NCBI GenBank assembly: GCA_963831895.1
Contig: CAWHSD010000016.1
Location: 62,638-126,637, forward strand
DNA length: 64,000 nt
Direction: 5' to 3'
From: Candidatus Bathyarchaeota archaeon
Lineage (GTDB): Archaea; Thermoproteota; Bathyarchaeia; Bathyarchaeales; Bathycorpusculaceae
Shown here: in pieces, positions 1-64,000 of the stretch
How the letters are laid out: every line of letters starts with the position of its first letter
How positions within the stretch are numbered: position 1 is the stretch's first letter
Translations under genes and position numbers: made by a program
Notes under the pieces: generated by a model
Seen by the model: the letters and a program-made list of their open reading frames with translations, nothing else
Database searches by the model: none
Told to the model about the DNA's origin: nothing

Positions 1-2
1 TG

Positions 3-887
3 GCAGGCTTTGGTTTTGGCGCATTCATTTGGATCCTCATCGCCAACCCCCCAAGCGTTCTGGGATTCGCAGGCTTAATCAGCAAACAAACTGGGCAATT
101 CGCTTATACGATTTCAAATGTTGACGCCGCTTTCCTAATCTATGGAGTTGCCTTCCTTGTGCTTGTTACCATTGGTTCATTGCTTATGAGAAACCCGCCC
201 GCAGGATGGAAACCAAAAGGATGGAGTCCACCTCAACCCAAAGCAGGAAAAACCATAGTCAGCTCATGCAAACCCAAACAGATGTTGAAGTCAAAGAACT
301 TCTATTTGCTTTGGATGATGTTCCTTATCGGCGCACTCGCAGGCTTGATGGTTATAGGAAACGTTCAGAACTTCGCCAAAAGCCCCACTGACGGGTTTGC
401 GGCGAACGGTTTTAGCGTAACTGAAGCCGCAGACTTCGCGGTTATCGGAGCAGCAGTTTGCTTGCCCATTTTTAACGGCGCAGGCAGAATCATCTGGGGA
501 CAGGTTTCAGACAGGTTTGGACGAGGCAAATCACTCATAGCCATGTTCGCGTTCCAAGCAGTCATGATGACAGCGTTCTTCTACACCACCTCAAACCCAA
601 TCATGTTCTACGTCGTCGCGGCCCTTATAGGCTTCAACTTTGGCGGAAACTTTGCGTTGTTCCCCGTTAGCTGCGCAGACTCGTTTGGAGCTGAAAACCT
701 CGCTTTAAACTATGGTTTCCTCTTCACCGCCTACGGAATCGGCGGCATTGTTGGACCGATTCTGGCAGGCATGGTGCAGGATGCTGGCTTAAGCTTCCTA
801 TTCGCGTTCATTCCGGCAGCGGTTATGTGCGCGGTTTCAGTGGGCTTAGCGTTTGCTTATCAAGTCAGCGCCAAAAAACATATATAA
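3..887 (+). CDS. MFS transporter, OFA (oxalate/formate antiporter) family; 5'-truncated by the window edge
   Basis: Frame open from nt 3 (AGFGFGAFIW...); motifs NGAGRIIWGQVSDRFGR and FGAENLALNYG; multiple TM helices. Confidence 0.85.
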   Translation, partial: AGFGFGAFIWILIANPPSVLGFAGLISKQTGQFAYTISNVDAAFLIYGVAFLVLVTIGSLLMRNPPAGWKPKGWSPPQPKAGKTIVSSCKPKQMLKSKNFYLLWMMFLIGALAGLMVIGNVQNFAKSPTDGFAANGFSVTEAADFAVIGAAVCLPIFNGAGRIIWGQVSDRFGRGKSLIAMFAFQAVMMTAFFYTTSNPIMFYVVAALIGFNFGGNFALFPVSCADSFGAENLALNYGFLFTAYGIGGIVGPILAGMVQDAGLSFLFAFIPAAVMCAVSVGLAFAYQVSAKKHI

Positions 888-962
888 AAAACTGGTGCCA
901 AACACTAGTTACCCATTTTTTAATTTCTTACAAAATTTTTAATTGAAAAAAGAAAAATTGAG

Positions 963-1286
963 TTATTGTCCCTTCTTGATTTTCTCGAAAAACGCCAAGG
1001 TCTGGCTGGGGACGCTGACTGTGCGGGTTTCAACGTCTGTGAACGTGATTTTCTGGAGGTTTTCGGGTTCCTGCTCAAACTTTTCAAAATCCTCCATGCT
1101 TGGCGTATCGTAAACGGCCCAAGTGGTGTGTCCCCAGCGGTCAGTCCAAATCCCCGCAACTTTGATGCCGTGTTTTGCGGCTAAGGCATCGACGTTTTTT
1201 AGCCAATTCATCATTATCTGAAGGTTTTTTGGGACGCCTATGGGGCAACTTTCGGGGGAATGGTTATAGACTTGTAGCACATGCAT
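963..1286 (-). CDS. Small hypothetical protein, probable ferredoxin-like/dimeric alpha-beta barrel fold
   Basis: 107-aa ORF with HSPESCP motif and alternating beta/alpha pattern. Confidence 0.6.
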   Translation of the reverse strand: MHVLQVYNHSPESCPIGVPKNLQIMMNWLKNVDALAAKHGIKVAGIWTDRWGHTTWAVYDTPSMEDFEKFEQEPENLQKITFTDVETRTVSVPSQTLAFFEKIKKGQ

Positions 1287-1368
1287 TTTGGTTCCTCAAA
1301 TTTTATTTGATGCGGTTACTAATTATCCAACCGCAAGCTTAAACGCTTTTCGAGAAAACTTCAGTTGG

Positions 1369-1476
1369 CTAATGGGTTAGGCGTTCTTGTGCTTGCTGAG
1401 TAGTTAATCCATTTATGGTTACGTTTAATTCGCTCAATGCGTCTGCAGATGATTTGCTATGCCATTGATTCGCCAT
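1369..1476 (-). pseudogene. N-terminal remnant of a P-type cation-transporting ATPase (Cation_ATPase_N)
   Basis: Manual translation MANQWHSKSSADALSELNVTINGLTTQQAQERLTH*; matches the WH..s..e.l..L....GLT..eA.eRL pattern, then stops; overlaps the end of the upstream gene. Confidence 0.7.
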
Positions 1477-2068
1477 TGTTATCTTCCCCGCCTGAATGTT
1501 TTTGTTTATAAATTTGACTATGCTTGTAAAGTGAAAGGACTCCGATTAAAAAAACTACTAGACTTAACAGGTAGAGAGTCCATGTGAAAACTGGACCGTT
1601 TATTGCGATTTGTTTTTGCCATTGCCATGGAAAATCTTTAGATTGCTGCATTGGCCAAGCCCCGATAACTTGGTATGTAAACCCAAAGGCAGTTAACAGT
1701 ATCGCAACGTATTGCTTATGGGCGGATGCTTTTGGGTTTATTCCATGTATGCTGTAAGAGCAAAGCATTACCGCTCCGATGAGCAACGCTGGGAAACTTG
1801 TGACAAAAAATATCGGATTGATAAAACTGCGGGGTAACAATGTGTTAACCATTGATGGAGGATAACTGGTTATGTCTTTGCCCCAGTCAGCTATAACCCA
1901 ACGACTAAGTATAACAGATGACAAATAGAATGCTCCATAAGCTGCTAAAAAAAGAGCCAATGATAACTCATGGCTTTTCACATAGGTGGAAATTCTGTAA
2001 ATATAAGTTGGTTTATGAAGCTCACTCATCGGCAAGTCCTTGCTTTGTAAGATATTTTTAGTGCACAC
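1457..2068 (-). CDS. Hypothetical membrane protein (~4 TM)
   Basis: 203-aa ORF with four hydrophobic segments. Confidence 0.65.
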   Translation of the reverse strand: MCTKNILQSKDLPMSELHKPTYIYRISTYVKSHELSLALFLAAYGAFYLSSVILSRWVIADWGKDITSYPPSMVNTLLPRSFINPIFFVTSFPALLIGAVMLCSYSIHGINPKASAHKQYVAILLTAFGFTYQVIGAWPMQQSKDFPWQWQKQIAINGPVFTWTLYLLSLVVFLIGVLSLYKHSQIYKQKHSGGEDNNGESMA

Positions 2069-2311
2069 TCAAGATATATTAGTTTTTAACAGTGCCAGTT
2101 CGAATATAGCATTTTTCAGTTTAGCTTTTTTATTTTCCTTCATCATACACTGATATTATATTAATAGAAAATGTGCCCAGAACCTATAGAGGTAGGTCAG
2201 CCTTGCTGTTTCAATTCATTAAAACCTTAAATTATAAAATTAACCGATTAAATCCAAAAAGTTCTAATGTATTAAAACTCACTAGTAGAGCTGTGCCCAA
2301 TAGGTGCTTTT

Positions 2312-3010
2312 ATGAAATTCGAAACAAATTTCCAAGAGATAATACCGCGTACTCATGATGTAACAAGTTTTAGGTTCTCGAGACCTGTCGACCTGAAGTA
2401 TAAACCAGGGCAATTCCTGTTCGTAACCTTAAAAAAAGGCGAGAAAGAATTAAGCAAGCACTTCAGCTTCAGCAGCAGCCCAACAGAAAAAGACCACATA
2501 GAATTCACCAAAAAATTCACCGACCACGAATATTCTCAGGCTTTAAAATCGGCAAAAGTCGGCGATTGGGCAAGAATGGATGCGCCATACGGGCAATTCA
2601 CATTTGAGGGGGAATACCCAAAAATCACTTTGCTAGGAGGAGGTATCGGAATAACTCCTTTTATGAGCATTTGCAAAAACGCCACAGACAAAGCTTTGAA
2701 CAGTAAAATTACGCTATTTTATGGATGCCGAACAGAAAAAGACTTGACATTCCAAAAAGAACTTGAGGCGTTAGCGGAGAAAAACATGAATCTGCGGCTC
2801 GTTTTAATGGTTAACGAACCTACGGAACAATGGAAAGGAGTAACGGGCATAATTAACGCTGAGATAGTAAAACAAAATCTCCCTGATTACAAAGATAACA
2901 TGTTTTATACTTGTGGACCGCCGCCCATGGTTGAAGCAATGGAAAAACTCGTATTAAACTTGGGGTTACCAAAAGAAAATTTGAAGCGGGAGTACTTTAC
3001 AGGTTACTAA
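2312..3010 (+). CDS. FAD-binding ferredoxin-NAD(P)+ reductase-family oxidoreductase
   Basis: YKPGQF, FSFSSSP, APYGQF, GGIGITPF and YTCGPPPM motifs. Confidence 0.9.
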   Translation: MKFETNFQEIIPRTHDVTSFRFSRPVDLKYKPGQFLFVTLKKGEKELSKHFSFSSSPTEKDHIEFTKKFTDHEYSQALKSAKVGDWARMDAPYGQFTFEGEYPKITLLGGGIGITPFMSICKNATDKALNSKITLFYGCRTEKDLTFQKELEALAEKNMNLRLVLMVNEPTEQWKGVTGIINAEIVKQNLPDYKDNMFYTCGPPPMVEAMEKLVLNLGLPKENLKREYFTGY

Positions 3011-3212
3011 TAAAAGAAATTTATAACACAAGCGTTAATTGAAGTGGTATGAAAAACTCTTTTTCTTTCAAGCCAACTCTAACTATACATGGAGCTCTGG
3101 AAGAAACATCGACCTTTTTTGAGGTTTTTGGCCTCACAAAGAAAATGCTTTCACGTCGTCATTAGTGGTTCGAATGGTTGGGAGCAAAAAGTTTTTTCAT
3201 AGAAAAAAAGGG

Positions 3213-4496
3213 TTAAGGATAGAACCTGCGTGTTGTTCTTGGGAATGGGATAGCATCGATGATGTTATCTAAATCAAGCATCCAAATCAGCAAGCGCTCC
3301 AAACCCATGCCGAAGCCAACATGCGGCACGGTGCCGTATCGTCGTAGGTCAATGTACCACTCGTAATCTTCAGGCTTCAGACCCTGAGCCTTCATGCGTT
3401 CTGTAAGTATGTTTTTGTTTTCTTCTCTTGCACCACCTGTGCTTATTTCGCCAATTCTTGGCACCATCATGTCCACTGACATTGCAACTTCGGGGTTATC
3501 ACTATATGTTTTGCAGTAGAATGCCTTGATTTCAGTTGGGTAATCGTAAACAAAAAATGGCTTGCCAAAGTCTTCAGCTAAAACCTTCTCGTCTTCGTAA
3601 CCTAGGTCTGAACCCCACTCTAAAACTGGGTTTTTGGGTCTGAGACGCTCGATTGCTTCTTTGTAAGTTATTCTTGGAAAAGGAGTTTGAACAGCTTTTA
3701 GCTTCTCAATGTCAGCGCCCAACTCTTTGAATTCCTCTTGGCATTTTTTGCTAATTGCATGGCAAACATATGTCATCAAGTTCTCTTCAAACTTCATCAA
3801 ATCATTCATGTCAGCAAAAGGCCATTCACCCTCAATGTGCCAATATTCAGTTAAATGCCTGATTGTTCGGCTTTTCTCTGCTCGGAAAGATGGTGCAATG
3901 CAGTAAACGTTTTCCAAAGAGTAAATTAATATTTCAAGGTAAAGTTGACTGCTTTGAGTTAAGAATAAGTCTTGGTCAAAATATTTTAAGCCAAATAGAG
4001 TGGAGCCACCTTCAACCGCTGCTGAAATGAACATCGGGGGAGAAACTTCAGTATACTCTTGGCTTTTGAAATATTCTCTTGCAGCATCTAAAACTTCTGA
4101 CCGAACCTTCATGATTAAATTCATTTTTCTGCTTCGTAGCCAAAGGTGGCGCATGTCACGAATGAATTCTTCACTTTTGTCTTTCGATATTGGGAAAGTT
4201 TCTGCTAAACCAATTATGCTTAATGTGTCTACACCTATTTCAAAGCCGCCTGGAGCACGTTTATCTTCTTTTGCAATGCCTGCAATTATGAGTGAGGATT
4301 CAATTGTGAGTTTTTGTGCTTCGGCCCAACTTTGGCTGGTTTTCTTTATAGTACATTGGATTATACCCGTTGAATCACGTATAACTATGAAAATGAGTTC
4401 TTTTCCTTCACGTTTACGGTAGACCCAACCGCGAACAGCAACTTTCTGGTCTGTATAGCAGCCTTCCAAGATTTTGTTTATTTTAACCGAATCCAT
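3213..4496 (-). CDS. asnS: Asparagine--tRNA ligase
   Basis: OB-fold N-terminus; RHLWLRS, LTQSSQLYLE, FRAEKSRTIRHLTEYW, PHVGFGMGLERL. Confidence 0.88.
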   Translation of the reverse strand: MDSVKINKILEGCYTDQKVAVRGWVYRKREGKELIFIVIRDSTGIIQCTIKKTSQSWAEAQKLTIESSLIIAGIAKEDKRAPGGFEIGVDTLSIIGLAETFPISKDKSEEFIRDMRHLWLRSRKMNLIMKVRSEVLDAAREYFKSQEYTEVSPPMFISAAVEGGSTLFGLKYFDQDLFLTQSSQLYLEILIYSLENVYCIAPSFRAEKSRTIRHLTEYWHIEGEWPFADMNDLMKFEENLMTYVCHAISKKCQEEFKELGADIEKLKAVQTPFPRITYKEAIERLRPKNPVLEWGSDLGYEDEKVLAEDFGKPFFVYDYPTEIKAFYCKTYSDNPEVAMSVDMMVPRIGEISTGGAREENKNILTERMKAQGLKPEDYEWYIDLRRYGTVPHVGFGMGLERLLIWMLDLDNIIDAIPFPRTTRRFYP

Positions 4497-4630
4497 CGGG
4501 TATCAACCATTTCCATTTAATACTAAATTTCCAACCTAAATGCCTATCGATTGACAATAAAAACTTCTGGATTAATTTACGTCTGGGACCAGGTAGTCTG
4601 AAGCAGTTTTTTTCGAGAAAAAATTAACGT

Positions 4631-4682
4631 TTCTGGAGCTAATTGAAAAATAATAATTCTGGAGCTAATTGAAAAATAATAA
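4631..4682. repeat. Perfect 26-bp tandem direct repeat (TTCTGGAGCTAATTGAAAAATAATAA x2)
   Basis: Copies at 4631-4656 and 4657-4682 in the asnS/TrmB divergent intergenic region. Confidence 0.95.
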
Positions 4683-4759
4683 TTAGGGATGGATTATAGA
4701 AACCCTTATTTGCATTTCGATTTAGAATAAATATGTTATGGGCAGTTATTTTGTAAATA

Positions 4760-5653
4760 TTGGACGGGGGGCAAATGCAAGAAGACTTAGTTGTTAAATT
4801 AGCAAGTTTTGGTTTCACGGTCAACCAAGCAAAAGTGTATTTAAGTATCGTGCAATCCGGGAAAACTCGGGTTGGAAGAATCTCAAGAGGTACACAGCTA
4901 CATCGACAAGACATCTATAAACTGTTGCCTAAACTTGAAAAAATGGGTTTAATCACAAAAACTATTGACAAACCCTTCATGATTGAAGCTATTCCAATAG
5001 AAAAAGCCTTGGAAACCCTTATTTCAAAAGAAAAAAACAAAGCTAATGAAAGAATTTCTCAATTGGAAAACAACCTCAAGGAAATGGTAACAGCAATTCA
5101 AATGCAACCGGAGATCAAAGAAGAAGCAAGATTTACCCTTTTGACTAGTGACGAAGCGATAAAAAATCGAGGACGCTTAATTTTTAAGAAGTCCAAAAAA
5201 GATTTCAAGATAGTCGTCAGCATGGAACACATAACAAAACCTGCGTTGCATTATTTCCGCGAATTTCTGCAGCTTATCGCTGACCACAATGCAAGACTAG
5301 AACTAATCATAGTCACAACTGAAGACAAAGAAGAAGTAAAGCAGATTGTTGAAAAGATAGCGCCTGGCAGTGGACAATTAAAAGTTAAGTTTATAAATAA
5401 TAGCGTTTGCAAAAACTACCAAGTCATAGACAATAAAGAAGTGTGGATTTCAACTCAGCAAAAAACCGAAAATGGATTTCCATGCTTATTATGGACAAAC
5501 GACCAAAACATTGTTGCTACGTACAGAGAAAACTTCCAACTGACATGGACGCACCCAAAGGCAAGTATAGTCAACCCAACTGACATAACCCAAGTGTTTC
5601 AAACGTCTGTTCCTAAGCAGATAAATAATGAAAAGTGTATGCCTGCAGTTTAA
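4760..5653 (+). CDS. TrmB-family transcriptional regulator
   Basis: N-terminal wHTH (FGFTVNQAKVYL...RQDIYKLLPKLEKMGLI) plus C-terminal PLD-like sensor; start may be ATG 4775. Confidence 0.85.
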   Translation: MDGGQMQEDLVVKLASFGFTVNQAKVYLSIVQSGKTRVGRISRGTQLHRQDIYKLLPKLEKMGLITKTIDKPFMIEAIPIEKALETLISKEKNKANERISQLENNLKEMVTAIQMQPEIKEEARFTLLTSDEAIKNRGRLIFKKSKKDFKIVVSMEHITKPALHYFREFLQLIADHNARLELIIVTTEDKEEVKQIVEKIAPGSGQLKVKFINNSVCKNYQVIDNKEVWISTQQKTENGFPCLLWTNDQNIVATYRENFQLTWTHPKASIVNPTDITQVFQTSVPKQINNEKCMPAV

Positions 5654-5670
5654 ATCACAATAGCTTTCTT

Positions 5671-6915
5671 TTATTTTTCTTTAATGCTTGGCTCGTAAAC
5701 TTTCCAATAGACAAAAATGGATAGAGGAACCGCCGCCACCGCTAAGATAAGAAAGGGAAGCGAAGGAGAAACAAAAGCGTAAAGTAAACCTACAATGATT
5801 TGCAAGACCGCTTGCATTATGAACATAAAAAACTGCATACATCCCATCACAGTTCCTCTTAAACCTCGTGGAACTAAATCACCCATCAAAACTTGGTAGC
5901 TATTTAGTTGAAGCAAATTCCCAAGGCCAAAGAAGAAAAATGCTAGAAGAAGCATGTTGAAATCTGCGTTCAAAAAAAGAAGCATCCCTGGCACATATAA
6001 CAAATAACCCAAAATCAGAAATTTTTTTCGCCCCATAACATCCATACTGAACCCAGCAATTATTCCAGGAACAGCGATGCTTAGATATCTGAAGGCTACA
6101 ACAATTGCCCATTGCCCTATCGAAATTTTAAGAACTGAAGTTGCATAGACCACAAAATAAGTTTGACAACTAACCACCAATCCGTTAATTATGATAATGG
6201 CCAAAAAAAGGTTAAAGGCTGATGTTGGAACTTTGCGCCAAACATTAATTCCTTCTTTTACTGATTTAGGATAGAGACGAAGAACATTGATTAAACTGGG
6301 TTTTTCACTTTTCTCCAATGAGGGCAAGGTTTCCTTCAATCTTAATCTTAAGATAGCAATTGAAAAATACGCTATAGTAACTATAGTGTAACCAATGCGC
6401 ATGCCCAAATCGAAATTAAAAGTTGTAACCAAATATTGTGCTATTAATGGGGCAGGCAATAAAACAAGTGTTGTAATTACTGATTGGAAACTAAAACCTG
6501 AACCGCGGTTTTCAGGCGGTAACGAATCAATAACCATTGACATTAAAGCTGGACCGTAAATAGAACAAAAATTTTGAATAAGTAGTCCAATTAGAATGAA
6601 ATGCCATGAGGGAGCAAAAACGAAGAATAAACTTCCAATAGCTAACCCAAAAGTCATTGAGACTATGAGCCATCTTCTGCCATGTTTATCTGCCAAATAT
6701 CCACCGGGAAACTGGACAAAGGCAACAGCGATGGACCCTGCGAAACCTATGATTGATAGTAGAAAATTGTCGGCGCCTAAATTAAGATAAAAAAGGCTTG
6801 CGAATGTATCTGGAATAGGTTGTGCAGCAAATAAGATAATCCAGCTAACTGTAATGAGCAGAAAGTTGCCTCTTAAAATCGTTGAATCTCCTCGGAAAAG
6901 AATTAAGCGCTTCAT
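5671..6915 (-). CDS. MFS transporter
   Basis: GGYLADKHGRR and MDVMGRKK motif A copies; 12 TM. Confidence 0.9.
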   Translation of the reverse strand: MKRLILFRGDSTILRGNFLLITVSWIILFAAQPIPDTFASLFYLNLGADNFLLSIIGFAGSIAVAFVQFPGGYLADKHGRRWLIVSMTFGLAIGSLFFVFAPSWHFILIGLLIQNFCSIYGPALMSMVIDSLPPENRGSGFSFQSVITTLVLLPAPLIAQYLVTTFNFDLGMRIGYTIVTIAYFSIAILRLRLKETLPSLEKSEKPSLINVLRLYPKSVKEGINVWRKVPTSAFNLFLAIIIINGLVVSCQTYFVVYATSVLKISIGQWAIVVAFRYLSIAVPGIIAGFSMDVMGRKKFLILGYLLYVPGMLLFLNADFNMLLLAFFFFGLGNLLQLNSYQVLMGDLVPRGLRGTVMGCMQFFMFIMQAVLQIIVGLLYAFVSPSLPFLILAVAAVPLSIFVYWKVYEPSIKEK

Positions 6916-7048
6916 TGGTTATGGAAAATCAACTAAGAATTATTTAAATTAAAGTGAAATCGAAAACTTTCCCTTGAAACGAAAATCGGCTATTATATCC
7001 CGCAATTCTTAAATCGCCCTTGTCAGGAGGATAAATAGATTAATAAAA

Positions 7049-8419
7049 ATGCAAAGCAATATCGAAGGAAAAACTAAGCTTAAGGCATTGACGATTTCAA
7101 TTTTTGCAATCTTTAGTGTAGTAATAATTGAGGTTACATTAGGTTTACTTATTAACAGTTTAGCGATAATGAGTGATGGCTTGCATGCACTTTTGGATGG
7201 TGTTTCTAGTGTCATGTTGTTTTTTGCTGTACGTGCTGCATTGAAACCTCCAGATGAAGAGCACACATACGGACACGAAAAGTTCGAGACAATCGGAGGA
7301 TTAATCGGCGGCATAGTGCTAATTTCTGTCGCATTCCTAATATTCTATGAAGCCGCAATGCGCCTTATAAATCCCCCCCAACTTAATCCAGCAATTGAAT
7401 ACGCAGGTTTCATAGCAATAGGCTACGCTCTTTTCATCGCCTCCCTAAGAGTAACCGTTTTCAAAAAGTTTCAACACGTTCAAAGTACATCCATGAAAGC
7501 AGGTTTTTACGATGCTATTTCAGATTTAAGTTCAACTCTGATTGCTCTTTTAGGTTTTGGCTTAGCTATTTTGGGATTTACAGGTGGAGATGCATTTGCA
7601 TCCATTTTCCTTGGAGTTATGCTTACATATTTGAGCATAAAACTTGTAAAGTTTAGCGTGATGGAACTAAGCGACACTGCTTCAAAAGAACTCTTGGAAA
7701 AAACAAGAAAGATCATTATTTCATGCGATGGTGTTGTTAAAACCGAGAACCTAAAAGTTCGAAAAGTAAGCTCAAAAGTTTTCGTTGAAGCATCCGTTCA
7801 AGTTCCAATCATAATGAGTTTGCAGGATGCACATTCTTTAGCAACAAAAATTGAAAGTTGCCTAAAAGATGGCTTCGGAAACGTTGACTCAACCATTCAC
7901 ATTGAACCTTCAGACAAAGAACGCAAAATGGATCAGTTAGTCGAAAAATTAGCTACAGTTGAGGGGGTGAAAGAGGTACATGAAATTTCCACTATATATG
8001 TGGCTGGTAAGCTGTACATTACTTTACATGTGTATGTTAATCCTGAACTATCGGTTGAAGAAGCACATAAAATAGCTGAATCCATTGAACGAGGAATGAA
8101 AACTGAAATTAAGTCGCTTGAAAACGTTACAGTACATGTTGAACCTGCGGGGGTTGCAATTCCTGCCAACGAAGTCAATGAAGTCGAACTAAGAAAAGTC
8201 GTTAATCAAGTTGCTAATGGCATTGCGGGTGACCTTCGCATTAAACGAGTGTTAACTTACGTTGCTGAAGGTAAACGTTACATCAACATAGATTGTTGTT
8301 TCACTAAACAAGTGCAGATTAAGGATGCTCATAAAATAGCATCGCAGGTTGAAAAGGAAACAAAGGAACATTTTACAAATGCGGTAGTTACAGTTCATAT
8401 TGAACCAGAATGCCCCTAA
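7049..8419 (+). CDS. Cation diffusion facilitator transporter with three C-terminal ZT_dimer-like domains
   Basis: SDGLHALLD, PPDEEHTYGHEKFE; three repeats of 'AH.IA..IE...TxHxEP'. Confidence 0.9.
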   Translation: MQSNIEGKTKLKALTISIFAIFSVVIIEVTLGLLINSLAIMSDGLHALLDGVSSVMLFFAVRAALKPPDEEHTYGHEKFETIGGLIGGIVLISVAFLIFYEAAMRLINPPQLNPAIEYAGFIAIGYALFIASLRVTVFKKFQHVQSTSMKAGFYDAISDLSSTLIALLGFGLAILGFTGGDAFASIFLGVMLTYLSIKLVKFSVMELSDTASKELLEKTRKIIISCDGVVKTENLKVRKVSSKVFVEASVQVPIIMSLQDAHSLATKIESCLKDGFGNVDSTIHIEPSDKERKMDQLVEKLATVEGVKEVHEISTIYVAGKLYITLHVYVNPELSVEEAHKIAESIERGMKTEIKSLENVTVHVEPAGVAIPANEVNEVELRKVVNQVANGIAGDLRIKRVLTYVAEGKRYINIDCCFTKQVQIKDAHKIASQVEKETKEHFTNAVVTVHIEPECP

Positions 8420-8589
8420 AAACAAAAAGACCAATGATTGCGAATTAATAAAAGCGGGATTGCTATGGTGTTCATAAATTTTTAATAAGAAATCAATCGA
8501 TTAAAATAGAATTCATACTTACTAATAGAATTACTAATTAAGTTGATCAAAACAAAAAAAATAAAAAAGGATAATGATTTATTTATTGT

Positions 8590-9334
8590 TTATTTTTTGC
8601 GACGGTATGTGATCGTTCCCAATGCTGCCGCGACTACAACTAAAGCTACGCCAATTGCAGCTACACTTGAAAACTCTGGTATTGTTGGTGTTGGTTCAGT
8701 TGATCCTTCTGGGGTAAATACTGCTTGGTAGCTGAACATATTTCCATATCCGTGGTTGACATTGTATGGGTTTTCTGTGGGTGTTGCAGTGTATGGGTAT
8801 CCGCCGTGACTTAGGTTTGGTCCTTCTATAACCCAATGTGAGAATGTCCAACCGCTTGCGGGTGTTGCTGTCAACATAAGATTTTCAGCAGCGGCTAAAG
8901 CGTAAGTTCCTGGCGCTGGACTAACTGTACCTCCTGAAGCATCTACCACAACTACAATGGCTGCAGTTGACATGTCAGCTGGTAATACGCGACCAGGGGC
9001 TGGCAGAACAGGCTGGAAATTCGCTTGCACAGTGTAAGTACTTCCTCCGGAAACTGGGAATGTTAGTGGATTATCTGTGGCAACGTTGGATCCATCAGCA
9101 GTATCAAGAATCCAGTTTACGAAAATGAAGTCAGCATCAGCTGTTGCAGTTAATGTTAAAGATGTCTCCATCAGCATAAGTAGTGGTTCCTGCAGCAGGG
9201 TCAGTAGTTCCTCCAATTGAATCTAGAACAATGACAGTAGCTTGTCCTTGAGCATTAACACTTGCATTTACAACTGCTAAAACTAGCAATGTCAATAGCA
9301 AAGTCAAAACAAAAATTTTTTTAGATTTTATCAT
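8590..9334 (-). CDS. Secreted surface protein with two InlB-B-repeat-like beta repeats and a PEF-CTERM-like anchor; +1 frameshift near 9166
   Basis: Signal peptide in ORF 9137-9334; removing one base gives YADG-TSLTLTATADADF; repeats GGTTDPAAG/GGTVSPAPG ... LTATPASGWTFSHW; C-terminus PEF + TM + RRKK. Confidence 0.8.
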
Positions 9335-9407
9335 TTTATTTTATCTCCAATATAAAGCATGCTTGCTTGTTTCAATTTAACCAAATATTTCTATATTTAA
9401 TTATGTG

Positions 9408-9423
9408 GTTGTGTCTACACAAC
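9408..9423. promoter_or_regulatory. Perfect inverted repeat GTTGTGT-CT-ACACAAC, candidate operator
   Basis: Palindrome in the divergent promoter region between the PEF-CTERM gene and the 9598 operon. Confidence 0.45.
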
Positions 9424-9597
9424 AACAAGCATCTCTGATTTCTTTAAAAGAAAATACTGCTTTATTCATGATTAGAAACCAAGTTAATCGCAAAACTGCT
9501 CGACTTAAAATATTTTTTCAGAAAGCTATTTGAAAGTAAACCTTTATTGCTCAACATTTTCTATTAGATTAGTAAAATTTGGAGTGTTCACGGGAAA

Positions 9598-11826
9598 ATG
9601 CCTTCTCGATCAGCGGTAGTTAAACTTAAAGCAATTTTAATAATTGACTTAATGATTGTAGGCGTAGCCGCAGGAGTTTATTTTTATTTTCAAAATCAAG
9701 GGGTCATAACAGGCGCAGTTAAACCAGCCGCGTTTACTCTAACAGATTTAACCATCAATCCGCTTGAAGCATTCACAGGTGATGCAGTTCAAATTTCAGT
9801 TAATTTAACAAACATCGGCGATTTGGAAGGCAACCAAACGGTAAATCTTGAAATTAATAATGTCATCAAAGACACAACCAATGTTACCCTTGCAGCTAAT
9901 TCAACTGAAGTCGTGGAGTTTACTTATATTGAAACTGTTGAGGGAAATTACACTGTTAAAGTTGGCGATTTAACAGCTTTTTTGATCATTAAACTTGCTC
10001 CTCCAGAATCAAGCAAAATTTTATTGTCTAATCTCATAAGTAATCCGTATGAAGTTTGGGCTAATGAAAACGTCACTATCACTGCAAATGCTGTTAACCC
10101 TTCAGGTCAAATAGACAAGCTAACTGTGAAAATTATGATCGATGATACAGTTGTTGGCACACAAGTTATTACTCTAGAAGCAGGAGCAAATCAAATCGTT
10201 CAATTTACTGTTAACGCATCTTCAGCCGCAGAAGGTAAACACATAGTTAATCTTAACACACTAAAGGGCTCCTTTTTCGTCGTGAAGACAGGTTACCATA
10301 CACTTATTATTAATCGTTCAGGAGGTGGTTCTACTCCTCTTCCGTTTACGTTAAATGGAGAAAATCAAAAGACCGTTTACCAAGCGGTGTTACCAATTGG
10401 AGAATATAGCATTTCTGTTCCGGACCCATTCAGTGTTGGGACAGGAGTGTTGGGATTTACGTATTGGAGCGATGGCGTGAAAACTCCATCAAGAACGTTC
10501 ACATTAAACGAGCGCCTGATATTAGTTGTCACTTACACCTTAATCAGTGGGTATGCATCTTGTCCCTCTCTTTATATATGGAATGGAACTGGATATTCGT
10601 ACGTTACTGACGTTTCAAACCCAGGTTGGCTAGGATATATCAGCCACATTGACTCCGATGGAACAATAGTTTTTGGTGGCGGAAACCCATGGGACTATGT
10701 AAAACTAGATAAAAATCTACTTACAACTAAAAACGGTTATTATGATGTTGCTCTCGCTCAACAATGGGATGAACTCTTCTATCTAGATTCAACCTATATG
10801 TTAGTTGTCGACCACCCTATTGGAACAGATGTTTACACATCGATGACTAACTACCTCAACAAAGGGTCAACAGGTCAAATTTATACTGTAACTAATGGTA
10901 CATTCCTTTCGCCTGTTAACGCCTTCAACGAACAAGGTAAAAATGTTTTATCTCAAATCCTTCAGAAAGATGGAGTATATACCCCAGGCATCAATGGAGA
11001 CCAAAGTTCATCTTGGAGCAATATTACCATGAACCAATTGACTTTAGATTTAGGTAATTTGTCCGCTGCACAGGAGTTAAAGCTTGTAATTACGGGAATG
11101 GTAGATTGGGGTCCAGCAGATCCATATTACGCTTGGGTACAAAGCTTCAAAGATGCGGCAGCTCAAGGACTTGTACAAGACGGAACTGAAATAATGCCTG
11201 CTCCTTTCATGGAAGTTAAAGATTTGAATGGCAACTGGATACGTGTTTCACAAGATAAACAAATTCCAATACCATCAGATTACAATGCTAGAACCTTCAC
11301 AGTAGACTTAACAGGTCTGTTTCCCGCAAATGCAAATGATTATCAAGTTAGATTCACAAATTTCTGGAACGTTACTTACGATTATATTGGAATCGACACA
11401 ACCCAACAACAAAACATAACAATACAGAAACTTGCACCTTCTTCAGCAACCCTTAGTCAAATGTGGGACACTCAATCCAACGCTACAGGAGAATTTACCC
11501 GATACGGGGATGTAACGCCTCTGATGCAAAATGCCGACGATATGTATGTAATAGGTAGACAAGGCGACCAAGTTAATATTCAATTTTCAACCTCTGACCT
11601 CGCACCGGTTGCACAGGGATTAGAACGTGACTACTTCTTTGTCGTAGCCTGCTGGTTTAAAGATCCATTGGGAAATTGGGGTTACGGATTTGATTTCACC
11701 GTAAATCCAATGCCATTTATGAATATGAGCGGATTCCCGTATACAAACTCAGAAAGCTACCCATATGATACAGCACACCTAGCGTATATCCAAGAGTACA
11801 ACACACGAGTAATAACTATGCCATAA
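9598..11826 (+). CDS. Large N-terminally anchored extracellular protein: CARDB/Ig-like repeats plus a C-terminal domain starting SCPSLYIWNG
   Basis: N-terminal TM; 'VNLTNIGDLEGNQTVNL' CARDB-like repeats; TRYGDVTPL, DDMYVI, WFKD and PMPFxxMSGFPY motifs; many N-x-S/T sequons. Confidence 0.75.
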   Translation: MPSRSAVVKLKAILIIDLMIVGVAAGVYFYFQNQGVITGAVKPAAFTLTDLTINPLEAFTGDAVQISVNLTNIGDLEGNQTVNLEINNVIKDTTNVTLAANSTEVVEFTYIETVEGNYTVKVGDLTAFLIIKLAPPESSKILLSNLISNPYEVWANENVTITANAVNPSGQIDKLTVKIMIDDTVVGTQVITLEAGANQIVQFTVNASSAAEGKHIVNLNTLKGSFFVVKTGYHTLIINRSGGGSTPLPFTLNGENQKTVYQAVLPIGEYSISVPDPFSVGTGVLGFTYWSDGVKTPSRTFTLNERLILVVTYTLISGYASCPSLYIWNGTGYSYVTDVSNPGWLGYISHIDSDGTIVFGGGNPWDYVKLDKNLLTTKNGYYDVALAQQWDELFYLDSTYMLVVDHPIGTDVYTSMTNYLNKGSTGQIYTVTNGTFLSPVNAFNEQGKNVLSQILQKDGVYTPGINGDQSSSWSNITMNQLTLDLGNLSAAQELKLVITGMVDWGPADPYYAWVQSFKDAAAQGLVQDGTEIMPAPFMEVKDLNGNWIRVSQDKQIPIPSDYNARTFTVDLTGLFPANANDYQVRFTNFWNVTYDYIGIDTTQQQNITIQKLAPSSATLSQMWDTQSNATGEFTRYGDVTPLMQNADDMYVIGRQGDQVNIQFSTSDLAPVAQGLERDYFFVVACWFKDPLGNWGYGFDFTVNPMPFMNMSGFPYTNSESYPYDTAHLAYIQEYNTRVITMP

Positions 11827-11947
11827 CCCCAAATTTCTTAAGAGTCTGATAAAAAAACCTTTAAAAATTGCTCAAGCAAAAATTGTGTAAGATTTAAATG
11901 GAATAATATTGTTATTTGCTCTATAAACCTTCCACGAGACCTCATGC

Positions 11948-12650
11948 ATGTCGTTAATCCCTGAAATCCCCAATCCATATCTTGGAGCGTTTGCAGGCGG
12001 CTTGCTGTATGGATTTGCAGTTTGCACGGCATCATGTCTTCCTGTTGTTACAAGTTATATTGCAGGGGTCGGCGCTGGTTTCAGAAAGAGGTGTCAAACT
12101 GACGTTGATTTTCAATTCTGGAAGAGTTTTGGCCTATGCGTTGATTGGTGGTCTTATAGGGTTGTTCAGCGGTTTGTTTAGGCTATTTATTTCTGAAGCA
12201 ACCATTGCACCATTTCAAATTTACTCATCGCTTGCATTCGGAATAGTGACAATAGTTATAGGAATTAGCATTTTTCTTAAAGCCAGAAAACCCTGCGACT
12301 GCAAAACCCAAGACACAAAAAACATGGTTACTGCACACAAAATAGGCAGATTCGGTTTTGATGTTGGTGCTTTCTCACTTGGTTTAACCAGAGGATTAAT
12401 CGTGTGTCCACCATTAATTGCACTTTTGATTTATTCATTGCCTTTCGCTAATCCGCTTGGCAGCGTTGGAATAGCTGTGCTATTCGGGTTAGGAACAGCG
12501 CTCTCACCAATTCTATTATTGGGCGGAGTCACAGGATGGCTTTTGAATAAAGCGCCACTTTTTCGGAAATGGATTTCGATAGCAGGTGGATCCGCACTTA
12601 TTGTTCTTGGAATAATCACGATGGTGAGTTCATTAACTCAAATACCTTGA
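11948..12650 (+). CDS. DsbD_2 / TauE-SafE-like membrane protein with Cys motifs; +1 frameshift near 12088
   Basis: CTASC in ORF 11948, FNSGRVLAY and VCPP in ORF 11982; removing one base gives GFRK-GVKLTL. Confidence 0.8.
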
Positions 12651-12660
12651 CGTGTAAAAT

Positions 12661-13668
12661 ATGGCTGGAGAAATAATTGGAGACCTATTGCGGCTAACAG
12701 TGCTCGGGGGATTAGGAGTAGCTGGGGTACTCACCGTTTTAATTTGGAAGAAGAATATGGCCACACGGGTAACTTTTCTGAGGTTTGTTGTCCAAGCCAT
12801 TGCCGTTGCCGCTATATTCTACGTCCTTTCTTATACAATTCCGCCTATAACCGGAGGATTACCATCGATTCAGTTTGTCTATGTGTTAATTATTATTTTA
12901 TCGATGACCATTTTTTTAGGCAGGTTTTTCTGCGGCTGGCTATGCCCCTTCGCATTCATAATGGACTTGGAAAGCCTCCTTAGAAAAGCCTTAAAAATAC
13001 GTCACCGAATCATACCCGACAAACTAAACAAGATCCTCCACCAATCACGATATGTCATATTGATGTTTTTTTTGTTGTTGCCGATAGTTTTGTGGCTTTT
13101 AGATCCCCAGCCGATCATGGTTTCACCTTTAATGGCTCAACTCTTGGCAGGTCATTTCCGCCCTTACAGCATACTACTTGACCCGCTAATTCCTTTTATA
13201 GTGCCTTGGAAAGGACAGGTTATCTTGGGCCAAGTAAACCTGACATATCCTTATGCTCTGGATTTCATCACCTATTTAGGCACAAACATCGGACAGGTCG
13301 TAGCAATTATCTTTGTTGGATTGACGTTGATAGGTTCATTTCTAATTAGGCGTGTCTGGTGCCGTTTCTGCCCGACCGGCGTATCGTTGGGAGTTGTGAA
13401 CAGGTTTAAGGGGTTAAAATGGGCTCCCCTGCTTCACATCGAAAAAGATGAGGAAAAATGCACTAAATGCGGAGTCTGCAAAAGAGTCTGCCCCGTACAA
13501 GTTAACGAAGTGTATGAGCAGAAGGGCGGAAAAATACAGACCTCCCAATGCATGGTCTGCGCACGCTGCGTGGAAATGTGTCCATATGAAGGAACCTTAA
13601 AGGTTAAGATGGGTAACAAGACATTGTTTAAGTCAAGAAACTGGTTGAAACAAACAACGAGTAAGTGA
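12661..13668 (+). CDS. NapH/MauN-like membrane-bound polyferredoxin
   Basis: GRFFCGWLCP and RVWCRFCP motifs plus two CxxCxxCxxxCP; 4-5 TM. Confidence 0.9.
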   Translation: MAGEIIGDLLRLTVLGGLGVAGVLTVLIWKKNMATRVTFLRFVVQAIAVAAIFYVLSYTIPPITGGLPSIQFVYVLIIILSMTIFLGRFFCGWLCPFAFIMDLESLLRKALKIRHRIIPDKLNKILHQSRYVILMFFLLLPIVLWLLDPQPIMVSPLMAQLLAGHFRPYSILLDPLIPFIVPWKGQVILGQVNLTYPYALDFITYLGTNIGQVVAIIFVGLTLIGSFLIRRVWCRFCPTGVSLGVVNRFKGLKWAPLLHIEKDEEKCTKCGVCKRVCPVQVNEVYEQKGGKIQTSQCMVCARCVEMCPYEGTLKVKMGNKTLFKSRNWLKQTTSK

Positions 13669-15008
13669 GGAACATAGAAATGAATGAAACTGTTGGAAAA
13701 AAATACATGCCTGAAGTAACAAGAAAAGAAATCGATGAACTCAAAACCACAATGAAAGCTGCTTCGCAAAAGGTAATGGCTGAAAACATTGAACGCATGA
13801 AAAAAGCTGACCCCAAAAGACCCGAAACTATGAAATATTTTGATGAAATCTCAAACTTGTTTGGCAAACGACAAGAGGAGATTCAGGCTGAGAAAGAAAA
13901 GGGCAAGAAAGTTATCGGTTACATGTGTCTGTTTGCTCCAACAGAGTTAATTTTAGCATCCGGCGCCATTCCAGTCAGGGTAAACTCAGGCTGGTATGAC
14001 ACTTCTAAGTTAGGAGACAGAGTTGTACCCGTTGAGGTTTGCCCAGTCATCCGTTCAACAATCGGTGCAAAAATGATAGAGCTCTCGCCTTTCCTTGAAC
14101 AAAGCGATGCACTTATTAGTGTTCTTACTTGTGACGGCATGACCAAACTCGGCGAAATTTTAAGCGATTACAAAACCATTTGGGGAATGAACGTACCTCG
14201 AATTAAAGATTCAACTCAGTCACTTCGCTTCTGGAATGACGAAATAAAACAGATGAAAACTCGAATCGAACAGTTTACAGGAAATAAGATTACACGTAAA
14301 AATCTAAAAGAAGCCATCGAAATAAGCCACAGAGCAACAAAAGCGTTCCGCCGCTTGCAAGAATTACGAAAAGGGCCACCTGTAATTATGGGCAGAGATG
14401 CAATGTTGGTTAATCAAACGTTTTTATGGGATGATAAAAAGAGGTGGACAGAAAAAACCGAGGCTTTATGCGATGAATTAGACAAAAGAGTACAACGAAA
14501 AGATTGGGTTTGCGCCCCTGACACACCAAGAGTAATGATTACGGGCACACCTATGTTTTGGCCTGACAACTGGAAACTGCCAAGTCTAGTTGAGGAATCA
14601 AATCCGCAAGGCATTATTGTTGCCGATGAACTATGTTCAGGCGAAAGAATCCTAAACGACCCTGTTGGCGTCGATGAATGGTCAATGGATGACATGCTAA
14701 ACGCAATCGGAGAACGGTATTTGATGGCATCTACCTGTCCATGCTTCACTAGTAAAGATGGTAATGAAGATAGAATCAATTGGCTCTTAAATAAAGTTAA
14801 AGAATGGAATGTTCAAGGAGTGATTTACTATGTGGTTCGCGGTTGCATGCTCTACGCTATGGAATACACACGCGTCAAGAAGGCTCTAGACAAAATAAAT
14901 ATCCCAGTCTACTACCTTGACACCGAATATACCCGAGAAGATGTTGGACAAATGAAAACCCGCGTTGAAGCATTTCTTGAAATGTTAACAGCAAGAGTAG
15001 AAATGTAA
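13665..15008 (+). CDS. 2-hydroxyacyl-CoA dehydratase superfamily protein, probable double-cubane-cluster anaerobic reductase
   Basis: KKVIGYMC..PTELILASG, VCPVIRS, TCDG, ELCSG, TCPC, RGCML, TRVEAFLEM; Cys sets in both halves. Confidence 0.8.
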   Translation: MRNIEMNETVGKKYMPEVTRKEIDELKTTMKAASQKVMAENIERMKKADPKRPETMKYFDEISNLFGKRQEEIQAEKEKGKKVIGYMCLFAPTELILASGAIPVRVNSGWYDTSKLGDRVVPVEVCPVIRSTIGAKMIELSPFLEQSDALISVLTCDGMTKLGEILSDYKTIWGMNVPRIKDSTQSLRFWNDEIKQMKTRIEQFTGNKITRKNLKEAIEISHRATKAFRRLQELRKGPPVIMGRDAMLVNQTFLWDDKKRWTEKTEALCDELDKRVQRKDWVCAPDTPRVMITGTPMFWPDNWKLPSLVEESNPQGIIVADELCSGERILNDPVGVDEWSMDDMLNAIGERYLMASTCPCFTSKDGNEDRINWLLNKVKEWNVQGVIYYVVRGCMLYAMEYTRVKKALDKINIPVYYLDTEYTREDVGQMKTRVEAFLEMLTARVEM

Positions 15009-15017
15009 GGTGTACCT

Positions 15018-15803
15018 ATGATAACTATTGGAATAGACCTTGGAACCCAAAGAGTACAAGTAGTTGTCCTAAAAGACGGCAATGTTGCCTCTAGAGCACA
15101 AGCATTATCGGGTTTCGACCCAACCAAAGCCGCTGAACAAGCAATAGACGAAGCACTCAAGAAAGCAAATTTTAAACTTCTAGATGTAGCAAGTTTTGCG
15201 GCTACTGGTTCAGCTGTGGATATGGCTCCTTACGCCGCTAGCACTGTAAGTATGATGAGCGCAGACGCAAAAGCAGGAGTATTTCTATTTCCTAAAGCTC
15301 GCACAATTATCGATGTCGGCGCAGAAGAAGCAAGAGCTGTAAAATGTGACGAGAGGGGCATTATGGTTGATTTTGTCGTCAACGAACGATGCGCCGCGGG
15401 AGCAGGAGCATTCATCGAAGCGATGGCAAGAGCATTAGAAGTGAAATTGGAAGACATGGGTCCGCTGGCACTTAAGGCGGAACGGGCAAGCCCCATTAAT
15501 GCTTCGTGTGTAATTTTTGGGGAATCAGACGTGGTTTCTCTCATACATCGGCAAGAATCCAAACCCGAAATTGCTCGTGCAGTCTACGATGCAATGGCTG
15601 ATCGAATTTCATCTATGGTTCATAGATTAGGATTAAACCCTGACATTATTTTAGTCGGTGGCGTCGCAAAAGATGTAGGTTTTGTTGCGTCTTTGAATCG
15701 AAAACTAGGCGTTACAGTAATGATCCCTGATTACCCCGAATATGCAGGAGCTTTGGGTGCGGCAATTATTGCAGCAACACGTACAAAAGAGGGCCAAAAA
15801 TGA
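15018..15803 (+). CDS. ATP-dependent electron activase subunit (ASKHA; BzdP/BcrD-like)
   Basis: GIDLG, IDVGAEE, NERCAAGAG, NASCVIFGESDVVS. Confidence 0.88.
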   Translation: MITIGIDLGTQRVQVVVLKDGNVASRAQALSGFDPTKAAEQAIDEALKKANFKLLDVASFAATGSAVDMAPYAASTVSMMSADAKAGVFLFPKARTIIDVGAEEARAVKCDERGIMVDFVVNERCAAGAGAFIEAMARALEVKLEDMGPLALKAERASPINASCVIFGESDVVSLIHRQESKPEIARAVYDAMADRISSMVHRLGLNPDIILVGGVAKDVGFVASLNRKLGVTVMIPDYPEYAGALGAAIIAATRTKEGQK

Positions 15804-16711
15804 AAGAAATGGGCGTAACAAAAGAAGCAGAGTTTTGGCGCTGGCAAGAATATCACCGTATCTTGCCAAACAAAAAATGGACAAGTAAAGATCTGATAAC
15901 CGCTGGAGTTGACGTTGGGTCAGTAGGTTCTAAAGCAGCCATCATGATAAACGGCGAAGCATATTCATGGGGAATAACTCGCACAGGATCTAACAGTCCT
16001 GAAAGCGCTACAAAAGCTCTCGAATACGCACTCGAAGGCACAGGAATCAAAGCAAGTGACATAAAATACATTGTAGGTACAGGTTACGGACGAGTCAACG
16101 TACCCATGGCAAATAAAGCAATAACCGAAATTGCCTGCCATGCCAAAGGTGCAAATTTTATTTGGGGACCAAGCGTTCGGACAGTTTTGGATGTTGGTGG
16201 ACAGGACATAAAAGCAATTCGCATAGATGAAACGGGGCGAGTAGTGTCTTTTCTAATGAACGATAAATGCGCTGCTGGGACAGGAAGAGGCATGGAAGTA
16301 TTCGCAGATTTGCTTCAGATTCCAATTGAAGAAATAGGTGACATTTCACTTAAAGTTGAAAAAGAACCTGAGCCGGTGAGCTGCACTTGTGTTGCCTTCG
16401 CTAAAACAGAAGCAATGGGATTACTTCGCAAAGGCTGGTCTAAAGAAAAAGTACTTGCGGCTTACACACGAGCTATGGCGGTTCGAATGGCTAACTTAAT
16501 TAACAGAGTTGGCTTGGAGAAAGAACTTGTTGTTACTGGCGGCCAATCAAAAAACATTGGTATTGTCAGCAGAATAGAAGTTATACTTGGAGTGAAATGT
16601 CTTCCAACCCCAAAATGGCGAGATGAAGGAGCCTTAGATCCAATGGTTGCCGGCGCATTAGGTGCTGCCATTTTTGCCAAATCGCTCTACGAAAAGTCCC
16701 AAAAATCGTAG
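15800..16711 (+). CDS. ATP-dependent electron activase subunit (BzdQ/BcrA-like)
   Basis: EFWRW N-terminal extension, AGVDVGS, TGYGRVNVP, ITEIACHA, DVGGQD, MNDKCAAGTGRGMEV. Confidence 0.88.
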   Translation: MKEMGVTKEAEFWRWQEYHRILPNKKWTSKDLITAGVDVGSVGSKAAIMINGEAYSWGITRTGSNSPESATKALEYALEGTGIKASDIKYIVGTGYGRVNVPMANKAITEIACHAKGANFIWGPSVRTVLDVGGQDIKAIRIDETGRVVSFLMNDKCAAGTGRGMEVFADLLQIPIEEIGDISLKVEKEPEPVSCTCVAFAKTEAMGLLRKGWSKEKVLAAYTRAMAVRMANLINRVGLEKELVVTGGQSKNIGIVSRIEVILGVKCLPTPKWRDEGALDPMVAGALGAAIFAKSLYEKSQKS

Positions 16712-16719
16712 GTGATTAG

Positions 16720-17007
16720 TTGATCACCTATTTTGGTTATTGTGACGGTTCAGGCGAATATTACATCATTATCGATTCAGACAAATGTAGCGGCTGTGGA
16801 AAATGCATTAAAAAATGTCCTCAATCAGCACTTAAACTTGAAACAGAGTTTGTTGACCTCGAAGATAAAACCGTGGCAGCAGTTAAAGAAGAGCATAGAA
16901 AAAAAATAAAGTACACTTGTGCTTCTTGCAATCCAGAAAAAGACAGCACCCCTTGCATTTTAGCTTGTGAAACAAAAGCCGTAAAATGTGTCTGGAACCC
17001 ACATTGA
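16720..17007 (+). CDS. 2[4Fe-4S] ferredoxin (Alvin-type insertion)
   Basis: CSGCGKCIKKCP and CASC-x8-CILAC; GYxDGSGEYYI N-terminus. Confidence 0.85.
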   Translation: MITYFGYCDGSGEYYIIIDSDKCSGCGKCIKKCPQSALKLETEFVDLEDKTVAAVKEEHRKKIKYTCASCNPEKDSTPCILACETKAVKCVWNPH

Positions 17008-17142
17008 ATCAAACAACCTCGAATTATACATCAATTTATTAATTAAAAAAACCCCCATAAATGGAGAAGCAAAAAAAAATTACAGAGAAAATTTTAAAAA
17101 ATATGACACATATGATTGATTTTAAGTATCCAATTTGGAGTT

Positions 17143-17292
17143 GTATTTGTCTGTGATAGAAGAAGAAGTTCTGTTGCTGCACCAAAAGATGTGTAAGTTT
17201 GTTTTGAGTTGCTTTTTTGTGTTTAGGCTTTTGGAAGGCTTCAGGATGCGTCTTTACCCGTCTTGGTACGTCTTGGAAAGTCTCGGAAAGTC
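17143..17292 (+). repeat. Dispersed degenerate non-coding element, copy 1, with 10-bp phased repeats
   Basis: Shares GTATTTGT, AGAAGAA, AGTTGCTTTTT and CTTCAGG(A/T)TGCGTCT blocks in order with 37456-37592. Confidence 0.6.
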
Positions 17293-17302
17293 GGTGTGTT
17301 TA

Positions 17303-17482
17303 ATGCCGTTGTATGAGAAAGTAAACTTTATTGCTAATTTACAGAAGGAAAATCGCTTCCAAGTCCCCAAATATGTGCGTTGGAAATACAAACTCGAATC
17401 TGATCAAACCCTAAAAGTAACCGTCAGCGTCAATTGGATTATGGTCAATCATACATGTGATAGAGAAAGTATAAGAATATGA
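17303..17482 (+). pseudogene. Truncated AbrB/MazE-like DNA-binding protein
   Basis: MPLYEKVNFIANLQKENRFQVPKYVRWKYKLESDQTLKVTV; swapped-hairpin pattern that degenerates after ~45 aa. Confidence 0.5.
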
Positions 17483-17503
17483 CACATGTCATAATGTAGT
17501 ATT

Positions 17504-18316
17504 GTGGGGAAAATAAAAACGAAAAATAAAAACATCGCAATATCTCTATTACTAATACTTATTTTATTTCCATTTTTCATTCCACCATTAGCTTCCGCTT
17601 CATCCAACAATCAATGGAACTTACACATAACAAGCCTAAATGGAACAACAATTAATTTGAGTTATGAAGATCTTTTGGCATTGCCTAAGACCACTGTTAG
17701 TGCAGACCTCTCATGCTATGGCAACCTCGTTTCTAGCGGGGCATGGGGAGGGGTTAGATTATCTGACCTGTTAAATATAGCAGTGATTGACCCATCCGTT
17801 GTAGGCATAGAGTTAACTGCTCAAGACGGATATTTAGTCAGCATACCAATCAACACAGCAATGAGCCCAGACGTTATTGTTGCTTATGACTTAGATGGCT
17901 CACAGCTAAACGAAGTTCTTCGTTTAGTAGTTCCTGATGCAAATGGCAACATTTGGATAGCTGGCATAACTTCAATAGAGATGAGTGCATCTTCGGTTGA
18001 TCAAAGCCAGTCAGGAACTAGTGGACAAAACATAGCAAATCAATACCAAACTATAGTTAATACAACAACACAAGCTCCACCGCAACTACAAACTCCGGTT
18101 GAAATCCAATCAATCGTTCCAAGTAACGAGACAACCAATGAGTCTATTACGCCACCGACGATTGTTACTCTCCCACAATCTGAGCAGAAAATAACAGGAC
18201 AAATGGATTCAATTTCCCCATTTGAGTTCGTTTTGATTTTTCTTGGAGCAGCTGTTTTAGTTGTTGTGGTAGGTTTTGTCTTTTATAGTCGAAAAAGACG
18301 TTATCAGCTAATATAA
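17504..18316 (+). CDS. Exported, C-terminally anchored molybdopterin-binding-domain protein (sulfite oxidase/MsrP-like)
   Basis: Signal peptide; LSYEDLLALP, LSCYG, WGGVRLSDLL, AQDGY, LRLVVP; S/T/Q/P linker; TM + RKRR. Confidence 0.8.
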   Translation: MGKIKTKNKNIAISLLLILILFPFFIPPLASASSNNQWNLHITSLNGTTINLSYEDLLALPKTTVSADLSCYGNLVSSGAWGGVRLSDLLNIAVIDPSVVGIELTAQDGYLVSIPINTAMSPDVIVAYDLDGSQLNEVLRLVVPDANGNIWIAGITSIEMSASSVDQSQSGTSGQNIANQYQTIVNTTTQAPPQLQTPVEIQSIVPSNETTNESITPPTIVTLPQSEQKITGQMDSISPFEFVLIFLGAAVLVVVVGFVFYSRKRRYQLI

Positions 18317-18427
18317 AGTATTGATAATCAATATACTTATACTGTCACTATGATATTACTTCATAATTCGTTAGATTTATTTATTGAAACCGTCAATTGA
18401 CTGTCAGATGGTGTGGAGTAGAAGTAA

Positions 18428-18979
18428 TTGGACAAAAATCCGCAATCAAAAGATGATGCTCTTGAGGCGTTAGACTTTATCGTAAATGTTCTCAAAGAAC
18501 ATGAAAAAGACCTTGACAAACTCATCAATGAGCTTGCAACGGTCACCGAGCAAATTGGCGACACTGGCGAATTAAGCAGTAAAGTTGAAAAAGTTGAAAT
18601 AAAAATCGAAACACTACAAAAAGAAGTAACAAACCTAATTGGACAATTATCTGGTAAATCCCAGGAAGCATCGCCATTAGTGGTTGCTAAACAACAACCA
18701 AATGAAGTAGCTGAAGTTACTATGCCCAGTGGACATTCTGTTATTATGCGCTGCAAACAATGGGAAGATTTTCAAAATTTAGCTATGAAAGCTCAAACGT
18801 TGTCGTTTAGCTATAAGGAAGAAGAAAAGATTTTCCAGGCTGATGCTCTTAAAGGCAACCAGTTTATTACCTATAGAGGTGACCTTCCCAAGCTTTCTTC
18901 TATTTTGAAGATGTGGTTGTCTAAACAGTTTGATGTGCCAGAAGATAATATTTTGGAAGGCATATTAGTTGTAGGCTAA
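18428..18979 (+). CDS. Hypothetical protein with N-terminal coiled coil
   Basis: 183-aa ORF with heptad pattern. Confidence 0.7.
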   Translation: MDKNPQSKDDALEALDFIVNVLKEHEKDLDKLINELATVTEQIGDTGELSSKVEKVEIKIETLQKEVTNLIGQLSGKSQEASPLVVAKQQPNEVAEVTMPSGHSVIMRCKQWEDFQNLAMKAQTLSFSYKEEEKIFQADALKGNQFITYRGDLPKLSSILKMWLSKQFDVPEDNILEGILVVG

Positions 18980-19067
18980 ATCAATATTTTTACTTCTTAT
19001 TTTTGCTTCATAAATCATATATTAATTTTATGTCATCTTGAATCTTGTTAGTGATTGGAGGGAATGG

Positions 19068-19160
19068 TTAAGGTTGAAGGTTAACCAGTATGCCAAGATA
19101 CAATTTCCGTTTTCGAAGCCTTCTCCTTTCTCCTCGATACGGATGGCTATTGGACGCCAA
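19068..19160 (-). CDS. Candidate 30-aa basic small protein
   Basis: GGAGGT RBS at 19169-19174; TTG start; MASNSHPYRGERRRLRKRKLYLGILVNLQP*. Confidence 0.35.
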   Translation of the reverse strand: MASNSHPYRGERRRLRKRKLYLGILVNLQP

Positions 19161-19424
19161 CACACATAACCTCCCTTCATAAACACTAACTAAAATTCCA
19201 AAAAGGAATTCTGACCTCTTTACAATTTGGATTCATGTAAAGGAAACGAATTATCTGATATATCTACAATTTTCCTTAATTAATTCATATTTTTTGAATA
19301 TAAAACGGTTATTGATTACAATGGAAAAAGAATAACGCTATACTGAAAACCTCTGACGCTGGAGTTAGACAAAGTATATAATCACTGGTTAATACCTCTC
19401 CGTTTACGCTGGTGCAAAAAGCCC

Positions 19425-20504
19425 TTGGAATCTGTTAAACCAAAGTTAACTTGGAAGACCGTCGTTTTTCCATTGCTTGGTTTAGCAGGGTTTTTCATCT
19501 ACATTTATTTGTTCCATGTAGATATCTTAGGCATCATAAACACGGCAAAAACCGCTAATCCATTCATTTATGGGTTAGCTATCTTGTTTGGTTTATTGGA
19601 AGTTTTGTTTTTCACAATTTCTTGGCGAGAATTAACTAATTATCTATCGATAAAAATGAGTATTGGCAGAGCTTACCTCTATGTTTGGTATGGTCTATAT
19701 GTTGACACAATTGTTCCAGCTCAATCTATAAGCGGAGAGGTAACCCGAACTTATTTGCTTGTGCGAGATAAATGTGGACCTTTTGGAAAAATCGTGGCTT
19801 CACTCTTTGCTCACAGGCTTTTGGGGATGGCAATAAACGTGATTGCCTTAATCGTTGGTATCATATTGCTTTATTTTGGCGGCCAAGCATCACCTTTAGT
19901 TTTCAATTTAATAATAATTGTTGCAATAGCCATAACAGCCGTTATCTTTTTAATGGTAATATTTTCTTACAAGCAACAGTGGACACTAAAAGCAATTACG
20001 TGGGGTACCAAACTTGGACAAAGAATTACACTTGGAAGATGGAAATCAGAAAAAATAAAAAACCAAGCAATAGAAATTACAGAGCACTTTCATAACGCAA
20101 TAAAAGAATTTCGACATAACCCAAAATCAATTGTTACCTCACTGTTTTACTTAGCCATAACATGGATTTTTAGTCTAAGCGTCCCTTACTTGATATTCTT
20201 ATCTCTTAATCACCCTGTTTCATGGAGCATGATTCTCATAACTTCATCTATAGTTTTAGCTGTAAAAGCAATTCCAGTGGGAATTCCCTTTGAAGTTGGA
20301 CTTCCTGAAGCTGTGATGACGACACTTTACTTTTCGATGGGTGTTCCCGCCGCACTGGCAGCCACAGCCACAGTTCTTGTAAGAATCATAACATTGTGGA
20401 TGCGCTTTTTTATCGGCTTTGTTGCCCAACAATATCTCGAATTAAAACCCTCCATTTCAGTAACTGAAAACGCAGAAAAAACTAAAATCTACCTTCAACC
20501 CTAA
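19425..20504 (+). CDS. Lysylphosphatidylglycerol synthase TM / flippase-like (UPF0104) protein
   Basis: IVPAQSISGEVTR, PVGIPFEVGLPE, RIITLW; ~8 TM. Confidence 0.85.
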   Translation: MESVKPKLTWKTVVFPLLGLAGFFIYIYLFHVDILGIINTAKTANPFIYGLAILFGLLEVLFFTISWRELTNYLSIKMSIGRAYLYVWYGLYVDTIVPAQSISGEVTRTYLLVRDKCGPFGKIVASLFAHRLLGMAINVIALIVGIILLYFGGQASPLVFNLIIIVAIAITAVIFLMVIFSYKQQWTLKAITWGTKLGQRITLGRWKSEKIKNQAIEITEHFHNAIKEFRHNPKSIVTSLFYLAITWIFSLSVPYLIFLSLNHPVSWSMILITSSIVLAVKAIPVGIPFEVGLPEAVMTTLYFSMGVPAALAATATVLVRIITLWMRFFIGFVAQQYLELKPSISVTENAEKTKIYLQP

Positions 20505-20524
20505 TATTATTTTAGACCAACAAA

Positions 20525-20974
20525 ATGGAAGTAAAAATCGAAACAGCAACCATAACACTCCTTGACAAATTTTTCAAAATTGAAGAGCAATGTTTTGAAC
20601 AAGAAGCTTTCACAAAACGCCAAATATCTTACTTACTAACCGATTACAACACCATCGCATTGATGGCTAAAACAGACAACGACATTGCAGGATTTATTAT
20701 TACTCAAGTAGAAGTCGAAGAGAACACCGAGTTCGGGCACATAATAACAATAAACGTAGCTCCAGGCTATCGCCGTCAAGGAACTGCTACAAAACTTCTG
20801 CATGAAATAGAAAAGCTTCTAAAACAAAAGGGCATAACTCAGTGCCGATTAGAAGTCCGAGAAGACAACAAACACGCGATAAAACTGTACCAAAAACTTG
20901 GATACCAAACTATCGGTATATTAGAAAATTATTACGGCAAAAAACATGGCTTGTTCCTAAAAAAAATATTATAA
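20525..20974 (+). CDS. RimI-like N-acetyltransferase
   Basis: HIITINVAPGYRRQG, LEVREDN..AIKLY, NYY. Confidence 0.85.
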   Translation: MEVKIETATITLLDKFFKIEEQCFEQEAFTKRQISYLLTDYNTIALMAKTDNDIAGFIITQVEVEENTEFGHIITINVAPGYRRQGTATKLLHEIEKLLKQKGITQCRLEVREDNKHAIKLYQKLGYQTIGILENYYGKKHGLFLKKIL

Positions 20975-21062
20975 AACAACAAACTTTTGTTGGTTAAAGC
21001 TAAGCGCTAACCTGGTTAATGGAACAAATGTTTAAAAGAAATGATGCGGTAAAAACCGATGG

Positions 21063-21341
21063 TTGGAAGAGATGGGAGAACCTCGTGGAAGAAAATCAAA
21101 TGAGCAGACCCTTGTCCAAACCATAGTGGTTCTAATCCGCAATACCACTTGGCGATGCGGTAAACTTGAAAAATCCATCGTCAAACATCTCTATAAGCGT
21201 CACGAAAATTTTGGCAAACCAGAGGTTTCAGTTAGGGACATTATGCTTAATCTAAACATTACCGGCGAGAAGAAGGATGAATGTTTAGATGCGCTGCGTA
21301 GACTTGAAAAAAGAAATATAGTAAAAATAACGCTTCCTTAA
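21063..21341 (+). CDS. Small hypothetical protein, possible winged helix
   Basis: 92-aa ORF ending ALRRLEKRNIVKI. Confidence 0.65.
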   Translation: MEEMGEPRGRKSNEQTLVQTIVVLIRNTTWRCGKLEKSIVKHLYKRHENFGKPEVSVRDIMLNLNITGEKKDECLDALRRLEKRNIVKITLP

Positions 21342-21400
21342 TTTTTCTTTCTATTTTTGTAAGTTTTCTCCGCACTATTCCGAATAGAATACTCTCTTGA

Positions 21401-22780
21401 TTATTTTAGCAGTTCAGACGTGTTTGGAGGTGGTTTAATTAGACCGTGTTTCATCAACAACTCAGTTGATTCCCTTGCATTACTAATAATAGCTGAAGCC
21501 CGGTCATACAATTCTTGCTTACTGGGTTTTACCCGCGCAACACCTTGCTCAATAGATTTCAAGGCACATGCAACGGCTTCTCTGGGAAAAACTTCCCACT
21601 CATCCATCCTTGGCAAAATATCTTTTTCACTTATTCCTCGTTCTTCAGCATAATTTGCGAGTTCCTGAGCTGCTGCAATACACATGTCATCAGTAATTGT
21701 CTTTGCTTTCACGTCAAGCACACCACGGAAAATTCCTGGAAAACCAAGGCTGTTGTTCACTTGATTTGGAAAATCACTTCGCCCAGTTGCAACAATTCTT
21801 GCTCCAGCTTCTTGAGCATCCCATGGCCAAATCTCAGGAATAGGGTTAGCACAAGCAAAAACTATTGAATCAGTAGCCATTGTTTTTATCCATTCTTTTT
21901 TTATGGTATTTGGGCCAGGTCTTGAAGCCGCAACCACTGCATCTACCCCTTTGAATGCTTCTGAAATACCGCCTGTTCGACCTTCGCTGTTGGTTTTTTG
22001 GGTAACGTCGTATTTCCATGGGTCTTCCTCTTGTGTGATATCTGGTCTATCCTTGTGAATTACACCTTTGCTATCAGCAAGAATTATGTTACCTGGTTTT
22101 ACCCCCCACTTCATTAGAACATAAGCCGTCCTAATGTTTGCGGATCCTGAACCAACAAGAGTGATTAAGCTATCTTTAGGTTTTTTACCAACCAGTTTGA
22201 AAGCATTAATTAACCCTGCTAAAATTACGGTGGCGGTTCCTTGTTGGTCATCATGCCAAACGGGAATCTTCATGTGTTCTCGAGCGTTCTCAAGAACTTG
22301 GAAACACTTCGGTTTTTCAATATCCTCAAGGTTGATACCTCCGAAGGTGGGCTCCAGTGCCCTACAAATCTTTACTATCTCGTCAGGATCCTTGGTTCGC
22401 AGGCAAATTGGAAACGCATCAACGCCACCTAGATACTTGAACAAAAGTGCCTTGCCTTCCATAACAGGCAACGCCGCTTCAGGACCAATATCACCCAGCC
22501 CCAGAACACGAGTCCCATCTGTAACAATAGCAACGTAGTTCCAACGGTTAGTTAATTCAAATGATTTGTCGGGATCTGCTTGTATTTCCCTACAAGGGGC
22601 AGCTACACCGGGTGTATACCAGATTGCAAAATCGTCAGTATTTCTGATTGCGCATTTGGGAATAACTTGCATTTTTCCCTCGTAGAACCTATGCATCGGA
22701 GAAGATAGTTGCGCGGGCTTTTTGGCTTTTGCAAGCAACTCTTCAACGGTAGGTTTAACTTCAACATTATCTGGAACCAT
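21401..22780 (-). CDS. NAD(P)-dependent malic enzyme
   Basis: WYTPGVA, DGTRVLGLG, PVMEGK, NLEDI, HDDQQGT, TGRSDFPNQVNN. Confidence 0.95.
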   Translation of the reverse strand: MVPDNVEVKPTVEELLAKAKKPAQLSSPMHRFYEGKMQVIPKCAIRNTDDFAIWYTPGVAAPCREIQADPDKSFELTNRWNYVAIVTDGTRVLGLGDIGPEAALPVMEGKALLFKYLGGVDAFPICLRTKDPDEIVKICRALEPTFGGINLEDIEKPKCFQVLENAREHMKIPVWHDDQQGTATVILAGLINAFKLVGKKPKDSLITLVGSGSANIRTAYVLMKWGVKPGNIILADSKGVIHKDRPDITQEEDPWKYDVTQKTNSEGRTGGISEAFKGVDAVVAASRPGPNTIKKEWIKTMATDSIVFACANPIPEIWPWDAQEAGARIVATGRSDFPNQVNNSLGFPGIFRGVLDVKAKTITDDMCIAAAQELANYAEERGISEKDILPRMDEWEVFPREAVACALKSIEQGVARVKPSKQELYDRASAIISNARESTELLMKHGLIKPPPNTSELLK

Positions 22781-22956
22781 TCAAGACAACTCTTCAACGG
22801 TGAAAAACACCGCTGAGGATTTAAGTTTTTATTAAAAAGGTTAAACAACCAACGTTCAGACAAAAATAGTAGAACTCAGGAATTAGACTAAAAAGAATAA
22901 CTAAATAGATAAAAAATCAAAAAAAGAAAATATTTCTAAACTAACACATTGAAAGC

Positions 22957-23556
22957 TTAGTATCTTGGTCTGTAACCGCCGCCGCTACCGCCGCTGCCGC
23001 CACCGCGTCGATCTCCACCTCTACTGTCTCGACCGCCGCCGTAACCGCCACCGCCGTATCCGCCGCCGCCACGTCTATCTCTTCCGCCACCGTATCCTCC
23101 GCCTCCGCCGCCGAATCCTCGTCCACCGCCTCTTCCGCCGCTTCTAAATGGTCTGCGTTCTTGCTCGTATGTCTTGCTTGAAACGTTGTTTTCTGTATTA
23201 ACTTCTACTGTGAGTGGCTCTTTTGCTTGGTCTAATTTGCCATATTTACCGATGTTTAAGCGTATGTTACCTTTGAAGAGTGTAACATAACCGTTTTCAA
23301 TGCGTACTGTATCAGCTTCGTTGACTTTCTCAATGTTATCATCCCATAAGGTTAGGTATACTACGCCAGTTTCGTCTCCGATGAGTGCATCGCTGACTTT
23401 GTGTGCAGATCCATCTCTGCCCATTGGAATTTCTCTAACTTCTGTTTTGGATACTACTTTGGCCGTAACGTTAACCGCTTTTGATTGTGGGGTTAAGTCT
23501 CCGACTTTTGCTTCTACTGGTTCCTTTTTGTTTTCGAAAAAACCTTCAACAGCCAA
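22957..23556 (-). CDS. ssb: Crenarchaeal-type single-stranded DNA-binding protein with RGG-rich tail
   Basis: Single OB fold (VSDALIGDETG..LTLW..IENGY) plus ~60-aa Gly/Arg/Tyr tail. Confidence 0.85.
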   Translation of the reverse strand: MAVEGFFENKKEPVEAKVGDLTPQSKAVNVTAKVVSKTEVREIPMGRDGSAHKVSDALIGDETGVVYLTLWDDNIEKVNEADTVRIENGYVTLFKGNIRLNIGKYGKLDQAKEPLTVEVNTENNVSSKTYEQERRPFRSGGRGGGRGFGGGGGGYGGGRDRRGGGGYGGGGYGGGRDSRGGDRRGGGSGGSGGGYRPRY

Positions 23557-23684
23557 TTGATTTCACCTATTTTTTAGTCTGAGACACATCTTAGATTTCT
23601 CAGCACTTAAGTGTTTCGCTTAGAATGGTTTCTTGTTATTTTAGCGTTTAAAATATAAACTTGATGTCGCATAGATGTTTCATC

Positions 23685-24566
23685 ATGAAAAAGCTGTATG
23701 TTGCAGTTGCCGTTTTTGTTTTAGTAGTTTTAACCACCGCATTTATAGCGGTTTCTTTGTCCGGCTTAGAGCCCTCCAACAATTCGTTTCCAACGCCTAC
23801 ACCAACCCAAACATCTTCACAACCAACCTCTTCCTCGACACCAACACTAACCCCAGCGCCAACATCATCTACGTCAAAAGGCGCCGCAACCTACACATAC
23901 AAAATAGTTAAAACTTACCCGCATGACACTAATGCATTCACCGAAGGCTTAGTATTCGATAATGGCTTTTTATACGAAAGCACAGGGATGTCTAGTTCAC
24001 TGCGACGTGTCGACTTTGAAAGCGGCAGTGTGCAGCAAGAATTTGTTTTGCCTGAGGAATATTTTGGTGAAGGCTTAACAATTGTTAACAATTCATTAAT
24101 TCAGTTGACGTGGCAAAACCATATTGGGTTTGTCTACGATAAGGCAACGTTTGGTTTACTTAGTAATTTCAGTTATTTCACTGAAGGCTGGGGCTTAACC
24201 TACGATGGAAGCAACCTAATCATGAGTGATGGCTCCTCAAACCTGTACTTCCTTGATCCCGTCACTTTCCAAAAGACAAACCAGATTAGCGTTCACGACG
24301 CAGACAACACTGTAATCAACATCAACGAGCTCGAATACATTAACGGAGACGTTTACGCAAACATTTGGCTCCAACAAAAAATCGCCGTCATAAACCCGCA
24401 AACAGGACAGGTGAAGAATTGGATAGACTTAACTGGAATCTACCAATCAGACGATCCGAATTCAGTTTTAAATGGCATCGCATATGACTCACAAACTAAC
24501 AGGCTCTTTATCACAGGTAAAAACTGGCCAAACCTCTACCAAATAGCAATAACACCCAAAACATAA
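23685..24566 (+). CDS. Glutaminyl-peptide cyclotransferase (type I, beta-propeller), membrane-anchored/exported
   Basis: YPHD..AFTEGL, YESTG, FGEGL, EGWGLT, MSDGS, INELE, VLNGIAYD, TGKNW; P/T/S linker. Confidence 0.92.
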   Translation: MKKLYVAVAVFVLVVLTTAFIAVSLSGLEPSNNSFPTPTPTQTSSQPTSSSTPTLTPAPTSSTSKGAATYTYKIVKTYPHDTNAFTEGLVFDNGFLYESTGMSSSLRRVDFESGSVQQEFVLPEEYFGEGLTIVNNSLIQLTWQNHIGFVYDKATFGLLSNFSYFTEGWGLTYDGSNLIMSDGSSNLYFLDPVTFQKTNQISVHDADNTVININELEYINGDVYANIWLQQKIAVINPQTGQVKNWIDLTGIYQSDDPNSVLNGIAYDSQTNRLFITGKNWPNLYQIAITPKT

Positions 24567-24943
24567 CAAACAAAAAGTAAGGGCGTTAATGAAAATTAAA
24601 AAATAATAAAAGCCGAGAACTTTTTTTACAAACATTTATGCTGCAACCAACATTATTGTCGGGGTCTTACGGAGGCAGCTAACGCTTCTAATTATCGTTA
24701 ACGCAGTATTGTGGATGTCCGCGCTTCTCGCATTAAGATTGTTCGAGGGGAACATAGACCAAATAACGATGTTTGCGTTTGCCTCACTATGGTTGATCAG
24801 TAACGGGTTGATTTACGCGATTCTTAGCAGAGCAAACAGCCAAAAAAGCTGTCGATAGCGATTTCTATGGGTAAACGGTGTTGTTTCTTTTCAGCAATGT
24901 TTTCCACAACCCATTTAACCAACAAAATCAATCCCTTAGCGTC

Positions 24944-26062
24944 ATGTTAAACTCACAACCAGACGCCACGCCAAAACCCCAAAGTCAAACTAGACGAATC
25001 CTAAAGATTCTAATTCAAATAGTGGCTATGGTTTCAATCTTTGCAGTCCTATTCTGGTACATCGGAGTCGGCTCACTATACGAGGCATTGTTAAACATCA
25101 AAGTCGAGTATTTGGCGCTTGCATTCCTCATGTACTTTGGCATCAACATCTTCTTCACAATAAGGCTAATGCGAGTTTTAGCTAAAGGCGGAGTAAAAAC
25201 ATCGTTTGGCAAAACCCTTCTTGCCCAGTACGCTGGAATGCTAACTAGTGACGTTACCCCTGGACGGTCAGGCTACATTTTGACGCCTGTTTACCTACGC
25301 GACCAAAATGTTCCCGCTTCAAAAGCTCTGTCAAGCATACTTGGGATTCAAACCATAGAGTTCCTGATTAAAGTTATAGGCGGAATCGGCGCAGCCATAT
25401 TCCTAATCCAGATTGTGCCAACGGGAAATTGGCCGACAACCACCATTCTGGGCGTAAACGTAGCGTTTTTTGTGATAGTTTTAGGCATCGCATTAATGTT
25501 AACTGGCGCTCTTTTGCTTGCCGCTATCTCCTGGTCAGAGCGAGCCATATACATCTTTGACCGAATCGCAAACTCCCGGTACCTGAAAAGATTCACGGGG
25601 GGCATATTGGGCAAGCTTGAAGAGTTCAAGGAAGGCTCTCAAAAAACAAGATCAGCTATCCCCGAGATTTTAGGGTTAACTATGGTATGCTGGGTTTTGA
25701 AAGGCTTCGAATGGTACTTCTTAGCCGCAGCATTAGGCATATCAATCAGCAGCAACGTCGCGATAGCTTGGCTTGGATTCTTCTTGATTCACCCCTTGGT
25801 TACTGCATTGGCTTTTGTTCCAATCACGCCGGCGGGAGCGGGCGTCCAAGAATTCGGCATAGTTGGCATACTAACCCTGCTCTTTGTCGCTCCCAGCGAC
25901 GCCACGGTTGGTGCCATTTTAGCTTTCGCGATTCTTGCAAGAGGATTACTAATCATCGAGGACCTCGTAGGTGTACCACAAATCGTAAAGTCGACAACCC
26001 TGATTTTTTCAAAGAAAAAACCCGAAGAAACCATCCCTGAACCGCCTTCGACACCGCTCTAA
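24944..26062 (+). CDS. Lysylphosphatidylglycerol synthase TM / flippase-like protein
   Basis: SDVTPGRSG, PITPAGAGVQE; multiple TM. Confidence 0.85.
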   Translation: MLNSQPDATPKPQSQTRRILKILIQIVAMVSIFAVLFWYIGVGSLYEALLNIKVEYLALAFLMYFGINIFFTIRLMRVLAKGGVKTSFGKTLLAQYAGMLTSDVTPGRSGYILTPVYLRDQNVPASKALSSILGIQTIEFLIKVIGGIGAAIFLIQIVPTGNWPTTTILGVNVAFFVIVLGIALMLTGALLLAAISWSERAIYIFDRIANSRYLKRFTGGILGKLEEFKEGSQKTRSAIPEILGLTMVCWVLKGFEWYFLAAALGISISSNVAIAWLGFFLIHPLVTALAFVPITPAGAGVQEFGIVGILTLLFVAPSDATVGAILAFAILARGLLIIEDLVGVPQIVKSTTLIFSKKKPEETIPEPPSTPL

Positions 26063-26130
26063 CGCAGGTTTTTGCAAAAGTCAACGTTCTTAAAACCTCT
26101 CCGCTTCTATTTCTTTTGGGATAAACCATC

Positions 26131-26619
26131 ATGGATGCGGATTCGGTCAGGGAAGCTCTCCCAAGCGACAGGAAACGGTTAAGAGAGATTATTACATTGT
26201 CTTTTCCGAGGTTTTTCCGTTTTTTTGCCAGCCACAGCGTAGACTCAAAGGATGGACGCGTTCTTGTTTTGGAAGTTCAGAGCACTGTGGCGGGGTTTGC
26301 TAAACTGATCGATTTCCAAGTTGGCGGCGGCAAGTACGGCTGTATCCTCTGGGTTGCCGTTTACCCCAGATATCGTCGCATAGGAATCGCCTTAAACTTG
26401 ATGAAGGCAGGCGCAGATATACTGAAAAAAGAAGGTGTACAAGCGGTTTTTGCTTCTACCCAATGGAGAAATAACGCTGCCAAAGCAACCCTGATTAAAG
26501 CAGGCTTTGGGCAGGTGGGTTTTCTGGGGGTGTGGCGGGTTTTTGGTTGGCGTGTGTTTAGTTTTTACCGGGAGATTTGGTATGCACCTGGCGAAATCGT
26601 GTTCATGAAAAATTGTTAA
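26131..26619 (+). CDS. GNAT N-acetyltransferase
   Basis: VAVYPRYRRIGIA motif A; N..A...KAGF. Confidence 0.8.
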   Translation: MDADSVREALPSDRKRLREIITLSFPRFFRFFASHSVDSKDGRVLVLEVQSTVAGFAKLIDFQVGGGKYGCILWVAVYPRYRRIGIALNLMKAGADILKKEGVQAVFASTQWRNNAAKATLIKAGFGQVGFLGVWRVFGWRVFSFYREIWYAPGEIVFMKNC

Positions 26620-26625
26620 GTTAGT

Positions 26626-26779
26626 TGGTCGGGAGAGCAGGATTTGAACCTGCGACGGCTCGGTATCTGTGGCCTAGACAGGCTAGAATGAAGCCCACCA
26701 TGGGTAGACCTCTACAGCTTCTCCACCAGCTAAACAAGTTAGCCAGCTCGAGAGCTCTGCCAGGCTGAGCTACCTCCCG
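26626..26779 (-). tRNA. tRNA-Tyr(GUA) with two introns (30/31 and 37/38), encoded CCA
   Basis: Exons 26779-26749, 26718-26712 and 26664-26626 give a 77-nt cloverleaf with C1-G72/A73; both introns form BHB motifs. Confidence 0.93.
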
Positions 26780-26899
26780 ACAAAGACCATACAGACAAAA
26801 GAAAAGAATTTATGTGTTTTGGAATTTTCCGCATCCTTGGGCCATACTAAACATTTTAATCTTTTAGAAATATGTGATTTAGAGAAGAGGCGTAATAAA

Positions 26900-27865
26900 T
26901 TGACTAAAACCATTGGCATTGTTACTTCTGGAGGAGATGCACCGGGCATGAATGCAGCCATTCGAGCTGTTACACGCGTTGGTCACTCGATGGGTTTTCA
27001 GGTAATTGGGTTTGAACGTGGCTGGGATGGATTGTTAACTAATTGTTTCAAAAAGTTGACCCCTCGCGATGTCGGCGGCATAATTCAGCTAGGCGGCACC
27101 ATGCTTCATACATTAAGGTGTCCGGCGTTTGAGCAGCCCGGCGGGGTTGAAACAGGCTCAGAAACACTCCGACAGAATAATGTTGATGGATTAGTGGTTA
27201 TTGGGGGGGATGGTTCGTTTCGCGGCGCCTTGGATCTGAGCAAGAAAAGTGACGCTTTGATTATTGGAATTCCAGCAACCATAGACAACGATATCTATGG
27301 CACTGACGAAACAATCGGCTTTGACACGGCAGTGAACACAGCTGTAACCACCATTGATAAAATTAGGGACACTGCGATTTCCCATGAACGGGTTTTTATT
27401 GTTGAGGTTATGGGGCGCAAAAGAGGTTTCTTGGCATTGGAAGTAGGGATGTGTGTGGGTGCAGAAGTAATTTTGATTCCTGAAAATCCTATTCCCCCGA
27501 AGGAAATTTGCTGCATTTTGGATGGTAACTCCAGAAAAGGAAAAAGAGCAGGAATAATTGTTGCTGCAGAAGGTTTTGGTGATTCAAACAAACTGGCACA
27601 GGAAATGCAGCGTCAAACAGATTCTGAAGTTAGGCTCTCCATACTTGGATATGCTCAACGTGGAGGTAGCCCAACGGCACGAAGCAGGTTGCTTGCGAGT
27701 TTGTTTGCTGAGAGAGCTGTTGAATTGATCTGTGAAGGAAATGGAAATCTTGCAGTTGGATTACAGAAAGGCGCAGTCACTAGCTTTGAACTAGAGAAGA
27801 GTGCAAATAACAAGAAGCAATTGGATTTGCGATTGTTGAAAGTCGCTGAAATGCTCGCAATCTAA
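26900..27865 (+). CDS. pfkA: ATP-dependent 6-phosphofructokinase (PfkA family)
   Basis: TSGGDAPGMN, GGDGS, PATIDND, IGFDTA, EVMGR, GYAQRGG. Confidence 0.93.
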   Translation: MTKTIGIVTSGGDAPGMNAAIRAVTRVGHSMGFQVIGFERGWDGLLTNCFKKLTPRDVGGIIQLGGTMLHTLRCPAFEQPGGVETGSETLRQNNVDGLVVIGGDGSFRGALDLSKKSDALIIGIPATIDNDIYGTDETIGFDTAVNTAVTTIDKIRDTAISHERVFIVEVMGRKRGFLALEVGMCVGAEVILIPENPIPPKEICCILDGNSRKGKRAGIIVAAEGFGDSNKLAQEMQRQTDSEVRLSILGYAQRGGSPTARSRLLASLFAERAVELICEGNGNLAVGLQKGAVTSFELEKSANNKKQLDLRLLKVAEMLAI

Positions 27866-28070
27866 ATGCAATCTAATTTTATAGTAATTATTCGTAATTT
27901 TTGATGGTTTACTTAGCCACTTTTTGCCAAGTGCAATATGAAGGGACTTTTCGCGGCGCCGTTTTCGCCATAGTTAAACTTGGCAATATTAACTGAAAAC
28001 CTATAATGGACGAGTTGGAGAAAATTAGAAAAGTTTGCTCAGCAAATAGCTAAAAGCTTGTAATTGGGAA

Positions 28071-28361
28071 GTGTATAGTATGACTAAGACTGTTAATTTG
28101 CCTTTGCGGGTTTTTGAAGATTTGGTTAAAACTTCTGAGGAGTTATCTTTGATGGCTAAAAAGCCTATTTCGACGTCGATGGCTGTTGATTTGCTGATTG
28201 AAATTTACCATGCACATCTCAACAATCCTTGCTCACTGGATGCTTTCAGCCTACAATTAAGAAACTTGAACGTAATGTCCCCAGATGAATTTGATAAATA
28301 CTGGGATGAACCCAAAAAGACAGATGAATCAAAGGTCAAGATAACAGCAAAAAAACCTTAA
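28071..28361 (+). CDS. Small hypothetical protein (RHH-like N-terminus)
   Basis: 96-aa ORF, KTVNLPLRVFEDL. Confidence 0.6.
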   Translation: MYSMTKTVNLPLRVFEDLVKTSEELSLMAKKPISTSMAVDLLIEIYHAHLNNPCSLDAFSLQLRNLNVMSPDEFDKYWDEPKKTDESKVKITAKKP

Positions 28362-28468
28362 TGAAGATTTTCGTTTTCAAAATTAGGTTTATATCGGATT
28401 TGATTTAGAATACTTGTGGAGAAGAAAAATAATTGAAGCATTAGTGACATCGGAGAGAGAAAAAAGTT

Positions 28469-29038
28469 TTAAATCATGTCAAAAACGTGTTTAGATAGTT
28501 TTTCTGTTAGGTTTTCTCTATTTGAGAAAGTTACATTAAAAATTTCTGCGTCAATTCTTCGCTTAATCTGAGTTACTAATGGGTCTTTAGCTTTTCCATG
28601 TACGACTGTTAACATCAATTTTTTGCTCTCTAAGGCTTGCGTTACTGCTTGTTTGAACTTCTGGGAGAAAAGTTCCATGGGACCAATCTCGTCGATTGCT
28701 ATGACGTTGCATTTTTCGAGTGCTTGCATTATGGCTGTTGTTCCAATATTGTCAAGGTCCTCGAGGTTGACATTGTACTTGCCTACTAGGGGACCGCCCT
28801 GTCCATTAACATGAGCCAACCATCCATGTTTGTTGTTGGTTAAATCCAAGATTTCAAAGCCCACACGCACATTGTTTTCTCGTACTTCTCGGGTAACCAT
28901 GCCGCCTACTCTGATGCCTTTTGCTTTTAAGGCGTCTACCGTCTTAGTTAGCACGGTGGTTTTTCCAACTCCAGAAGCACCAGTCAAAATTAAAACTCTT
29001 GACATCGACATCTTCATCTTTTGCACCAACTCTACCAT
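28469..29038 (-). CDS. Nucleoside-triphosphatase (THEP1/NTPase_1)
   Basis: GASGVGKTT, RVGF, VGKY, IDEIGPMEL. Confidence 0.9.
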   Translation of the reverse strand: MVELVQKMKMSMSRVLILTGASGVGKTTVLTKTVDALKAKGIRVGGMVTREVRENNVRVGFEILDLTNNKHGWLAHVNGQGGPLVGKYNVNLEDLDNIGTTAIMQALEKCNVIAIDEIGPMELFSQKFKQAVTQALESKKLMLTVVHGKAKDPLVTQIKRRIDAEIFNVTFSNRENLTEKLSKHVFDMI

Positions 29039-29093
29039 AAATCTAATATGTTGATTAAATTGTTTTCATACCAACATACATGGAGCATAATGA

Positions 29094-30314
29094 ATGTCGG
29101 ATAAAGAAGGCTACTTTGCAGATTTTCCCAGCGAGATAATCAAAGAAGGAAAAATTCAAGTTTTAGTGCCCAAACTCGAAGCCTACGTTGTTGTGCCTTC
29201 TGATTATGCGCCTTCCAAAGCTCCAGTGTTCTATAATCCCGTCATGGAACTCAACCGTGACTTAACCGTTTTAGTTTTCAGAGCCTACCAACATATAGTT
29301 AATCATGAAATCAGCATCTGTGAACCCTTCACCAGTCAGGGAATAAGGGGCATACGGTTCGCCGTCGAGGTTGATGGAGTCACAAAGGTGCTTCTAAGCG
29401 ATATTAGTACAACGGCATTAGAACTTGCAAAATACAATGTTGAATTAAACAAGCTGGAAAACATAATTTCTCTCAAACATAAAGATGCTAATTGTATTTT
29501 GAGCTCCAATGCTTCGCCAAAAAAACGTTTTGACATAATAGACATCGATCCATTTGGCACTCCTGTTCCCTATTTGGATTCAGCTTTTAGAGCCCTAAAA
29601 AACAATGGGTTGTTGGCTGCTACTGCAACGGATTTAGCGCCTTTGTGCGGCGTGCATTCGAAGGCCTGTGTTAGAAAATACGGTGGCAAACCTATGCGAA
29701 CTGAGTATTGCCATGAATTAGCGGTGCGGCTATTAGCTGGCTGCATGGCTTCGTTGGCGGCGAAGCATGACATTGGAATCCGAATTCTATTTAGCCATAG
29801 CACAGACCATTACATTCGAATCTACGCTCAGATTGGACATGGTTGCCAAAAAGGAGATGAAAGCCTCAAAAACACAGGGTACATCCTCCATTGCTTCAAT
29901 TGCCTGCACCGTGAAATTTCGCGTCATATTTTTGGCAAAGGCGCCTTATGCCCAGAATGCGGTTCTAAATTGGAGTATGCAGGACCTTTGTGGATAGGCA
30001 GTATCTCTGACTCAACATTTATTGATCAAGTAATTCAGGAAAACCAAAAAACCGCCTTCAAGAACAGTGCCAAAATCACAAAACTCTTGACTCTGACCAA
30101 AAACGAAGCGGCGGCACCCGCAACATACTATGTAATTGACAAGTTAAGTGGAAAACTCAAGTTACCCGGGCCCAGCGTCCAAGCAGTCCTAACCGGAATT
30201 AAAGAGTGTAACTTCGAAGCTGTTCCAACGCACTTTAATACTAGAGGAATCAAAACAGACGCCCCAGCGCTAATTATGCATAAAATACTCAGAGAAATCG
30301 TTGTGCCCAAATAG
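29094..30314 (+). CDS. trm1: tRNA (guanine-N2)-dimethyltransferase
   Basis: VFYNPVMELNRD, GIRGIR, IDIDPFGTP, TATD, zinc ribbon, GPLWIG. Confidence 0.93.
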   Translation: MSDKEGYFADFPSEIIKEGKIQVLVPKLEAYVVVPSDYAPSKAPVFYNPVMELNRDLTVLVFRAYQHIVNHEISICEPFTSQGIRGIRFAVEVDGVTKVLLSDISTTALELAKYNVELNKLENIISLKHKDANCILSSNASPKKRFDIIDIDPFGTPVPYLDSAFRALKNNGLLAATATDLAPLCGVHSKACVRKYGGKPMRTEYCHELAVRLLAGCMASLAAKHDIGIRILFSHSTDHYIRIYAQIGHGCQKGDESLKNTGYILHCFNCLHREISRHIFGKGALCPECGSKLEYAGPLWIGSISDSTFIDQVIQENQKTAFKNSAKITKLLTLTKNEAAAPATYYVIDKLSGKLKLPGPSVQAVLTGIKECNFEAVPTHFNTRGIKTDAPALIMHKILREIVVPK

Positions 30315-30380
30315 CCAGCGATTTTTGCATCAAAAGTTTAAAGAGTAAAACCTGTGTTTCTAACAGGTAAGTGAGCTCTC

Positions 30381-31187
30381 ATGAATGACAAAATCACAGT
30401 AATAGGCGCTGGAATGATGGGCAGCGCCATAATCAAAAGCCTCATTAAAGGTAACTATGGTGGCAAAATAACTGCCGTGGATATTGCTGCTGACAAACTC
30501 AAAGACCTAGAAAAATTTGGCGTAAAAATTACATCGGACAACCGAAAAGCCGCTGCAGATGCAGACATAATCTTCATCATAGTTAAACCTGGGGATGTTG
30601 AAAAGGTTCTAAAGGAGATTACCAAAGAAATTAAGTGCAAACTTCTCATTTCTGTTGCAGCCACGGTACCTCTTGCGTTCTTGCGAAAGAATGCTTCTGA
30701 AGCCCGAATTGTGCGGATTATGCCCAATCTTGGTGCTTTAGTTCAAGCCGCCTACACGGCCTATTGTTGTGAGTCAAACGTCACAGTTGAAGACAAAGAA
30801 AAAGTTAAAACTCTTTTGAATATGATGGGCATTTGTGATGAAATGGATGAAAAATATATGGATGCAATTACTGCTGTCAGCGGTAGCGGACCAGGCTACA
30901 TATCCATTATCATTGAAGCATTAACTTATGCAGGGTTGAAAGTTGGGTTGCCAAGAAATATTGCATTAGCTGCTGCAGCCCAAACTGTAATGGGTACAGG
31001 CAAATTAGTCATTGACTTGCATGAAGACCCTGCAAAAATTAAAGACATGACCACCACCCCAGGCGGGACTACAATCGAAGCCATTTATCAAATTGAACAA
31101 TCTCAAATTCGACCCGCCATGATACGCGCCATTGAAGAAGCCACTAAGAAAAGTCAATCAATTAGAGAAAAACTCAACCTAAACTAG
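30381..31187 (+). CDS. proC: Pyrroline-5-carboxylate reductase
   Basis: IGAGMMG, RIMPN, SGSGPGY, TTPGGTT. Confidence 0.95.
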   Translation: MNDKITVIGAGMMGSAIIKSLIKGNYGGKITAVDIAADKLKDLEKFGVKITSDNRKAAADADIIFIIVKPGDVEKVLKEITKEIKCKLLISVAATVPLAFLRKNASEARIVRIMPNLGALVQAAYTAYCCESNVTVEDKEKVKTLLNMMGICDEMDEKYMDAITAVSGSGPGYISIIIEALTYAGLKVGLPRNIALAAAAQTVMGTGKLVIDLHEDPAKIKDMTTTPGGTTIEAIYQIEQSQIRPAMIRAIEEATKKSQSIREKLNLN

Positions 31188-31195
31188 CGAAAGCA

Positions 31196-31849
31196 ATGTT
31201 TGAAGCTGCTATCTTTGATTGGGACGGAACCCTCGCCGATACGCGAAAAGTAATTGTAGTTTCATTCCAAAAAGCCCTCAAAGAAATCAACCTCGAAGTC
31301 TCAACCCAATTTATTGAACGTAGAATCGGAATGGGTGCATCTGAGACATTCCGCGAGATACTCCAAACAGCAAATAAACAAGTTGACGAAAAAATCGTTA
31401 AACAACTCGTAGCTCGGAAAAGTAAAGTCCAAATCGAATTAGCCAATGAAGTGACATTGTTTGAGGGAGCACGAGAGCTTCTGGAGGCACTTCGGGGCAA
31501 GGTAAAGGTAGGTTTGGCGTCAATGAATAACCGTGCCGTCATATTGCAACTGCTTCAATCTAATAGGCTAGCAGATTGTTTTGATGTGGTCTTAACAGTT
31601 GAGGCGGTTTCTCATTCTAAGCCTGATCCAGAAATTTTCCTTAAAACGGCTGAACAACTCAAGGTTAAGCCGCAGGCATGTGTGGTTTTTGAGGATTCGA
31701 TCTTTGGAGTTAAAGCAGCGAAATCCGCAAATATGGGCTGCATCGCAGTTACCACAGGCGTTTACAAAGAGGAAGAACTTAAGGTGGAAAGACCTGATTT
31801 AATAATTGAGTCCCTTAGAAACCGCCAAATTTTGCCTTTCATTTTTTAA
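31196..31849 (+). CDS. HAD-family phosphatase
   Basis: FDWDGTL, KPDPEIF, FEDS..G. Confidence 0.9.
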   Translation: MFEAAIFDWDGTLADTRKVIVVSFQKALKEINLEVSTQFIERRIGMGASETFREILQTANKQVDEKIVKQLVARKSKVQIELANEVTLFEGARELLEALRGKVKVGLASMNNRAVILQLLQSNRLADCFDVVLTVEAVSHSKPDPEIFLKTAEQLKVKPQACVVFEDSIFGVKAAKSANMGCIAVTTGVYKEEELKVERPDLIIESLRNRQILPFIF

Positions 31850-31947
31850 ATAATATAACGTTGTGGTAGCGGGCTAGCAACAACATAGCTTTAAACATTT
31901 TTCGAAGAACTATACAGTACTCTCAAAACTCTGTAGGAAGAATTAAC

Positions 31948-32217
31948 GTGACTGTTCAGCTAAAAAAAAGGACTAAACCATCGGTTTTTCAAGTGTTGCT
32001 CTTAAACAAAGATGACAGCGAAGATGTTGAGGTTCAGGAAGCATTAAAAGTGAATTTTTTCCAAGTTAAAGAACACCTCAAAAATGGCGGATCAGTATTC
32101 ATTACAAGCACAGGCTCAGAAAAACTTTCTTTTCCAAAAGCCAAAGCACAACAAAACTATAGCAGGTCTAGACGAACCTATGGATTTCTCTTCCGACAGC
32201 ATCTGAGAAGTTCATAA
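31948..32217 (+). CDS. Small hypothetical protein
   Basis: 89-aa ORF preceded by a TTTAAA box and GGAAG. Confidence 0.6.
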   Translation: MTVQLKKRTKPSVFQVLLLNKDDSEDVEVQEALKVNFFQVKEHLKNGGSVFITSTGSEKLSFPKAKAQQNYSRSRRTYGFLFRQHLRSS

Positions 32218-32341
32218 CTGTGTGACGTGCATCCATGGTTCACTTTACCCCTCTCTCTTCCAAATATCTTTTGGGTGCACGCCACTCCTGCTTTTTCAAA
32301 AAATATATTGTAACCCTTAAAACAAGAATATCAGAAAATCG

Positions 32342-33403
32342 TTATTTTTTCTTTCTTAAAGCTTCTGGAACATACCCGCATCGTGGGTCCGAACCTAAAA
32401 TGTCACCTGTATAAAATAATGCTGCTGATCGGCATCCTCCACAAAGGTCTTTGTATTCACAAGCGCCACATTTGCCCTTGATGTTAGCCTTATCCTTGAC
32501 TTGGTTAAAGAATTCACTTTTTTGCATGCTCTCCCAAATCTTTTTGATTGGTTTTTCTTTAATGTTTCCCACGCGGTAGGCGTCGTTGTAACTGCAGGGA
32601 ATGACGTCACCGTTTTCTGCTATACTGAGAAATTTGCCAAAAAAGCACCTACCGAGAAAAAAGCCGTTAAACCATTTTTCAAAGTCAGGCATACCGCGTT
32701 GTTTGGCAACTCGTGCATAGAAAGGAATGTACACGTTGATGCCAGGTTTCCCTTTGTATTCAGCGGTTAAATCGTAGAGTTTGTTGCATACCCACTCGTA
32801 CTGGGCAGGGGTAGGGTCTGCTTTACTGCAGTCTTTGCTGTAGGGGATTAAGCCGTGGAAGACTACCCAGCGTGCATCATATTCCTTCGCTAAATCTAGT
32901 ACGTGCCGCATATCTTCTTCATTTACGTTGGTGACTTTCCCGGCGTTAGCAAAAGTGTAAACAAGGCAATTGAGGAGTTTTTCCTTTGAAAATCGTTGTA
33001 TAGCTAAGACAGCGGCTTTGTAAGCGCCTTTGCCGCGGATAGCATCATCTACTTCTTCTTCACCATCGATGCTTACAGAGAGTTTGGTTTGATTTTTAAC
33101 GATTTTTTTTATTGCTTTCTCATCAAGGAGGCGACCATCGGTTATGATGCTTGTGTTTAAGCCAAGTTTTGTAGCGTGATCTAGCACTTCGAAGAGGTCT
33201 TTTCGGAGAAACGGTTGTCCACCTGTAATTCCAAAGAAACTGGCACCGAAATCTGCGACTTGGTCAACGATTTTCAAAGCGTCTTTGGTGTTCAACTCGT
33301 CTGAGGCTGCTTTTTTTCCTGCTGAAGTGCAGTGGAGGCAGTTGCTGTCGCATTCGAAAGTGCATCGCCAAGGAATAATTAATACTGGACTTTTATCTTT
33401 CAA
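32342..33403 (-). CDS. Radical SAM / SPASM domain protein
   Basis: CDSNCLHC; TGGQPFLR; SPASM C..GDVIPC..CGAC..CGGCR..C. Confidence 0.92.
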   Translation of the reverse strand: MKDKSPVLIIPWRCTFECDSNCLHCTSAGKKAASDELNTKDALKIVDQVADFGASFFGITGGQPFLRKDLFEVLDHATKLGLNTSIITDGRLLDEKAIKKIVKNQTKLSVSIDGEEEVDDAIRGKGAYKAAVLAIQRFSKEKLLNCLVYTFANAGKVTNVNEEDMRHVLDLAKEYDARWVVFHGLIPYSKDCSKADPTPAQYEWVCNKLYDLTAEYKGKPGINVYIPFYARVAKQRGMPDFEKWFNGFFLGRCFFGKFLSIAENGDVIPCSYNDAYRVGNIKEKPIKKIWESMQKSEFFNQVKDKANIKGKCGACEYKDLCGGCRSAALFYTGDILGSDPRCGYVPEALRKKK

Positions 33404-33545
33404 GCCGACTCACCAAGATGATAATCTATTTGAAACAGGTTTTTTGCTATTTAACACTTCACGTTGTAATGTCTAATTCAATGAGATAAAAATGATTAAC
33501 AGAATTCTTAAATCTCTAAGAAAACTTCTTTTTAATAGTGATTTT

Positions 33546-33965
33546 ATGGCAAAACTTAAAGCAAATGCAAAACTTTTAGAAAATGTCCGTTTAGTGACTG
33601 ATAATGGTCGTGGACATAGCGTTGTCTGTGATTTATCTGAAGCTGCAGGTGGAACTAATGCTGGTCCAACACCTTTGGAGTTGGCTTTGATGGCTTTATC
33701 AGGCTGTGGAGTAATAATTTATGCAGATGTCTGCAAGAACAGCAAGATTGACCCGGGAAACATCGAAATCGCTGCGGAAGCAGAAAAAACCCCGAATTCC
33801 CCAATATTAACTGGGGTAACTATGAAAGTTAAAATTGTTTCGAAGACAAGGAAAGCATTGGTGGAAGCTGCGTGGAGAAGAACGGAAGCTGGTTGCCCTG
33901 TGCTGTTTGTTTACAAGGAATCAGTGCCTGTTAAAGTTGATGTGGAAATAAAAACGTCAGAATAA
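33546..33965 (+). CDS. OsmC-family protein
   Basis: GPTPLEL..ALSGC ... GCPV. Confidence 0.88.
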   Translation: MAKLKANAKLLENVRLVTDNGRGHSVVCDLSEAAGGTNAGPTPLELALMALSGCGVIIYADVCKNSKIDPGNIEIAAEAEKTPNSPILTGVTMKVKIVSKTRKALVEAAWRRTEAGCPVLFVYKESVPVKVDVEIKTSE

Positions 33966-34050
33966 AACTTTTTTTTGACCTATTCGCCCTTCTTTTGTCT
34001 TCTAAATCCGTTCTTGCAAAATTTTTTAAGCAACTTCTTTTTTATGTTAA

Positions 34051-34242
34051 TTGAGGAGAAGAAGGAGAATGGAAGAGGATATTATGTTTAGCACGCGCCA
34101 GCTTAATTGTGATCATGAAAAACAGGAATTGTATACTCAAAGACGCTTTGACATCTTAAACGGCTTCGAATTAAACTTAACCCGATGCCTTAATTGCCAC
34201 AAAATTGTAGAGTTAGAGACAAAGAAATTCGCTAAGAGCTAG
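34051..34242 (+). CDS. Small putative zinc-binding protein
   Basis: CDH ... RCLNCHK. Confidence 0.5.
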   Translation: MRRRRRMEEDIMFSTRQLNCDHEKQELYTQRRFDILNGFELNLTRCLNCHKIVELETKKFAKS

Positions 34243-34654
34243 TTTTTTGGTCTTTGGCGGACAAATAGAGTTCGCCTTTTTTTAGCTGGTCTAGCGCATT
34301 CTGCGTTTCTAAAGATGTCAATTTGCATGTTTTCGGGTCTTTTAAGAATGGAAGTTCTTGAGGAGCATTTTGGATTATATGTAGATCTTCCCATGTTACT
34401 TTGAGGTCTTCTGACGGTATGTGAGTGTCAACATCCATTGCCCATGCCCCAGCGTCTAATTCATCACCTTCAGAAAGGGCTGTGAATGGACCAAGCAAAC
34501 TTTTCTCGTCTAAGTTATAGAGGAAAATTATTGAGCCTACCTTGATTTGATCTTCCTTAGGCTTGGTTTTTTCATCTACACAGGTGTATTTTTTGTTGCT
34601 TAAACATTCCTGTAGAGATGTTTTGTTACAAAAAAATACGTATCCGTCGTACAT
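34232..34654 (-). CDS. DCD (development and cell death)-like domain protein
   Basis: GYVFFCN..SLQECL, IKVGSIIFLYNLDEKSLLGPFTALSEG, AW. Confidence 0.6.
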   Translation of the reverse strand: MYDGYVFFCNKTSLQECLSNKKYTCVDEKTKPKEDQIKVGSIIFLYNLDEKSLLGPFTALSEGDELDAGAWAMDVDTHIPSEDLKVTWEDLHIIQNAPQELPFLKDPKTCKLTSLETQNALDQLKKGELYLSAKDQKTSS

Positions 34655-34787
34655 AACTAGATAAAACCTTCTTCTATAGTGGGAAGCGTCTCCCCGTTTA
34701 TTTCCTTTTCTTTTTTGAAAGTATAGAAGATGAGTATCCAACTAGAAAATTATATTAAACATTGCTTGATGTTGCTAATTTGTACAG

Positions 34788-36212
34788 GTGGAATGCGCTT
34801 TCAAGACTGTTTCAGTTGCTAAATTCGGTGGAAGCCTTCTTGATGTCGAAGGCAAAGGAATCCCAAAAATAATAAAGCAGATAACGGAAATCAAAGTTAA
34901 AGACGGTTGTGGACCAATCGCCGTTTTTTCTGCACCTTTGGGCTGCACAGACGCACTCATAAAGATAGGAGAATCTTACGCGCAAGCTTGCCAGCTACCA
35001 TTGGACCCTGTTTTTGAAGTCTATGAACGTTTAGCTAAGCTTTACGTTAAAGGAAAATGGCTAAAACAAGTCCAAGAGGAACTAGCTAATTTCAAGGCGT
35101 TAACCCAGGCCACCTTGGATGCTGTGAACAAACGTTTTAGCGGAAACATCAAAGCCCGAACGCTCACATTGGGAGGCGAGCTTGCCATGTCCATGTTGAT
35201 GGATTACATTCTAAAAAGTCATGAATTGGATTCATGCAGTCTCTCCTTGGAAAACTGGCCAATTGTAACCGACGACAATTTTGAAGATGCCCTACCAAAT
35301 TATGAGTTAAGCAAAAAAAGGCTTCATACTTTAATCGAACCCCTTAAAGAGGGCAAGGTTATTTCGTTGGCAGGTTTCTTAGGAGGCACAGCCGACGGAC
35401 TTGAAACAATCTTGGGCAGGGGTGGTTCAGATTTAACCGCTGTCTTTGCGTCTTGCCTTCTAAAAGATGTTTACACAACAAAAACGCTACTCTACAAAGA
35501 TATGCCGGTTCAAAGCGCTGACCCCAAGGTGGTGCGAGGACAAAAAACTGAACACGTTAACGCATTAACCTACAATGAAGCACATAAAGCATCGATGATG
35601 GGTATGAAAATCGTGCAGAGCCCAGCGATTGCAATGGCAAGACGTTTTGGTCAACCATTGATTGTTGTACCAATAGATAACCCAAAAATGCAATCTATTA
35701 TTAAATCCGAAACAACAGGTGGAGAAGTTGTAAAATGTTTAACTGGCAAGTCTGGCTGTGCAATCCTCTCGATGAATGATGAAAAAAGCCGCTCCCTTGA
35801 AGACTTATTGCGAATATGGGAACGAAGAAACGACTTTATGGATTTAGGCGCTGAAACTATGGAAACTGGCGAGCGCATCCGCGACTTCCTCTTTCTAGAT
35901 TCAGATTTTCTAAAAAAGAATGAAGAAAAAATCAAGGGCTTTGACGAGAAAATGAGGATAAATTACGGTTTAGGGGTGGTGACGTTGATTGGCGATCGAA
36001 TGAAAGATTCACCAGGTGTGGCTTCTCTGGCTATCAGCGCGATATCAGGCATCAATATTAAACGCGGAATCTTCGCACCCCACACATCGCAAATAATTCT
36101 TGTTGTTGAGGAAAAAAATGTTAACGCAACCGTTGCAGCAATACATTTAAAGAAACAGGAACTAAATAAGAATCCGCCAAACTGGCCAATGGGATTTCAA
36201 TCATCAGCTTAA
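34788..36212 (+). CDS. Aspartate kinase
   Basis: VAKFGGS, GF, LGRGGSDLTA, SADPK, C-terminal ACT (VTLIG..MKDSPGVA). Confidence 0.88.
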   Translation: MECAFKTVSVAKFGGSLLDVEGKGIPKIIKQITEIKVKDGCGPIAVFSAPLGCTDALIKIGESYAQACQLPLDPVFEVYERLAKLYVKGKWLKQVQEELANFKALTQATLDAVNKRFSGNIKARTLTLGGELAMSMLMDYILKSHELDSCSLSLENWPIVTDDNFEDALPNYELSKKRLHTLIEPLKEGKVISLAGFLGGTADGLETILGRGGSDLTAVFASCLLKDVYTTKTLLYKDMPVQSADPKVVRGQKTEHVNALTYNEAHKASMMGMKIVQSPAIAMARRFGQPLIVVPIDNPKMQSIIKSETTGGEVVKCLTGKSGCAILSMNDEKSRSLEDLLRIWERRNDFMDLGAETMETGERIRDFLFLDSDFLKKNEEKIKGFDEKMRINYGLGVVTLIGDRMKDSPGVASLAISAISGINIKRGIFAPHTSQIILVVEEKNVNATVAAIHLKKQELNKNPPNWPMGFQSSA

Positions 36213-36498
36213 ATCCCCAGTTGTCTCTTGGAAAAAAAATTCGGTAAGCAAGAACTATGGTTTCCACTTTTTGTAGGACTTGCAGCAGTGCAAATATGGG
36301 GAACCGAGACTTTTTTGCTCAAGCACCCGTCCTGAAAAAACGCCGTTGAAAAAATGCCGAATTCCTAAATCTGGATTATCTAATGAAAATGAAAAAACCA
36401 TTAATGAACACTTTCATTGACCTCTCCCCGAACACACGGTGTCGAGTGGACACCCACATTTTAAGCATTATCCGCGATAGCGGGGCTTTGTGAACAAC

Positions 36499-36721
36499 AT
36501 GGGCCAAAACGAAACCATAACGGCAAAAGACTTACAGATAGATTTAACATTGCACAATATGTCTGAAGCTCAAAGAGTTCGCATTAAAAATTGTTAAGCC
36601 CTACTTTGGCGGCAACATGAACAAAGCCATCAGAAGTCTAATGGATAAAGCCATAGAAGAAGAAACTATAGTAAACCAAACTATGATAATGGAAAATAAA
36701 CTTGTACCGAGCGAAATTTGA
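36499..36721 (+). pseudogene. Frameshifted small RHH-like protein
   Basis: MGQNETITAKDLQIDLTLHNMSEA / LKEFALKIVKPYFGGNMNKAIRSLMDKAIEEE in different frames. Confidence 0.45.
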
Positions 36722-37250
36722 TTAATTTTTGAGTGGGCAACTCAAAAGAATTTGAAGCATCATAATCTTCTGATGTACGAAGTTTTTTGCGCCTCACCAA
36801 AAAAATTATCATAATAATTCCAAGGAAAGCAATAACTATTGAATAAAATAGGTAAACAGGAGGTATTCCAGATGAATTATTACGGGCTGATATGTCTGGA
36901 TTTGTAATGTAGGAGAATGTAACTTGGATCGAGTTAGTCAGGTCGTTCTCAAAATTCATTGTATAGTTTCCGTATTGATTTGCAACAAAACTGAATGCGC
37001 CTGTTTTGTCGATTAAGCCCAGATTTACGATTTGGGCTCCGTTTGGATCGTTAACCCAAAACCTAACAGTGCCCGTGGTTGAGATTGAGCCGTTAAACAT
37101 GGCTCCAGCAGGCAACATTATGGGCAATTGAGCTGATGATGCGGAAAGAGTGATTGCCGGAAGATTAGTAGCAGATGCAAAAAGAGCCATAAATGACGTT
37201 ATTAGAAGGACCGTTATTGCGATACTGGTTAGTACTTTGATTTTTTTCAT
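36681..37250 (-). CDS. Secreted, C-terminally anchored beta-sandwich (GOLD-like) protein
   Basis: Signal peptide MKKIKVL...; V.DPNG, FSFVA...GNYTMNFEN; TM + RRKK. Confidence 0.7.
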   Translation of the reverse strand: MKKIKVLTSIAITVLLITSFMALFASATNLPAITLSASSAQLPIMLPAGAMFNGSISTTGTVRFWVNDPNGAQIVNLGLIDKTGAFSFVANQYGNYTMNFENDLTNSIQVTFSYITNPDISARNNSSGIPPVYLFYSIVIAFLGIIMIIFLVRRKKLRTSEDYDASNSFELPTQKLIKFRSVQVYFPLS

Positions 37251-37455
37251 TTTTCCAACTCGATGGATGCCCAGAGAAGAGAAAGCGGGTCTTAATAACA
37301 ATCACGTTGAAAAAGAGAAAGAACAATTTGAAGCGCTATGACATATTTTAAATGAGAGATATACCCCTAAAATTTGAGTTGCTATTAAAGCGAACAACGA
37401 GAATATCTACAATAGAAACTCAGATCCGAACCTAATATTGAAGGGTTATCTGGAA

Positions 37456-37592
37456 GTATTTGTTGCTGTTAGAAGAAAAGCAGCTGTTTTGCCTAATCTT
37501 TGGGGTTGTTTTTTAGTTGCTTTTTGGGTTTATGACATCTTCAGGTTGCGTCTGGAAAAGTCACAGAACGTCATAGAACCTCACAGAAAGTC
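37456..37592 (+). repeat. Dispersed degenerate non-coding element, copy 2
   Basis: Collinear similarity to 17143-17292, including four 10-bp phased units. Confidence 0.6.
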
Positions 37593-37722
37593 AATAAAAG
37601 AAAGGGTCGCAGGTTCTTTGAATCTAAGTTGAAAGATGTTGGAGTCGTGTGGTTGTGATTGTTGATATGCAGTCACAGAGTCTTAAAGGCACGTCTTCAT
37701 AAAAATAAGAACGGTGTTTTAA

Positions 37723-38001
37723 ATGGAAAAAAGCATGATGAAATATCAAGTTTTAATCAAAACAATTTTAGGAAAAGGCGGAGATTTCTGGGGAGCATTC
37801 CAAAAAATGCCTACCGAACCTATGAAAGGAGTAATGATAGAGTCCTCATGGAGCTTGTATGGATACTGGGACTTCGTACTTTTCTTTAAAGCCGACAGCA
37901 ATGAAAACAGCCTTCACTTCGTAGGAGAAGTCTTACGAGCAATGCCGGGGATCGCCGAAACCAGCACTTCACCAATGACCGTACTCAAAGAGCACAAATA
38001 G
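37723..38001 (+). CDS. Stand-alone Lrp/AsnC ligand-binding (RAM/GYD-like) domain protein
   Basis: LYGYWDFVL ... LRAMPGIAETSTS. Confidence 0.7.
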   Translation: MEKSMMKYQVLIKTILGKGGDFWGAFQKMPTEPMKGVMIESSWSLYGYWDFVLFFKADSNENSLHFVGEVLRAMPGIAETSTSPMTVLKEHK

Positions 38002-38180
38002 CAATAGAGAACTGCAATCGCTTTTTTCTTATCATCTTATTTTTGTACTTATATAGCCTTAGGATGTAATTCTCAACCTCTAATTAATCAAAAGACGGTA
38101 CCCAAGTATCAATTTTCTTAAATAATAATTTTTAAATTGTAATAACAAAAATGTAAAAAGGGCACTTGGTAGGCGTGAAA

Positions 38181-38531
38181 TTATTCGAAAGAGTCTAAAT
38201 TAATTTTAGTTGCAATGAGAAGAACCTGTTCGGCCAAGAACTCTGTTAAGACTCCTGAGTTTTCAGGTGTTGTTTTATGTTTGATGGTTACATGATTATC
38301 TATAGCGAGGTTCATAGCTTTTAAATCGGGAACTACCAATATTTCTGAGCCACATTTGCATCTTACAATAGGCATACGTCTTTTATGAACTGCTACTTTT
38401 CTCTGGCGACTTCGGCTTAAACAGAATTTGGTTTCTTTGCTACTTTTTTTAGTCACCAACATATGCCTCGTTTGTCGAACCGAACAATTTAGTTTAAACA
38501 TGTATCTGATATAAGAAGTATTAGTATGCAC
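38181..38531 (-). CDS. Small putative zinc-finger protein
   Basis: VRCKCG.EIL.VPD...IDNH...H; true start probably internal. Confidence 0.55.
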   Translation of the reverse strand: MHTNTSYIRYMFKLNCSVRQTRHMLVTKKSSKETKFCLSRSRQRKVAVHKRRMPIVRCKCGSEILVVPDLKAMNLAIDNHVTIKHKTTPENSGVLTEFLAEQVLLIATKINLDSFE

Positions 38532-38963
38532 GATAATGATATAGAATATTTACTTCCACAACGTTTCAGTTTTGCCCAAACATCAATAATTCACATAGTA
38601 TTCGAGCCAAACCCAGTCATACTGATTGAAGACTACTAAATCATTCTTATTTTAAAAATGCAACCTTTTACAACCAAATGAAACGAAAAATTTCAAGATT
38701 TTATTTTCGACAATCATTAGGTTTTGTAAATAAATATGTATAGTAGGGGTTCCATGCTCAAGTAATATTTTGTTTGACAGTCTACTTTGGGGCATCCCTC
38801 TCAACTACAAAAGTCAGGTTTCTGGCATGGAATGATATATGCGCGATCTATTTTTTACCCCCCTTATTTTTATATTATATATTGTGTCTTAATATAAATA
38901 AATGCTTAAAGGTTTTCACCAACAACAAACGCAAAACACCAATGCATTCTGAATCGCACCAAC

Positions 38964-39156
38964 TTAACTAAAAGTTGAAGTATATTTGTAATGTTCATCA
39001 GTTCTTTCCAAATCTAAAACTTCAAACTGTAATTCCTCACCTATAATAAGCTCGATTCCACAAACGGGACATTAAATTATCTCTCCAACAGCCAGAGAAC
39101 TTAATGAAGTCTCCTTTGTCAGAAAAAAGAATTCATTCAGGACATTATTACGTCAA
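38964..39156 (-). pseudogene. Decayed LysW/ArgW-like zinc-ribbon gene
   Basis: CPE(frameshift)...LAVGEII*CPVCGIEL with in-frame stops. Confidence 0.4.
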
Positions 39157-39261
39157 GTCCTTCCACCACATGCAAGCAGGTTAACTTTTCAACCTTATAA
39201 TGATCTTATTTAAGCTCCATTTAATAGAGTTGAGTATTAAAAAAAATAAAGAAAGAAAAGT

Positions 39262-39642
39262 TTATTCTATGTGCCATTTCTTAGCTACTTTCACAATAAC
39301 GAATACTACTAAAGCGACTATTACGAACGTTATCAGCGCTATTAGAAAATCGCCTATGCCAAAGGTTTGACTTAGCAATGTTACAGAATATGACGCTAGA
39401 TCTGACATGCCTGGAATAATTAAGCCCAGTAGCGGGATAATGAAGTCTTTAACAAGTGCCTGAATTAAGATGCCCGCATACAACGCTAAGATGAAAGCAA
39501 CAGCTAAACCAAATATCTTATACTTTGAAAGAAAATCCTTGAACTCGTTAACAAAACCCTTAGGGGGTATTGGTGGTGGGGCTTTTTCTAAAGCTGCACT
39601 AATTTTCTTTAATTCTGCTAATATTTCGTCTTCTTTATCCAT
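39262..39642 (-). CDS. mscL: Large-conductance mechanosensitive channel
   Basis: EFKDFL, LAVAFI, LVKDFIIP, GDFLIALITF. Confidence 0.88.
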   Translation of the reverse strand: MDKEDEILAELKKISAALEKAPPPIPPKGFVNEFKDFLSKYKIFGLAVAFILALYAGILIQALVKDFIIPLLGLIIPGMSDLASYSVTLLSQTFGIGDFLIALITFVIVALVVFVIVKVAKKWHIE

Positions 39643-40381
39643 ATAAAAACACTCCTACTGATTATTCGGTTCACTTTTTTTATAAAACTTTCCTTTTATT
39701 ATACTCAACCCAATTTAATTTATATCTTTTAGTTCTATTTCTTTATTCGAATCAAATTTTATTGATTCTGCTTTGGAGAGAACGCCTAAATCTTCTTTTG
39801 CTTAATGATTTGTAGGTCGTTTTTTTAATTATTCAGAATATTTAATGAAGAAATTTAAAAGTAACTTAAATCAATATAAGTTGCTTCTCAAGACTTAACT
39901 GAGGAAAACCTTACAAAGGAAATCCCAACAATAATGAGTCAGTCTGCTACCATGGTTTAAAGACTATTGAATATTAAAAAAACTAAGATTTTATCTTTTA
40001 ACCTTGAAATGGACTAAATTATAGCTAACGAAATTATTGCATTAATTTAGAGTTTATAAAAATTTAATTGACTTTGTGATTTTCAGCTATCAACTAAATG
40101 TGCTGTGCCATCAGGGCAATAGACTTTTTCGCCTATGTTGACTCGACAATAACGTTGTTTGCACAAGTGGAGTTGATTTGAGCATCCATCACAATTTCTG
40201 CTTAACATTTTATCGCCTCTTAATTCTTTAATCTTTAGTAATAATACACCTTACTTAATAAAGAATGTGAATCTATAATCTATAAAACCAAGAAACATTT
40301 CCCAAAAGAATATCGACTACACCAAAAAATGAATCCAACTAAAAAAATAAATTTCAAAAGTTAAGATCAAAAAATTATTGT

Positions 40382-40705
40382 CTAATTAAGAAAACGTGAA
40401 ATGATTGGAAATGACCTAAATTTGCCATTGTTAGGTATGAGGCTTCGCCATTTCAAAGTTGGCCTGTCCTCTTTGTTCACCAAAATGTTTTCTATAAGCC
40501 CCATCCTTTTGGCTTCTTGTAGCTCTTCTTTGGTCTGTTCAATATCAACTGGTGTGGTTGTTTGTTTTTCTAGTTCATTAACTATACCAAGGATTGTTGG
40601 GGTGCCATGTTTTTTTGCGTTTTGTACAGATTTAAGGAGAAGTTGATTTTTTGTTGGAAGTTTACTGTACAGAGTTAGCAGAGATTTTTTTTCTTGGAAG
40701 TTCAA
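40382..40705 (-). CDS. Hypothetical protein, possible wHTH
   Basis: 107-aa ORF in an AT-rich region. Confidence 0.5.
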   Translation of the reverse strand: MNFQEKKSLLTLYSKLPTKNQLLLKSVQNAKKHGTPTILGIVNELEKQTTTPVDIEQTKEELQEAKRMGLIENILVNKEDRPTLKWRSLIPNNGKFRSFPIISRFLN

Positions 40706-40776
40706 AAATAAACCTGTAAATCAAGAATGCTACGAGCAGGATAGTTGTTGCTGCTGAAAGAGATAAGCCGTTTTGG

Positions 40777-42079
40777 CTAATTGTCAGAGCTACGGTGGTC
40801 CAAGTTTTGATGGGTTGCCAGTAATTCGTCTAAGATTTCTTTTGCGCGGTCGACTCGGACTTTGTGTTCTTTAACCATACGTTCAGCTACCAAATCTATC
40901 ATTTGGTCTTTCGCGCCTGCTGTAACAGCGATGTTTCTTGCGTGAAGCGACATATGTCCACGTTGGATTCCTTCGCTCGATAATGCGCGTAAGGCGCCTA
41001 GGTTTTGAGCTAAGCCCACAGATGCTAAGACTTCACCGAATTCGTTAGCTGATTTTACGTTGAGAATTTTCATGGCGATTCGTGCGATTGGATGAGTTTT
41101 TACTGCTCCTCCTATTAAACCAACAGCCATGGGCAATTCGATTGAGCCTTCTAAGTCGCCATTTTTGTTTTTAACCCATTTCGATAAGGTTGTATACGGT
41201 CCGTTGAATGCTGCGTATGCATGTCCGCCTGCTTCAATAGCTCTGTGGTCATTGCCTGTAGCTAACACGACAGCGATTATACCGTTCATGGCACCTTTGT
41301 TATGAGTTGCCGCTCGGTAGGGATCAGCTTCAGCGAAAGAGGAAGCATAAGCTATGCCCTCTACTATTGCTTCGCCGCCTACTGCCTCTTTTGGAACTGT
41401 GCACCATGACTTCGCAAGTCGCTTAACCGCTAAGTTGGATATTATGCGCAAATAAACATGTCCACTGGTTAGCTGCTCAATCATAGGAGATACAGCTTCA
41501 GCCATCGTATTAACGGCGTTTGCGCCCATAGCATCTCGGCAATCCACAAACAAGTGGACGATAAGCATTTGCCCCATGGTGGTTTGGATAACTCGGGCGT
41601 CGAGGTCTTTTGCTCCTCCGCCAAACGAGTTTAGTATGGGGTCTTGGTCGTTTGCTTTTTTGAGGATTTCGACTTTGGCAGCTAAAACTTGATTCTTTGC
41701 AATTTCTGCATCTTTAATTTTAACAACTTGGATTTGTCCAATCATGACTGGTGTTGTACTGCTGGTGTGGAACCCTCCGCCATCACGAACCATTTTTGCT
41801 GCATAACTAGCTGCAGCTATTACGCTTGGCTCTTCAGTAGCCATCGGGATTAAGTAGTCTTTTCCGTTGATTTGGAAGTTAACGCCTATGCCCATTGGCT
41901 CGGGAAAAACGCTGATAACGTTTTCTACCATGTGGTCAGCTACATCCATGGGTAATGACCCTGTGTTTTCGAGTAATTTGAACTTCATCTTCAGTCAAAC
42001 TTGCAAAATCTTTAATGATTGCTAACCGCTCTTTTGGCGGAAGTTTATAGAAACCTGAAATTACAGATGATTTAGCCAT
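40777..42079 (-). CDS. HMG-CoA reductase, class II; +1 frameshift near 41980
   Basis: MAKSSVISGFYKLPPKER from ATG 42079; ENVIS, EEPSVIAA, DAMGAN, HNKG, GIQRGHMSLH. Confidence 0.92.
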
Positions 42080-42155
42080 TCTCGATCACATTGCAAGTGA
42101 TTCTTTGACTTTTCGCTTTTAAACTTTAACTAAGTTGAGGTTCAAAACATTGGGG

Positions 42156-43211
42156 TTAGAGGGTAGTTTGACCGTTAGTTCTGGGCATGGCAACTGCAGA
42201 GACGCCTAAGCGCTTATTGATTTCCATAGCTAACGCGTCGCCATTGCTGCGGTAGTTATCAGTGATTACCTGCTTTGCCCCAGACTGTCTAACATATTCA
42301 ATTAACCCGTCAAAGTCTGAATGGTCACTTAGTGCAACTAAATGTTCTCGGTCGCCAATTTGTCGGCTGGGAAAACGAAACTCCCAACCGCTCAAACAAA
42401 TGCGTGCATTACGCAATCCTACGTGCTGTCTCTGATTCATATGATAAAATGCTACGCAAGGTAAGTTTTCGTCCAAAAGTTCTTGTCCCTCAGTATCTGT
42501 GGAAAGCGATAAGCATCCTAATCGCATACCATGATGCTCACAAACTTTTGTAACTTCATAAACCCGTTCAGGCATTACAAATGGCACTTCAACATCTGCC
42601 TCTCTTAGGATCTGCATGGCTTCTTGGAGTTTACCGTGATAACCGAAAACGTAGACCGCGCCACCACGTAGGCGTTTTTCAATCATTGAAACCAAGAGTT
42701 CACGTACATCAACTTTGAAATTGCGTCTGCATGATGGACTTCCATATGTTGCCTCAACAACTAATACATCGCAATCGATAACTGGTGTGCCATCTAATTT
42801 GAAATCGCCTGTCCAAACAATTCGGATTCCACCAGCGTCCTCAACCAGAACTTGTGCAGCACCCAAGATGTGTTCTGCTTTGATGAAACTGATTTTCTCA
42901 TCTTTGTACTTTAAGACTTTGCCGTACTCTAATGTCTTTACTGCTTTAGAGTCTTTGAGTTTAAATGACCCATTAAGCATTTCCGTAAGGTCTCGGGTGG
43001 CTTTAGTCATCAAAACTTTCTCGCAACGTTTCAAGCTACTGCGCAAACCGTATAAATGGTCTGCATGTGCATGGGTTACAACCCTTAACGGTCTTGAAGC
43101 GTCAAAGGCGTCGCATGCGACACTGTCACCTAACAAAACAGCGCCACTCTTAGTTACTAAAGCCCTTTCCGCCAAAACTTTTCTTCTCACTAAGTTTTTT
43201 CTGCTAACCAA
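42156..43211 (-). CDS. Metallo-beta-lactamase / beta-CASP-like nuclease
   Basis: THAHADH, HILGAAQ, TGDFK, EATYG, LSDHSDF. Confidence 0.88.
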   Translation of the reverse strand: MVSRKNLVRRKVLAERALVTKSGAVLLGDSVACDAFDASRPLRVVTHAHADHLYGLRSSLKRCEKVLMTKATRDLTEMLNGSFKLKDSKAVKTLEYGKVLKYKDEKISFIKAEHILGAAQVLVEDAGGIRIVWTGDFKLDGTPVIDCDVLVVEATYGSPSCRRNFKVDVRELLVSMIEKRLRGGAVYVFGYHGKLQEAMQILREADVEVPFVMPERVYEVTKVCEHHGMRLGCLSLSTDTEGQELLDENLPCVAFYHMNQRQHVGLRNARICLSGWEFRFPSRQIGDREHLVALSDHSDFDGLIEYVRQSGAKQVITDNYRSNGDALAMEINKRLGVSAVAMPRTNGQTTL

Positions 43212-43588
43212 TCAATAAGTTGCTCAGGATTATCAGTTTCAATATTAACTCTAATCGGACCCAATGGCGATTCAGCTGATTCTTCAGAAAAAGAAATGTG
43301 CCCAACAAACGCTACCTGCTTGTTCAAGTAGAAAGAAATCATGTTACCCCTAATAGATTTGAAAAGCAATCTTCTTGAAGCATCGCGGATTCGGTCATTG
43401 CGAAGTAAATTACGGAGCTTAAATAGTGACTCTTGACCTTTAGCAACTGCAGTTAAATAGCTACCCTTGATGGAGGGTTTAATTGTTATAGTTGCACTGT
43501 CCAAAAAGTTGTTGACAGCCGCCTTAACGTTTTCCTCGTTTTCGGTAGGGTTAATTTGAGTCTCAACAAAAACTGTTACTTCAACCAT
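43190..43588 (-). CDS. UPF0201 archaeal RNA-binding protein
   Basis: INPTE, RIRDASR, LNKQVAFVG, PLGPI. Confidence 0.85.
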   Translation of the reverse strand: MVEVTVFVETQINPTENEENVKAAVNNFLDSATITIKPSIKGSYLTAVAKGQESLFKLRNLLRNDRIRDASRRLLFKSIRGNMISFYLNKQVAFVGHISFSEESAESPLGPIRVNIETDNPEQLIDWLAEKT

Positions 43589-44142
43589 TTCTCCTCAACC
43601 TTCTCCAATAACTCCTTTACTTTAGCTTTAACATTTTCTAAACTATTATCGTTCACTATCATTTGTTCAGCCATCGCTATTACATTTCCTAAACCAACAT
43701 TGAGTTCACGCATGTCGCGTTCATTAAATACTTTCCACTCAGTTGGGTCATCACTTCTGTGCCTTTTTGATAGTCGGTTAAAGCGTATTTTGGGCGAGGC
43801 ATGTACTGCTACTAGGCTGAATTTTGAAAAATGTTCTTTGAAGATGTCAGCTTCAAAGAGGCTTCTTAAACCATCCACAAGGACTTTGTTGCTTGTTTTT
43901 TCTTCTATTTTTGGGATACATTTTTGGGCAATAACAAAGTTTCCTTCTTTTTGCCTAAGTTCAAGCATAACTTTTCCTACATTCTGTGGCGTCAACTCAA
44001 AGCCACACTTAATCGTTTCTTGCCGAACAACGTCGCCCATAATCACTACATCATAACCCAATTGGCGTGCAGCATCGACGACCAAAGATTTTCCCGAACC
44101 AGGCATCCCAGCTAAACCAATAACTAATTTGTCAGCGTTCAC
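43576..44142 (-). CDS. UPF0200 P-loop kinase (dephospho-CoA kinase-like)
   Basis: GMPGSGKS, MGDVVR, DGLRS, RDMREL..GLG. Confidence 0.82.
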   Translation of the reverse strand: MNADKLVIGLAGMPGSGKSLVVDAARQLGYDVVIMGDVVRQETIKCGFELTPQNVGKVMLELRQKEGNFVIAQKCIPKIEEKTSNKVLVDGLRSLFEADIFKEHFSKFSLVAVHASPKIRFNRLSKRHRSDDPTEWKVFNERDMRELNVGLGNVIAMAEQMIVNDNSLENVKAKVKELLEKVEEKWLK

Positions 44143-44235
44143 GTTGTCTTAATCCTTTTTTTGTTGTATAGCAGCATTCTGGATTAAAAAGCATTTATGA
44201 GGGTTATGTGTTAAAATTAGTAGAAGGAACCTTTA

Positions 44236-44799
44236 ATGTCCGAGCAAATAAGAAGCTTCATTGCTTTCGACCTGAAAAACGATAATGTATTGAACAGGAT
44301 AGCGGCAGCGCAAAAACTGTTAATTCAAACAAACGCAGATCTCAAAATGGTGGAGCCAACTAACATCCATATTACCCTTCGATTCCTTGGCGGAATCAGC
44401 CCGGAATTGGTGGATAAAGTTCATGTAGCCATGAAAAATGTAAAGTTCAGTCCCTTTAACGTTCAAATTCGTGGTTTAGGAGTTTTTCCAACACTTAATT
44501 ATCCACGAGTGGTTTGGGCGGGAATAACTGATGGTGCGGAACAACTCAAAAGCATCTTTGAACAGCTTGAACCTCAAATTCATGAGTTAGGATTCACTCC
44601 AGACCCTAAGGGTTTTAGTCCACATTTGACCATTGCACGTGTTAGAACAGGTGCAAACAAACAACGTTTAATAGATTTGGTAACTAAGCAAGCCAACTAC
44701 GACTTTGGCAATATAAGAGCAGATTGTTTAAGACTTAAAAGAAGCCAGCTTTCACCTAAAGGTCCAACCTATTCAACACTCAAAGAATACTGCCCATAA
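44236..44799 (+). CDS. thpR: RNA 2',3'-cyclic phosphodiesterase
   Basis: Two HxT motifs (HITLRFLG, PHLTIAR). Confidence 0.93.
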   Translation: MSEQIRSFIAFDLKNDNVLNRIAAAQKLLIQTNADLKMVEPTNIHITLRFLGGISPELVDKVHVAMKNVKFSPFNVQIRGLGVFPTLNYPRVVWAGITDGAEQLKSIFEQLEPQIHELGFTPDPKGFSPHLTIARVRTGANKQRLIDLVTKQANYDFGNIRADCLRLKRSQLSPKGPTYSTLKEYCP

Positions 44800-44809
44800 A
44801 TGATTATCT

Positions 44810-46261
44810 ATGGAAAAAGACCTGAATGCGTTAACTAAGCGGATTCTTAAAAAAATCACGCCTAAAGAAGAAGAATACATAAAGATTGATGTTTTAAGCC
44901 GCGAACTTGAACAGAAAATCGTTGCAGCCTGCAAAAACGAAGGTGTAGATGCAATCGTACGTGTTGAGGGCTCAATTGCCAAAGACACATGGCTAAGCGA
45001 AAACCCAGACATCGACATTTTCATTCGTCTTCCTATCTCAATACCCAGAAAAAATCTTGGGGACATCGGGTTGAAAATCGCTAAAAAAGCCGCCGGTGAC
45101 GCCAAGCAGTTGGAACGTTTCGCTGAGCATCCTTACCTTGAAATTTTCTTAAGTGGTTACCGCGTAGATATCGTACCTTGCTATGACGCTATACCGGGTG
45201 AATGGCAAAGCGCCACTGACCGAACACCCTATCACACAGACTACATCAACAACCATTTGGGCAAAGAAGCGCGTGGTGAGGTTAGACTTTTAAAAAGATT
45301 CATGCAGGGAATAGGCGTTTATGGTGCGGAGCTTAAAATTGGCGGTTTTAGCGGTTACCTTTGCGAACTATTGATAATGAAGTACGGGTCATTCGCCCAA
45401 ACAATAAATGCCTTTGCAGAGTATAATCAAAAAGTTATAATTGATATTGAAGGCTTTTATGCAAAAAGGAAGAGCGAGCTTAAATTGCTTTTTCCTGAGT
45501 CACTTGTCATCATTGACCCAGTAGATAAAGGAAGAAACGTCGCTTCAGCCGTGCAACCTCAAAGACTCTACATATTTGTTGGGGCCGCAAGGGCGTTTTT
45601 GAAGAAGCCGACACAAGAATTTTTTTATCCACCTAAACCAGAGATTTTGTCTTCTGCAGCATTGAAAAGTCAGATTAAAAAACGCGGTTCGTCAATCGTA
45701 TTTCTTGTTATCGAAGACTTGAATGCTGTCCCAGATGTGTTATGGGGGCAGCTGTACAGGTCAAAACGTTCCATAAGAACTTTGCTTGAGATTAGCGATT
45801 ATGTTGTTCTGAAAGACGAGGTTTGGAGCAACGAAAAAACCCTTAGCGTATTCATTTTCGAGCTTGAAATGCAAGTTCTACCCAACATCAAAAGGCATCT
45901 TGGTCCACCACTTGAAAGAGAAACAGAATGTGAAAAATACCTTGCAAAATATGGTGACAATAAAAAGGTGATTTCTGGACCCTACATAGAAGATGGACGC
46001 TGGATAGTAGAGTTGCCCCGCAAAACAACTGATGCAGTTGCTTTGTTGAAAGAAAAGTTGTCGGATGGCGGAAAAAACGCTGGGGTTGCTGATTTAGTTT
46101 CAAGAATTATAAAGAAAAATCTCAGAGTTCTCGCAGATAATCAAGTTCAAACAGTTTATGAGGACAATAATGATTTTGCTGAGTTCTTGACTGATTTTCT
46201 TTTAGGTAAGCCGTTTTGGTTAAGAAACTTGCAAAGGCAAGCCAAAGAAAGCAAGGAATAA
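44810..46261 (+). CDS. cca: Archaeal CCA tRNA nucleotidyltransferase
   Basis: GSIAKDTW..DIDIF, AEHPY, SATDRTPYH, GFSGYLCELL, DPVD..RNVA. Confidence 0.95.
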   Translation: MEKDLNALTKRILKKITPKEEEYIKIDVLSRELEQKIVAACKNEGVDAIVRVEGSIAKDTWLSENPDIDIFIRLPISIPRKNLGDIGLKIAKKAAGDAKQLERFAEHPYLEIFLSGYRVDIVPCYDAIPGEWQSATDRTPYHTDYINNHLGKEARGEVRLLKRFMQGIGVYGAELKIGGFSGYLCELLIMKYGSFAQTINAFAEYNQKVIIDIEGFYAKRKSELKLLFPESLVIIDPVDKGRNVASAVQPQRLYIFVGAARAFLKKPTQEFFYPPKPEILSSAALKSQIKKRGSSIVFLVIEDLNAVPDVLWGQLYRSKRSIRTLLEISDYVVLKDEVWSNEKTLSVFIFELEMQVLPNIKRHLGPPLERETECEKYLAKYGDNKKVISGPYIEDGRWIVELPRKTTDAVALLKEKLSDGGKNAGVADLVSRIIKKNLRVLADNQVQTVYEDNNDFAEFLTDFLLGKPFWLRNLQRQAKESKE

Positions 46262-46399
46262 AGTTTCTCACTTGGTTCTATTTGGCAAAAAACTATTAAT
46301 TTTCCAGCACAAAAAAAGCTGAACAGGCGCTATTGAAATTTTATTGTTTTACGGAGTGGTACCAGCAGATAATGTATTCTGGAAGATTAAATCCTCTTT

Positions 46400-46663
46400 C
46401 TCCTGGATCGTCAGGTGTTAAAACAACTTTGTTTAGCCAGCCTGCTTGGCTTAAGCGATTTGGCTCATCGCGGCGTTAAGTGAATAAAGTGATCTGCCTG
46501 ATCCGCCACAGATTACACAATCGGCAGCGTTAATGTCTTCAAAAAGAGGTGCAAGTTCTTTCTTTCTTATACTCATGATGTTTTCTTGAATTTTATTTAC
46601 ATATCCGATTGTGCTGATTTTGCTTTTGATACCAACCGCACCTTCAGTGCAAACATGACTCAA
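46400..46663 (-). pseudogene. Truncated SIS-domain (hexulose-6-phosphate isomerase-like) gene fragment
   Basis: CGGSGRSLYSL motif; premature stop; continues in another frame as WLNKVVLTPDDPG and is then lost. Confidence 0.55.
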
Positions 46664-46989
46664 AGATTAGCTATATTATTCTTGCGCTAGCGGACTTAAG
46701 TTTGAATCGACTTGGACCAACGATCGCTTGCTAATAAAAAAGGAAGTAAATCTTTTTTGTTGCTTTCTTCGACAAATTCAAGCTTTTAAATTGAATGAAT
46801 TGTCTACCACAGAATATTTCTATTGTATAAAGTTCCAAAGGAGAACCTTAATAGTTTCTTGAAATTGCGATCCTCAACTGAGGAGTATTGAAAAATCATA
46901 TGAAAGACTGCAATTATTTAATTGCGTCTTTCAATCTCCAAACATTTATATCAAAAAGCAGCTTTCAAGACAACAGGCTAGTGAAAATT

Positions 46990-47622
46990 ATGTCACAAAA
47001 TGGCGCTGAAAAATATCAATTTCTAGTCAAATTAGCCCTCGAAAACGGTGCTGCAGACGCCAAAATTATTCCAACCGACAAAGTTGTTGTCGAAGACCGC
47101 GTGGTACTCAAATGCAAAGTCGGCTGCAACCACTACGGCAAAACCCTTGCCTGCCCACCCTACACACCCTCAGCTGAGGAATTCCGCAAAATCGTTGGCG
47201 AATACAGTTACGCAATGTTCATGAAGTTCACTTCAAACGCGCAAGCTGAACCAGAAGTGTTAGCCAAACTTATGGTTGCAGAAACCGACACTACAGTCTC
47301 AAAAGAAATCAAGGAAAAAGCAGCTAAGTTCTGGCAAGATTGGAAAGACGACAAACGCAAAATGCTCCAGAGCGTTGTTGATTTGGAAAAAGCCGCCATG
47401 AATAAAGGCTATAGCTTAGCAATATCGTTTGTTTCGGGACATTGTCAACTCTGCGAGAAATGCAACATAGAAACAAAGATTTGTGCACATCCCAACTTGG
47501 CTCGTTGGTCCGAGGATGCGGTTGGAGTGAATGTGAAAAAAACTGCAGTTAATGCTGGAATAACTGTAACTTTTCCGTTCGATAAGAACCCGGAATCATT
47601 CGCAATACTTCTAATAGATTAG
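46990..47622 (+). CDS. DUF2284 predicted metal-binding protein
   Basis: KC..GC..YG...CPP, G.C.LC..C, C.HP..AR.S.DAVGVNV. Confidence 0.85.
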   Translation: MSQNGAEKYQFLVKLALENGAADAKIIPTDKVVVEDRVVLKCKVGCNHYGKTLACPPYTPSAEEFRKIVGEYSYAMFMKFTSNAQAEPEVLAKLMVAETDTTVSKEIKEKAAKFWQDWKDDKRKMLQSVVDLEKAAMNKGYSLAISFVSGHCQLCEKCNIETKICAHPNLARWSEDAVGVNVKKTAVNAGITVTFPFDKNPESFAILLID

Positions 47623-47673
47623 CTCCCGTTGGGTAAGTAAAAGCTAAATATTTTATTCTTCAAATGAAGAAGC

Positions 47674-47943
47674 ATGAAAATTCTGCTTGACGAAATGTAC
47701 GCTGGCTTAAAGGAGTATTTGGAAACTTTAGGTTATGAAGTTTTAACTGCTCAGGAAGCCGGTTTGAAGAGTGCGAAAGACCGCGAGATAGTGGAGTTTG
47801 CAGGAAAAAACAACCTGATTTTGGTTACGCAGGACCAAAAACCTGCTGAACTTGCAGAATTGCTTGGTGTTAAATGCGTTTTTATTTCAAGTTTGATGGT
47901 TGCTAAGTTGGTTGACCAGAAAATTAAAGCATTGTTGATTTAG
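47674..47943 (+). CDS. Mut7-C/DUF5615 PIN-like protein
   Basis: ILLDEM, LGY, D.EI, ILVTQD. Confidence 0.8.
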   Translation: MKILLDEMYAGLKEYLETLGYEVLTAQEAGLKSAKDREIVEFAGKNNLILVTQDQKPAELAELLGVKCVFISSLMVAKLVDQKIKALLI

Positions 47944-48482
47944 ACGTTGATGTGCCGCAGGTATTTATTCCATAGATACGAAGCTGCGTAGCCTGCAACG
48001 CCGCCAGAAACTGGACCCATGAACATGACAAGGGCATCGAGCATTTGACTTCTTTGGACAAATAAACTGACAAACGAAAAACCGTTAATGTACTGTGGGA
48101 AAATTGCGAATGCAGAGTAGCTTGAAACAGCAATTAGTAGTGTACTAAATGCCATGGCAACAATCATTCGGTTGCGGTTTACGCCTTGCGGTGAACCGTT
48201 AATTTTGAATAGGAATAGGAAAGTGTCGACGAAGACGCCGAAGAGGAAGGCAAAAAAGAATGTGAAGGGTCCTAAAGCTGGACTGACGAGAGCAGTCAGG
48301 AGTCCCCCGACGGCTCCAACGTACATGGCGCCTACTTTTGGAATGAAGAGTCCGCTTACTGCGAGCAAAACGGCTTGGACTACTATAACGAGGTAGTTTA
48401 GTGGGGGCGGCAAAAATACGTTTGTGACGAAGATTATTGTTCCGAAAAGTGCAATTATGAATAATCGCTGAATCTTCTGTAT
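47940..48482 (-). CDS. Membrane protein, ECF S-component-like; possible ATA start
   Basis: Frame open upstream of the TTG to ATA at 48482 (IQKIQRLFIIALFGTIIF), with GGGGGT upstream. Confidence 0.6.
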   Translation of the reverse strand: MQKIQRLFIIALFGTIIFVTNVFLPPPLNYLVIVVQAVLLAVSGLFIPKVGAMYVGAVGGLLTALVSPALGPFTFFFAFLFGVFVDTFLFLFKINGSPQGVNRNRMIVAMAFSTLLIAVSSYSAFAIFPQYINGFSFVSLFVQRSQMLDALVMFMGPVSGGVAGYAASYLWNKYLRHINV

Positions 48483-48668
48483 CTATGTACCCCCGAGTAG
48501 TATAGGAGTTTACGTTTCCATCTAAAAAGCTTAATGTTGAAAGCGCAAAAAGAAAATTTCTGGTTATGGTTCAATTTAATTTTAATGGAAAGTTATAAAT
48601 TGGCAAGATGCAATAGTGAATATTATATAATAATTAACTGATAAATGTAAAATTGGGGATAACGAAAA

Positions 48669-49421
48669 ATGAGCACTCACGCAGAAGATTTGAAGCTCCG
48701 ACTAATGACAATAGAGCTTCTACGAACAGCAAAATACAAGCGGAATATCACTTATAGAGAATTAGCAACAAAAACGGGCTTACCAGTCACTGTGCTAAGT
48801 CGTTATGCAAAAGGCCACGTTCTACCAAACACTGTAAGAGCAAAACAACTCTGGCGTGTGCTTACAAAACTTGTAGGCTTGGAAGCAGAACTGCGAAGCA
48901 GAATAAAATTCGACGACACAGGCTATTTTGACAATACAGAAATCGTCGGAGACTACAATATCCTTCAGCAAGCAGCAAACCACGCATTGGCAAATTTCGC
49001 TGGAAAACGCGTTACTAAAATCTTAACTGCAGCCGTCGACGGGATCCCGTTAGCCACTATGGTAGCTAACTCACTTGGGGTAAACCTCATCGTTGCCAAA
49101 CGCAACAAAGAAGTCGGCGTAAAAGCCTTCCTTGAAGAAACCTACATTTTAGGTCGAGATTCAGGCGTAACCGTAACTCTATATATTCCCAAAGAATCCA
49201 TCAAAAAACGCGACAGTGTTCTTGTCGTAGATGACATGATTAAGAGCGGCGAAACTCAAGAGGCGCTTGTAAACCTTGTTAAGAAGTCAAAAGCTGAAGT
49301 TTCAGGAATCTTCTCTCTAATCGCGGTAGGAGAAGAATGGAAGAAACGGTTAAAATCTGGCGAAGACTCACCAGTTGAAGTCGTCACTCACCTAAAATCG
49401 CCGTATGACACCTCTTCTTAA
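48669..49421 (+). CDS. HTH + phosphoribosyltransferase (PurR-like) regulator
   Basis: ITYRELATKTGLPVTVLSRY; VLVVDDMIKSGET. Confidence 0.85.
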   Translation: MSTHAEDLKLRLMTIELLRTAKYKRNITYRELATKTGLPVTVLSRYAKGHVLPNTVRAKQLWRVLTKLVGLEAELRSRIKFDDTGYFDNTEIVGDYNILQQAANHALANFAGKRVTKILTAAVDGIPLATMVANSLGVNLIVAKRNKEVGVKAFLEETYILGRDSGVTVTLYIPKESIKKRDSVLVVDDMIKSGETQEALVNLVKKSKAEVSGIFSLIAVGEEWKKRLKSGEDSPVEVVTHLKSPYDTSS

Positions 49422-49453
49422 TCCTCACTTTTTATTTTTGTTAACCGAAATGT

Positions 49454-49855
49454 GTGAAAACAATGAATAAAATAGGTCACATAACCCTGCTCGTTAAAGA
49501 CCAGGATGAAGCACTAAAATTCTACACTCAAAAACTCGGATTTCAAAAACGCCAAGACATAGTCATCGCCAAAAATGTGAGGTGGGTTACTGTTTCGCCT
49601 AAAGGTCAAGAAGATCTTGAGTTGACGTTCGTTGTAGCTGACAGTGAAGAGAAGCGCAAAGCCGTGGGTAAGCAGGCGGGAGACCACGTTTTCCTCACAT
49701 TAGAATCAGATGATTGTAGAAAAGAGTACAAAGCATTGCTAGCAAAGGGCATAAAGTTCTTTGGCAAACCAGAAGTGCAATCCTGGGGTGTAGACGTGGT
49801 TTTCGAAGACCTTTATGGCAACCTCTTTGATTTAGTACAACGCTTCAAGCGTTAA
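49454..49855 (+). CDS. VOC/glyoxalase family protein
   Basis: V.DQDEALKFYTQKLGF, FEDLYGN. Confidence 0.9.
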   Translation: MKTMNKIGHITLLVKDQDEALKFYTQKLGFQKRQDIVIAKNVRWVTVSPKGQEDLELTFVVADSEEKRKAVGKQAGDHVFLTLESDDCRKEYKALLAKGIKFFGKPEVQSWGVDVVFEDLYGNLFDLVQRFKR

Positions 49856-49923
49856 TGATAGAAAATCTTTTACAGAACCACCCGCAACTAAGCGGTATTA
49901 CAGTCACGTTGAGGTAAATAGAA

Positions 49924-50946
49924 ATGCGGATGATTAAGTGGCAAAACGGAACCGTTATAACACCTGACCAAACTAAACTTCCCCTCCAAGAGGTAACTTT
50001 GGAAATTAAAACGGTGGATCAGATGGCTGAAGCCATAAAAACGCTGCGTGTTCGAGGGGCTCCGCTTCTCGGTGCAGCAGCTGGGTTCGGCATGGCATTG
50101 GCAGCTTACCACTCAAACGCAAAAACAAAAGAAAAATTGCTCATTGAATTAGAAACCGCTGGGATAATCATTAAACGCCAAAGACCTACAGCTATAAACC
50201 TGTTTTGGGGTGTAGACCGCGTTTTAAACAAGGCAAAAAGTGTTTCAGGCTCCGCTGAAGAAATTAAAACTGTAGTTATCCAGGAAGCGCAGAAAATCGC
50301 TGACGAAGATGCAGCCCAAAACCGCGCGATTGGCAAGAATGGCTCAGTCCTCATTGAAGATGGCGATACTATTTTGACTCACTGCAACGCAGGCGAATTG
50401 GCAACTGTCGAGTACGGAACTGCGTTGGGCGTTATTCGTGCAGCTTGGGAACAAGGCAAAAAAATTAAAGTCATCGCCGACGAAACTAGACCGCTTCTAC
50501 AAGGTGCAAGACTTACTACCTACGAGCTTAAACGTGATGGTATCCCAGTTACTTTGATTACGGATAACATGGCAGGCTACATTATGAGCAAAGGACTTGT
50601 GAACAAGGTTATTGTTGGAGCTGACCGCATTGTGCAGGATGCCGTGTTCAACAAGATAGGAACCTACAGCGTCGCAGTTCTGGCGTATGAACATAAAATT
50701 CCATTCTATGTCGCTGCACCCAAATCAACCTTCGATTTAACATGCAAAGCCGCCGACGTTGAAGTAGAAGAAAGAAAACCCGAAGAAGTCACCCACATAG
50801 GAGGCGTACAAATTGCTCCCAATGGTGTAAATGTCATGAATCCCTCTTTTGATCCAACACCTCTCAAGTACGTAACAGCCATCATAACCGAGAGCCGCGT
50901 TATCTACAACAAGAACTTTGGTGAATTCAGAAAGGGAAAAGTATAG
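49924..50946 (+). CDS. mtnA: S-methyl-5-thioribose-1-phosphate isomerase
   Basis: DQTKLP, VRGAP, RPTAINL, LTHCNAG.LAT..YGTA, ETRP.LQG, GADR, NKIGT. Confidence 0.9.
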   Translation: MRMIKWQNGTVITPDQTKLPLQEVTLEIKTVDQMAEAIKTLRVRGAPLLGAAAGFGMALAAYHSNAKTKEKLLIELETAGIIIKRQRPTAINLFWGVDRVLNKAKSVSGSAEEIKTVVIQEAQKIADEDAAQNRAIGKNGSVLIEDGDTILTHCNAGELATVEYGTALGVIRAAWEQGKKIKVIADETRPLLQGARLTTYELKRDGIPVTLITDNMAGYIMSKGLVNKVIVGADRIVQDAVFNKIGTYSVAVLAYEHKIPFYVAAPKSTFDLTCKAADVEVEERKPEEVTHIGGVQIAPNGVNVMNPSFDPTPLKYVTAIITESRVIYNKNFGEFRKGKV

Positions 50947-50976
50947 CTTCTAAGAGTGTAAAGTAGCGATCAATTA

Positions 50977-51540
50977 ATGAGTGAACCCAAAAAGCTTGTC
51001 CCAGTTGAATTTAGAACCAGTGGCGTACTCGCTGAGAAAGGAGTCGTTGTGACCGAGCAAAGTAACATCGACGCTCTCTCATCTCGGGGTTATGGTACGT
51101 TAGAAAATAAGGTTTTCACGTTGACATTTTATGAGTCTTTGTATCTTTTGGATAAAGGCATGCTTGAGGTCAAAGATCCAAAAGGTAAATCCGCGGATTT
51201 TCAGTGTCTTCTGCATTGTTACGAAGTCCAGAATGAAAACGCATGGGTAAATTATCTGGTTTATCGTGACCTACGAAGCCGCGGTTACGTGGTCAGAGAA
51301 GGATTTGGTGGTGGAATTATCTTTCGCATTTACGAACGAGGGACATACGGTAAAGACACCGCACCATACCTGGTGTTCAATACTCAAGAAGGAACACCAC
51401 TCCCTGTAAACGACCTTGCATCTGCTCTACAACAGTGTCAAAGCCAGAAGAAAGAATTGACTTTGGCAGTCATGAATAGGCGAGGAGAAATCGTTTACTA
51501 TTCTGTTTCGCAGTTAACCTTCAGCAAAATTGATGACTGA
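50977..51540 (+). CDS. endA: tRNA splicing endonuclease subunit, probably structural (non-catalytic)
   Basis: LTFYESLYL, YLVYRDLRSRGY, G.IVYY; catalytic Tyr/His not evident. Confidence 0.8.
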   Translation: MSEPKKLVPVEFRTSGVLAEKGVVVTEQSNIDALSSRGYGTLENKVFTLTFYESLYLLDKGMLEVKDPKGKSADFQCLLHCYEVQNENAWVNYLVYRDLRSRGYVVREGFGGGIIFRIYERGTYGKDTAPYLVFNTQEGTPLPVNDLASALQQCQSQKKELTLAVMNRRGEIVYYSVSQLTFSKIDD

Positions 51541-51934
51541 GGGCAACTCAACGGAATTGAAGAATTATACTTGGGGCATAAGATTATACCAATAATTCTC
51601 AAAACCCGAATCAATAGGTAAAAGAACTTAACCCTAAACTTAAATAAACAACTTCTGTCTTGACTTTTCACGAAAGAAGAAATTATATAAATAATTAGAA
51701 TTTATGAGAAGAAGAATATTCAAAAAATTGCTTTTCTTATTCTTCGTCAACCAATTTTTAGCTGTAATAAGCCGCAGACACGATTCATGGGCGTTGAATA
51801 GTTGCCTTGGGCGTGATAATAATTGTAAGCAAATGAGTTAATTATGGAGAAAAGTATATTCGAATATGTCTGCTGGCTTAGCGAGAGTTTAATAGAATAA
51901 TTGCACCTTTTAGCTTGTTTAGGAGCATAAGTAC

Positions 51935-53209
51935 ATGCCAGCTTTCCAACCTGTGCGCGGAATGAGAGACTTAATAGGCGAAGAAGCTCAAACCTTCACC
52001 CACATTATAACAAAAGCAAGAGAAACCGCCTTGTTATATGGCTACAAAGAAGTCATAACCCCCCATGTTGAGCCGCTTGAATTATTAAGTGCTAAGTCAG
52101 GTGAAGAAATTAGGCAACGTATGTTCATTTTCAAAGACCTTGGAGAACGTCTGGTTGCCTTGCGCCCAGAGTTTACGGCTTCAATCGCGCGTTTGACTAC
52201 GACCGCTCTTAAGAATGAGCCTAAACCGCTCCGATTATTTTCTGTTGGCACAGTTTACCGCTATGACGAACCTCAACGGGGGCGTTACAGGGAATTTTGG
52301 CAATCAAACTTTGAGTTAATGGGTTCTGCTAAACCCGAAGCTGATTCAGAAATTATTTTGTTAACGAATAATTTAATGACGTCATTGGGTTTGCATGGTT
52401 ACGCATTCAAAATTGGTCACATAGGCGTAATTCGTGGAATTCTTACCCAAGATGGCGTTGACGAGAAAACTCAAAATGCCGTTTTGCAACGTATGGACAA
52501 AAAAGAGTATGAGGCAGCACTCAAGCTTGTCGAATCCGGTAAATGCCGAAAAATGTTAGAAGGATTGCTTGAAATTAGGGGTAACGATTGGCTTGACATT
52601 GTTGAGCAACTCCAAAGTTACGTCGTCAACTATGAGAAGGCGAAGATAGCTGCAGGAAACCTCGCTGAAGTGCTCAAACTAGTAGCTGAAAGTTCAAACG
52701 TAAACATTACAGTTGAACCAGCCTTCGCCAGGGGACTAGAATACTACACAGGTATAATTTTTGAAATTTACATTCCAGGACTCGACATTGCATTAGGTGG
52801 TGGAGGACGATACGATCGACTCATTGAAGCCTTTGGAGGCGAATCTACCCCTGCGGTTGGTTGTGCCCATGGGATTGATAGAGTCGCTATTGCTTTGTTC
52901 ACCCAAAAAACGGTTGTTGCCACAAAAAAAGAGAAGAAAGTTGTAGTTCTGCCGATAACTGAAACGATGAAGTCAGAAGCATTAAAAATAGCTCAGCAGT
53001 TGCGTGCGGAAGGTTTAACGGTAGAGTTTGAGGTTATGGGCAGAAAAATGGCTAAAGCGCTCGAAGACGCAGATAAACGCAAAGCCGATTTCGCAGTTAT
53101 CGTTGGAGAAATAGAATTAAACGAAGGTGCCGTCGTGTTAAAGGATCTATCTAACAGACAACAGAGCATAGTACCAATCGATAAATTAGTTGAAAAAATC
53201 AAGAGCTAA
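51935..53209 (+). CDS. hisS: Histidine--tRNA ligase
   Basis: RGMRD, LRPEFT, RYDEPQRGRYREF.Q, RGLEYYTG, GGGRYD. Confidence 0.96.
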   Translation: MPAFQPVRGMRDLIGEEAQTFTHIITKARETALLYGYKEVITPHVEPLELLSAKSGEEIRQRMFIFKDLGERLVALRPEFTASIARLTTTALKNEPKPLRLFSVGTVYRYDEPQRGRYREFWQSNFELMGSAKPEADSEIILLTNNLMTSLGLHGYAFKIGHIGVIRGILTQDGVDEKTQNAVLQRMDKKEYEAALKLVESGKCRKMLEGLLEIRGNDWLDIVEQLQSYVVNYEKAKIAAGNLAEVLKLVAESSNVNITVEPAFARGLEYYTGIIFEIYIPGLDIALGGGGRYDRLIEAFGGESTPAVGCAHGIDRVAIALFTQKTVVATKKEKKVVVLPITETMKSEALKIAQQLRAEGLTVEFEVMGRKMAKALEDADKRKADFAVIVGEIELNEGAVVLKDLSNRQQSIVPIDKLVEKIKS

Positions 53210-53254
53210 AAAGAAAAATAAAAATTGTTAAGCCTCAAAAGAGGCTGATTTTAT

Positions 53255-54619
53255 TTAGAGTCGTTTGATGTAGCGGTTGACTTCCCACTCGGTAACTTGT
53301 GTTCGGTAAAGGTCCCATTCATTGCGTTTTTCTTTAAGGAAGTTCTCGAAGGCTGTCTGACCAAGGGTTTCGCGCATTAAGTCGCTGGTTTCAAATTCGT
53401 CAAGAGCTTCTTTTAATGATTCTGGCAACGAAACGATTCCGCGTGCTTTGCGTTCTTCATAAGTCATGTGGTAAACGTTTAGTTCAACTGGGTCGCCTGG
53501 GTCAATTTTGTTTTTGATTCCATCTAAGCCTGTTGCTAAGAGTACTGCGAATTGTAGGTATGGGTTTCCTGCGCCATCTGGGCATCGGATTTCGCATCTT
53601 GCTGCGCCTTTTCGTCCGCCGAAGTTGGGTACTCGAATTAGTGGTGAGCGGTTTTTGTGTGCCCATGCTAAGTAGACTGGTGCTTCGTAGCCTGGGACTA
53701 AGCGTTTGTAGCTGTTTGGCCATGAGTCAAGGACTGCAGCCATTTTTCGTCCATGGGCTAATTGTCCACCGATATAGTTTCTTGCAAGGTCAGAGAGGAA
53801 GCCATTCTTTGCATCATCTGCGTAGAACATGTTTTGTGTTGTGTCTTTGTTCCATAGACTTTGGTGAACATGCATGCCGCTTCCGTTGATGCCTTGAAAG
53901 GGTTTGGGCATGTATGTAGTTACGTAGCCTGCTCGTGCAGCGACAACTTTTCCGCACATTTTCATTGTTATTGCGCGGTCGGCTGTTTCAAGTGCTTCAC
54001 CATATTTGAAGTCAATTTCGTTTTGTCCTAATGCGACTTCGTGGTGGCTGAGTTCTATTTCTATGCCGAATGCTTCGGCTGTGTCAGCTATTTCGCGTCT
54101 AAGATCGTCAGTTAGGTCGCTTGGGTGGAAATCGAAGTATCCTGCTAAGTCGATTGGTGTTGGTAGACCGCCTGTTTCGCTTTCTTTAACTATGAAGAAT
54201 TCGAGTTCTGGGGCACATATGAAAGTGTAACCTGCTTTTGCAGCTTTTTCTACCGTTCGTTCAAGGACATACCTTGGATCTCCTTCGAAGCGTTTGTTTT
54301 GGGGAGTGTAAATGTCACAAAGTAATCTGCATGATGATTTTTCTTTTGGTCGCCATGGCAATATTGCAAAGGTTGTCGGATCTGGAAATAGAACCATGTC
54401 TGATTCTTCGATTGGTCTGTAACCAGTAATTGATGATCCGTCGAAGGATTGACCGTTTTCAAAGATAGTTTCCAGGTTTTTTGAGCTTACGGCTATGTTC
54501 TTTAACATGCCATTTATGTCGGTGAATTGTAGCCTAACGAATTTTATTTCTTGTTCTTGGATTGTTTTGATAACTTTGGATACAGCTTCTTTCCATGCGG
54601 GGTTTTTGAAATTTTTCAT
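53255..54619 (-). CDS. glnA: Glutamine synthetase type I
   Basis: FDGSSI, HHEVA.GQ.E, MPKP...NGSGMH.H, SYKRLVPGYEAP, E.R.PD..NPY. Confidence 0.96.
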   Translation of the reverse strand: MKNFKNPAWKEAVSKVIKTIQEQEIKFVRLQFTDINGMLKNIAVSSKNLETIFENGQSFDGSSITGYRPIEESDMVLFPDPTTFAILPWRPKEKSSCRLLCDIYTPQNKRFEGDPRYVLERTVEKAAKAGYTFICAPELEFFIVKESETGGLPTPIDLAGYFDFHPSDLTDDLRREIADTAEAFGIEIELSHHEVALGQNEIDFKYGEALETADRAITMKMCGKVVAARAGYVTTYMPKPFQGINGSGMHVHQSLWNKDTTQNMFYADDAKNGFLSDLARNYIGGQLAHGRKMAAVLDSWPNSYKRLVPGYEAPVYLAWAHKNRSPLIRVPNFGGRKGAARCEIRCPDGAGNPYLQFAVLLATGLDGIKNKIDPGDPVELNVYHMTYEERKARGIVSLPESLKEALDEFETSDLMRETLGQTAFENFLKEKRNEWDLYRTQVTEWEVNRYIKRL

Positions 54620-54654
54620 TTTCTCATTCTCCTAGTGAGGTTTTAGCTTTAGTC

Positions 54655-54669
54655 TCCATATGTTATGGA
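54655..54669. promoter_or_regulatory. Inverted repeat TCCATA-TGT-TATGGA upstream of glnA
   Basis: Lies between a TTATATA box (~54690, minus strand) and the glnA start. Confidence 0.4.
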
Positions 54670-54838
54670 AATCAGATTAAACGTAAACATATATAAGTTT
54701 ATCGCTTTAATAACATCGATAATTGTCCAATAACTTATCATTTTACTGAAATAATGTACGAAAGTTCCCTAATTCAGCGCATGGAAAGAAAGATGCAAAA
54801 ATGGTTCTTAACTAGTCAAATAACCAAGAATTTTGCAA

Positions 54839-55312
54839 TTATCGTTCCCTACGCAGAAAATCACCAATATCTAAGATGTTTTTCACCACAATTCTATTGT
54901 CATTTGAAGAATCGCGCAGTTTTTCAATAATTCTTCCAAAACCTAAACATTCGCCGAATTCGTTAAACACCAGAGTATTAGTATCCTTCTTGCCTGGACC
55001 CTGTATACGAACAATACTTTTCAGTAAAATGTCTCTGCCACAGATGAAAAGCCAAGCTGATTTCTTATCTAAGATTATTCTGTTAGCTTCTTTTTTGGCA
55101 AGCATACCCAGCAAGGTAAAACTTGGAAAGAACTTGCCCTCTTTTGCTTTCCCCAAAAAAACTCCAACAGAAAAGAAATCTGGTCGAACTAACGGTTTCA
55201 AAGTAGGGTTTACAAGATAATAGCGTCCGGCATTCTCAACCATTAAATCCAAATTTAATGCGATTTGCACTCCAAATTGTGAAGCAAAGTCCGTTATCGC
55301 CCAAGTGTTCAT
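54839..55312 (-). CDS. NIP7-like PUA-domain ribosome biogenesis protein
   Basis: G.FLG, AWLFICGRD, LGFG, DIGDFLRRE; coupled to the NOP2-like gene. Confidence 0.75.
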   Translation of the reverse strand: MNTWAITDFASQFGVQIALNLDLMVENAGRYYLVNPTLKPLVRPDFFSVGVFLGKAKEGKFFPSFTLLGMLAKKEANRIILDKKSAWLFICGRDILLKSIVRIQGPGKKDTNTLVFNEFGECLGFGRIIEKLRDSSNDNRIVVKNILDIGDFLRRER

Positions 55313-56199
55313 TGTTGAGGACTCCGAATTTTAAATTTACAAATAAAGAAGCCCTGAGTTTCACCAGGCCAGAGTCGCCTGCAACGTTTAATTGAGGGAT
55401 CCAGTTGTTTTCCGAAAATGTTGGTTAATCCTTTTTCTCCATTGCAATAGATTTCTTCAATTTGTAAGTTGAGATTTCTTATTGCCCAATCAACGTTCAA
55501 TTCATCCTCTTCAGGCTCAAGAGAGCATGTAGAATATACTATTTCACCATCATCGCCCAGGCAATGAACTGCTTCAGTTAGAATTTCCCGCTGCAAACCA
55601 GCATTGCGTTCTACATCTTTTAGTGTTCGATTTGCAAACCAGCTTTTATCTGCAGCAAAATTGCCTGAGCAAGGAGCATCTACCAAAATTCTATCAAACT
55701 TTATATCCAAAGTAGATGCTTGCCTTGCATCCAGCATGTAAACCACGGTGTTACTGACACGGCAACGTTCCAGATGGTTAACTAACGCATTCAACCGCCA
55801 CTTATCCACATCTAAAGCCACAATTCCTCCTAAGTTCTCCATTTGATCCGCTAAATGCACGGTCTTGCCCCCTGGCGCTGCAGCAACATCAAGAATTTTT
55901 TTACCTTTTAAGTGGCTGAATACAGAAACTGGAATTTGGGCAGCTGCTTCTTGAATTGAATACATTCCAAGTAGATATTCGGCCGTTGCTCCTGGGGAAA
56001 CTTTTGAATCTTGTACCCAATAACCTGAGTCGAGGAAAACAATTTTTTGTAGGTGAACTCCTAATTCTGCAAGTCTCCCGATGAGTTTTTTTCCTTTTGC
56101 GTTATTATTATTGACTCTAATTGCCTGCTTTAAAGTAACGTCTTGGAACTGCCATCCTAATTGCTCGTAACGATTGATAAAAAATTCTTTTCCCGACAT
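55309..56199 (-). CDS. RsmB/NOP2-family RNA m5C methyltransferase
   Basis: DVAAAPGGKT, DAPCSG, YSTCS. Confidence 0.92.
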   Translation of the reverse strand: MSGKEFFINRYEQLGWQFQDVTLKQAIRVNNNNAKGKKLIGRLAELGVHLQKIVFLDSGYWVQDSKVSPGATAEYLLGMYSIQEAAAQIPVSVFSHLKGKKILDVAAAPGGKTVHLADQMENLGGIVALDVDKWRLNALVNHLERCRVSNTVVYMLDARQASTLDIKFDRILVDAPCSGNFAADKSWFANRTLKDVERNAGLQREILTEAVHCLGDDGEIVYSTCSLEPEEDELNVDWAIRNLNLQIEEIYCNGEKGLTNIFGKQLDPSIKRCRRLWPGETQGFFICKFKIRSPQQ

Positions 56200-56311
56200 C
56201 AGCCTTAGATGGCTGAATCACTGATAAAAACATTTCAACTTACCAAAAGCATTCCATTCTCTCTTTCTTAAAAAACAAATTCGGTCAATGGGTTAATAGC
56301 TGACTTTTCTA

Positions 56312-56620
56312 TTATTCAATTATATTAAGCGGTTTTTTTGCTTTTTTATTTTCGTTTGCATTCATGACTTTGCTAATAACTAAACCAGCAACTAATATTG
56401 CTAATACGCCGAATATGCCTGCAAGTAATGTAGAAACATACTGATTTCCAATTGAAAAGAATGAATAATCAGCCATGAGTCCGTTCCAGATGTTTTGCTG
56501 CTCCTGCGCGCCATAAGTTTCTATTACTTTTTCTAGTCCATCTGGGTTGCTGGATGCGAACGGAATTAATATAATAAGAAAGGCCATTATCACAATTGTG
56601 GCTATGAGAAATTTTTTCAT
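56312..56620 (-). CDS. PDGLE-domain ECF accessory protein (NikN/CbiN-like)
   Basis: ASSNPDGLEKV, DY, 2 TM. Confidence 0.88.
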   Translation of the reverse strand: MKKFLIATIVIMAFLIILIPFASSNPDGLEKVIETYGAQEQQNIWNGLMADYSFFSIGNQYVSTLLAGIFGVLAILVAGLVISKVMNANENKKAKKPLNIIE

Positions 56621-57285
56621 ATTTTATCACTTCTCCCTTTTAGTAGTGATAGTCCTCCAAGGATTGTTGGATTTAAACGCTGGATAGACGTTATTAAAAC
56701 GGTTGTTATTGCACCTTCACCCACGCCTATTATACCTTGGAATAGCAGCATAGAAGGCAGTGTAACTGCTAAACCACCTGAGAATGCAGGAGCAATTTCA
56801 AAGCTTGTGACTATAGCCCCGAGCATAACTGAAATCCATGATGCGATAAAAACGCTTGAGATAAACCATTTTTGGCTATTGTTTTTTCTTGTCAATAGTT
56901 TGATTAAGAAATAACTTAACCCACCAATTATTGCCATGTTAAACATGTTCATACCGAATGCAACGATTCCTCCGTCTGCAAAAAATAGCGCTTGCATCCC
57001 CAAAACTAAGGTCATGCTTAAAATGGCTGCATATGGACCTAAAAGCACGGCAAGAAAAGTTCCTCCGACTAAATGTCCGCTTGAACCGAAGGCTATTGGG
57101 AAGTTTATCATCTGTGCAGCGAATATGAATGCGCTTGAAATTGCCAGCAGAGCTGTGATTGAGCGTGTGTATGTCTGTTGTGCTTTTTTCCAGGACCATA
57201 GAAGTATTACTATTGATAGAGCCCACATTATGATAGCTAAAACGATTGAAGTGTTGTTGAGGATTAATCCATCAGAGATATGCAT
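56617..57285 (-). CDS. CbiM/NikM ECF Ni/Co substrate-binding component
   Basis: MHISDG N-terminus, FAAQMINFP, SGH, ADGG. Confidence 0.92.
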   Translation of the reverse strand: MHISDGLILNNTSIVLAIIMWALSIVILLWSWKKAQQTYTRSITALLAISSAFIFAAQMINFPIAFGSSGHLVGGTFLAVLLGPYAAILSMTLVLGMQALFFADGGIVAFGMNMFNMAIIGGLSYFLIKLLTRKNNSQKWFISSVFIASWISVMLGAIVTSFEIAPAFSGGLAVTLPSMLLFQGIIGVGEGAITTVLITSIQRLNPTILGGLSLLKGRSDKI

Positions 57286-57297
57286 CTATCCACTTCC

Positions 57298-57327
57298 AGT
57301 AACACTTTTTGTTTCAATCGTGTTACT
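57298..57327. promoter_or_regulatory. NikR operator
   Basis: AGTAACAC-N14-GTGTTACT (= GTAACA-N16-TGTTAC) between divergent nikM and nikR. Confidence 0.8.
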
Positions 57328-57377
57328 TTTCATATAAAAGCTTTTAGGCACAATAAACAACTTTTATTTGAATCAAG

Positions 57378-57785
57378 ATGACAAAAATTGTTCGAGTAGG
57401 CGTGACGTTCCCACCTGAACTTCTCCAAGATTTCGACGAAATCACCTCTAAAATGGGCTACGAAAGCCGCAGTAAAGCTATTCAAGATGCTGTAAGACTT
57501 TTCGTTTCCGAACGCAAATGGGTTAAAGAAGAGGATGCCCAACAAACAGGCGTTTTGCTTATGGTTTACGACCATGACACCAAAGGATTAGAGAGCAACT
57601 TAACAGAAGAACAGCATCAACATACCGAATTAATTTCCTCAACAATGCACATACACCTTGGTGAACATGACTGCCTAGAAGTCATAGCTGTAAAAGGCAA
57701 AGGCTCAGAAATCAGGCATCTAAGCGATCATTTAGCCTCAAGAAGAGGAGTAAAAATACTCAAATCAATGATTGTTTCAGTTTAA
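57378..57785 (+). CDS. nikR: Nickel-responsive regulator
   Basis: RHH N-terminus (RVGVT..SRS.AI.DA), YDH, QH, H.HL..HDCLE. Confidence 0.93.
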   Translation: MTKIVRVGVTFPPELLQDFDEITSKMGYESRSKAIQDAVRLFVSERKWVKEEDAQQTGVLLMVYDHDTKGLESNLTEEQHQHTELISSTMHIHLGEHDCLEVIAVKGKGSEIRHLSDHLASRRGVKILKSMIVSV

Positions 57786-58693
57786 CATTTTACCTCAAAC
57801 ATTCGTTCCAAGGAGGCACGGGCTTTTTTTGCGACTGCTTCAGGGACTTTAACCACGTTCTTTTCTTCTTTAAGCGCAGTATAGAGTCGATCAAGTGTGG
57901 TTAGCTTCATGTTTGGACAAACCGCTCCTTCATAAGCAAGGTAAAAGTTTTTTTGAGGGTTTTCTTTGCGCAAGCGGTGCAAGATACCTTCTTCAGTGCC
58001 TACAATGAAATCTTTGGCTGTTGATTCTTTGGCATAACGACACATTTTTGAGGTGCTACCGATGAAATCTGCTACTTTACGCATCTCAGAGCTGGATTCA
58101 GGGTGAACTATCGCTATAGCGTCTGGATGCTTCATCTTTAGGACTTTAACATCTTCAGGTTGGAATAAGAGGTGGGTTGGACAGAAACCGTTTTCGGGAA
58201 TAGGAATTAGTTTTTTGCCTGTTTTTTCGCTGACGTATTCGGCTAGGTTCTTATCAGGACCAAAAAGTATTGTGTTGGCGTCAAGCGATTTTATCACTTC
58301 TACAGCATTTGCACTTGTACAGCAGACATCGCATTCCGCTTTACAGGACGCCAACGTATTAACGTACAATACTACAGGTGCGTTTGGGTATTGTTTTTTT
58401 GCACGTTTTATCTCATCCACTGTCAGCATTTGTGCCATTGGGCAACGTGCACCTAAAGAGGGCAAAAGCACTTTTTTTGCAGGGTTCAAAATTGCTGCCG
58501 ATTCAGCCATAAAATCCACAGCGCAAAATACGATCATTTCAGCTTCTTTTTCCTCAACTGCTTTACGGCTAAGCTCAATGCTGTCGCCTACATAGTCAGC
58601 AATTTCTTGGATTTCTGGTCGTTGATAATTATGAGCTAATATCAGAGCTTTCTTTTCTTTCTTAAGTTTTAGGATTTTATCCGATAAAGCCAT
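57782..58693 (-). CDS. nadA: Quinolinate synthase
   Basis: ILAHNYQ, GDS, FMAE, CPMA, YVN, CTSAN, CPTH, HPE, CPNMK. Confidence 0.95.
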   Translation of the reverse strand: MALSDKILKLKKEKKALILAHNYQRPEIQEIADYVGDSIELSRKAVEEKEAEMIVFCAVDFMAESAAILNPAKKVLLPSLGARCPMAQMLTVDEIKRAKKQYPNAPVVLYVNTLASCKAECDVCCTSANAVEVIKSLDANTILFGPDKNLAEYVSEKTGKKLIPIPENGFCPTHLLFQPEDVKVLKMKHPDAIAIVHPESSSEMRKVADFIGSTSKMCRYAKESTAKDFIVGTEEGILHRLRKENPQKNFYLAYEGAVCPNMKLTTLDRLYTALKEEKNVVKVPEAVAKKARASLERMFEVKC

Positions 58694-59093
58694 GTTTTCG
58701 CCTAGTTTGGGTTAAACGTGAAAAATAAGAAAGACAAGTTAGTAGATATAATCTTTTACCTTAATATTTTATCTTTGAACATACGCAATCAAATAATGCT
58801 TCCAAAAGTGTTGGTAAAACAAAGGGAATTTTGATGTTTAAGGTTAAATGCCCATTACCTTATATTTAGATTGGAACAATAGTAAATAACAGGTTAATTG
58901 GTTTGACTGTTGATGTAAGTAGAACAAAAAAGCCAAAGCTGCCTAAAAAACGGATATTAAAAAAGATTACCCGAAGATAAGTCTTCGTTTAATCTTCGAA
59001 GCAATCTTGTGAAAACTTAGCAATAAGGATGTTTAAAAACCTGTTTTTGTTATCAAACAAAAAAAGATAGATAAGAGATAGTTTTGGGTTAAC

Positions 59094-59636
59094 TTATTCT
59101 TTTGTTAAAGCCAAATACTTGAGGTGGAATGGCTTTATCACTATTCCGCCCTTCAAATCTGCGTTGAATGTTTGGCTTTCAACTACCCAATCAGACAATT
59201 CTGAATCAAGAGCCCTGATAAACCCTGCAAAGTTTTCAAAGTTTTCGTGGAGCGAAATGCAAACAGTATCCCAGCCCATGCCTCTACCGTCTAAAGCTAG
59301 AATCACGTTGTTTTGCTTCAAAAACCATTCTTTCATTTTCTTAAATGCCTGAGTTTTATCCTCGCCCGTCGTACTTTTTAGTTTACTTTTCAAAAATGTT
59401 ATCGCGGCAATTTCAAATCCGATTTGACCAAATTTAGGAATCACTGTGTAACCTTCGATAAAGTTTTCTTCAAGCATAGCCCGTCTTCGGGTCACTGTAG
59501 GCTGAGAAACACCCAAAGCTTTTGCAAGTTGCCTGTCGCTTCTATGTGAGTCCTTCATGAGCTCAAACAGAATCTTGTAATCTATTGGTTTCAAATCTTT
59601 CATTACAATCAACCTATCTGTATTTTTGTTACCCAA
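59094..59636 (-). CDS. Lrp/AsnC-family regulator
   Basis: ELMKDSHRSDRQLAKALGVSQPTVTRR HTH. Confidence 0.88.
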   Translation of the reverse strand: MGNKNTDRLIVMKDLKPIDYKILFELMKDSHRSDRQLAKALGVSQPTVTRRRAMLEENFIEGYTVIPKFGQIGFEIAAITFLKSKLKSTTGEDKTQAFKKMKEWFLKQNNVILALDGRGMGWDTVCISLHENFENFAGFIRALDSELSDWVVESQTFNADLKGGIVIKPFHLKYLALTKE

Positions 59637-59971
59637 TAGAATTTTTTCACATCATATATAAATGTTGACAAACTTCTTACGCAAAGTTGAAGGTACAACA
59701 CTTATGCACTATAGTGTTTTGAATCATTCAATACGTTGCTGTAAAACGTCTTGTTGATTCTATTTCTTTATTGATTCTTTCATAGTCTTAAATTCTGAGT
59801 TACTGTTGACTATCTCATCTCCACTTTTAAAAGTGAACACCATATTTTGTAAAAGGATGAGAGTATTATTTTTCAGTGGATCGAAGTTACTTTAAGGTAC
59901 AATTGGACAAGAATTTCAAATAGGAACTTTTAAGAGAAAAAACTTCTTTTAAACATGCTGGAACCTCAAAA

Positions 59972-61330
59972 ATGACGATACAAATGCTAAACGAAGTAGA
60001 GCAAGAAATTACTCGTTTCCTAAGCGATTTAATCCGAATAGACACTACAAACCCGCCTGGAAAAGAAACAGCTGCAGCTACCTTCATAGCGCAATATCTT
60101 GCCAACGAAGGCTTAACATCTGAAATTATCGAGTCAGCTCCAGGTAGAGGTAGCCTTGTTAGTCGTCTAAAGGGGTCAGGTGAAAAATCTAATTTGCTTT
60201 TGCTTTCACACCTTGACGTTGTTGCAGCTAACCCTGCTGAATGGAGCGTTGACCCGTTTGCTGGCACAGTAAAAGACGGCTATGTCTACGGTAGAGGGGC
60301 ATATGACATGAAAGGCATGACCGCTATCGAAGTGTTCACTCTCATTTTGCTCAAAAGAAATAATATCCCATTGAAAGGCGACATTGTTCTTGCATCAACG
60401 GCTGACGAAGAAAAAGGCGGAGAAGAAGGCGCGGGCTACTTACTGAAGAATTATAAAGAAAAAGTTTGGTGCCCCTATGTCCTAAACGAGGGTGGAGGAT
60501 TAGCTATCCCTCAGAAAAAAGGCAACGTTTATCCTGTGCAGACGGCTGAAAAAGGTATTTTATGGTTTAAAATAAAAGCCAAAGGCACCCCAGGACATGG
60601 CTCTACACCAAACACAGCTGACAACGCCATAGTCCGCATGAACAAAGTCATAACTAAACTTGGAGAGTACCAGCCTGAGACAGTGTATGTGCCAACTCTA
60701 CGGCAGTTTTTAGCAGAGATATCAAAAATTAACCCTGAACTTGAAGTTGATTTTTCACGTTTGCTAAACAATCCTAAACTGAGTGAAGAAATTCTTGACG
60801 AATTAGCTAAAACAAACAAGGCTTTAGCTGAAGAAATCAGACCAAGAACTAAAACGACCATTACTCCAACCATAATTCGTGGTGGTGTAAAAGAGAATAT
60901 CATTCCTTCTGAATGTGAAGCAGTTTTCGATTGTCGTGTCTTGCCGGGTCAGAGTGTAAATGATACACTTAGTTTAATCAAAAACTTACTAAAGGATGAG
61001 GGTATGGACAAGCTAAGTTTTGAAATCATACAGATACATGACGGTAACGAATCCACTACTCAAACGCCCCTCTACAGCACCATATCGAACGTTCTAAAAG
61101 AATTTGAACCAAACTGCGGAATAACCCCAACATTAACTACAGGTGGAACGGATTCACGCTTTTTTAGAGAAACAGGCAGCATATGTTACGGTTTCCACCC
61201 AATGCTGCCAGATGAGCCAAACGATCTGCTCGAAAAGCGCATGCACGGCATTGACGAGCGCATAACGATTAAAAACCTTGTTTTTGGAACAAGCATCTTA
61301 TACGAGACTGTGAAACTGTTTTTGACTTAA
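59972..61330 (+). CDS. M20-family metallopeptidase/deacylase
   Basis: HLDVV, GRGAYDMKG, ADEE, NEGG, GHGS, GGTD, HGIDERI. Confidence 0.93.
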   Translation: MTIQMLNEVEQEITRFLSDLIRIDTTNPPGKETAAATFIAQYLANEGLTSEIIESAPGRGSLVSRLKGSGEKSNLLLLSHLDVVAANPAEWSVDPFAGTVKDGYVYGRGAYDMKGMTAIEVFTLILLKRNNIPLKGDIVLASTADEEKGGEEGAGYLLKNYKEKVWCPYVLNEGGGLAIPQKKGNVYPVQTAEKGILWFKIKAKGTPGHGSTPNTADNAIVRMNKVITKLGEYQPETVYVPTLRQFLAEISKINPELEVDFSRLLNNPKLSEEILDELAKTNKALAEEIRPRTKTTITPTIIRGGVKENIIPSECEAVFDCRVLPGQSVNDTLSLIKNLLKDEGMDKLSFEIIQIHDGNESTTQTPLYSTISNVLKEFEPNCGITPTLTTGGTDSRFFRETGSICYGFHPMLPDEPNDLLEKRMHGIDERITIKNLVFGTSILYETVKLFLT

Positions 61331-61429
61331 GCCTGGTCATCGTTTTTGTTTTTTCTATCCGTTTAACTTTTATTGCTATTTACCCCATTTCATTAGCAAA
61401 GACTCGCCTGATAGAGAGGCAACCTAAAA

Positions 61430-61972
61430 ATGTTCATTGGACAAGCGTTAGTAAACAAAGAGCCCCCCAACCTCGAAGTGGCAAAAACCGTCGGAGTAAT
61501 TTCTGATACGCACGTGCCCAAGAGAGCAAGGTGCATTCCTAAGCGGGTTTTTGAAATCTTTGAAGGCGTCGACTATATCATTCATGCAGGCGATTTTGTA
61601 GAGTTGGCAGTGATAGATGAATTGGAGCAGATCGCGCCTGTTTTAGCAGTTCGAGGCAACTCAGATGGCTTTGACGTTGTCAATGCATTGCCAAAGCTTA
61701 ACTCGCTAAAAGTCTTTGATTGGAAGATCGGCGTCATGCATGACCAAAATATTCTCGAAGAATTAGATTCGATGGGTGAAATCGCTAATTCAAAGGGGTT
61801 TGACGTTTACGTTTATGGACACACGCATATTGCTGACATAAAATGGAAAGGCAAAGTCCTTTACATTAACCCAGGGAGCCCAACTGACCCGCCGTCTGTC
61901 ATGGGTAAACCTTCGGTAGGATTGTTAAAAATCACCAAAAAAACAATCACGGCGCAAATAGTCGAGTTTTAA
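61430..61972 (+). CDS. YfcE/MJ0936-type metallophosphoesterase
   Basis: SDTH, HAGD, GNSD, GHTH, NPGS. Confidence 0.92.
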   Translation: MFIGQALVNKEPPNLEVAKTVGVISDTHVPKRARCIPKRVFEIFEGVDYIIHAGDFVELAVIDELEQIAPVLAVRGNSDGFDVVNALPKLNSLKVFDWKIGVMHDQNILEELDSMGEIANSKGFDVYVYGHTHIADIKWKGKVLYINPGSPTDPPSVMGKPSVGLLKITKKTITAQIVEF

Positions 61973-62436
61973 CTTACCAAAACGGCTCCATAAAAAAGTA
62001 AGTAAAGAACAATTCCTAAAATTAAAGCAGAAATCCAAGCGGTAATGGTGATACGCATGATTGACTTTCTTTTAAAGCATCCCGTGAACTCTTTGCTAAA
62101 GTGCCAAGCAGCAACCAGCCAACCACCTAAGATCATTACTAAAATTCCTGCAATTCCATGAAGAAGACCGATTATTGATATTAACTCTAGTGGAAACGGA
62201 ATAATATAAGATGGAACAACCGCAATGGCAAAAGAAGGAATCATAATTGCAAAAATCATTATCAAATGCAAAACCAGTGCCACTGCCATTGTCATTCCAT
62301 GTTGATGAAATTTCAACTTCTTCTTTAATAAGTAACCGAACAGAAGCAGAAACAAAACAATAACTTGAATAATCAAACTTGCAGTAGCAATAAGCGCATA
62401 CGGGTCAGATAATAGAGCCATAACTTCACAGATCAA
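61969..62436 (-). CDS. 4-TM membrane protein with conserved His (DUF420-like)
   Basis: HG..M..A..LH, HG..G; four TM. Confidence 0.6.
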   Translation of the reverse strand: MICEVMALLSDPYALIATASLIIQVIVLFLLLFGYLLKKKLKFHQHGMTMAVALVLHLIMIFAIMIPSFAIAVVPSYIIPFPLELISIIGLLHGIAGILVMILGGWLVAAWHFSKEFTGCFKRKSIMRITITAWISALILGIVLYLLFYGAVLVS

Positions 62437-62559
62437 TATTCTCAGCCTTTACGTATAAAGTTTTTCACTTTCACTCAACCCTCTCCAGAATCAAACATTA
62501 GTTTGTACAATTGCCTTAAAAGCAAAAAGCAATTAACAGAAGGTTTGAAGGCAAAAAGA

Positions 62560-62697
62560 ATGGAACATTGTAAAAATCCCTGGAAAGAAGCCTGCAAAAG
62601 CGAAAATATAAAACTTTACATTCAAGTAAAAGGCGAAAACCTGCCTATCTGTCAACAATGCTGGAGCAAAATTGCCGACCAAGAAGAGGTCTGGTAA
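62560..62697 (+). CDS. Small Cys-rich (zinc-finger-like) protein
   Basis: C.NPW...C ... PICQQCW. Confidence 0.6.
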   Translation: MEHCKNPWKEACKSENIKLYIQVKGENLPICQQCWSKIADQEEVW

Positions 62698-62698
62698 A

Positions 62699-62938
62699 AT
62701 GGAAATCTTTAGCGCTAATAATGCAAGATCATTCATTGGAAGAAACGTTAACCTTCACCTAAAAGACGGGGCAGTAATAATAAACGTCCAATTAACAAAA
62801 CTTTTTAAAGGTGCAGGAAAAAACAACAATCAAATAGAATATTCATTAAATGGGAATCAAAGGGCTACTCGTGTTCCGCTTAAAAACATTGCATGGGCAG
62901 AGATGCTTAACTTAAGCATAATGGAAAACACAGCTTAA
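62699..62938 (+). CDS. Small Sm/Lsm-like beta-barrel protein
   Basis: FIGRNVNLHLKDG..I ... RVPLKNI; translationally coupled to the preceding ORF. Confidence 0.55.
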   Translation: MEIFSANNARSFIGRNVNLHLKDGAVIINVQLTKLFKGAGKNNNQIEYSLNGNQRATRVPLKNIAWAEMLNLSIMENTA

Positions 62939-62992
62939 AAATCTTGAACTATTTATAAAACACATATATTTGCCGTAATATTTTCACAGTTT

Positions 62993-63373
62993 ATGCGTTG
63001 CTCAAACTGCGGAGTATGTTGTACTGAAACGGAGATGCTGCTCTCTAAAAAAGATATCAAACGTTTAGAGAAGAGTGGTTTCAGCCAAAACCAATTTGTG
63101 ATATTTGATAATTCTGGGTACGCTCAACTAAAAAACCGCGAGGGTTATTGCTTCTTCTATGATCGATTAAATCATCAGTGCAGTGTTTACATTGATCGAC
63201 CAGCTGGTTGCAGAGTTTACCCTGTTATTCTTGATGAGGAAACAGGAATAATTTTAGATAGTATTTGCGAGTCGCGTAAGTCGATTACTCAGTCTGAGAA
63301 AAACCTAAAGGGCAAAAGAGTAATCAAGCTTCTGGAGATAATTGATTTTGAAGCATGTGAAAGGTGTAAGTAG
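62993..63373 (+). CDS. YkgJ-family (CxxCxxCC) cysteine-cluster protein
   Basis: CSNCGVCC, CFF, C.VY..RP.GCR.YP. Confidence 0.9.
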   Translation: MRCSNCGVCCTETEMLLSKKDIKRLEKSGFSQNQFVIFDNSGYAQLKNREGYCFFYDRLNHQCSVYIDRPAGCRVYPVILDEETGIILDSICESRKSITQSEKNLKGKRVIKLLEIIDFEACERCK

Positions 63374-63561
63374 AACTTTCTTCATGATTTATTTGCAGAA
63401 TTAGATTGGTTACATTGCCAACATTTTACCGCTTTGTTTTTTTGAGAGCCTAAATCGCTTTGAGGCATCATATTTGTTCGTACCAGCTTACCGCAGGAAT
63501 CGCAGAAAAATTGTACTTCAGCAACTCGTTCATTGTATTATAGGATTTTTATAGGTAAAAT

Positions 63562-63708
63562 TTATTTTCCTGTCTTAGAAGCTTTTTCTTTTGTCATTAG
63601 ATACTCAATGTATTCTTTCATGTTAAGGTTAGCTTTCTTTGATTTTTTTCTTATTTCTTCATGAAGCTTCTCTTTGACTGTTATGCATTTGTATCCTTTT
63701 CGTGGCAA
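63562..63708 (-). CDS. Small ribbon-helix-helix (CopG-like) protein
   Basis: Manual translation MPRKGYKCITVKEKLHEEIRKKSKKANLNMKEYIEYLM...; GGAG upstream. Confidence 0.7.
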   Translation of the reverse strand: MPRKGYKCITVKEKLHEEIRKKSKKANLNMKEYIEYLMTKEKASKTGK

Positions 63709-63833
63709 AAGAACTGTCTCCTTCCGTACTTTACAGTACTTAGGAATATATAATTAGCGGTAAATCAGCGCCAACATTCTTAAACCTTAAATAAATGTAC
63801 GTTCGGTTACTATCAACAGAGGGGAATCATAAA

Positions 63834-64000
63834 ACGCCAAAAAAAGGCTACAAAAGCATCACTGTTAAGACTGAGGTTTACGATTATCTTTTTAAGGAAT
63901 GGCTCAAAGTCAAAGACGAGTATGCTATAAAAAAAGGCATTCACAGCTTTTCAGCATACATAACTTACCGTCTGGCTCAATTAATAAACAACGATAAAAA
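63834..64000 (+). CDS. Small RHH-like protein, ACG at the start position; runs off the window
   Basis: (ACG)PKKGYKSITVKTEVYDYL...SFSAYI; GAGGGG upstream. Confidence 0.55.

What the first reader, a model, noticed from the sequence alone, without database searches (positions are those of the whole stretch)
9598..17007. Candidate undescribed system: membrane-wired, ATP-driven low-potential reductase (double-cubane-type enzyme + BzdPQ-like activase) linked to a surface protein
Seen: seven co-oriented genes; the last six are separated by 0-10 nt or overlap. In order: CARDB-like surface protein, DsbD_2/TauE-like Cys membrane protein, NapH/MauN-like polyferredoxin, HAD-superfamily Fe-S protein, two ASKHA activases, ferredoxin. 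Established: class I benzoyl-CoA reductases pair a heterodimeric activase (BcrAD/BzdPQ) with a heterodimeric reductase (BcrBC/BzdNO), whereas the characterised double-cubane protein uses a single-gene activator and reduces small molecules such as acetylene and azide. Inference: this locus is a chimera in which a Bzd-type activase and ferredoxin drive a single-chain double-cubane-like enzyme. The membrane module would exchange electrons or thiol/sulfur equivalents with an extracellular partner. Substrate unknown; aromatic (e.g. lignin-derived) or N/S compounds are plausible for sediment archaea.
Basis: partly seen in the sequence, partly recalled or inferred. Interest (0 to 1): 0.9.

Follow-up and report, generated by a model that had tools for sequence, protein, structure and literature searches.

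The report
Membrane-docked double-cubane reductase operon
A soil archaeon (Bathyarchaeia) carries a tightly packed operon for an ATP-powered, very-low-potential iron-sulfur "double-cubane" reductase whose natural job is unknown, and here, as in distant archaea and bacteria, it is joined to two membrane redox proteins, which gives that enzyme class a testable cellular setting and shows these genes are not a benzoate-ring reductase.

Summary
Seven co-oriented genes lie at 9598-17007, and the last six are 0-10 nt apart or overlap. One correction: the DsbD_2 gene really starts at ATG 11948 and is broken in this assembly by one extra base near 12089. Close relatives lack that base.

- Gene 13665-15008 is a double-cubane cluster protein (DCCP), not BzdN/O or HgdA/B. 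All six cluster cysteines are invariant. The seventh motif cysteine is Asn.
- It is followed by two different archerase ATPases (31% identical, both with the two bridging-cluster cysteines) and a 2x[4Fe-4S] ferredoxin.
- This core is found in 74 of 74 related Bathyarchaeia loci.
- A NapH-like polyferredoxin and/or a CcdA-like membrane protein sits directly upstream in 68 of 70 loci.
- The NapH-like→DCCP pair recurs in four distant lineages (42-44% identity) and once as a single fused protein. The CcdA-like gene recurs in two of them.
- A fold of the pair gave weak support.
- The surface protein is a frequent neighbour (53/70) but has no redox motif.

Best reading: a membrane-docked, ATP-driven DCCP system acting on a small non-CoA substrate at the membrane. 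Substrate and electron direction are open. I found no paper describing the membrane link. This scan met the same module before on other DNA.

The parts
9598..11826 (+). g1: surface protein. It has an N-terminal membrane anchor, CARDB repeats and a ~430-aa C-terminal beta-sandwich region of unknown family. It is a conserved neighbour; membership of the system is uncertain.
   Evidence: CARDB E=3e-8. One N-terminal TM segment and only 2 Cys. C-terminal model pLDDT 76 with no clear PDB match, TM <=0.21. Present upstream in 53/70 relatives and never without g3. In 4 independent contrasts it is lost together with g3 (p=0.125). Two genes separate it from g2 in L006.
11948..12650 (+). g2: CcdA/DsbD_2-like six-helix membrane protein with invariant TM1 C-x3-C-L-P and TM4 C-P-P motifs. 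In this assembly one extra base near 12089 breaks it into ORF pieces 11948-12181 and 11982-12650.
   Evidence: PF13386 69 bits, PF02683 32 bits. N-terminus in another frame. One base is left out at 12089 in related contigs of two studies. C26, C30 and C153 are invariant in 25 sequences, including a bacterial and a distant archaeal partner. The best fold match of an orthologue model is CcdA 5VKV (prob 0.99, TM 0.45, E 0.037; model pLDDT 67).
12661..13668 (+). g3: NapH-like membrane polyferredoxin. It has five predicted TM helices, C-x3-C-P and C-x2-C-P motifs, and a C-terminal 2x[4Fe-4S] domain. By the positive-inside pattern (inference) all of these face the cytoplasm. Its stop overlaps the start of g4.
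   Evidence: Fer4_5 x2 plus Fer4. TIGR02163 88 bits against a cut-off of 213. All 12 Cys are invariant in 35 sequences including distant ones and the fusion protein. TM scan. Upstream of DCCP in 61/70 relatives and in L091, L095, L108 and L109. Fused to DCCP in P0199. Complex fold ipSAE 0.59 against best control 0.00, rated weak support.
13665..15008 (+). g4: double-cubane cluster protein (DCCP) type reductase, the single HGD-D chain carrying both Cys triads. An alternative ATG start lies at 13680.
   Evidence: NF040772 342.3 bits (cut-off 350) against BzdN 100 and HadC 104. PDB 7YYL/6ENO 277 bits against BzdN 95. C88, C126, C156, C324, C358 and C394 are invariant. Position 107, the seventh motif Cys, is Asn in 34 and Ser in 2 of 36 Bathyarchaeia sequences.
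15018..15803 (+). g5: archerase (BcrAD/HgdC-family ATPase) subunit. It is the more divergent of the two.
   Evidence: PF01869 158 bits; TIGR00241 195 bits. Closest solved: HadI 170 bits, MbdQ 153, DCCP-R 114. C125 and C164 align with the cluster ligands C127 and C166 of HgdC through g6.
15800..16711 (+). g6: archerase subunit, BzdQ-like. It overlaps g5 by 4 nt.
   Evidence: TIGR03192 BzdQ 361 bits (cut-off 380). Closest solved: MbdQ 201 bits. C157 and C197 align with HgdC C127 and C166. 31% identical to g5. These two are the only PF01869 genes in the genome.
16720..17007 (+). g7: small 2x[4Fe-4S] ferredoxin, the presumed electron donor to the archerase.
   Evidence: Fer4 families. Motifs C-x2-C-x2-C-x3-C-P and C-x2-C-x8-C-x3-C. 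Follows g6 in 74/74 relatives and in L107 at 47% DCCP identity.

Best explanation
The locus encodes a membrane-docked double-cubane reductase system.

Shown by sequence:
- g4 is a DCCP-type protein with all six ligands for an [8Fe-9S] cluster.
- g5 and g6 are two different archerase subunits, each with the two cysteines for a shared bridging [4Fe-4S] cluster.
- g7 is a small di-cluster ferredoxin.
- g3 is a NapH-like five-helix polyferredoxin.
- g2 is a CcdA-like membrane protein with three invariant membrane cysteines.

Inferred from the characterised families: ferredoxin reduces the g5/g6 heterodimer, and ATP hydrolysis drives that electron onto the double cubane of g4 at a potential far below ferredoxin.

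Inferred from comparative genomics, one fusion and a weak fold result: g4 sits on the cytoplasmic Fe-S domain of g3, beside g2, so the low-potential chemistry takes place at the inner face of the membrane.

Most likely use (inference, the weakest step): reductive processing of a small, non-CoA, probably inorganic or metal(loid)-bearing substrate that is captured outside the cell and handled by the membrane proteins. I call this 'reductive acquisition'. The TonB-receptor versions in bacteria are the parallel.

Still open: whether the substrate is reduced at the double cubane itself, or by electrons passed on through g3 and g2.

It is not a benzoyl-CoA reductase.
For: Identity of the core:
- Family and PDB scores put g4 with DCCP.
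- The six ligand Cys are invariant in 20 diverse and 39 related sequences.
- The alignment to DCCP of C. hydrogenoformans begins at its residue 36. It therefore covers most of the N-terminal extension that occludes the CoA channel there (PMC7317905).
- The archerase Cys are mapped onto HgdC.
- The core g4-g5-g6-g7 is found in 74/74 loci and again at 47% identity in L107.

Membrane link:
- g2 and/or g3 lies directly upstream in 68/70 loci.
- The g3 stop overlaps the g4 start.
- NapH-like directly precedes DCCP in L091, L095, L108 and L109, at 42-44% DCCP identity.
- P0199 is one 677-aa NapH-like::DCCP protein.
- DsbD_2 with the same invariant motifs occurs in L095 and L109.
- All 12 Cys of g3 are invariant across these lineages.
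- The fold of g4 with g3 scored ipSAE 0.59 against a best control of 0.00, rated 'weak support'. That mark was reached by 58 of 80 solved complexes and 2 of 110 mismatched pairs, but scores of 0.60 or under by only 7 of those 80. Partner pLDDT was at least 63 and the runs agreed in at least 90% of contacts.

Uptake flavour:
- L095 reads TonB receptor, DUF4198, NapH-like, DCCP, DsbD_2, TonB_C.
- A cation-diffusion transporter lies upstream here and in 34/62 relatives.
- DCCP persists where g3 has left the locus, at least 5 changes on the tree. So DCCP is not merely a relay for g3.
Against: - No substrate, cofactor or complex has been measured.
- g4 scores just under the NF040772 cut-off and lacks the seventh motif cysteine.
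- g3 is absent from 9/70 loci and g2 from 18/70, and two loci have neither. The membrane proteins are therefore dispensable, or encoded elsewhere.
- The known relatives of both membrane proteins (NapH/NosR, CcdA/DsbD) are reductant conduits, not importers.
- The fusion protein rests on a single 5-kb contig of one run.
- The complex fold is only 'weak support'.
- g2 is frameshifted in this very genome.
- Synteny among the 80 Bathyarchaeia is partly inherited rather than independent.
Confidence: 0.55

Rival explanations
1. Electron-export machine. ATP-energised electrons leave the double cubane through the NapH-like protein, and thiol equivalents leave through the CcdA-like protein. They reduce or activate a partner outside the cell, such as the surface protein or the secreted molybdopterin protein.
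For: The best-known relatives of both membrane proteins carry reducing power outward (NapH/NosR-type; CcdA is the best fold match). In BzdN the double cubane is a relay and store rather than the active site (PMC11971306). Extracytoplasmic proteins lie next to the module here (g1, g9) and directly upstream in L095, L109 and L091.
Against: No conserved outside redox partner was found. g1 has 2 Cys and no cofactor motif, and g9 is present in only 14/80 loci. g3 has no evident cofactor site in its outer loop. Spending ATP to reach very low potential and then passing through a thiol relay makes little energetic sense (inference). The core persists where g3 is gone.
Confidence: 0.2
2. Electron-input tether. 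The NapH-like protein is a membrane-bound ferredoxin that feeds the archerase/DCCP from a membrane electron source. The reaction itself is cytoplasmic, on a soluble small molecule.
For: Distant versions (L091, L095, L108, L109) have NapH-like but no separate ferredoxin gene in the cluster. The Fe-S domain of g3 is predicted to be cytoplasmic.
Against: The Bathyarchaeia operon always carries its own soluble ferredoxin (74/74). No MqnA/D homologue for menaquinone synthesis was found in the 90%-complete genome. Quinol to ferredoxin-level clusters is uphill (established thermodynamics). This reading does not explain the CcdA-like partner.
Confidence: 0.15
3. Incomplete or atypical class I benzoyl-CoA reductase (or a 2-hydroxyacyl-CoA dehydratase) used for aromatic or amino-acid degradation, as such clusters are usually annotated in Bathyarchaeia.
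For: g6 nearly reaches the BzdQ cut-off. Database names call g4 'BcrC/BadD/HgdB'. A 'BcrACD' cluster without BcrB is reported for Bathyarchaeum tardum (PMC10477458).
Against: g4 scores 342 bits on the DCCP model against 100 on BzdN and 65 on BcrC. It carries both Cys triads on one chain. No BzdO/BcrB/HgdA-type gene exists in the genome. The N-terminal extension that blocks the CoA channel in DCCP is aligned. In B. tardum, benzoate inhibited growth.
Confidence: 0.04

Closest known systems
DCCP / DCCP-R of Carboxydothermus hydrogenoformans (PDB 6ENO, 7YYL; Jeoung & Dobbek; PMC7317905, PMC9351452)
   Same: Single HGD-D chain with the six [8Fe-9S] ligands and the N-terminal extension, paired with an HgdC-family ATPase. 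The physiological substrate is unknown. Sequence match 277 bits.
   Different: Two different ATPase genes instead of one homodimeric DCCP-R, and both are closer to HadI/MbdQ than to DCCP-R. A dedicated ferredoxin. The seventh motif Cys is replaced by Asn. NapH-like and CcdA-like membrane partners. The DCCP papers read here never mention a membrane.
Class I benzoyl-CoA reductase, Bzd type (BzdNOPQ plus ferredoxin; PDB 8S02, 9GAI; PMC11971306)
   Same: A heterodimeric archerase with a ferredoxin gene beside it. BzdN also holds an [8Fe-9S] cluster. g6 is close to BzdQ.
   Different: There is no second catalytic-side subunit (BzdO-like, with the aqua-[4Fe-4S] active site). g4 scores only 95-100 bits against BzdN. 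g5 is not P-like. BCR has no membrane partners.
NapH / MauN / NosR / CcoG family of membrane polyferredoxins
   Same: Two Cys-x-x(x)-Cys-Pro motifs next to TM helices and a C-terminal 2x[4Fe-4S] domain.
   Different: Far below the NapH model cut-off (88 against 213 bits). No NapG, NapAB or Nos genes nearby. The partner is a cytoplasmic ATP-driven reductase, once fused to it.
CcdA / DsbD transmembrane thiol-disulfide transporters (PDB 5VKV)
   Same: Six-helix fold. One Cys followed by Pro in TM1 and another in TM4.
   Different: An extra invariant Cys in TM1 (C-x3-C). No thioredoxin-like partner in the operon. Only 23% identity and TM-score 0.45 on a model of pLDDT 67.
DCCPs linked to SelD and the SAO locus (Haft preprint 10.1101/2022.07.06.499078)
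   Same: DCCP genes correlate with selenium genes and with transporters for thiophilic metals. The second DCCP of this genome lies next to SelD and a DsrE-like gene.
   Different: The operon studied here has no Sao genes. Its membrane partners are from other families (NapH-like and DsbD_2, not ArsP-like or ABC).

Membership tests
Double-cubane cluster protein (DCCP; NCBIfam NF040772; 'cluster IV' of PMC7317905) | Six Cys on one HGD-D chain that bind the [8Fe-9S] cluster | tested here: met
   C88, C126, C156, C324, C358 and C394 are invariant in A1 and A3, with spacings x29, x167 and x33 as in the published motif (motif).
Double-cubane cluster protein (DCCP; NCBIfam NF040772; 'cluster IV' of PMC7317905) | Seventh, non-ligand Cys of the 7-Cys motif (Cys94 of DCCP-Ch) | tested here: not met
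   Asn107 here. Among 36 Bathyarchaeia sequences it is N in 34 and S in 2. It is Cys in the distant homologues P0125, P0133 and P0199 and in the genome's second DCCP.
Double-cubane cluster protein (DCCP; NCBIfam NF040772; 'cluster IV' of PMC7317905) | Score at or above the curated cut-off of the family model | tested here: not met
   342.3 bits against a cut-off of 350. It is by far the best model (next best 104 bits). The paralogue on contig 8 scores 494.
Double-cubane cluster protein (DCCP; NCBIfam NF040772; 'cluster IV' of PMC7317905) | Adjacent HgdC-family ATP-dependent reductase | tested here: met
   Two such genes follow directly. This holds in 74/74 relatives.
Double-cubane cluster protein (DCCP; NCBIfam NF040772; 'cluster IV' of PMC7317905) | [quoted passage not shown] | not testable with these tools
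   Needs anaerobic protein work, spectroscopy or a structure.
Class I benzoyl-CoA reductase, Bzd type | Two different HGD-D subunits (BzdN and BzdO) | tested here: not met
   There is one HGD-D gene in the operon. The only other one in the 89.9%-complete genome is a canonical DCCP beside SelD.
Class I benzoyl-CoA reductase, Bzd type | BzdQ and BzdP ATPase subunits | tested here: inconclusive
   g6 scores 361 bits on TIGR03192 against a cut-off of 380. g5 scores only 130 on BzdQ and 147 on BcrD. Against solved MbdP, both score lower than against MbdQ or HadI.
NapH quinol dehydrogenase subunit | Family model score, and NapG/NapAB partners | tested here: not met
   TIGR02163 88 bits against 213; NF007013 85 against 234. 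No nap genes appear among the neighbours scanned. The motif architecture alone is shared.
CcdA/DsbD transmembrane reductant transporter | DsbD-type TM domain with one Cys in TM1 and one in TM4 | tested here: met
   PF13386 69 bits, PF02683 32 bits. C30 (with C26) and C153 are invariant. The best fold match is CcdA 5VKV, modest.
CcdA/DsbD transmembrane reductant transporter | Thioredoxin-like donor and acceptor proteins | not tested
   None lies in the operon. The rest of the genome was not searched for them.

The most novel reading that the evidence does not exclude
Archaea and bacteria share a so far undescribed 'reductive acquisition' machine. An extracytoplasmic capture protein (a surface protein here; a TonB receptor and periplasmic binder in bacteria) hands a tightly bound or oxidised metal(loid) species to a CcdA-like/NapH-like membrane pair. 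That pair is powered by an ATP-driven double-cubane reductase at potentials no ordinary ferredoxin reaches. This would be the first physiological role for DCCP enzymes.
Probability: 0.3. Interest if true: 0.85.

Novelty: new variant of a known kind. Interest (0 to 1): 0.68.

Why it matters
DCCPs are a structurally well-studied, nitrogenase-like enzyme class with no known physiological function (PMC7317905, PMC9351452, PMC11971306). A conserved membrane partner, seen as an overlapping gene pair in several lineages and once as a fusion, says where to look for the substrate. It also gives defined proteins for pull-downs and assays.

For Bathyarchaeia, among the most abundant archaea of soils and sediments, it removes a common argument for anaerobic aromatic-ring reduction. 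The 'BcrACD' genes reported there are this DCCP system (PMC10477458, PMC12694404). The operon is strongly conserved (DCCP 76-96% identical across 80 species-level genomes), so it is probably important to these organisms.

Tried and rejected
- **Distant-relative locus scan.** The search for related loci with a diverse DCCP alignment failed because no stretch was conserved enough. The single protein was used instead and reaches only close relatives.
- **More fusions.** A word-based search for longer proteins holding the g3 domain found no further NapH-like::DCCP fusion. Its sensitivity is limited, so P0199 remains the only one seen.
- **Activases in distant loci.** A search for activase genes in the genomes of L095 and L091 could not be done because the records are not held.
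- **Riboswitches.** Rfam gave no riboswitch or other RNA family in window 6000-20000, or in L091, L093, L095, L098, L107-L109 (one tRNA only). The vitamin-B12 regulation reported by earlier notes of this scan for bacterial relatives was therefore not reproduced on my loci.
- **Expression.** No RNA holder is listed among the public runs. Only soil DNA contigs could be laid, and run X1 laid nothing on the stretch.
- **g1 C-terminal region.** Pfam found nothing. The Atlas returned only unnamed clusters, with UnbV_ASPIC on 25% of one weak cluster. Foldseek against PDB gave no match above TM 0.21.
- **Upstream protein of L109.** The 464-aa protein upstream of the NapH-like gene in L109 is not a detectable homologue of g1.
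- **Literature.** Searches for the DsbD_2 family and for Bathyarchaeota bcrC gave nothing useful. The first literature search was too broad. The 2018 DCCP paper is not held.
- **Quinones.** No MqnA/D homologue was found. In a 90%-complete genome this is weak evidence only.

Full report
**What is there.** The window is part of a 2.56-Mb, 89.9%-complete archaeal genome. The closest relatives of the genes studied are all labelled Bathyarchaeia/Bathyarchaeota. Between 9598 and 17007 there are seven genes on the + strand. Genes 2 to 7 are separated by 10 nt, a 4-nt overlap, 9 nt, a 4-nt overlap and 8 nt. Gene 1 ends 121 nt before gene 2. Pfam and NCBIfam give:
- g1: CARDB
- g2: DsbD_2
- g3: a Fer4_5-type membrane polyferredoxin; NapH/MauN model 88 bits against a cut-off of 213
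- g4: HGD-D
- g5, g6: two BcrAD_BadFG ATPases
- g7: a small 2x[4Fe-4S] ferredoxin

A cation-diffusion transporter lies upstream (7049-8419). A secreted, C-terminally anchored molybdopterin-domain protein lies downstream (17504-18316).

**A correction to the gene model.** The g2 ORF that opens at 11982 has an N-terminus unlike its orthologues. The ATG at 11948, in another frame, encodes the conserved N-terminus with the TM1 motif C-x3-C-L-P. The frames meet near 12089. Contigs from two soil metagenomes of different studies, 95-99% alike, lack one base at 12089. So g2 is intact in close relatives. In this assembly it is either an error or a strain-specific lesion.

**The reductase.**
- g4 scores 342.3 bits on NCBIfam NF040772 (double-cubane-cluster anaerobic reductase, cut-off 350). 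It scores 104 on HadC, 100 on BzdN and 65 on BcrC.
- Against solved structures it scores 277 bits on DCCP of C. hydrogenoformans (6ENO/7YYL) and 95 on BzdN.
- The six cluster ligands (C88, C126, C156, C324, C358, C394) are invariant in 20 diverse DCCP-like proteins and in 39 relatives. Their spacings fit the published motif.
- The seventh, non-ligand cysteine of that motif is Asn107. It is N or S in all 36 Bathyarchaeia sequences and Cys in the distant homologues.
- The alignment to DCCP starts at its residue 36. That covers most of the N-terminal extension which, in the solved enzyme, closes the CoA channel and leaves only narrow channels.
- The genome has one other HGD-D gene (contig 8). It is 34% identical and a canonical DCCP (494 bits), and it sits between a DsrE/TusD-like gene and SelD. 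There is therefore no BzdO-, BcrB- or HgdA-type partner.

**The activase and ferredoxin.**
- g5 and g6 are 31% identical.
- g6 nearly reaches the BzdQ model (361 against 380). g5 matches only the general activase model.
- Among solved proteins both are nearest to HadI and MbdQ. Both are further from MbdP and from the DCCP reductase DCCP-R.
- g6 C157/C197 and g5 C125/C164 align with C127/C166 of HgdC, the ligands of the bridging cluster.
- These are the only two such genes in the genome, so they may also serve the second DCCP (inference).
- g7 has one classical motif and one with an 8-residue insert. From my own knowledge this is the pattern of Alvin-type low-potential ferredoxins.

**Conservation in Bathyarchaeia.** A scan of one genome per species found 173 genomes with a close relative. 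The best 80 (76-96% identity) were fetched with 10-kb flanks, and I searched them with the window's proteins.
- g5, g6 and g7 follow g4 in 74 of 74 loci with enough sequence.
- Of 70 loci with at least 4.5 kb upstream: 37 have g1+g2+g3, 16 have g1+g3, 8 have g2+g3, 7 have g2 only and 2 have none.
- At least one membrane partner therefore directly precedes g4 in 68 of 70.
- Of the 7 g2-only loci counted, L071 and L074 have a convergent NapH-like gene right after g7; L060, counted as g1+g3, has one too.
- On a DCCP tree, g3 changes state at least 5 times, g2 at least 4 and g1 at least 11. In the 4 independent contrasts for g3, g1 goes the same way each time (p=0.125, too few pairs to be significant).

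**Conservation beyond Bathyarchaeia.** A profile-free search of 1.84 billion cluster representatives shows that the nearest full-length relatives outside this clade are at most 47% identical. I looked at the neighbourhoods of nine of them.
- NapH-like directly precedes DCCP, often with overlapping stop and start, in four:
  - L091 (43%), amid beta-propeller proteins
  - L095 (44%), a bacterium: TonB receptor, DUF4198, NapH-like, DCCP, DsbD_2, TonB_C
  - L108 (43%)
  - L109 (42%), an archaeal context: TM protein, NapH-like, DCCP, activase, DsbD_2
- P0199 (31%) is a single 677-aa protein with the NapH-like part in front of the DCCP part. One activase and a second HGD-D gene follow it.
- L107 (47%) repeats DCCP, two activases and a ferredoxin.
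- P0124, P0129 and P0134 show no NapH-like gene on mostly short contigs.
- All 12 cysteines of g3 are invariant in 35 sequences including the distant ones and the fusion.
- The DsbD_2 partners share invariant C-x3-C-L-P and C-P-P motifs.
- A model of a g2 orthologue (pLDDT 67) matches CcdA best (5VKV, prob 0.99, TM 0.45, E 0.037).
- A fold of g4 with g3, each with its alignment, scored ipSAE 0.59 against 0.00 for the best of three controls. The tool rates this 'weak support'.

**The surface protein.** g1 has an N-terminal anchor, CARDB repeats and a 430-aa C-terminal region. That region folds into beta-sandwiches (pLDDT 76) with no clear solved relative. It has no Pfam family and only two cysteines. 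It is a frequent neighbour and seems to travel with g3. However, it has its own upstream AT-rich region. In one relative it is separated from g2 by two genes, one of them a TrmB-type regulator. I treat it as a possible capture or binding protein, not as a redox partner.

**How it most likely works.**
- Established for the families: ferredoxin reduces the archerase, and ATP hydrolysis pushes the electron onto the acceptor cluster at very low potential (PMC7317905, PMC9351452, PMC11971306).
- Inferred here: the acceptor, g4, is held at the membrane on the cytoplasmic Fe-S domain of g3, next to g2.
- The use I think most likely is reductive processing of a small, non-CoA, thiophilic or metal(loid) substrate obtained from outside. 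Three things point that way:
  - the bacterial version is embedded in TonB-dependent uptake genes;
  - metal transporters recur beside DCCP genes;
  - DCCP outlives the loss of g3.
- The site of reduction and the direction of electron flow through g3 and g2 remain open.

**Comparison and novelty.** It works like DCCP/DCCP-R and belongs to that family by its ligands and scores. It fails two formal marks: the seventh Cys, and 8 bits under the model cut-off. It borrows the two-gene activase plus ferredoxin layout of class I benzoyl-CoA reductases without their second catalytic subunit.

The DCCP papers I could read describe a soluble two-component system and never mention a membrane. Haft's preprint links DCCPs to SelD and to a transporter locus of other families. 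Papers on Bathyarchaeia read such genes as benzoyl-CoA reductase.

Earlier notes of this scan describe the same operon in other Bathyarchaeia and the TonB-linked form in bacteria. My results agree with them but were obtained independently of them.

I rate it a new variant of a known kind.

Noticed in passing
G000 contig 8, locus L005:3534-11459 (outside the window): The genome's second DCCP (canonical, NF040772 494 bits) lies between a DsrE/TusD-like gene and SelD (NF010705 335 bits, cut-off 291). An ABC_cobalt permease, two molybdopterin-domain proteins, MobB and MobA follow. There is no activase nearby. This fits the DCCP-SelD correlation of Haft's preprint.
   Followed up: partly
window 12085-12092: A single extra base (about 12089) frameshifts the DsbD_2 gene in this assembly. 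Related soil contigs from two studies lack it.
   Followed up: yes
window 17504-18316: A secreted, C-terminally anchored protein with only the Oxidored_molyb domain lies downstream of the operon. Similar genes lie beside the second DCCP on contig 8, and within 10 kb in 14 of 80 related loci. A possible molybdopterin link was not pursued.
   Followed up: partly
proteins P0146 and P0201: DCCP-like proteins occur fused to an FHA domain (P0146) and to a PucR-type helix-turn-helix (P0201). This hints at signalling or regulatory uses of the fold.
   Followed up: no
L093:2997-6655 and L094: In another lineage (DCCP 43% identical) an 806-aa GxGYxYP/CBM9 protein overlaps the DCCP start by 4 nt and one activase follows. 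Again a large, probably extracytoplasmic protein is coupled to a DCCP.
   Followed up: no
L057 (record titled Methanocella sp. MAG113): A contig assigned to Methanocella carries the complete Bathyarchaeia-type operon at 83% DCCP identity. It is probably a binning error in that record.
   Followed up: no
window 7049-8419: A cation-diffusion-facilitator gene (Cation_efflux plus ZT_dimer) lies upstream of the operon here and in 34 of 62 related loci. This may be inherited synteny or a functional link to metal handling.
   Followed up: partly
G000 contigs 3, 5 and 8 (L099-L101): The genome has three further Fer4_5 (NapH-like) membrane polyferredoxins of 285-549 aa. Their neighbourhoods were not examined.
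   Followed up: no

Follow-up and report, generated by a model that had tools for sequence, protein, structure and literature searches.

Double-cubane proteins, a class of ATP-driven reductases that resemble nitrogenase, were discovered only recently; the cofactor that names them consists of two [4Fe-4S] cubanes linked by a sulfide, [8Fe-9S]. Genes of this type are routinely annotated as subunits of benzoyl-CoA reductase (BCR) or 2-hydroxyacyl-CoA dehydratase, and have been taken as a sign that aromatic compounds are degraded anaerobically. The closest described protein to the one presented here, in both sequence (~36% identity) and fold, is the DCCP of Carboxydothermus hydrogenoformans (CHY_0487; 6ENO, 7YYL and 7YZM). 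The published DCCP motif is C-x19-C-x18/19-C-x29-C-x166-170-C-x32-34-C-x32-C (PMC7317905). N-terminal helices of DCCP close the CoA channel (PMC7317905), and its C-terminal helix contacts the reductase DCCP-R (PMC9351452). The physiological substrate is known for no DCCP (PMC7317905).

The BCR subunit BzdN also binds [8Fe-9S], through Cys36/73/100/263/293/327 (PMC11971306), so a six-Cys signature alone cannot tell a DCCP from a BCR subunit. A preceding sequence-only reading of the locus had taken each BcrB/C subunit to bind a single three-Cys cubane, a premise that is out of date in view of the BzdN cluster (PMC11971306). BzdN (8S02; Aromatoleum/Thauera type) and MbdN (9GAI) share the fold (Z 44.8) and the six Cys positions with our protein, and BzdN works with a heterodimeric ATPase of the BzdPQ type and with a low-potential ferredoxin, an arrangement that the operon described below resembles. 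BzdN differs in its low identity (23–24%), in lacking the first ~50 residues, and in pairing with a catalytic subunit, BzdO, for which no gene was found here.

Gene, fold and terminal helices

The window analyzed is a 64,000-nucleotide stretch of a Bathyarchaeia contig. On its + strand, an open reading frame with a GTG start spans exactly 13665–15008 and encodes 447 aa, while the reverse strand contains stops throughout. The true start is probably the ATG at 13680, giving a product of 442 aa, because homologues are mostly 442–443 aa long and a GAGG lies ~9 nt 5' of this ATG.

The product of the ORF scored 318.5 bits on the Pfam HGD-D profile and 342.3 bits on the double_cubane profile NF040772, 8 bits short of the equivalog cut-off of 350; on the latter profile, members of its own clade scored 338–347 bits and sister 7-Cys proteins 338–397 bits. 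The best PDB sequence match (phmmer) was DCCP 6ENO/7YYL with E ~1e-81 (3.5e-81 for 6ENO), and BzdN was matched at 5e-26. For the AF2 model (pLDDT 95.4), 6ENO was also the top-ranked Foldseek hit (TM 0.87/0.92). VIA-align placed model residues 22–441 on residues 8–420 of 6ENO with a Z of 52.5 and an rmsd of 2.0 Å over 410 residues, revealing the DCCP fold with two Rossmann-like domains and N-terminal helices. Sequence, profile, fold and ligand-by-ligand alignment together support the assignment of the gene product to the DCCP family as a divergent archaeal member, and bear out the earlier proposal of a DCCP-type single chain with two Cys triads. At the protein level, this conclusion is an extension of known biology.

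The N-terminal helical extension comprises residues 1–50, with a helix at 20–48 (13665..13814, +), and superimposes on DCCP from residue 8 onward. It is absent from BzdN and HadC, for which the alignment begins at model residues 50 and 52, respectively. This region had been described from the sequence as an extra extension of ~60 aa that may dock partners, a view that did not hold: it is extra only with respect to BzdN and HadC, it coincides with the extension of DCCP itself, and in DCCP the reductase docks at the opposite terminus. Judged by the model, the extension is the equivalent of the channel-closing helices of DCCP. The C-terminal helix (residues 427–446, EDVGQMKTRVEAFLEML; 14943..15002, +) shows strong conservation with DCCP and contains Q429, which is invariant across the clade. 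By analogy with DCCP, this helix is likely to be the docking site of the ATPase.

Putative cluster cysteines and the seventh position

Two sets of cysteines are present in the chain: YMC88-x37-VC126-x29-TC156 in the N-terminal half, and ELC324, TC358-P-C360 and RGC394 in the C-terminal half. The triads C88/C126/C156 and C324/C358/C394 are those proposed previously, and all six residues align with Cys of DCCP and with the ligands of BzdN. In order along the + strand, the putative ligands 1 to 6 are Cys88 (13926..13928), aligned to BzdN Cys36; Cys126 (14040..14042), aligned to Cys73; Cys156 (14130..14132), aligned to Cys100; Cys324 (14634..14636), aligned to Cys263; Cys358 (14736..14738), aligned to Cys293; and Cys394 (14844..14846), aligned to Cys327. 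The assignment was transferred by alignment from the 7-Cys motif of the 2020 review, in which Cys94 is a non-ligand, and from the ligand list of BzdN. Cys360 of the TCPC motif, for which BzdN has Thr at the aligned position, is probably not a ligand. The ligand spacings (x37, x29, x167, x33, x35) fit the published DCCP motif, except that the second Cys is missing and three residues are inserted before the last Cys. Among other residues, Arg328 aligned with the cluster-facing Arg267 of BzdN and Arg105 with BzdN Arg53, while BzdN His330 and Arg290 are replaced by Tyr397 and Ala355, as in DCCP-like proteins.

The six Cys formed invariant columns in an alignment of 80 sequences with a mean identity of 34%. 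They were kept in 120–121 of the 121 orthologue clusters of the clade, and in 95–96 of 97 family representatives, which are distant relatives. Because of these invariant columns and the HGD-D score, we read the Cys pattern as homology, not chance. Instead of a sulfide-bridged cluster, the site could hold two cubanes with no bridge, or be occupied only in part.

Class I and class II DCCPs have a seventh, non-ligand Cys (Cys94 in DCCP), in whose place Asn107 (13983..13985, +) stands here; this residue lines up with the Cys of 'GLCGG' in DCCP and in a paralogue encoded elsewhere in the genome. Position 107 is Asn in 117 of the 121 clade clusters, and Cys in 64 of the 97 family representatives, about one third of which lack this residue. 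The proposed 'class III' DCCPs of Firmicutes also have six ligands and no non-ligand Cys, but their reductase is fused in one polypeptide (PMC7317905), whereas the protein presented here is unfused and has class I N-terminal helices. Since its nearest relatives carry seven Cys and the family tree requires no fewer than 12 changes at position 107, the sequences indicate that the seventh Cys was lost in this clade independently of class III.

The paralogue lies on contig 8 (L003:8487-9809, minus strand) and shares the family, the six Cys and the length class with our protein, at 37% identity. With 494 bits on NF040772 and 509 bits to 7YYL, it is the genuine DCCPCh-like copy; it keeps the seventh Cys and adjoins SelD with no ATPase beside it. 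In the tree, it falls on a different major branch, and most relatives carrying an orthologue of the window gene showed no copy of it.

Operon, partner subunits and oligomeric state

The DCCP-family gene is part of an operon with intergenic gaps of −4 to 10 nt that is conserved in relatives. Upstream lie a gene for a DsbD_2-type multi-pass membrane protein (11982..12650, +; PF13386, 69.1 bits), which is present at the related locus L006 and absent from the called genes at L007–L009, and a gene for a NapH/MauN-like membrane polyferredoxin (12661..13668, +). The latter product has hydrophobic segments and Cys motifs and matched Fer4_5, Fer4_10 and TIGR02163 (87.9 bits). The stop codon of the NapH-like gene and the GTG of the DCCP gene share 4 nt, and relatives keep the two genes adjacent, as does a 7-Cys outgroup with 42% identity. 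The locus of this outgroup has genes for surface beta-propeller and FG-GAP proteins all around it.

An ASKHA-type [4Fe-4S] ATPase is encoded directly downstream, by two different BcrAD_BadFG genes. ATPase 1 (15018..15803, +; PF01869, 158.5 bits) has divergent phosphate motifs (DLGTQRV and GAEEAR) that at least 98% of its clade share. ATPase 2 (15800..16711, +) overlaps ATPase 1 by 4 nt and is BzdQ/MbdQ-like with canonical motifs, scoring 361.1 bits on TIGR03192 (cut-off 380.2) and matching MbdQ as the top PDB entry (2e-58). The two proteins are 31% identical to each other, and both keep two cluster Cys. Because the phosphate motifs of ATPase 1 are altered, the system may use ATP differently from DCCP-R. 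A description of ATPase 1 as 'dead' was rejected as unproven: the catalytic Asp/Gly positions remain, and about half of its clade has Lys in the first motif. The operon continues with a 2x[4Fe-4S] ferredoxin (16720..17007, +; Fer4 families) bearing the motifs CxxCxxCxxxCP and CxxC-x8-CxxxC, which is the probable electron donor.

Two ATPases and a ferredoxin also accompany the 7-Cys sister P0128. The closest sister locus (L026), on a 4-kb contig, likewise encodes a DCCP, two ATPases and a ferredoxin, and has an upstream gene on the opposite strand, for a 168-aa Fer4 protein, in place of the NapH-like gene. A near outgroup (P0124) was represented by short contigs with uninformative neighbors.

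We found two HGD-D (PF06050) genes in the source genome, which is 89.9% complete: the window gene and its contig-8 paralogue. A search of this genome for BzdO/BcrB returned nothing above threshold; the sole match to TIGR03191 (24.9 bits) was the window gene itself, and TIGR02260 had no match. In five relatives (96–100% complete, one of them a single contig), the orthologue is the only HGD-D gene and is adjoined by exactly two ATPase genes. A heterodimer of the protein with its contig-8 paralogue, analogous to BzdNO, was considered and rejected, because most orthologue-bearing genomes showed no second HGD-D gene.

A homodimer model gave an ipSAE of 0.80 against 0.00 for the best control, with runs agreeing in at least 93% of contacts and a partner pLDDT of at least 90. 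In calibration, 20 of the 30 proteins solved as one-chain pairs reached the ipSAE mark, compared with 1 of the 23 known as single chains; since the DCCP homodimer has already been solved, the pass may reflect memory. Together with the lone HGD-D gene of the five relatives, this prediction suggests that the protein is probably a homodimer without a second large subunit.

Compared with CHY_0487, the protein thus has the same six putative ligand Cys, two domains, N-terminal channel-closing helices, C-terminal docking helix, predicted homodimer and adjacent ASKHA [4Fe-4S] ATPase gene. It differs from CHY_0487 in Asn107 for Cys94, in the 3-residue insertion before the last ligand, and in ~9–14 extra low-confidence N-terminal residues. 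Further differences are a reductase encoded by two different genes, as opposed to the single gene and homodimer of DCCP-R, the NapH-like polyferredoxin and ferredoxin in the operon, the archaeal host, and the NF040772 score under the cut-off.

Proposed mechanism and rival readings

Homology, ligand conservation, fold, the lack of a partner subunit and operon conservation lead us to regard it as quite probable that the protein is a divergent DCCP-family member that reduces a small substrate in an ATP-driven manner, as a homodimer with one [8Fe-9S] cluster. In such an enzyme, each ~50-kDa chain would consist of two homologous Rossmann-like domains, with C88/C126/C156 of the N-domain and C324/C358/C394 of the C-domain most likely holding one [8Fe-9S] at the domain interface. 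Low-potential electrons would be provided by the operon ferredoxin, or possibly by the NapH-like polyferredoxin, and would then pass through a [4Fe-4S] cluster held between the two neighboring BcrAD-type ATPases, paired as a heterodimer. The energy of ATP hydrolysis would push the electrons to the double cubane, from which the substrate could be reduced. This substrate would most likely be small, because the space of the CoA funnel is taken up by the DCCP-type N-terminal helices. That catalysis takes place at the cluster is an assumption, since the same cluster in BzdN stores electrons and is not catalytic (PMC11971306). With its full ligand set and no catalytic BCR partner, its two-gene ATPase and the replaced Cys at the cluster opening, the system would be a useful variant for the study of cluster function and feeding.

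Several of these features would also suit a class I BCR of unusual or incomplete make-up, with the protein as its BzdN/BcrC-type subunit for electron storage, given that BzdN likewise carries a six-Cys [8Fe-9S] cluster, that two different ATPases and a ferredoxin occur together as in BCR, and that ATPase 2 comes close to the BzdQ model (361 bits, cut-off 380) with MbdQ as its top PDB match. The existing labels point the same way: the JGI annotation is 'BcrC/BadD/HgdB', and the Bathyarchaeum tardum paper lists 'BcrACD, BcrB not detected' (PMC10477458). The protein itself scored far below the respective cut-offs, however, with 100.2 bits on the BzdN model TIGR03190 (cut-off 453.8) and 65.2 bits on the BcrC model TIGR02263 (cut-off 421), and its N-terminal extension sits where BzdN and HadC leave the side of the CoA funnel open. 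Growth of B. tardum was inhibited by benzoate, and its genome is without aromatic ligases (PMC10477458). What separates the protein from a BCR subunit is the missing BzdO/BcrB-type catalytic partner, which was found neither in the source genome nor in the five near-complete relatives. This reading is largely refuted and very improbable, and a benzoate-ring reductase label finds no support in the sequence; the DCCP reading corrects metabolic reconstructions of Bathyarchaeia. It is scarcely credible that the protein is the beta-type subunit (HgdB/HadC) of a 2-hydroxyacyl-CoA dehydratase and binds just one [4Fe-4S] or [4Fe-5S] cluster, as the NCBI name '2-hydroxyacyl-CoA dehydratase family protein' would imply. 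Pfam HGD-D membership and a fold common to HadC (Z 43) agree with it, but the score on the HadC model NF052456 was 104 bits against a cut-off of 700, six Cys are conserved and not three, no alpha-type gene was found in the source genome or the five relatives, and the DCCP-type N-terminal extension is present.

A different role for the double cubane, which we consider rather unlikely, is that of a non-catalytic, ATP-charged electron store. Its very-low-potential electrons would go to the two membrane proteins, NapH-like and DsbD_2-like, and from there to an acceptor in the membrane region or outside it, with a possible link to an upstream CARDB surface protein. The 4-nt overlap of the NapH-like gene with the DCCP start would fit such coupling, as would the recurrence of this gene pair in relatives and, among surface proteins, in the 42%-identical 7-Cys outgroup; the BzdN cluster serves both transfer and storage (PMC11971306), and a non-catalytic role could agree with N107, which marks the loss of the Cys located above the cluster at its opening. 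NapH-type proteins are, however, equally possible as donors, the sister locus L026 has the oppositely oriented 168-aa Fer4 protein where the NapH-like gene would be, and DsbD_2 is not among the called genes at L007–L009. It is similarly doubtful that the clade represents a distinct double-cubane class, in which an ATP-charged, very-low-potential reservoir would be wired via NapH-like and DsbD_2-like proteins to cell-surface chemistry, e.g., reductive handling of a CARDB-bound metal, metalloid or polymer, and not to the reduction of soluble small molecules. In this doubtful scenario, the one BzdPQ-like pair of ATPases might in addition supply the canonical, SelD-linked DCCP encoded elsewhere in the genome.

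Gene product and family assignment

The double-cubane cluster protein (DCCP)-type gene is an open frame on the plus strand from a GTG at 13665 to a stop at 15008 (447 aa), and the opposite strand carries stops throughout. The GTG overlaps the TGA of the gene upstream. Because a GAGG lies ~9 nt 5' of ATG 13680 (window 13665–13682) and most homologues measure 442–443 aa, translation probably starts at this ATG, giving a product of 442 aa; residue numbers here are counted from the GTG.

Profile searches placed the product in Pfam HGD-D (318.5 bits), and among NCBIfam models the double-cubane reductase NF040772 scored 342.3 bits (cut-off 350), as compared to 104 for HadC (NF052456), 100 for BzdN (TIGR03190) and 65 for BcrC (TIGR02263). 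In a PDB sequence search, the DCCP of Carboxydothermus hydrogenoformans (DCCPCh; 6ENO/7YYL) matched at E of about 1e-81, BzdN at 5e-26 and HadC at 2e-19. An AF2 model built from an alignment of 80 sequences (pLDDT 95.4, pTM 0.93) had 6ENO as its top Foldseek match (TM 0.87/0.92), and VIA-align superimposed the two over 410 residues with an rmsd of 2.0 Å (Z 52.5, versus 44.8 for BzdN and 43 for HadC). Together these data support the DCCP-type assignment made in the sequence-only reading, with corrections concerning the N-terminal extension and benzoyl-CoA reductase (BCR). The product is a clade-specific six-cysteine DCCP variant with a two-gene ATPase, linked to membrane Fe-S proteins. At the protein level, this extends a known family.

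Judging by the names of its close homologues, the gene belongs to Bathyarchaeia. A survey of 151 genomes from this class found orthologues (at least 68% identity) in 11 of the 15 that represent the window's family and in all three of one genus that belongs to another family of that order; the search outside these two groups returned weaker relatives only. The entire orthologous clade, including the query and the homologues P0036 and P0113, scores 338–347 bits on NF040772, just below the cut-off. This shortfall accounts for the public names given to its members by automatic pipelines, among them “2-hydroxyacyl-CoA dehydratase family protein” and “BcrC/BadD/HgdB”, and for “benzoyl-CoA reductase subunit D” as the name of the ATPases. 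Such naming systematically produces false calls of aromatic degradation in Bathyarchaeia.

Cluster ligands and departures from the reference DCCP

All cysteines previously listed for the two halves were found in the frame: YMC88-x37-VC126-x29-TC156 in the N-half, and ELC324, TC358-P-C360 and RGC394 in the C-half. In a HMMER alignment, C88, C126, C156, C324, C358 and C394 fall exactly in the columns of the [8Fe-9S] ligands of BzdN (Cys36/73/100/263/293/327; PMC11971306), and DCCP has a cysteine in all six. These cysteines are invariant columns of the 80-sequence alignment (mean identity 34%), and are conserved in 95–96 of 97 cluster representatives (clustering at 50% identity) and in 120–121 of the 121 clusters of the orthologous clade. 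C360 probably does not belong to the ligand set, as it stands opposite a Thr in BzdN and is matched by Cys in only 58 of 97 relatives. The spacing agrees with the seven-cysteine motif of PMC7317905, save for a three-residue insertion ahead of the last cysteine. In the second sphere, Arg105 and Arg328 correspond to BzdN Arg53 and Arg267, while BzdN Arg290 is replaced by Ala355 and His330 by Tyr397, the latter being Tyr in DCCP as well.

The reference DCCP has a seventh, non-ligand cysteine (Cys94) at the opening above the cluster, whereas the query has Asn107; of the 121 clade clusters, 117 carry Asn here and the remaining four Ser. A FastTree phylogeny of 101 family members recovered the clade as monophyletic (support 100) and sister to four seven-cysteine proteins (support 96), and over the whole family it requires no fewer than 12 changes at this site. 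The loss is thus derived in the clade and recurrent elsewhere. The query shares its N-terminal helices with class I DCCPs and the missing seventh cysteine with class III, but the latter are described as fused to the reductase and the query is unfused, placing it outside all three classes proposed in PMC7317905.

The ~60 additional charged helical residues claimed for the N-terminus hold relative to BzdN and HadC, whose alignments begin at model residues 50 and 52, but not relative to DCCP, on which the same residues superimpose (model 22–441 on 6ENO 8–420). Only ~9–14 residues at the extreme N-terminus are genuinely additional, and these are modeled with low confidence (pLDDT 52, residues 1–10). 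The suggestion that the extension may dock partners is not supported: the counterpart helices of DCCP reportedly occlude the CoA funnel, leaving only two narrow channels (PMC7317905), and the reductase docks at the C-terminal helix (PMC9351452). The corresponding helix of the query, EDVGQMKTRVEAFLEML, is strongly conserved with DCCP, and its Q429 is invariant in the clade.

Search for a partner subunit, and a homodimer model

The sequence-only reading had assumed one three-cysteine cubane per BCR subunit. This premise has been superseded, as BzdN also binds a double cubane (PMC11971306); the cysteine signature alone therefore cannot decide between DCCP and BCR, and the decisive test is the existence of a partner subunit. 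The source genome (89.9% complete) encodes only two HGD-D proteins, the query and its contig-8 paralogue; profile searches of this genome returned no match to BcrB and, for BzdO, a sole match of 24.9 bits to the query gene itself. In five relatives (96–100% complete, one assembled as a single contig), no HGD-D gene other than the orthologue was found, and exactly two ATPase genes adjoin it. With the partner found in neither the source genome nor these relatives, we rejected a BCR subunit identity. For the cultured Bathyarchaeum tardum, a “BcrACD” without BcrB and inhibition of growth by benzoate are reported (PMC10477458); this is the same gene pattern as the query operon, interpreted there as a partial BCR.

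The DCCP-type protein was also modeled as a homodimer, and the model passed, scoring 0.80 against 0.00 for the best control (at least 93% contact agreement between runs, partner pLDDT at least 90). Among proteins of solved structure, 20 of 30 homo-pairs and one of 23 single chains reach that mark. A DCCP homodimer has already been solved, so the pass may reflect likeness only. The predicted interface takes in residues adjoining C126, C156 and C394.

Operon, ATPases and the second DCCP

The gene is third in a six-gene operon (11982–17007; intergenic distances of −4 to 10 nt), following a DsbD_2 membrane protein and a NapH-like polyferredoxin (several hydrophobic segments; CxxxCP, CxxCP and two [4Fe-4S] motifs), and preceding ATPase 1 (15018–15803, plus strand), ATPase 2 and a 2x[4Fe-4S] ferredoxin. 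Relatives at 84% identity share the core gene order. The locus of the seven-cysteine sister P0128 (L026) comprises a DCCP, two ATPases and a ferredoxin; P0125, a 42%-identical outgroup, has a NapH-like gene immediately upstream of its DCCP, and the more distant P0129 has a single ATPase, the classical arrangement.

The two ATPases are 31% identical, and each retains two cluster-binding [4Fe-4S] cysteines. ATPase 2 has canonical motifs and is closest to MbdQ/BzdQ. The phosphate motifs of ATPase 1 are altered (DxGSTxSK to DLGTQRV, GGQDxK to GAEEAR, TGYGR to TGSA), and at least 98% of the 120 clade clusters keep these changes; the form at the sister locus L026 is intermediate, combining GAENCR with a canonical first motif. 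The pair may form an asymmetric heterodimer with unequal ATP sites. Along the path that we infer, electrons would most likely come from the ferredoxin or the NapH-like protein and pass through the [4Fe-4S] cluster bridging this heterodimer, and ATP hydrolysis would push them onto the double cubane, which would reduce a small substrate, likewise inferred.

The paralogue (L003:8487–9809) lies on the minus strand of contig 8, in the stretch L003:7368–9809 (~107,400–109,800 of the contig). It scores 494 bits on NF040772 and 509 bits to 7YYL and keeps the seventh cysteine, and on sequence grounds it is the true DCCPCh-like protein of the genome. It is directly upstream of SelD (335.6 bits, cut-off 291), and its neighbors include two proteins with a molybdopterin-oxidoreductase domain and one of DsrE/TusD type. 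No ATPase gene lies beside it; the genome has just two BcrAD-type ATPase genes, both adjoining the query, so one pair may serve both DCCPs. Small Oxidored_molyb proteins are encoded a few kb from both DCCPs (window 17504–18316, plus strand; L003:4868–6347, minus strand), a link that may be coincidental, since the gene is farther off or absent from the locus in relatives.

Upstream of the operon lies a gene for a CARDB surface protein. Large surface or secreted proteins are likewise encoded ahead of two distant DCCP relatives: at L024:5057–7386 the DCCP follows PQQ/FG-GAP beta-propeller genes and a NapH-like protein, and at L027:2997–6655 a GxGYxYP/CBM9 protein gene overlaps the DCCP start.
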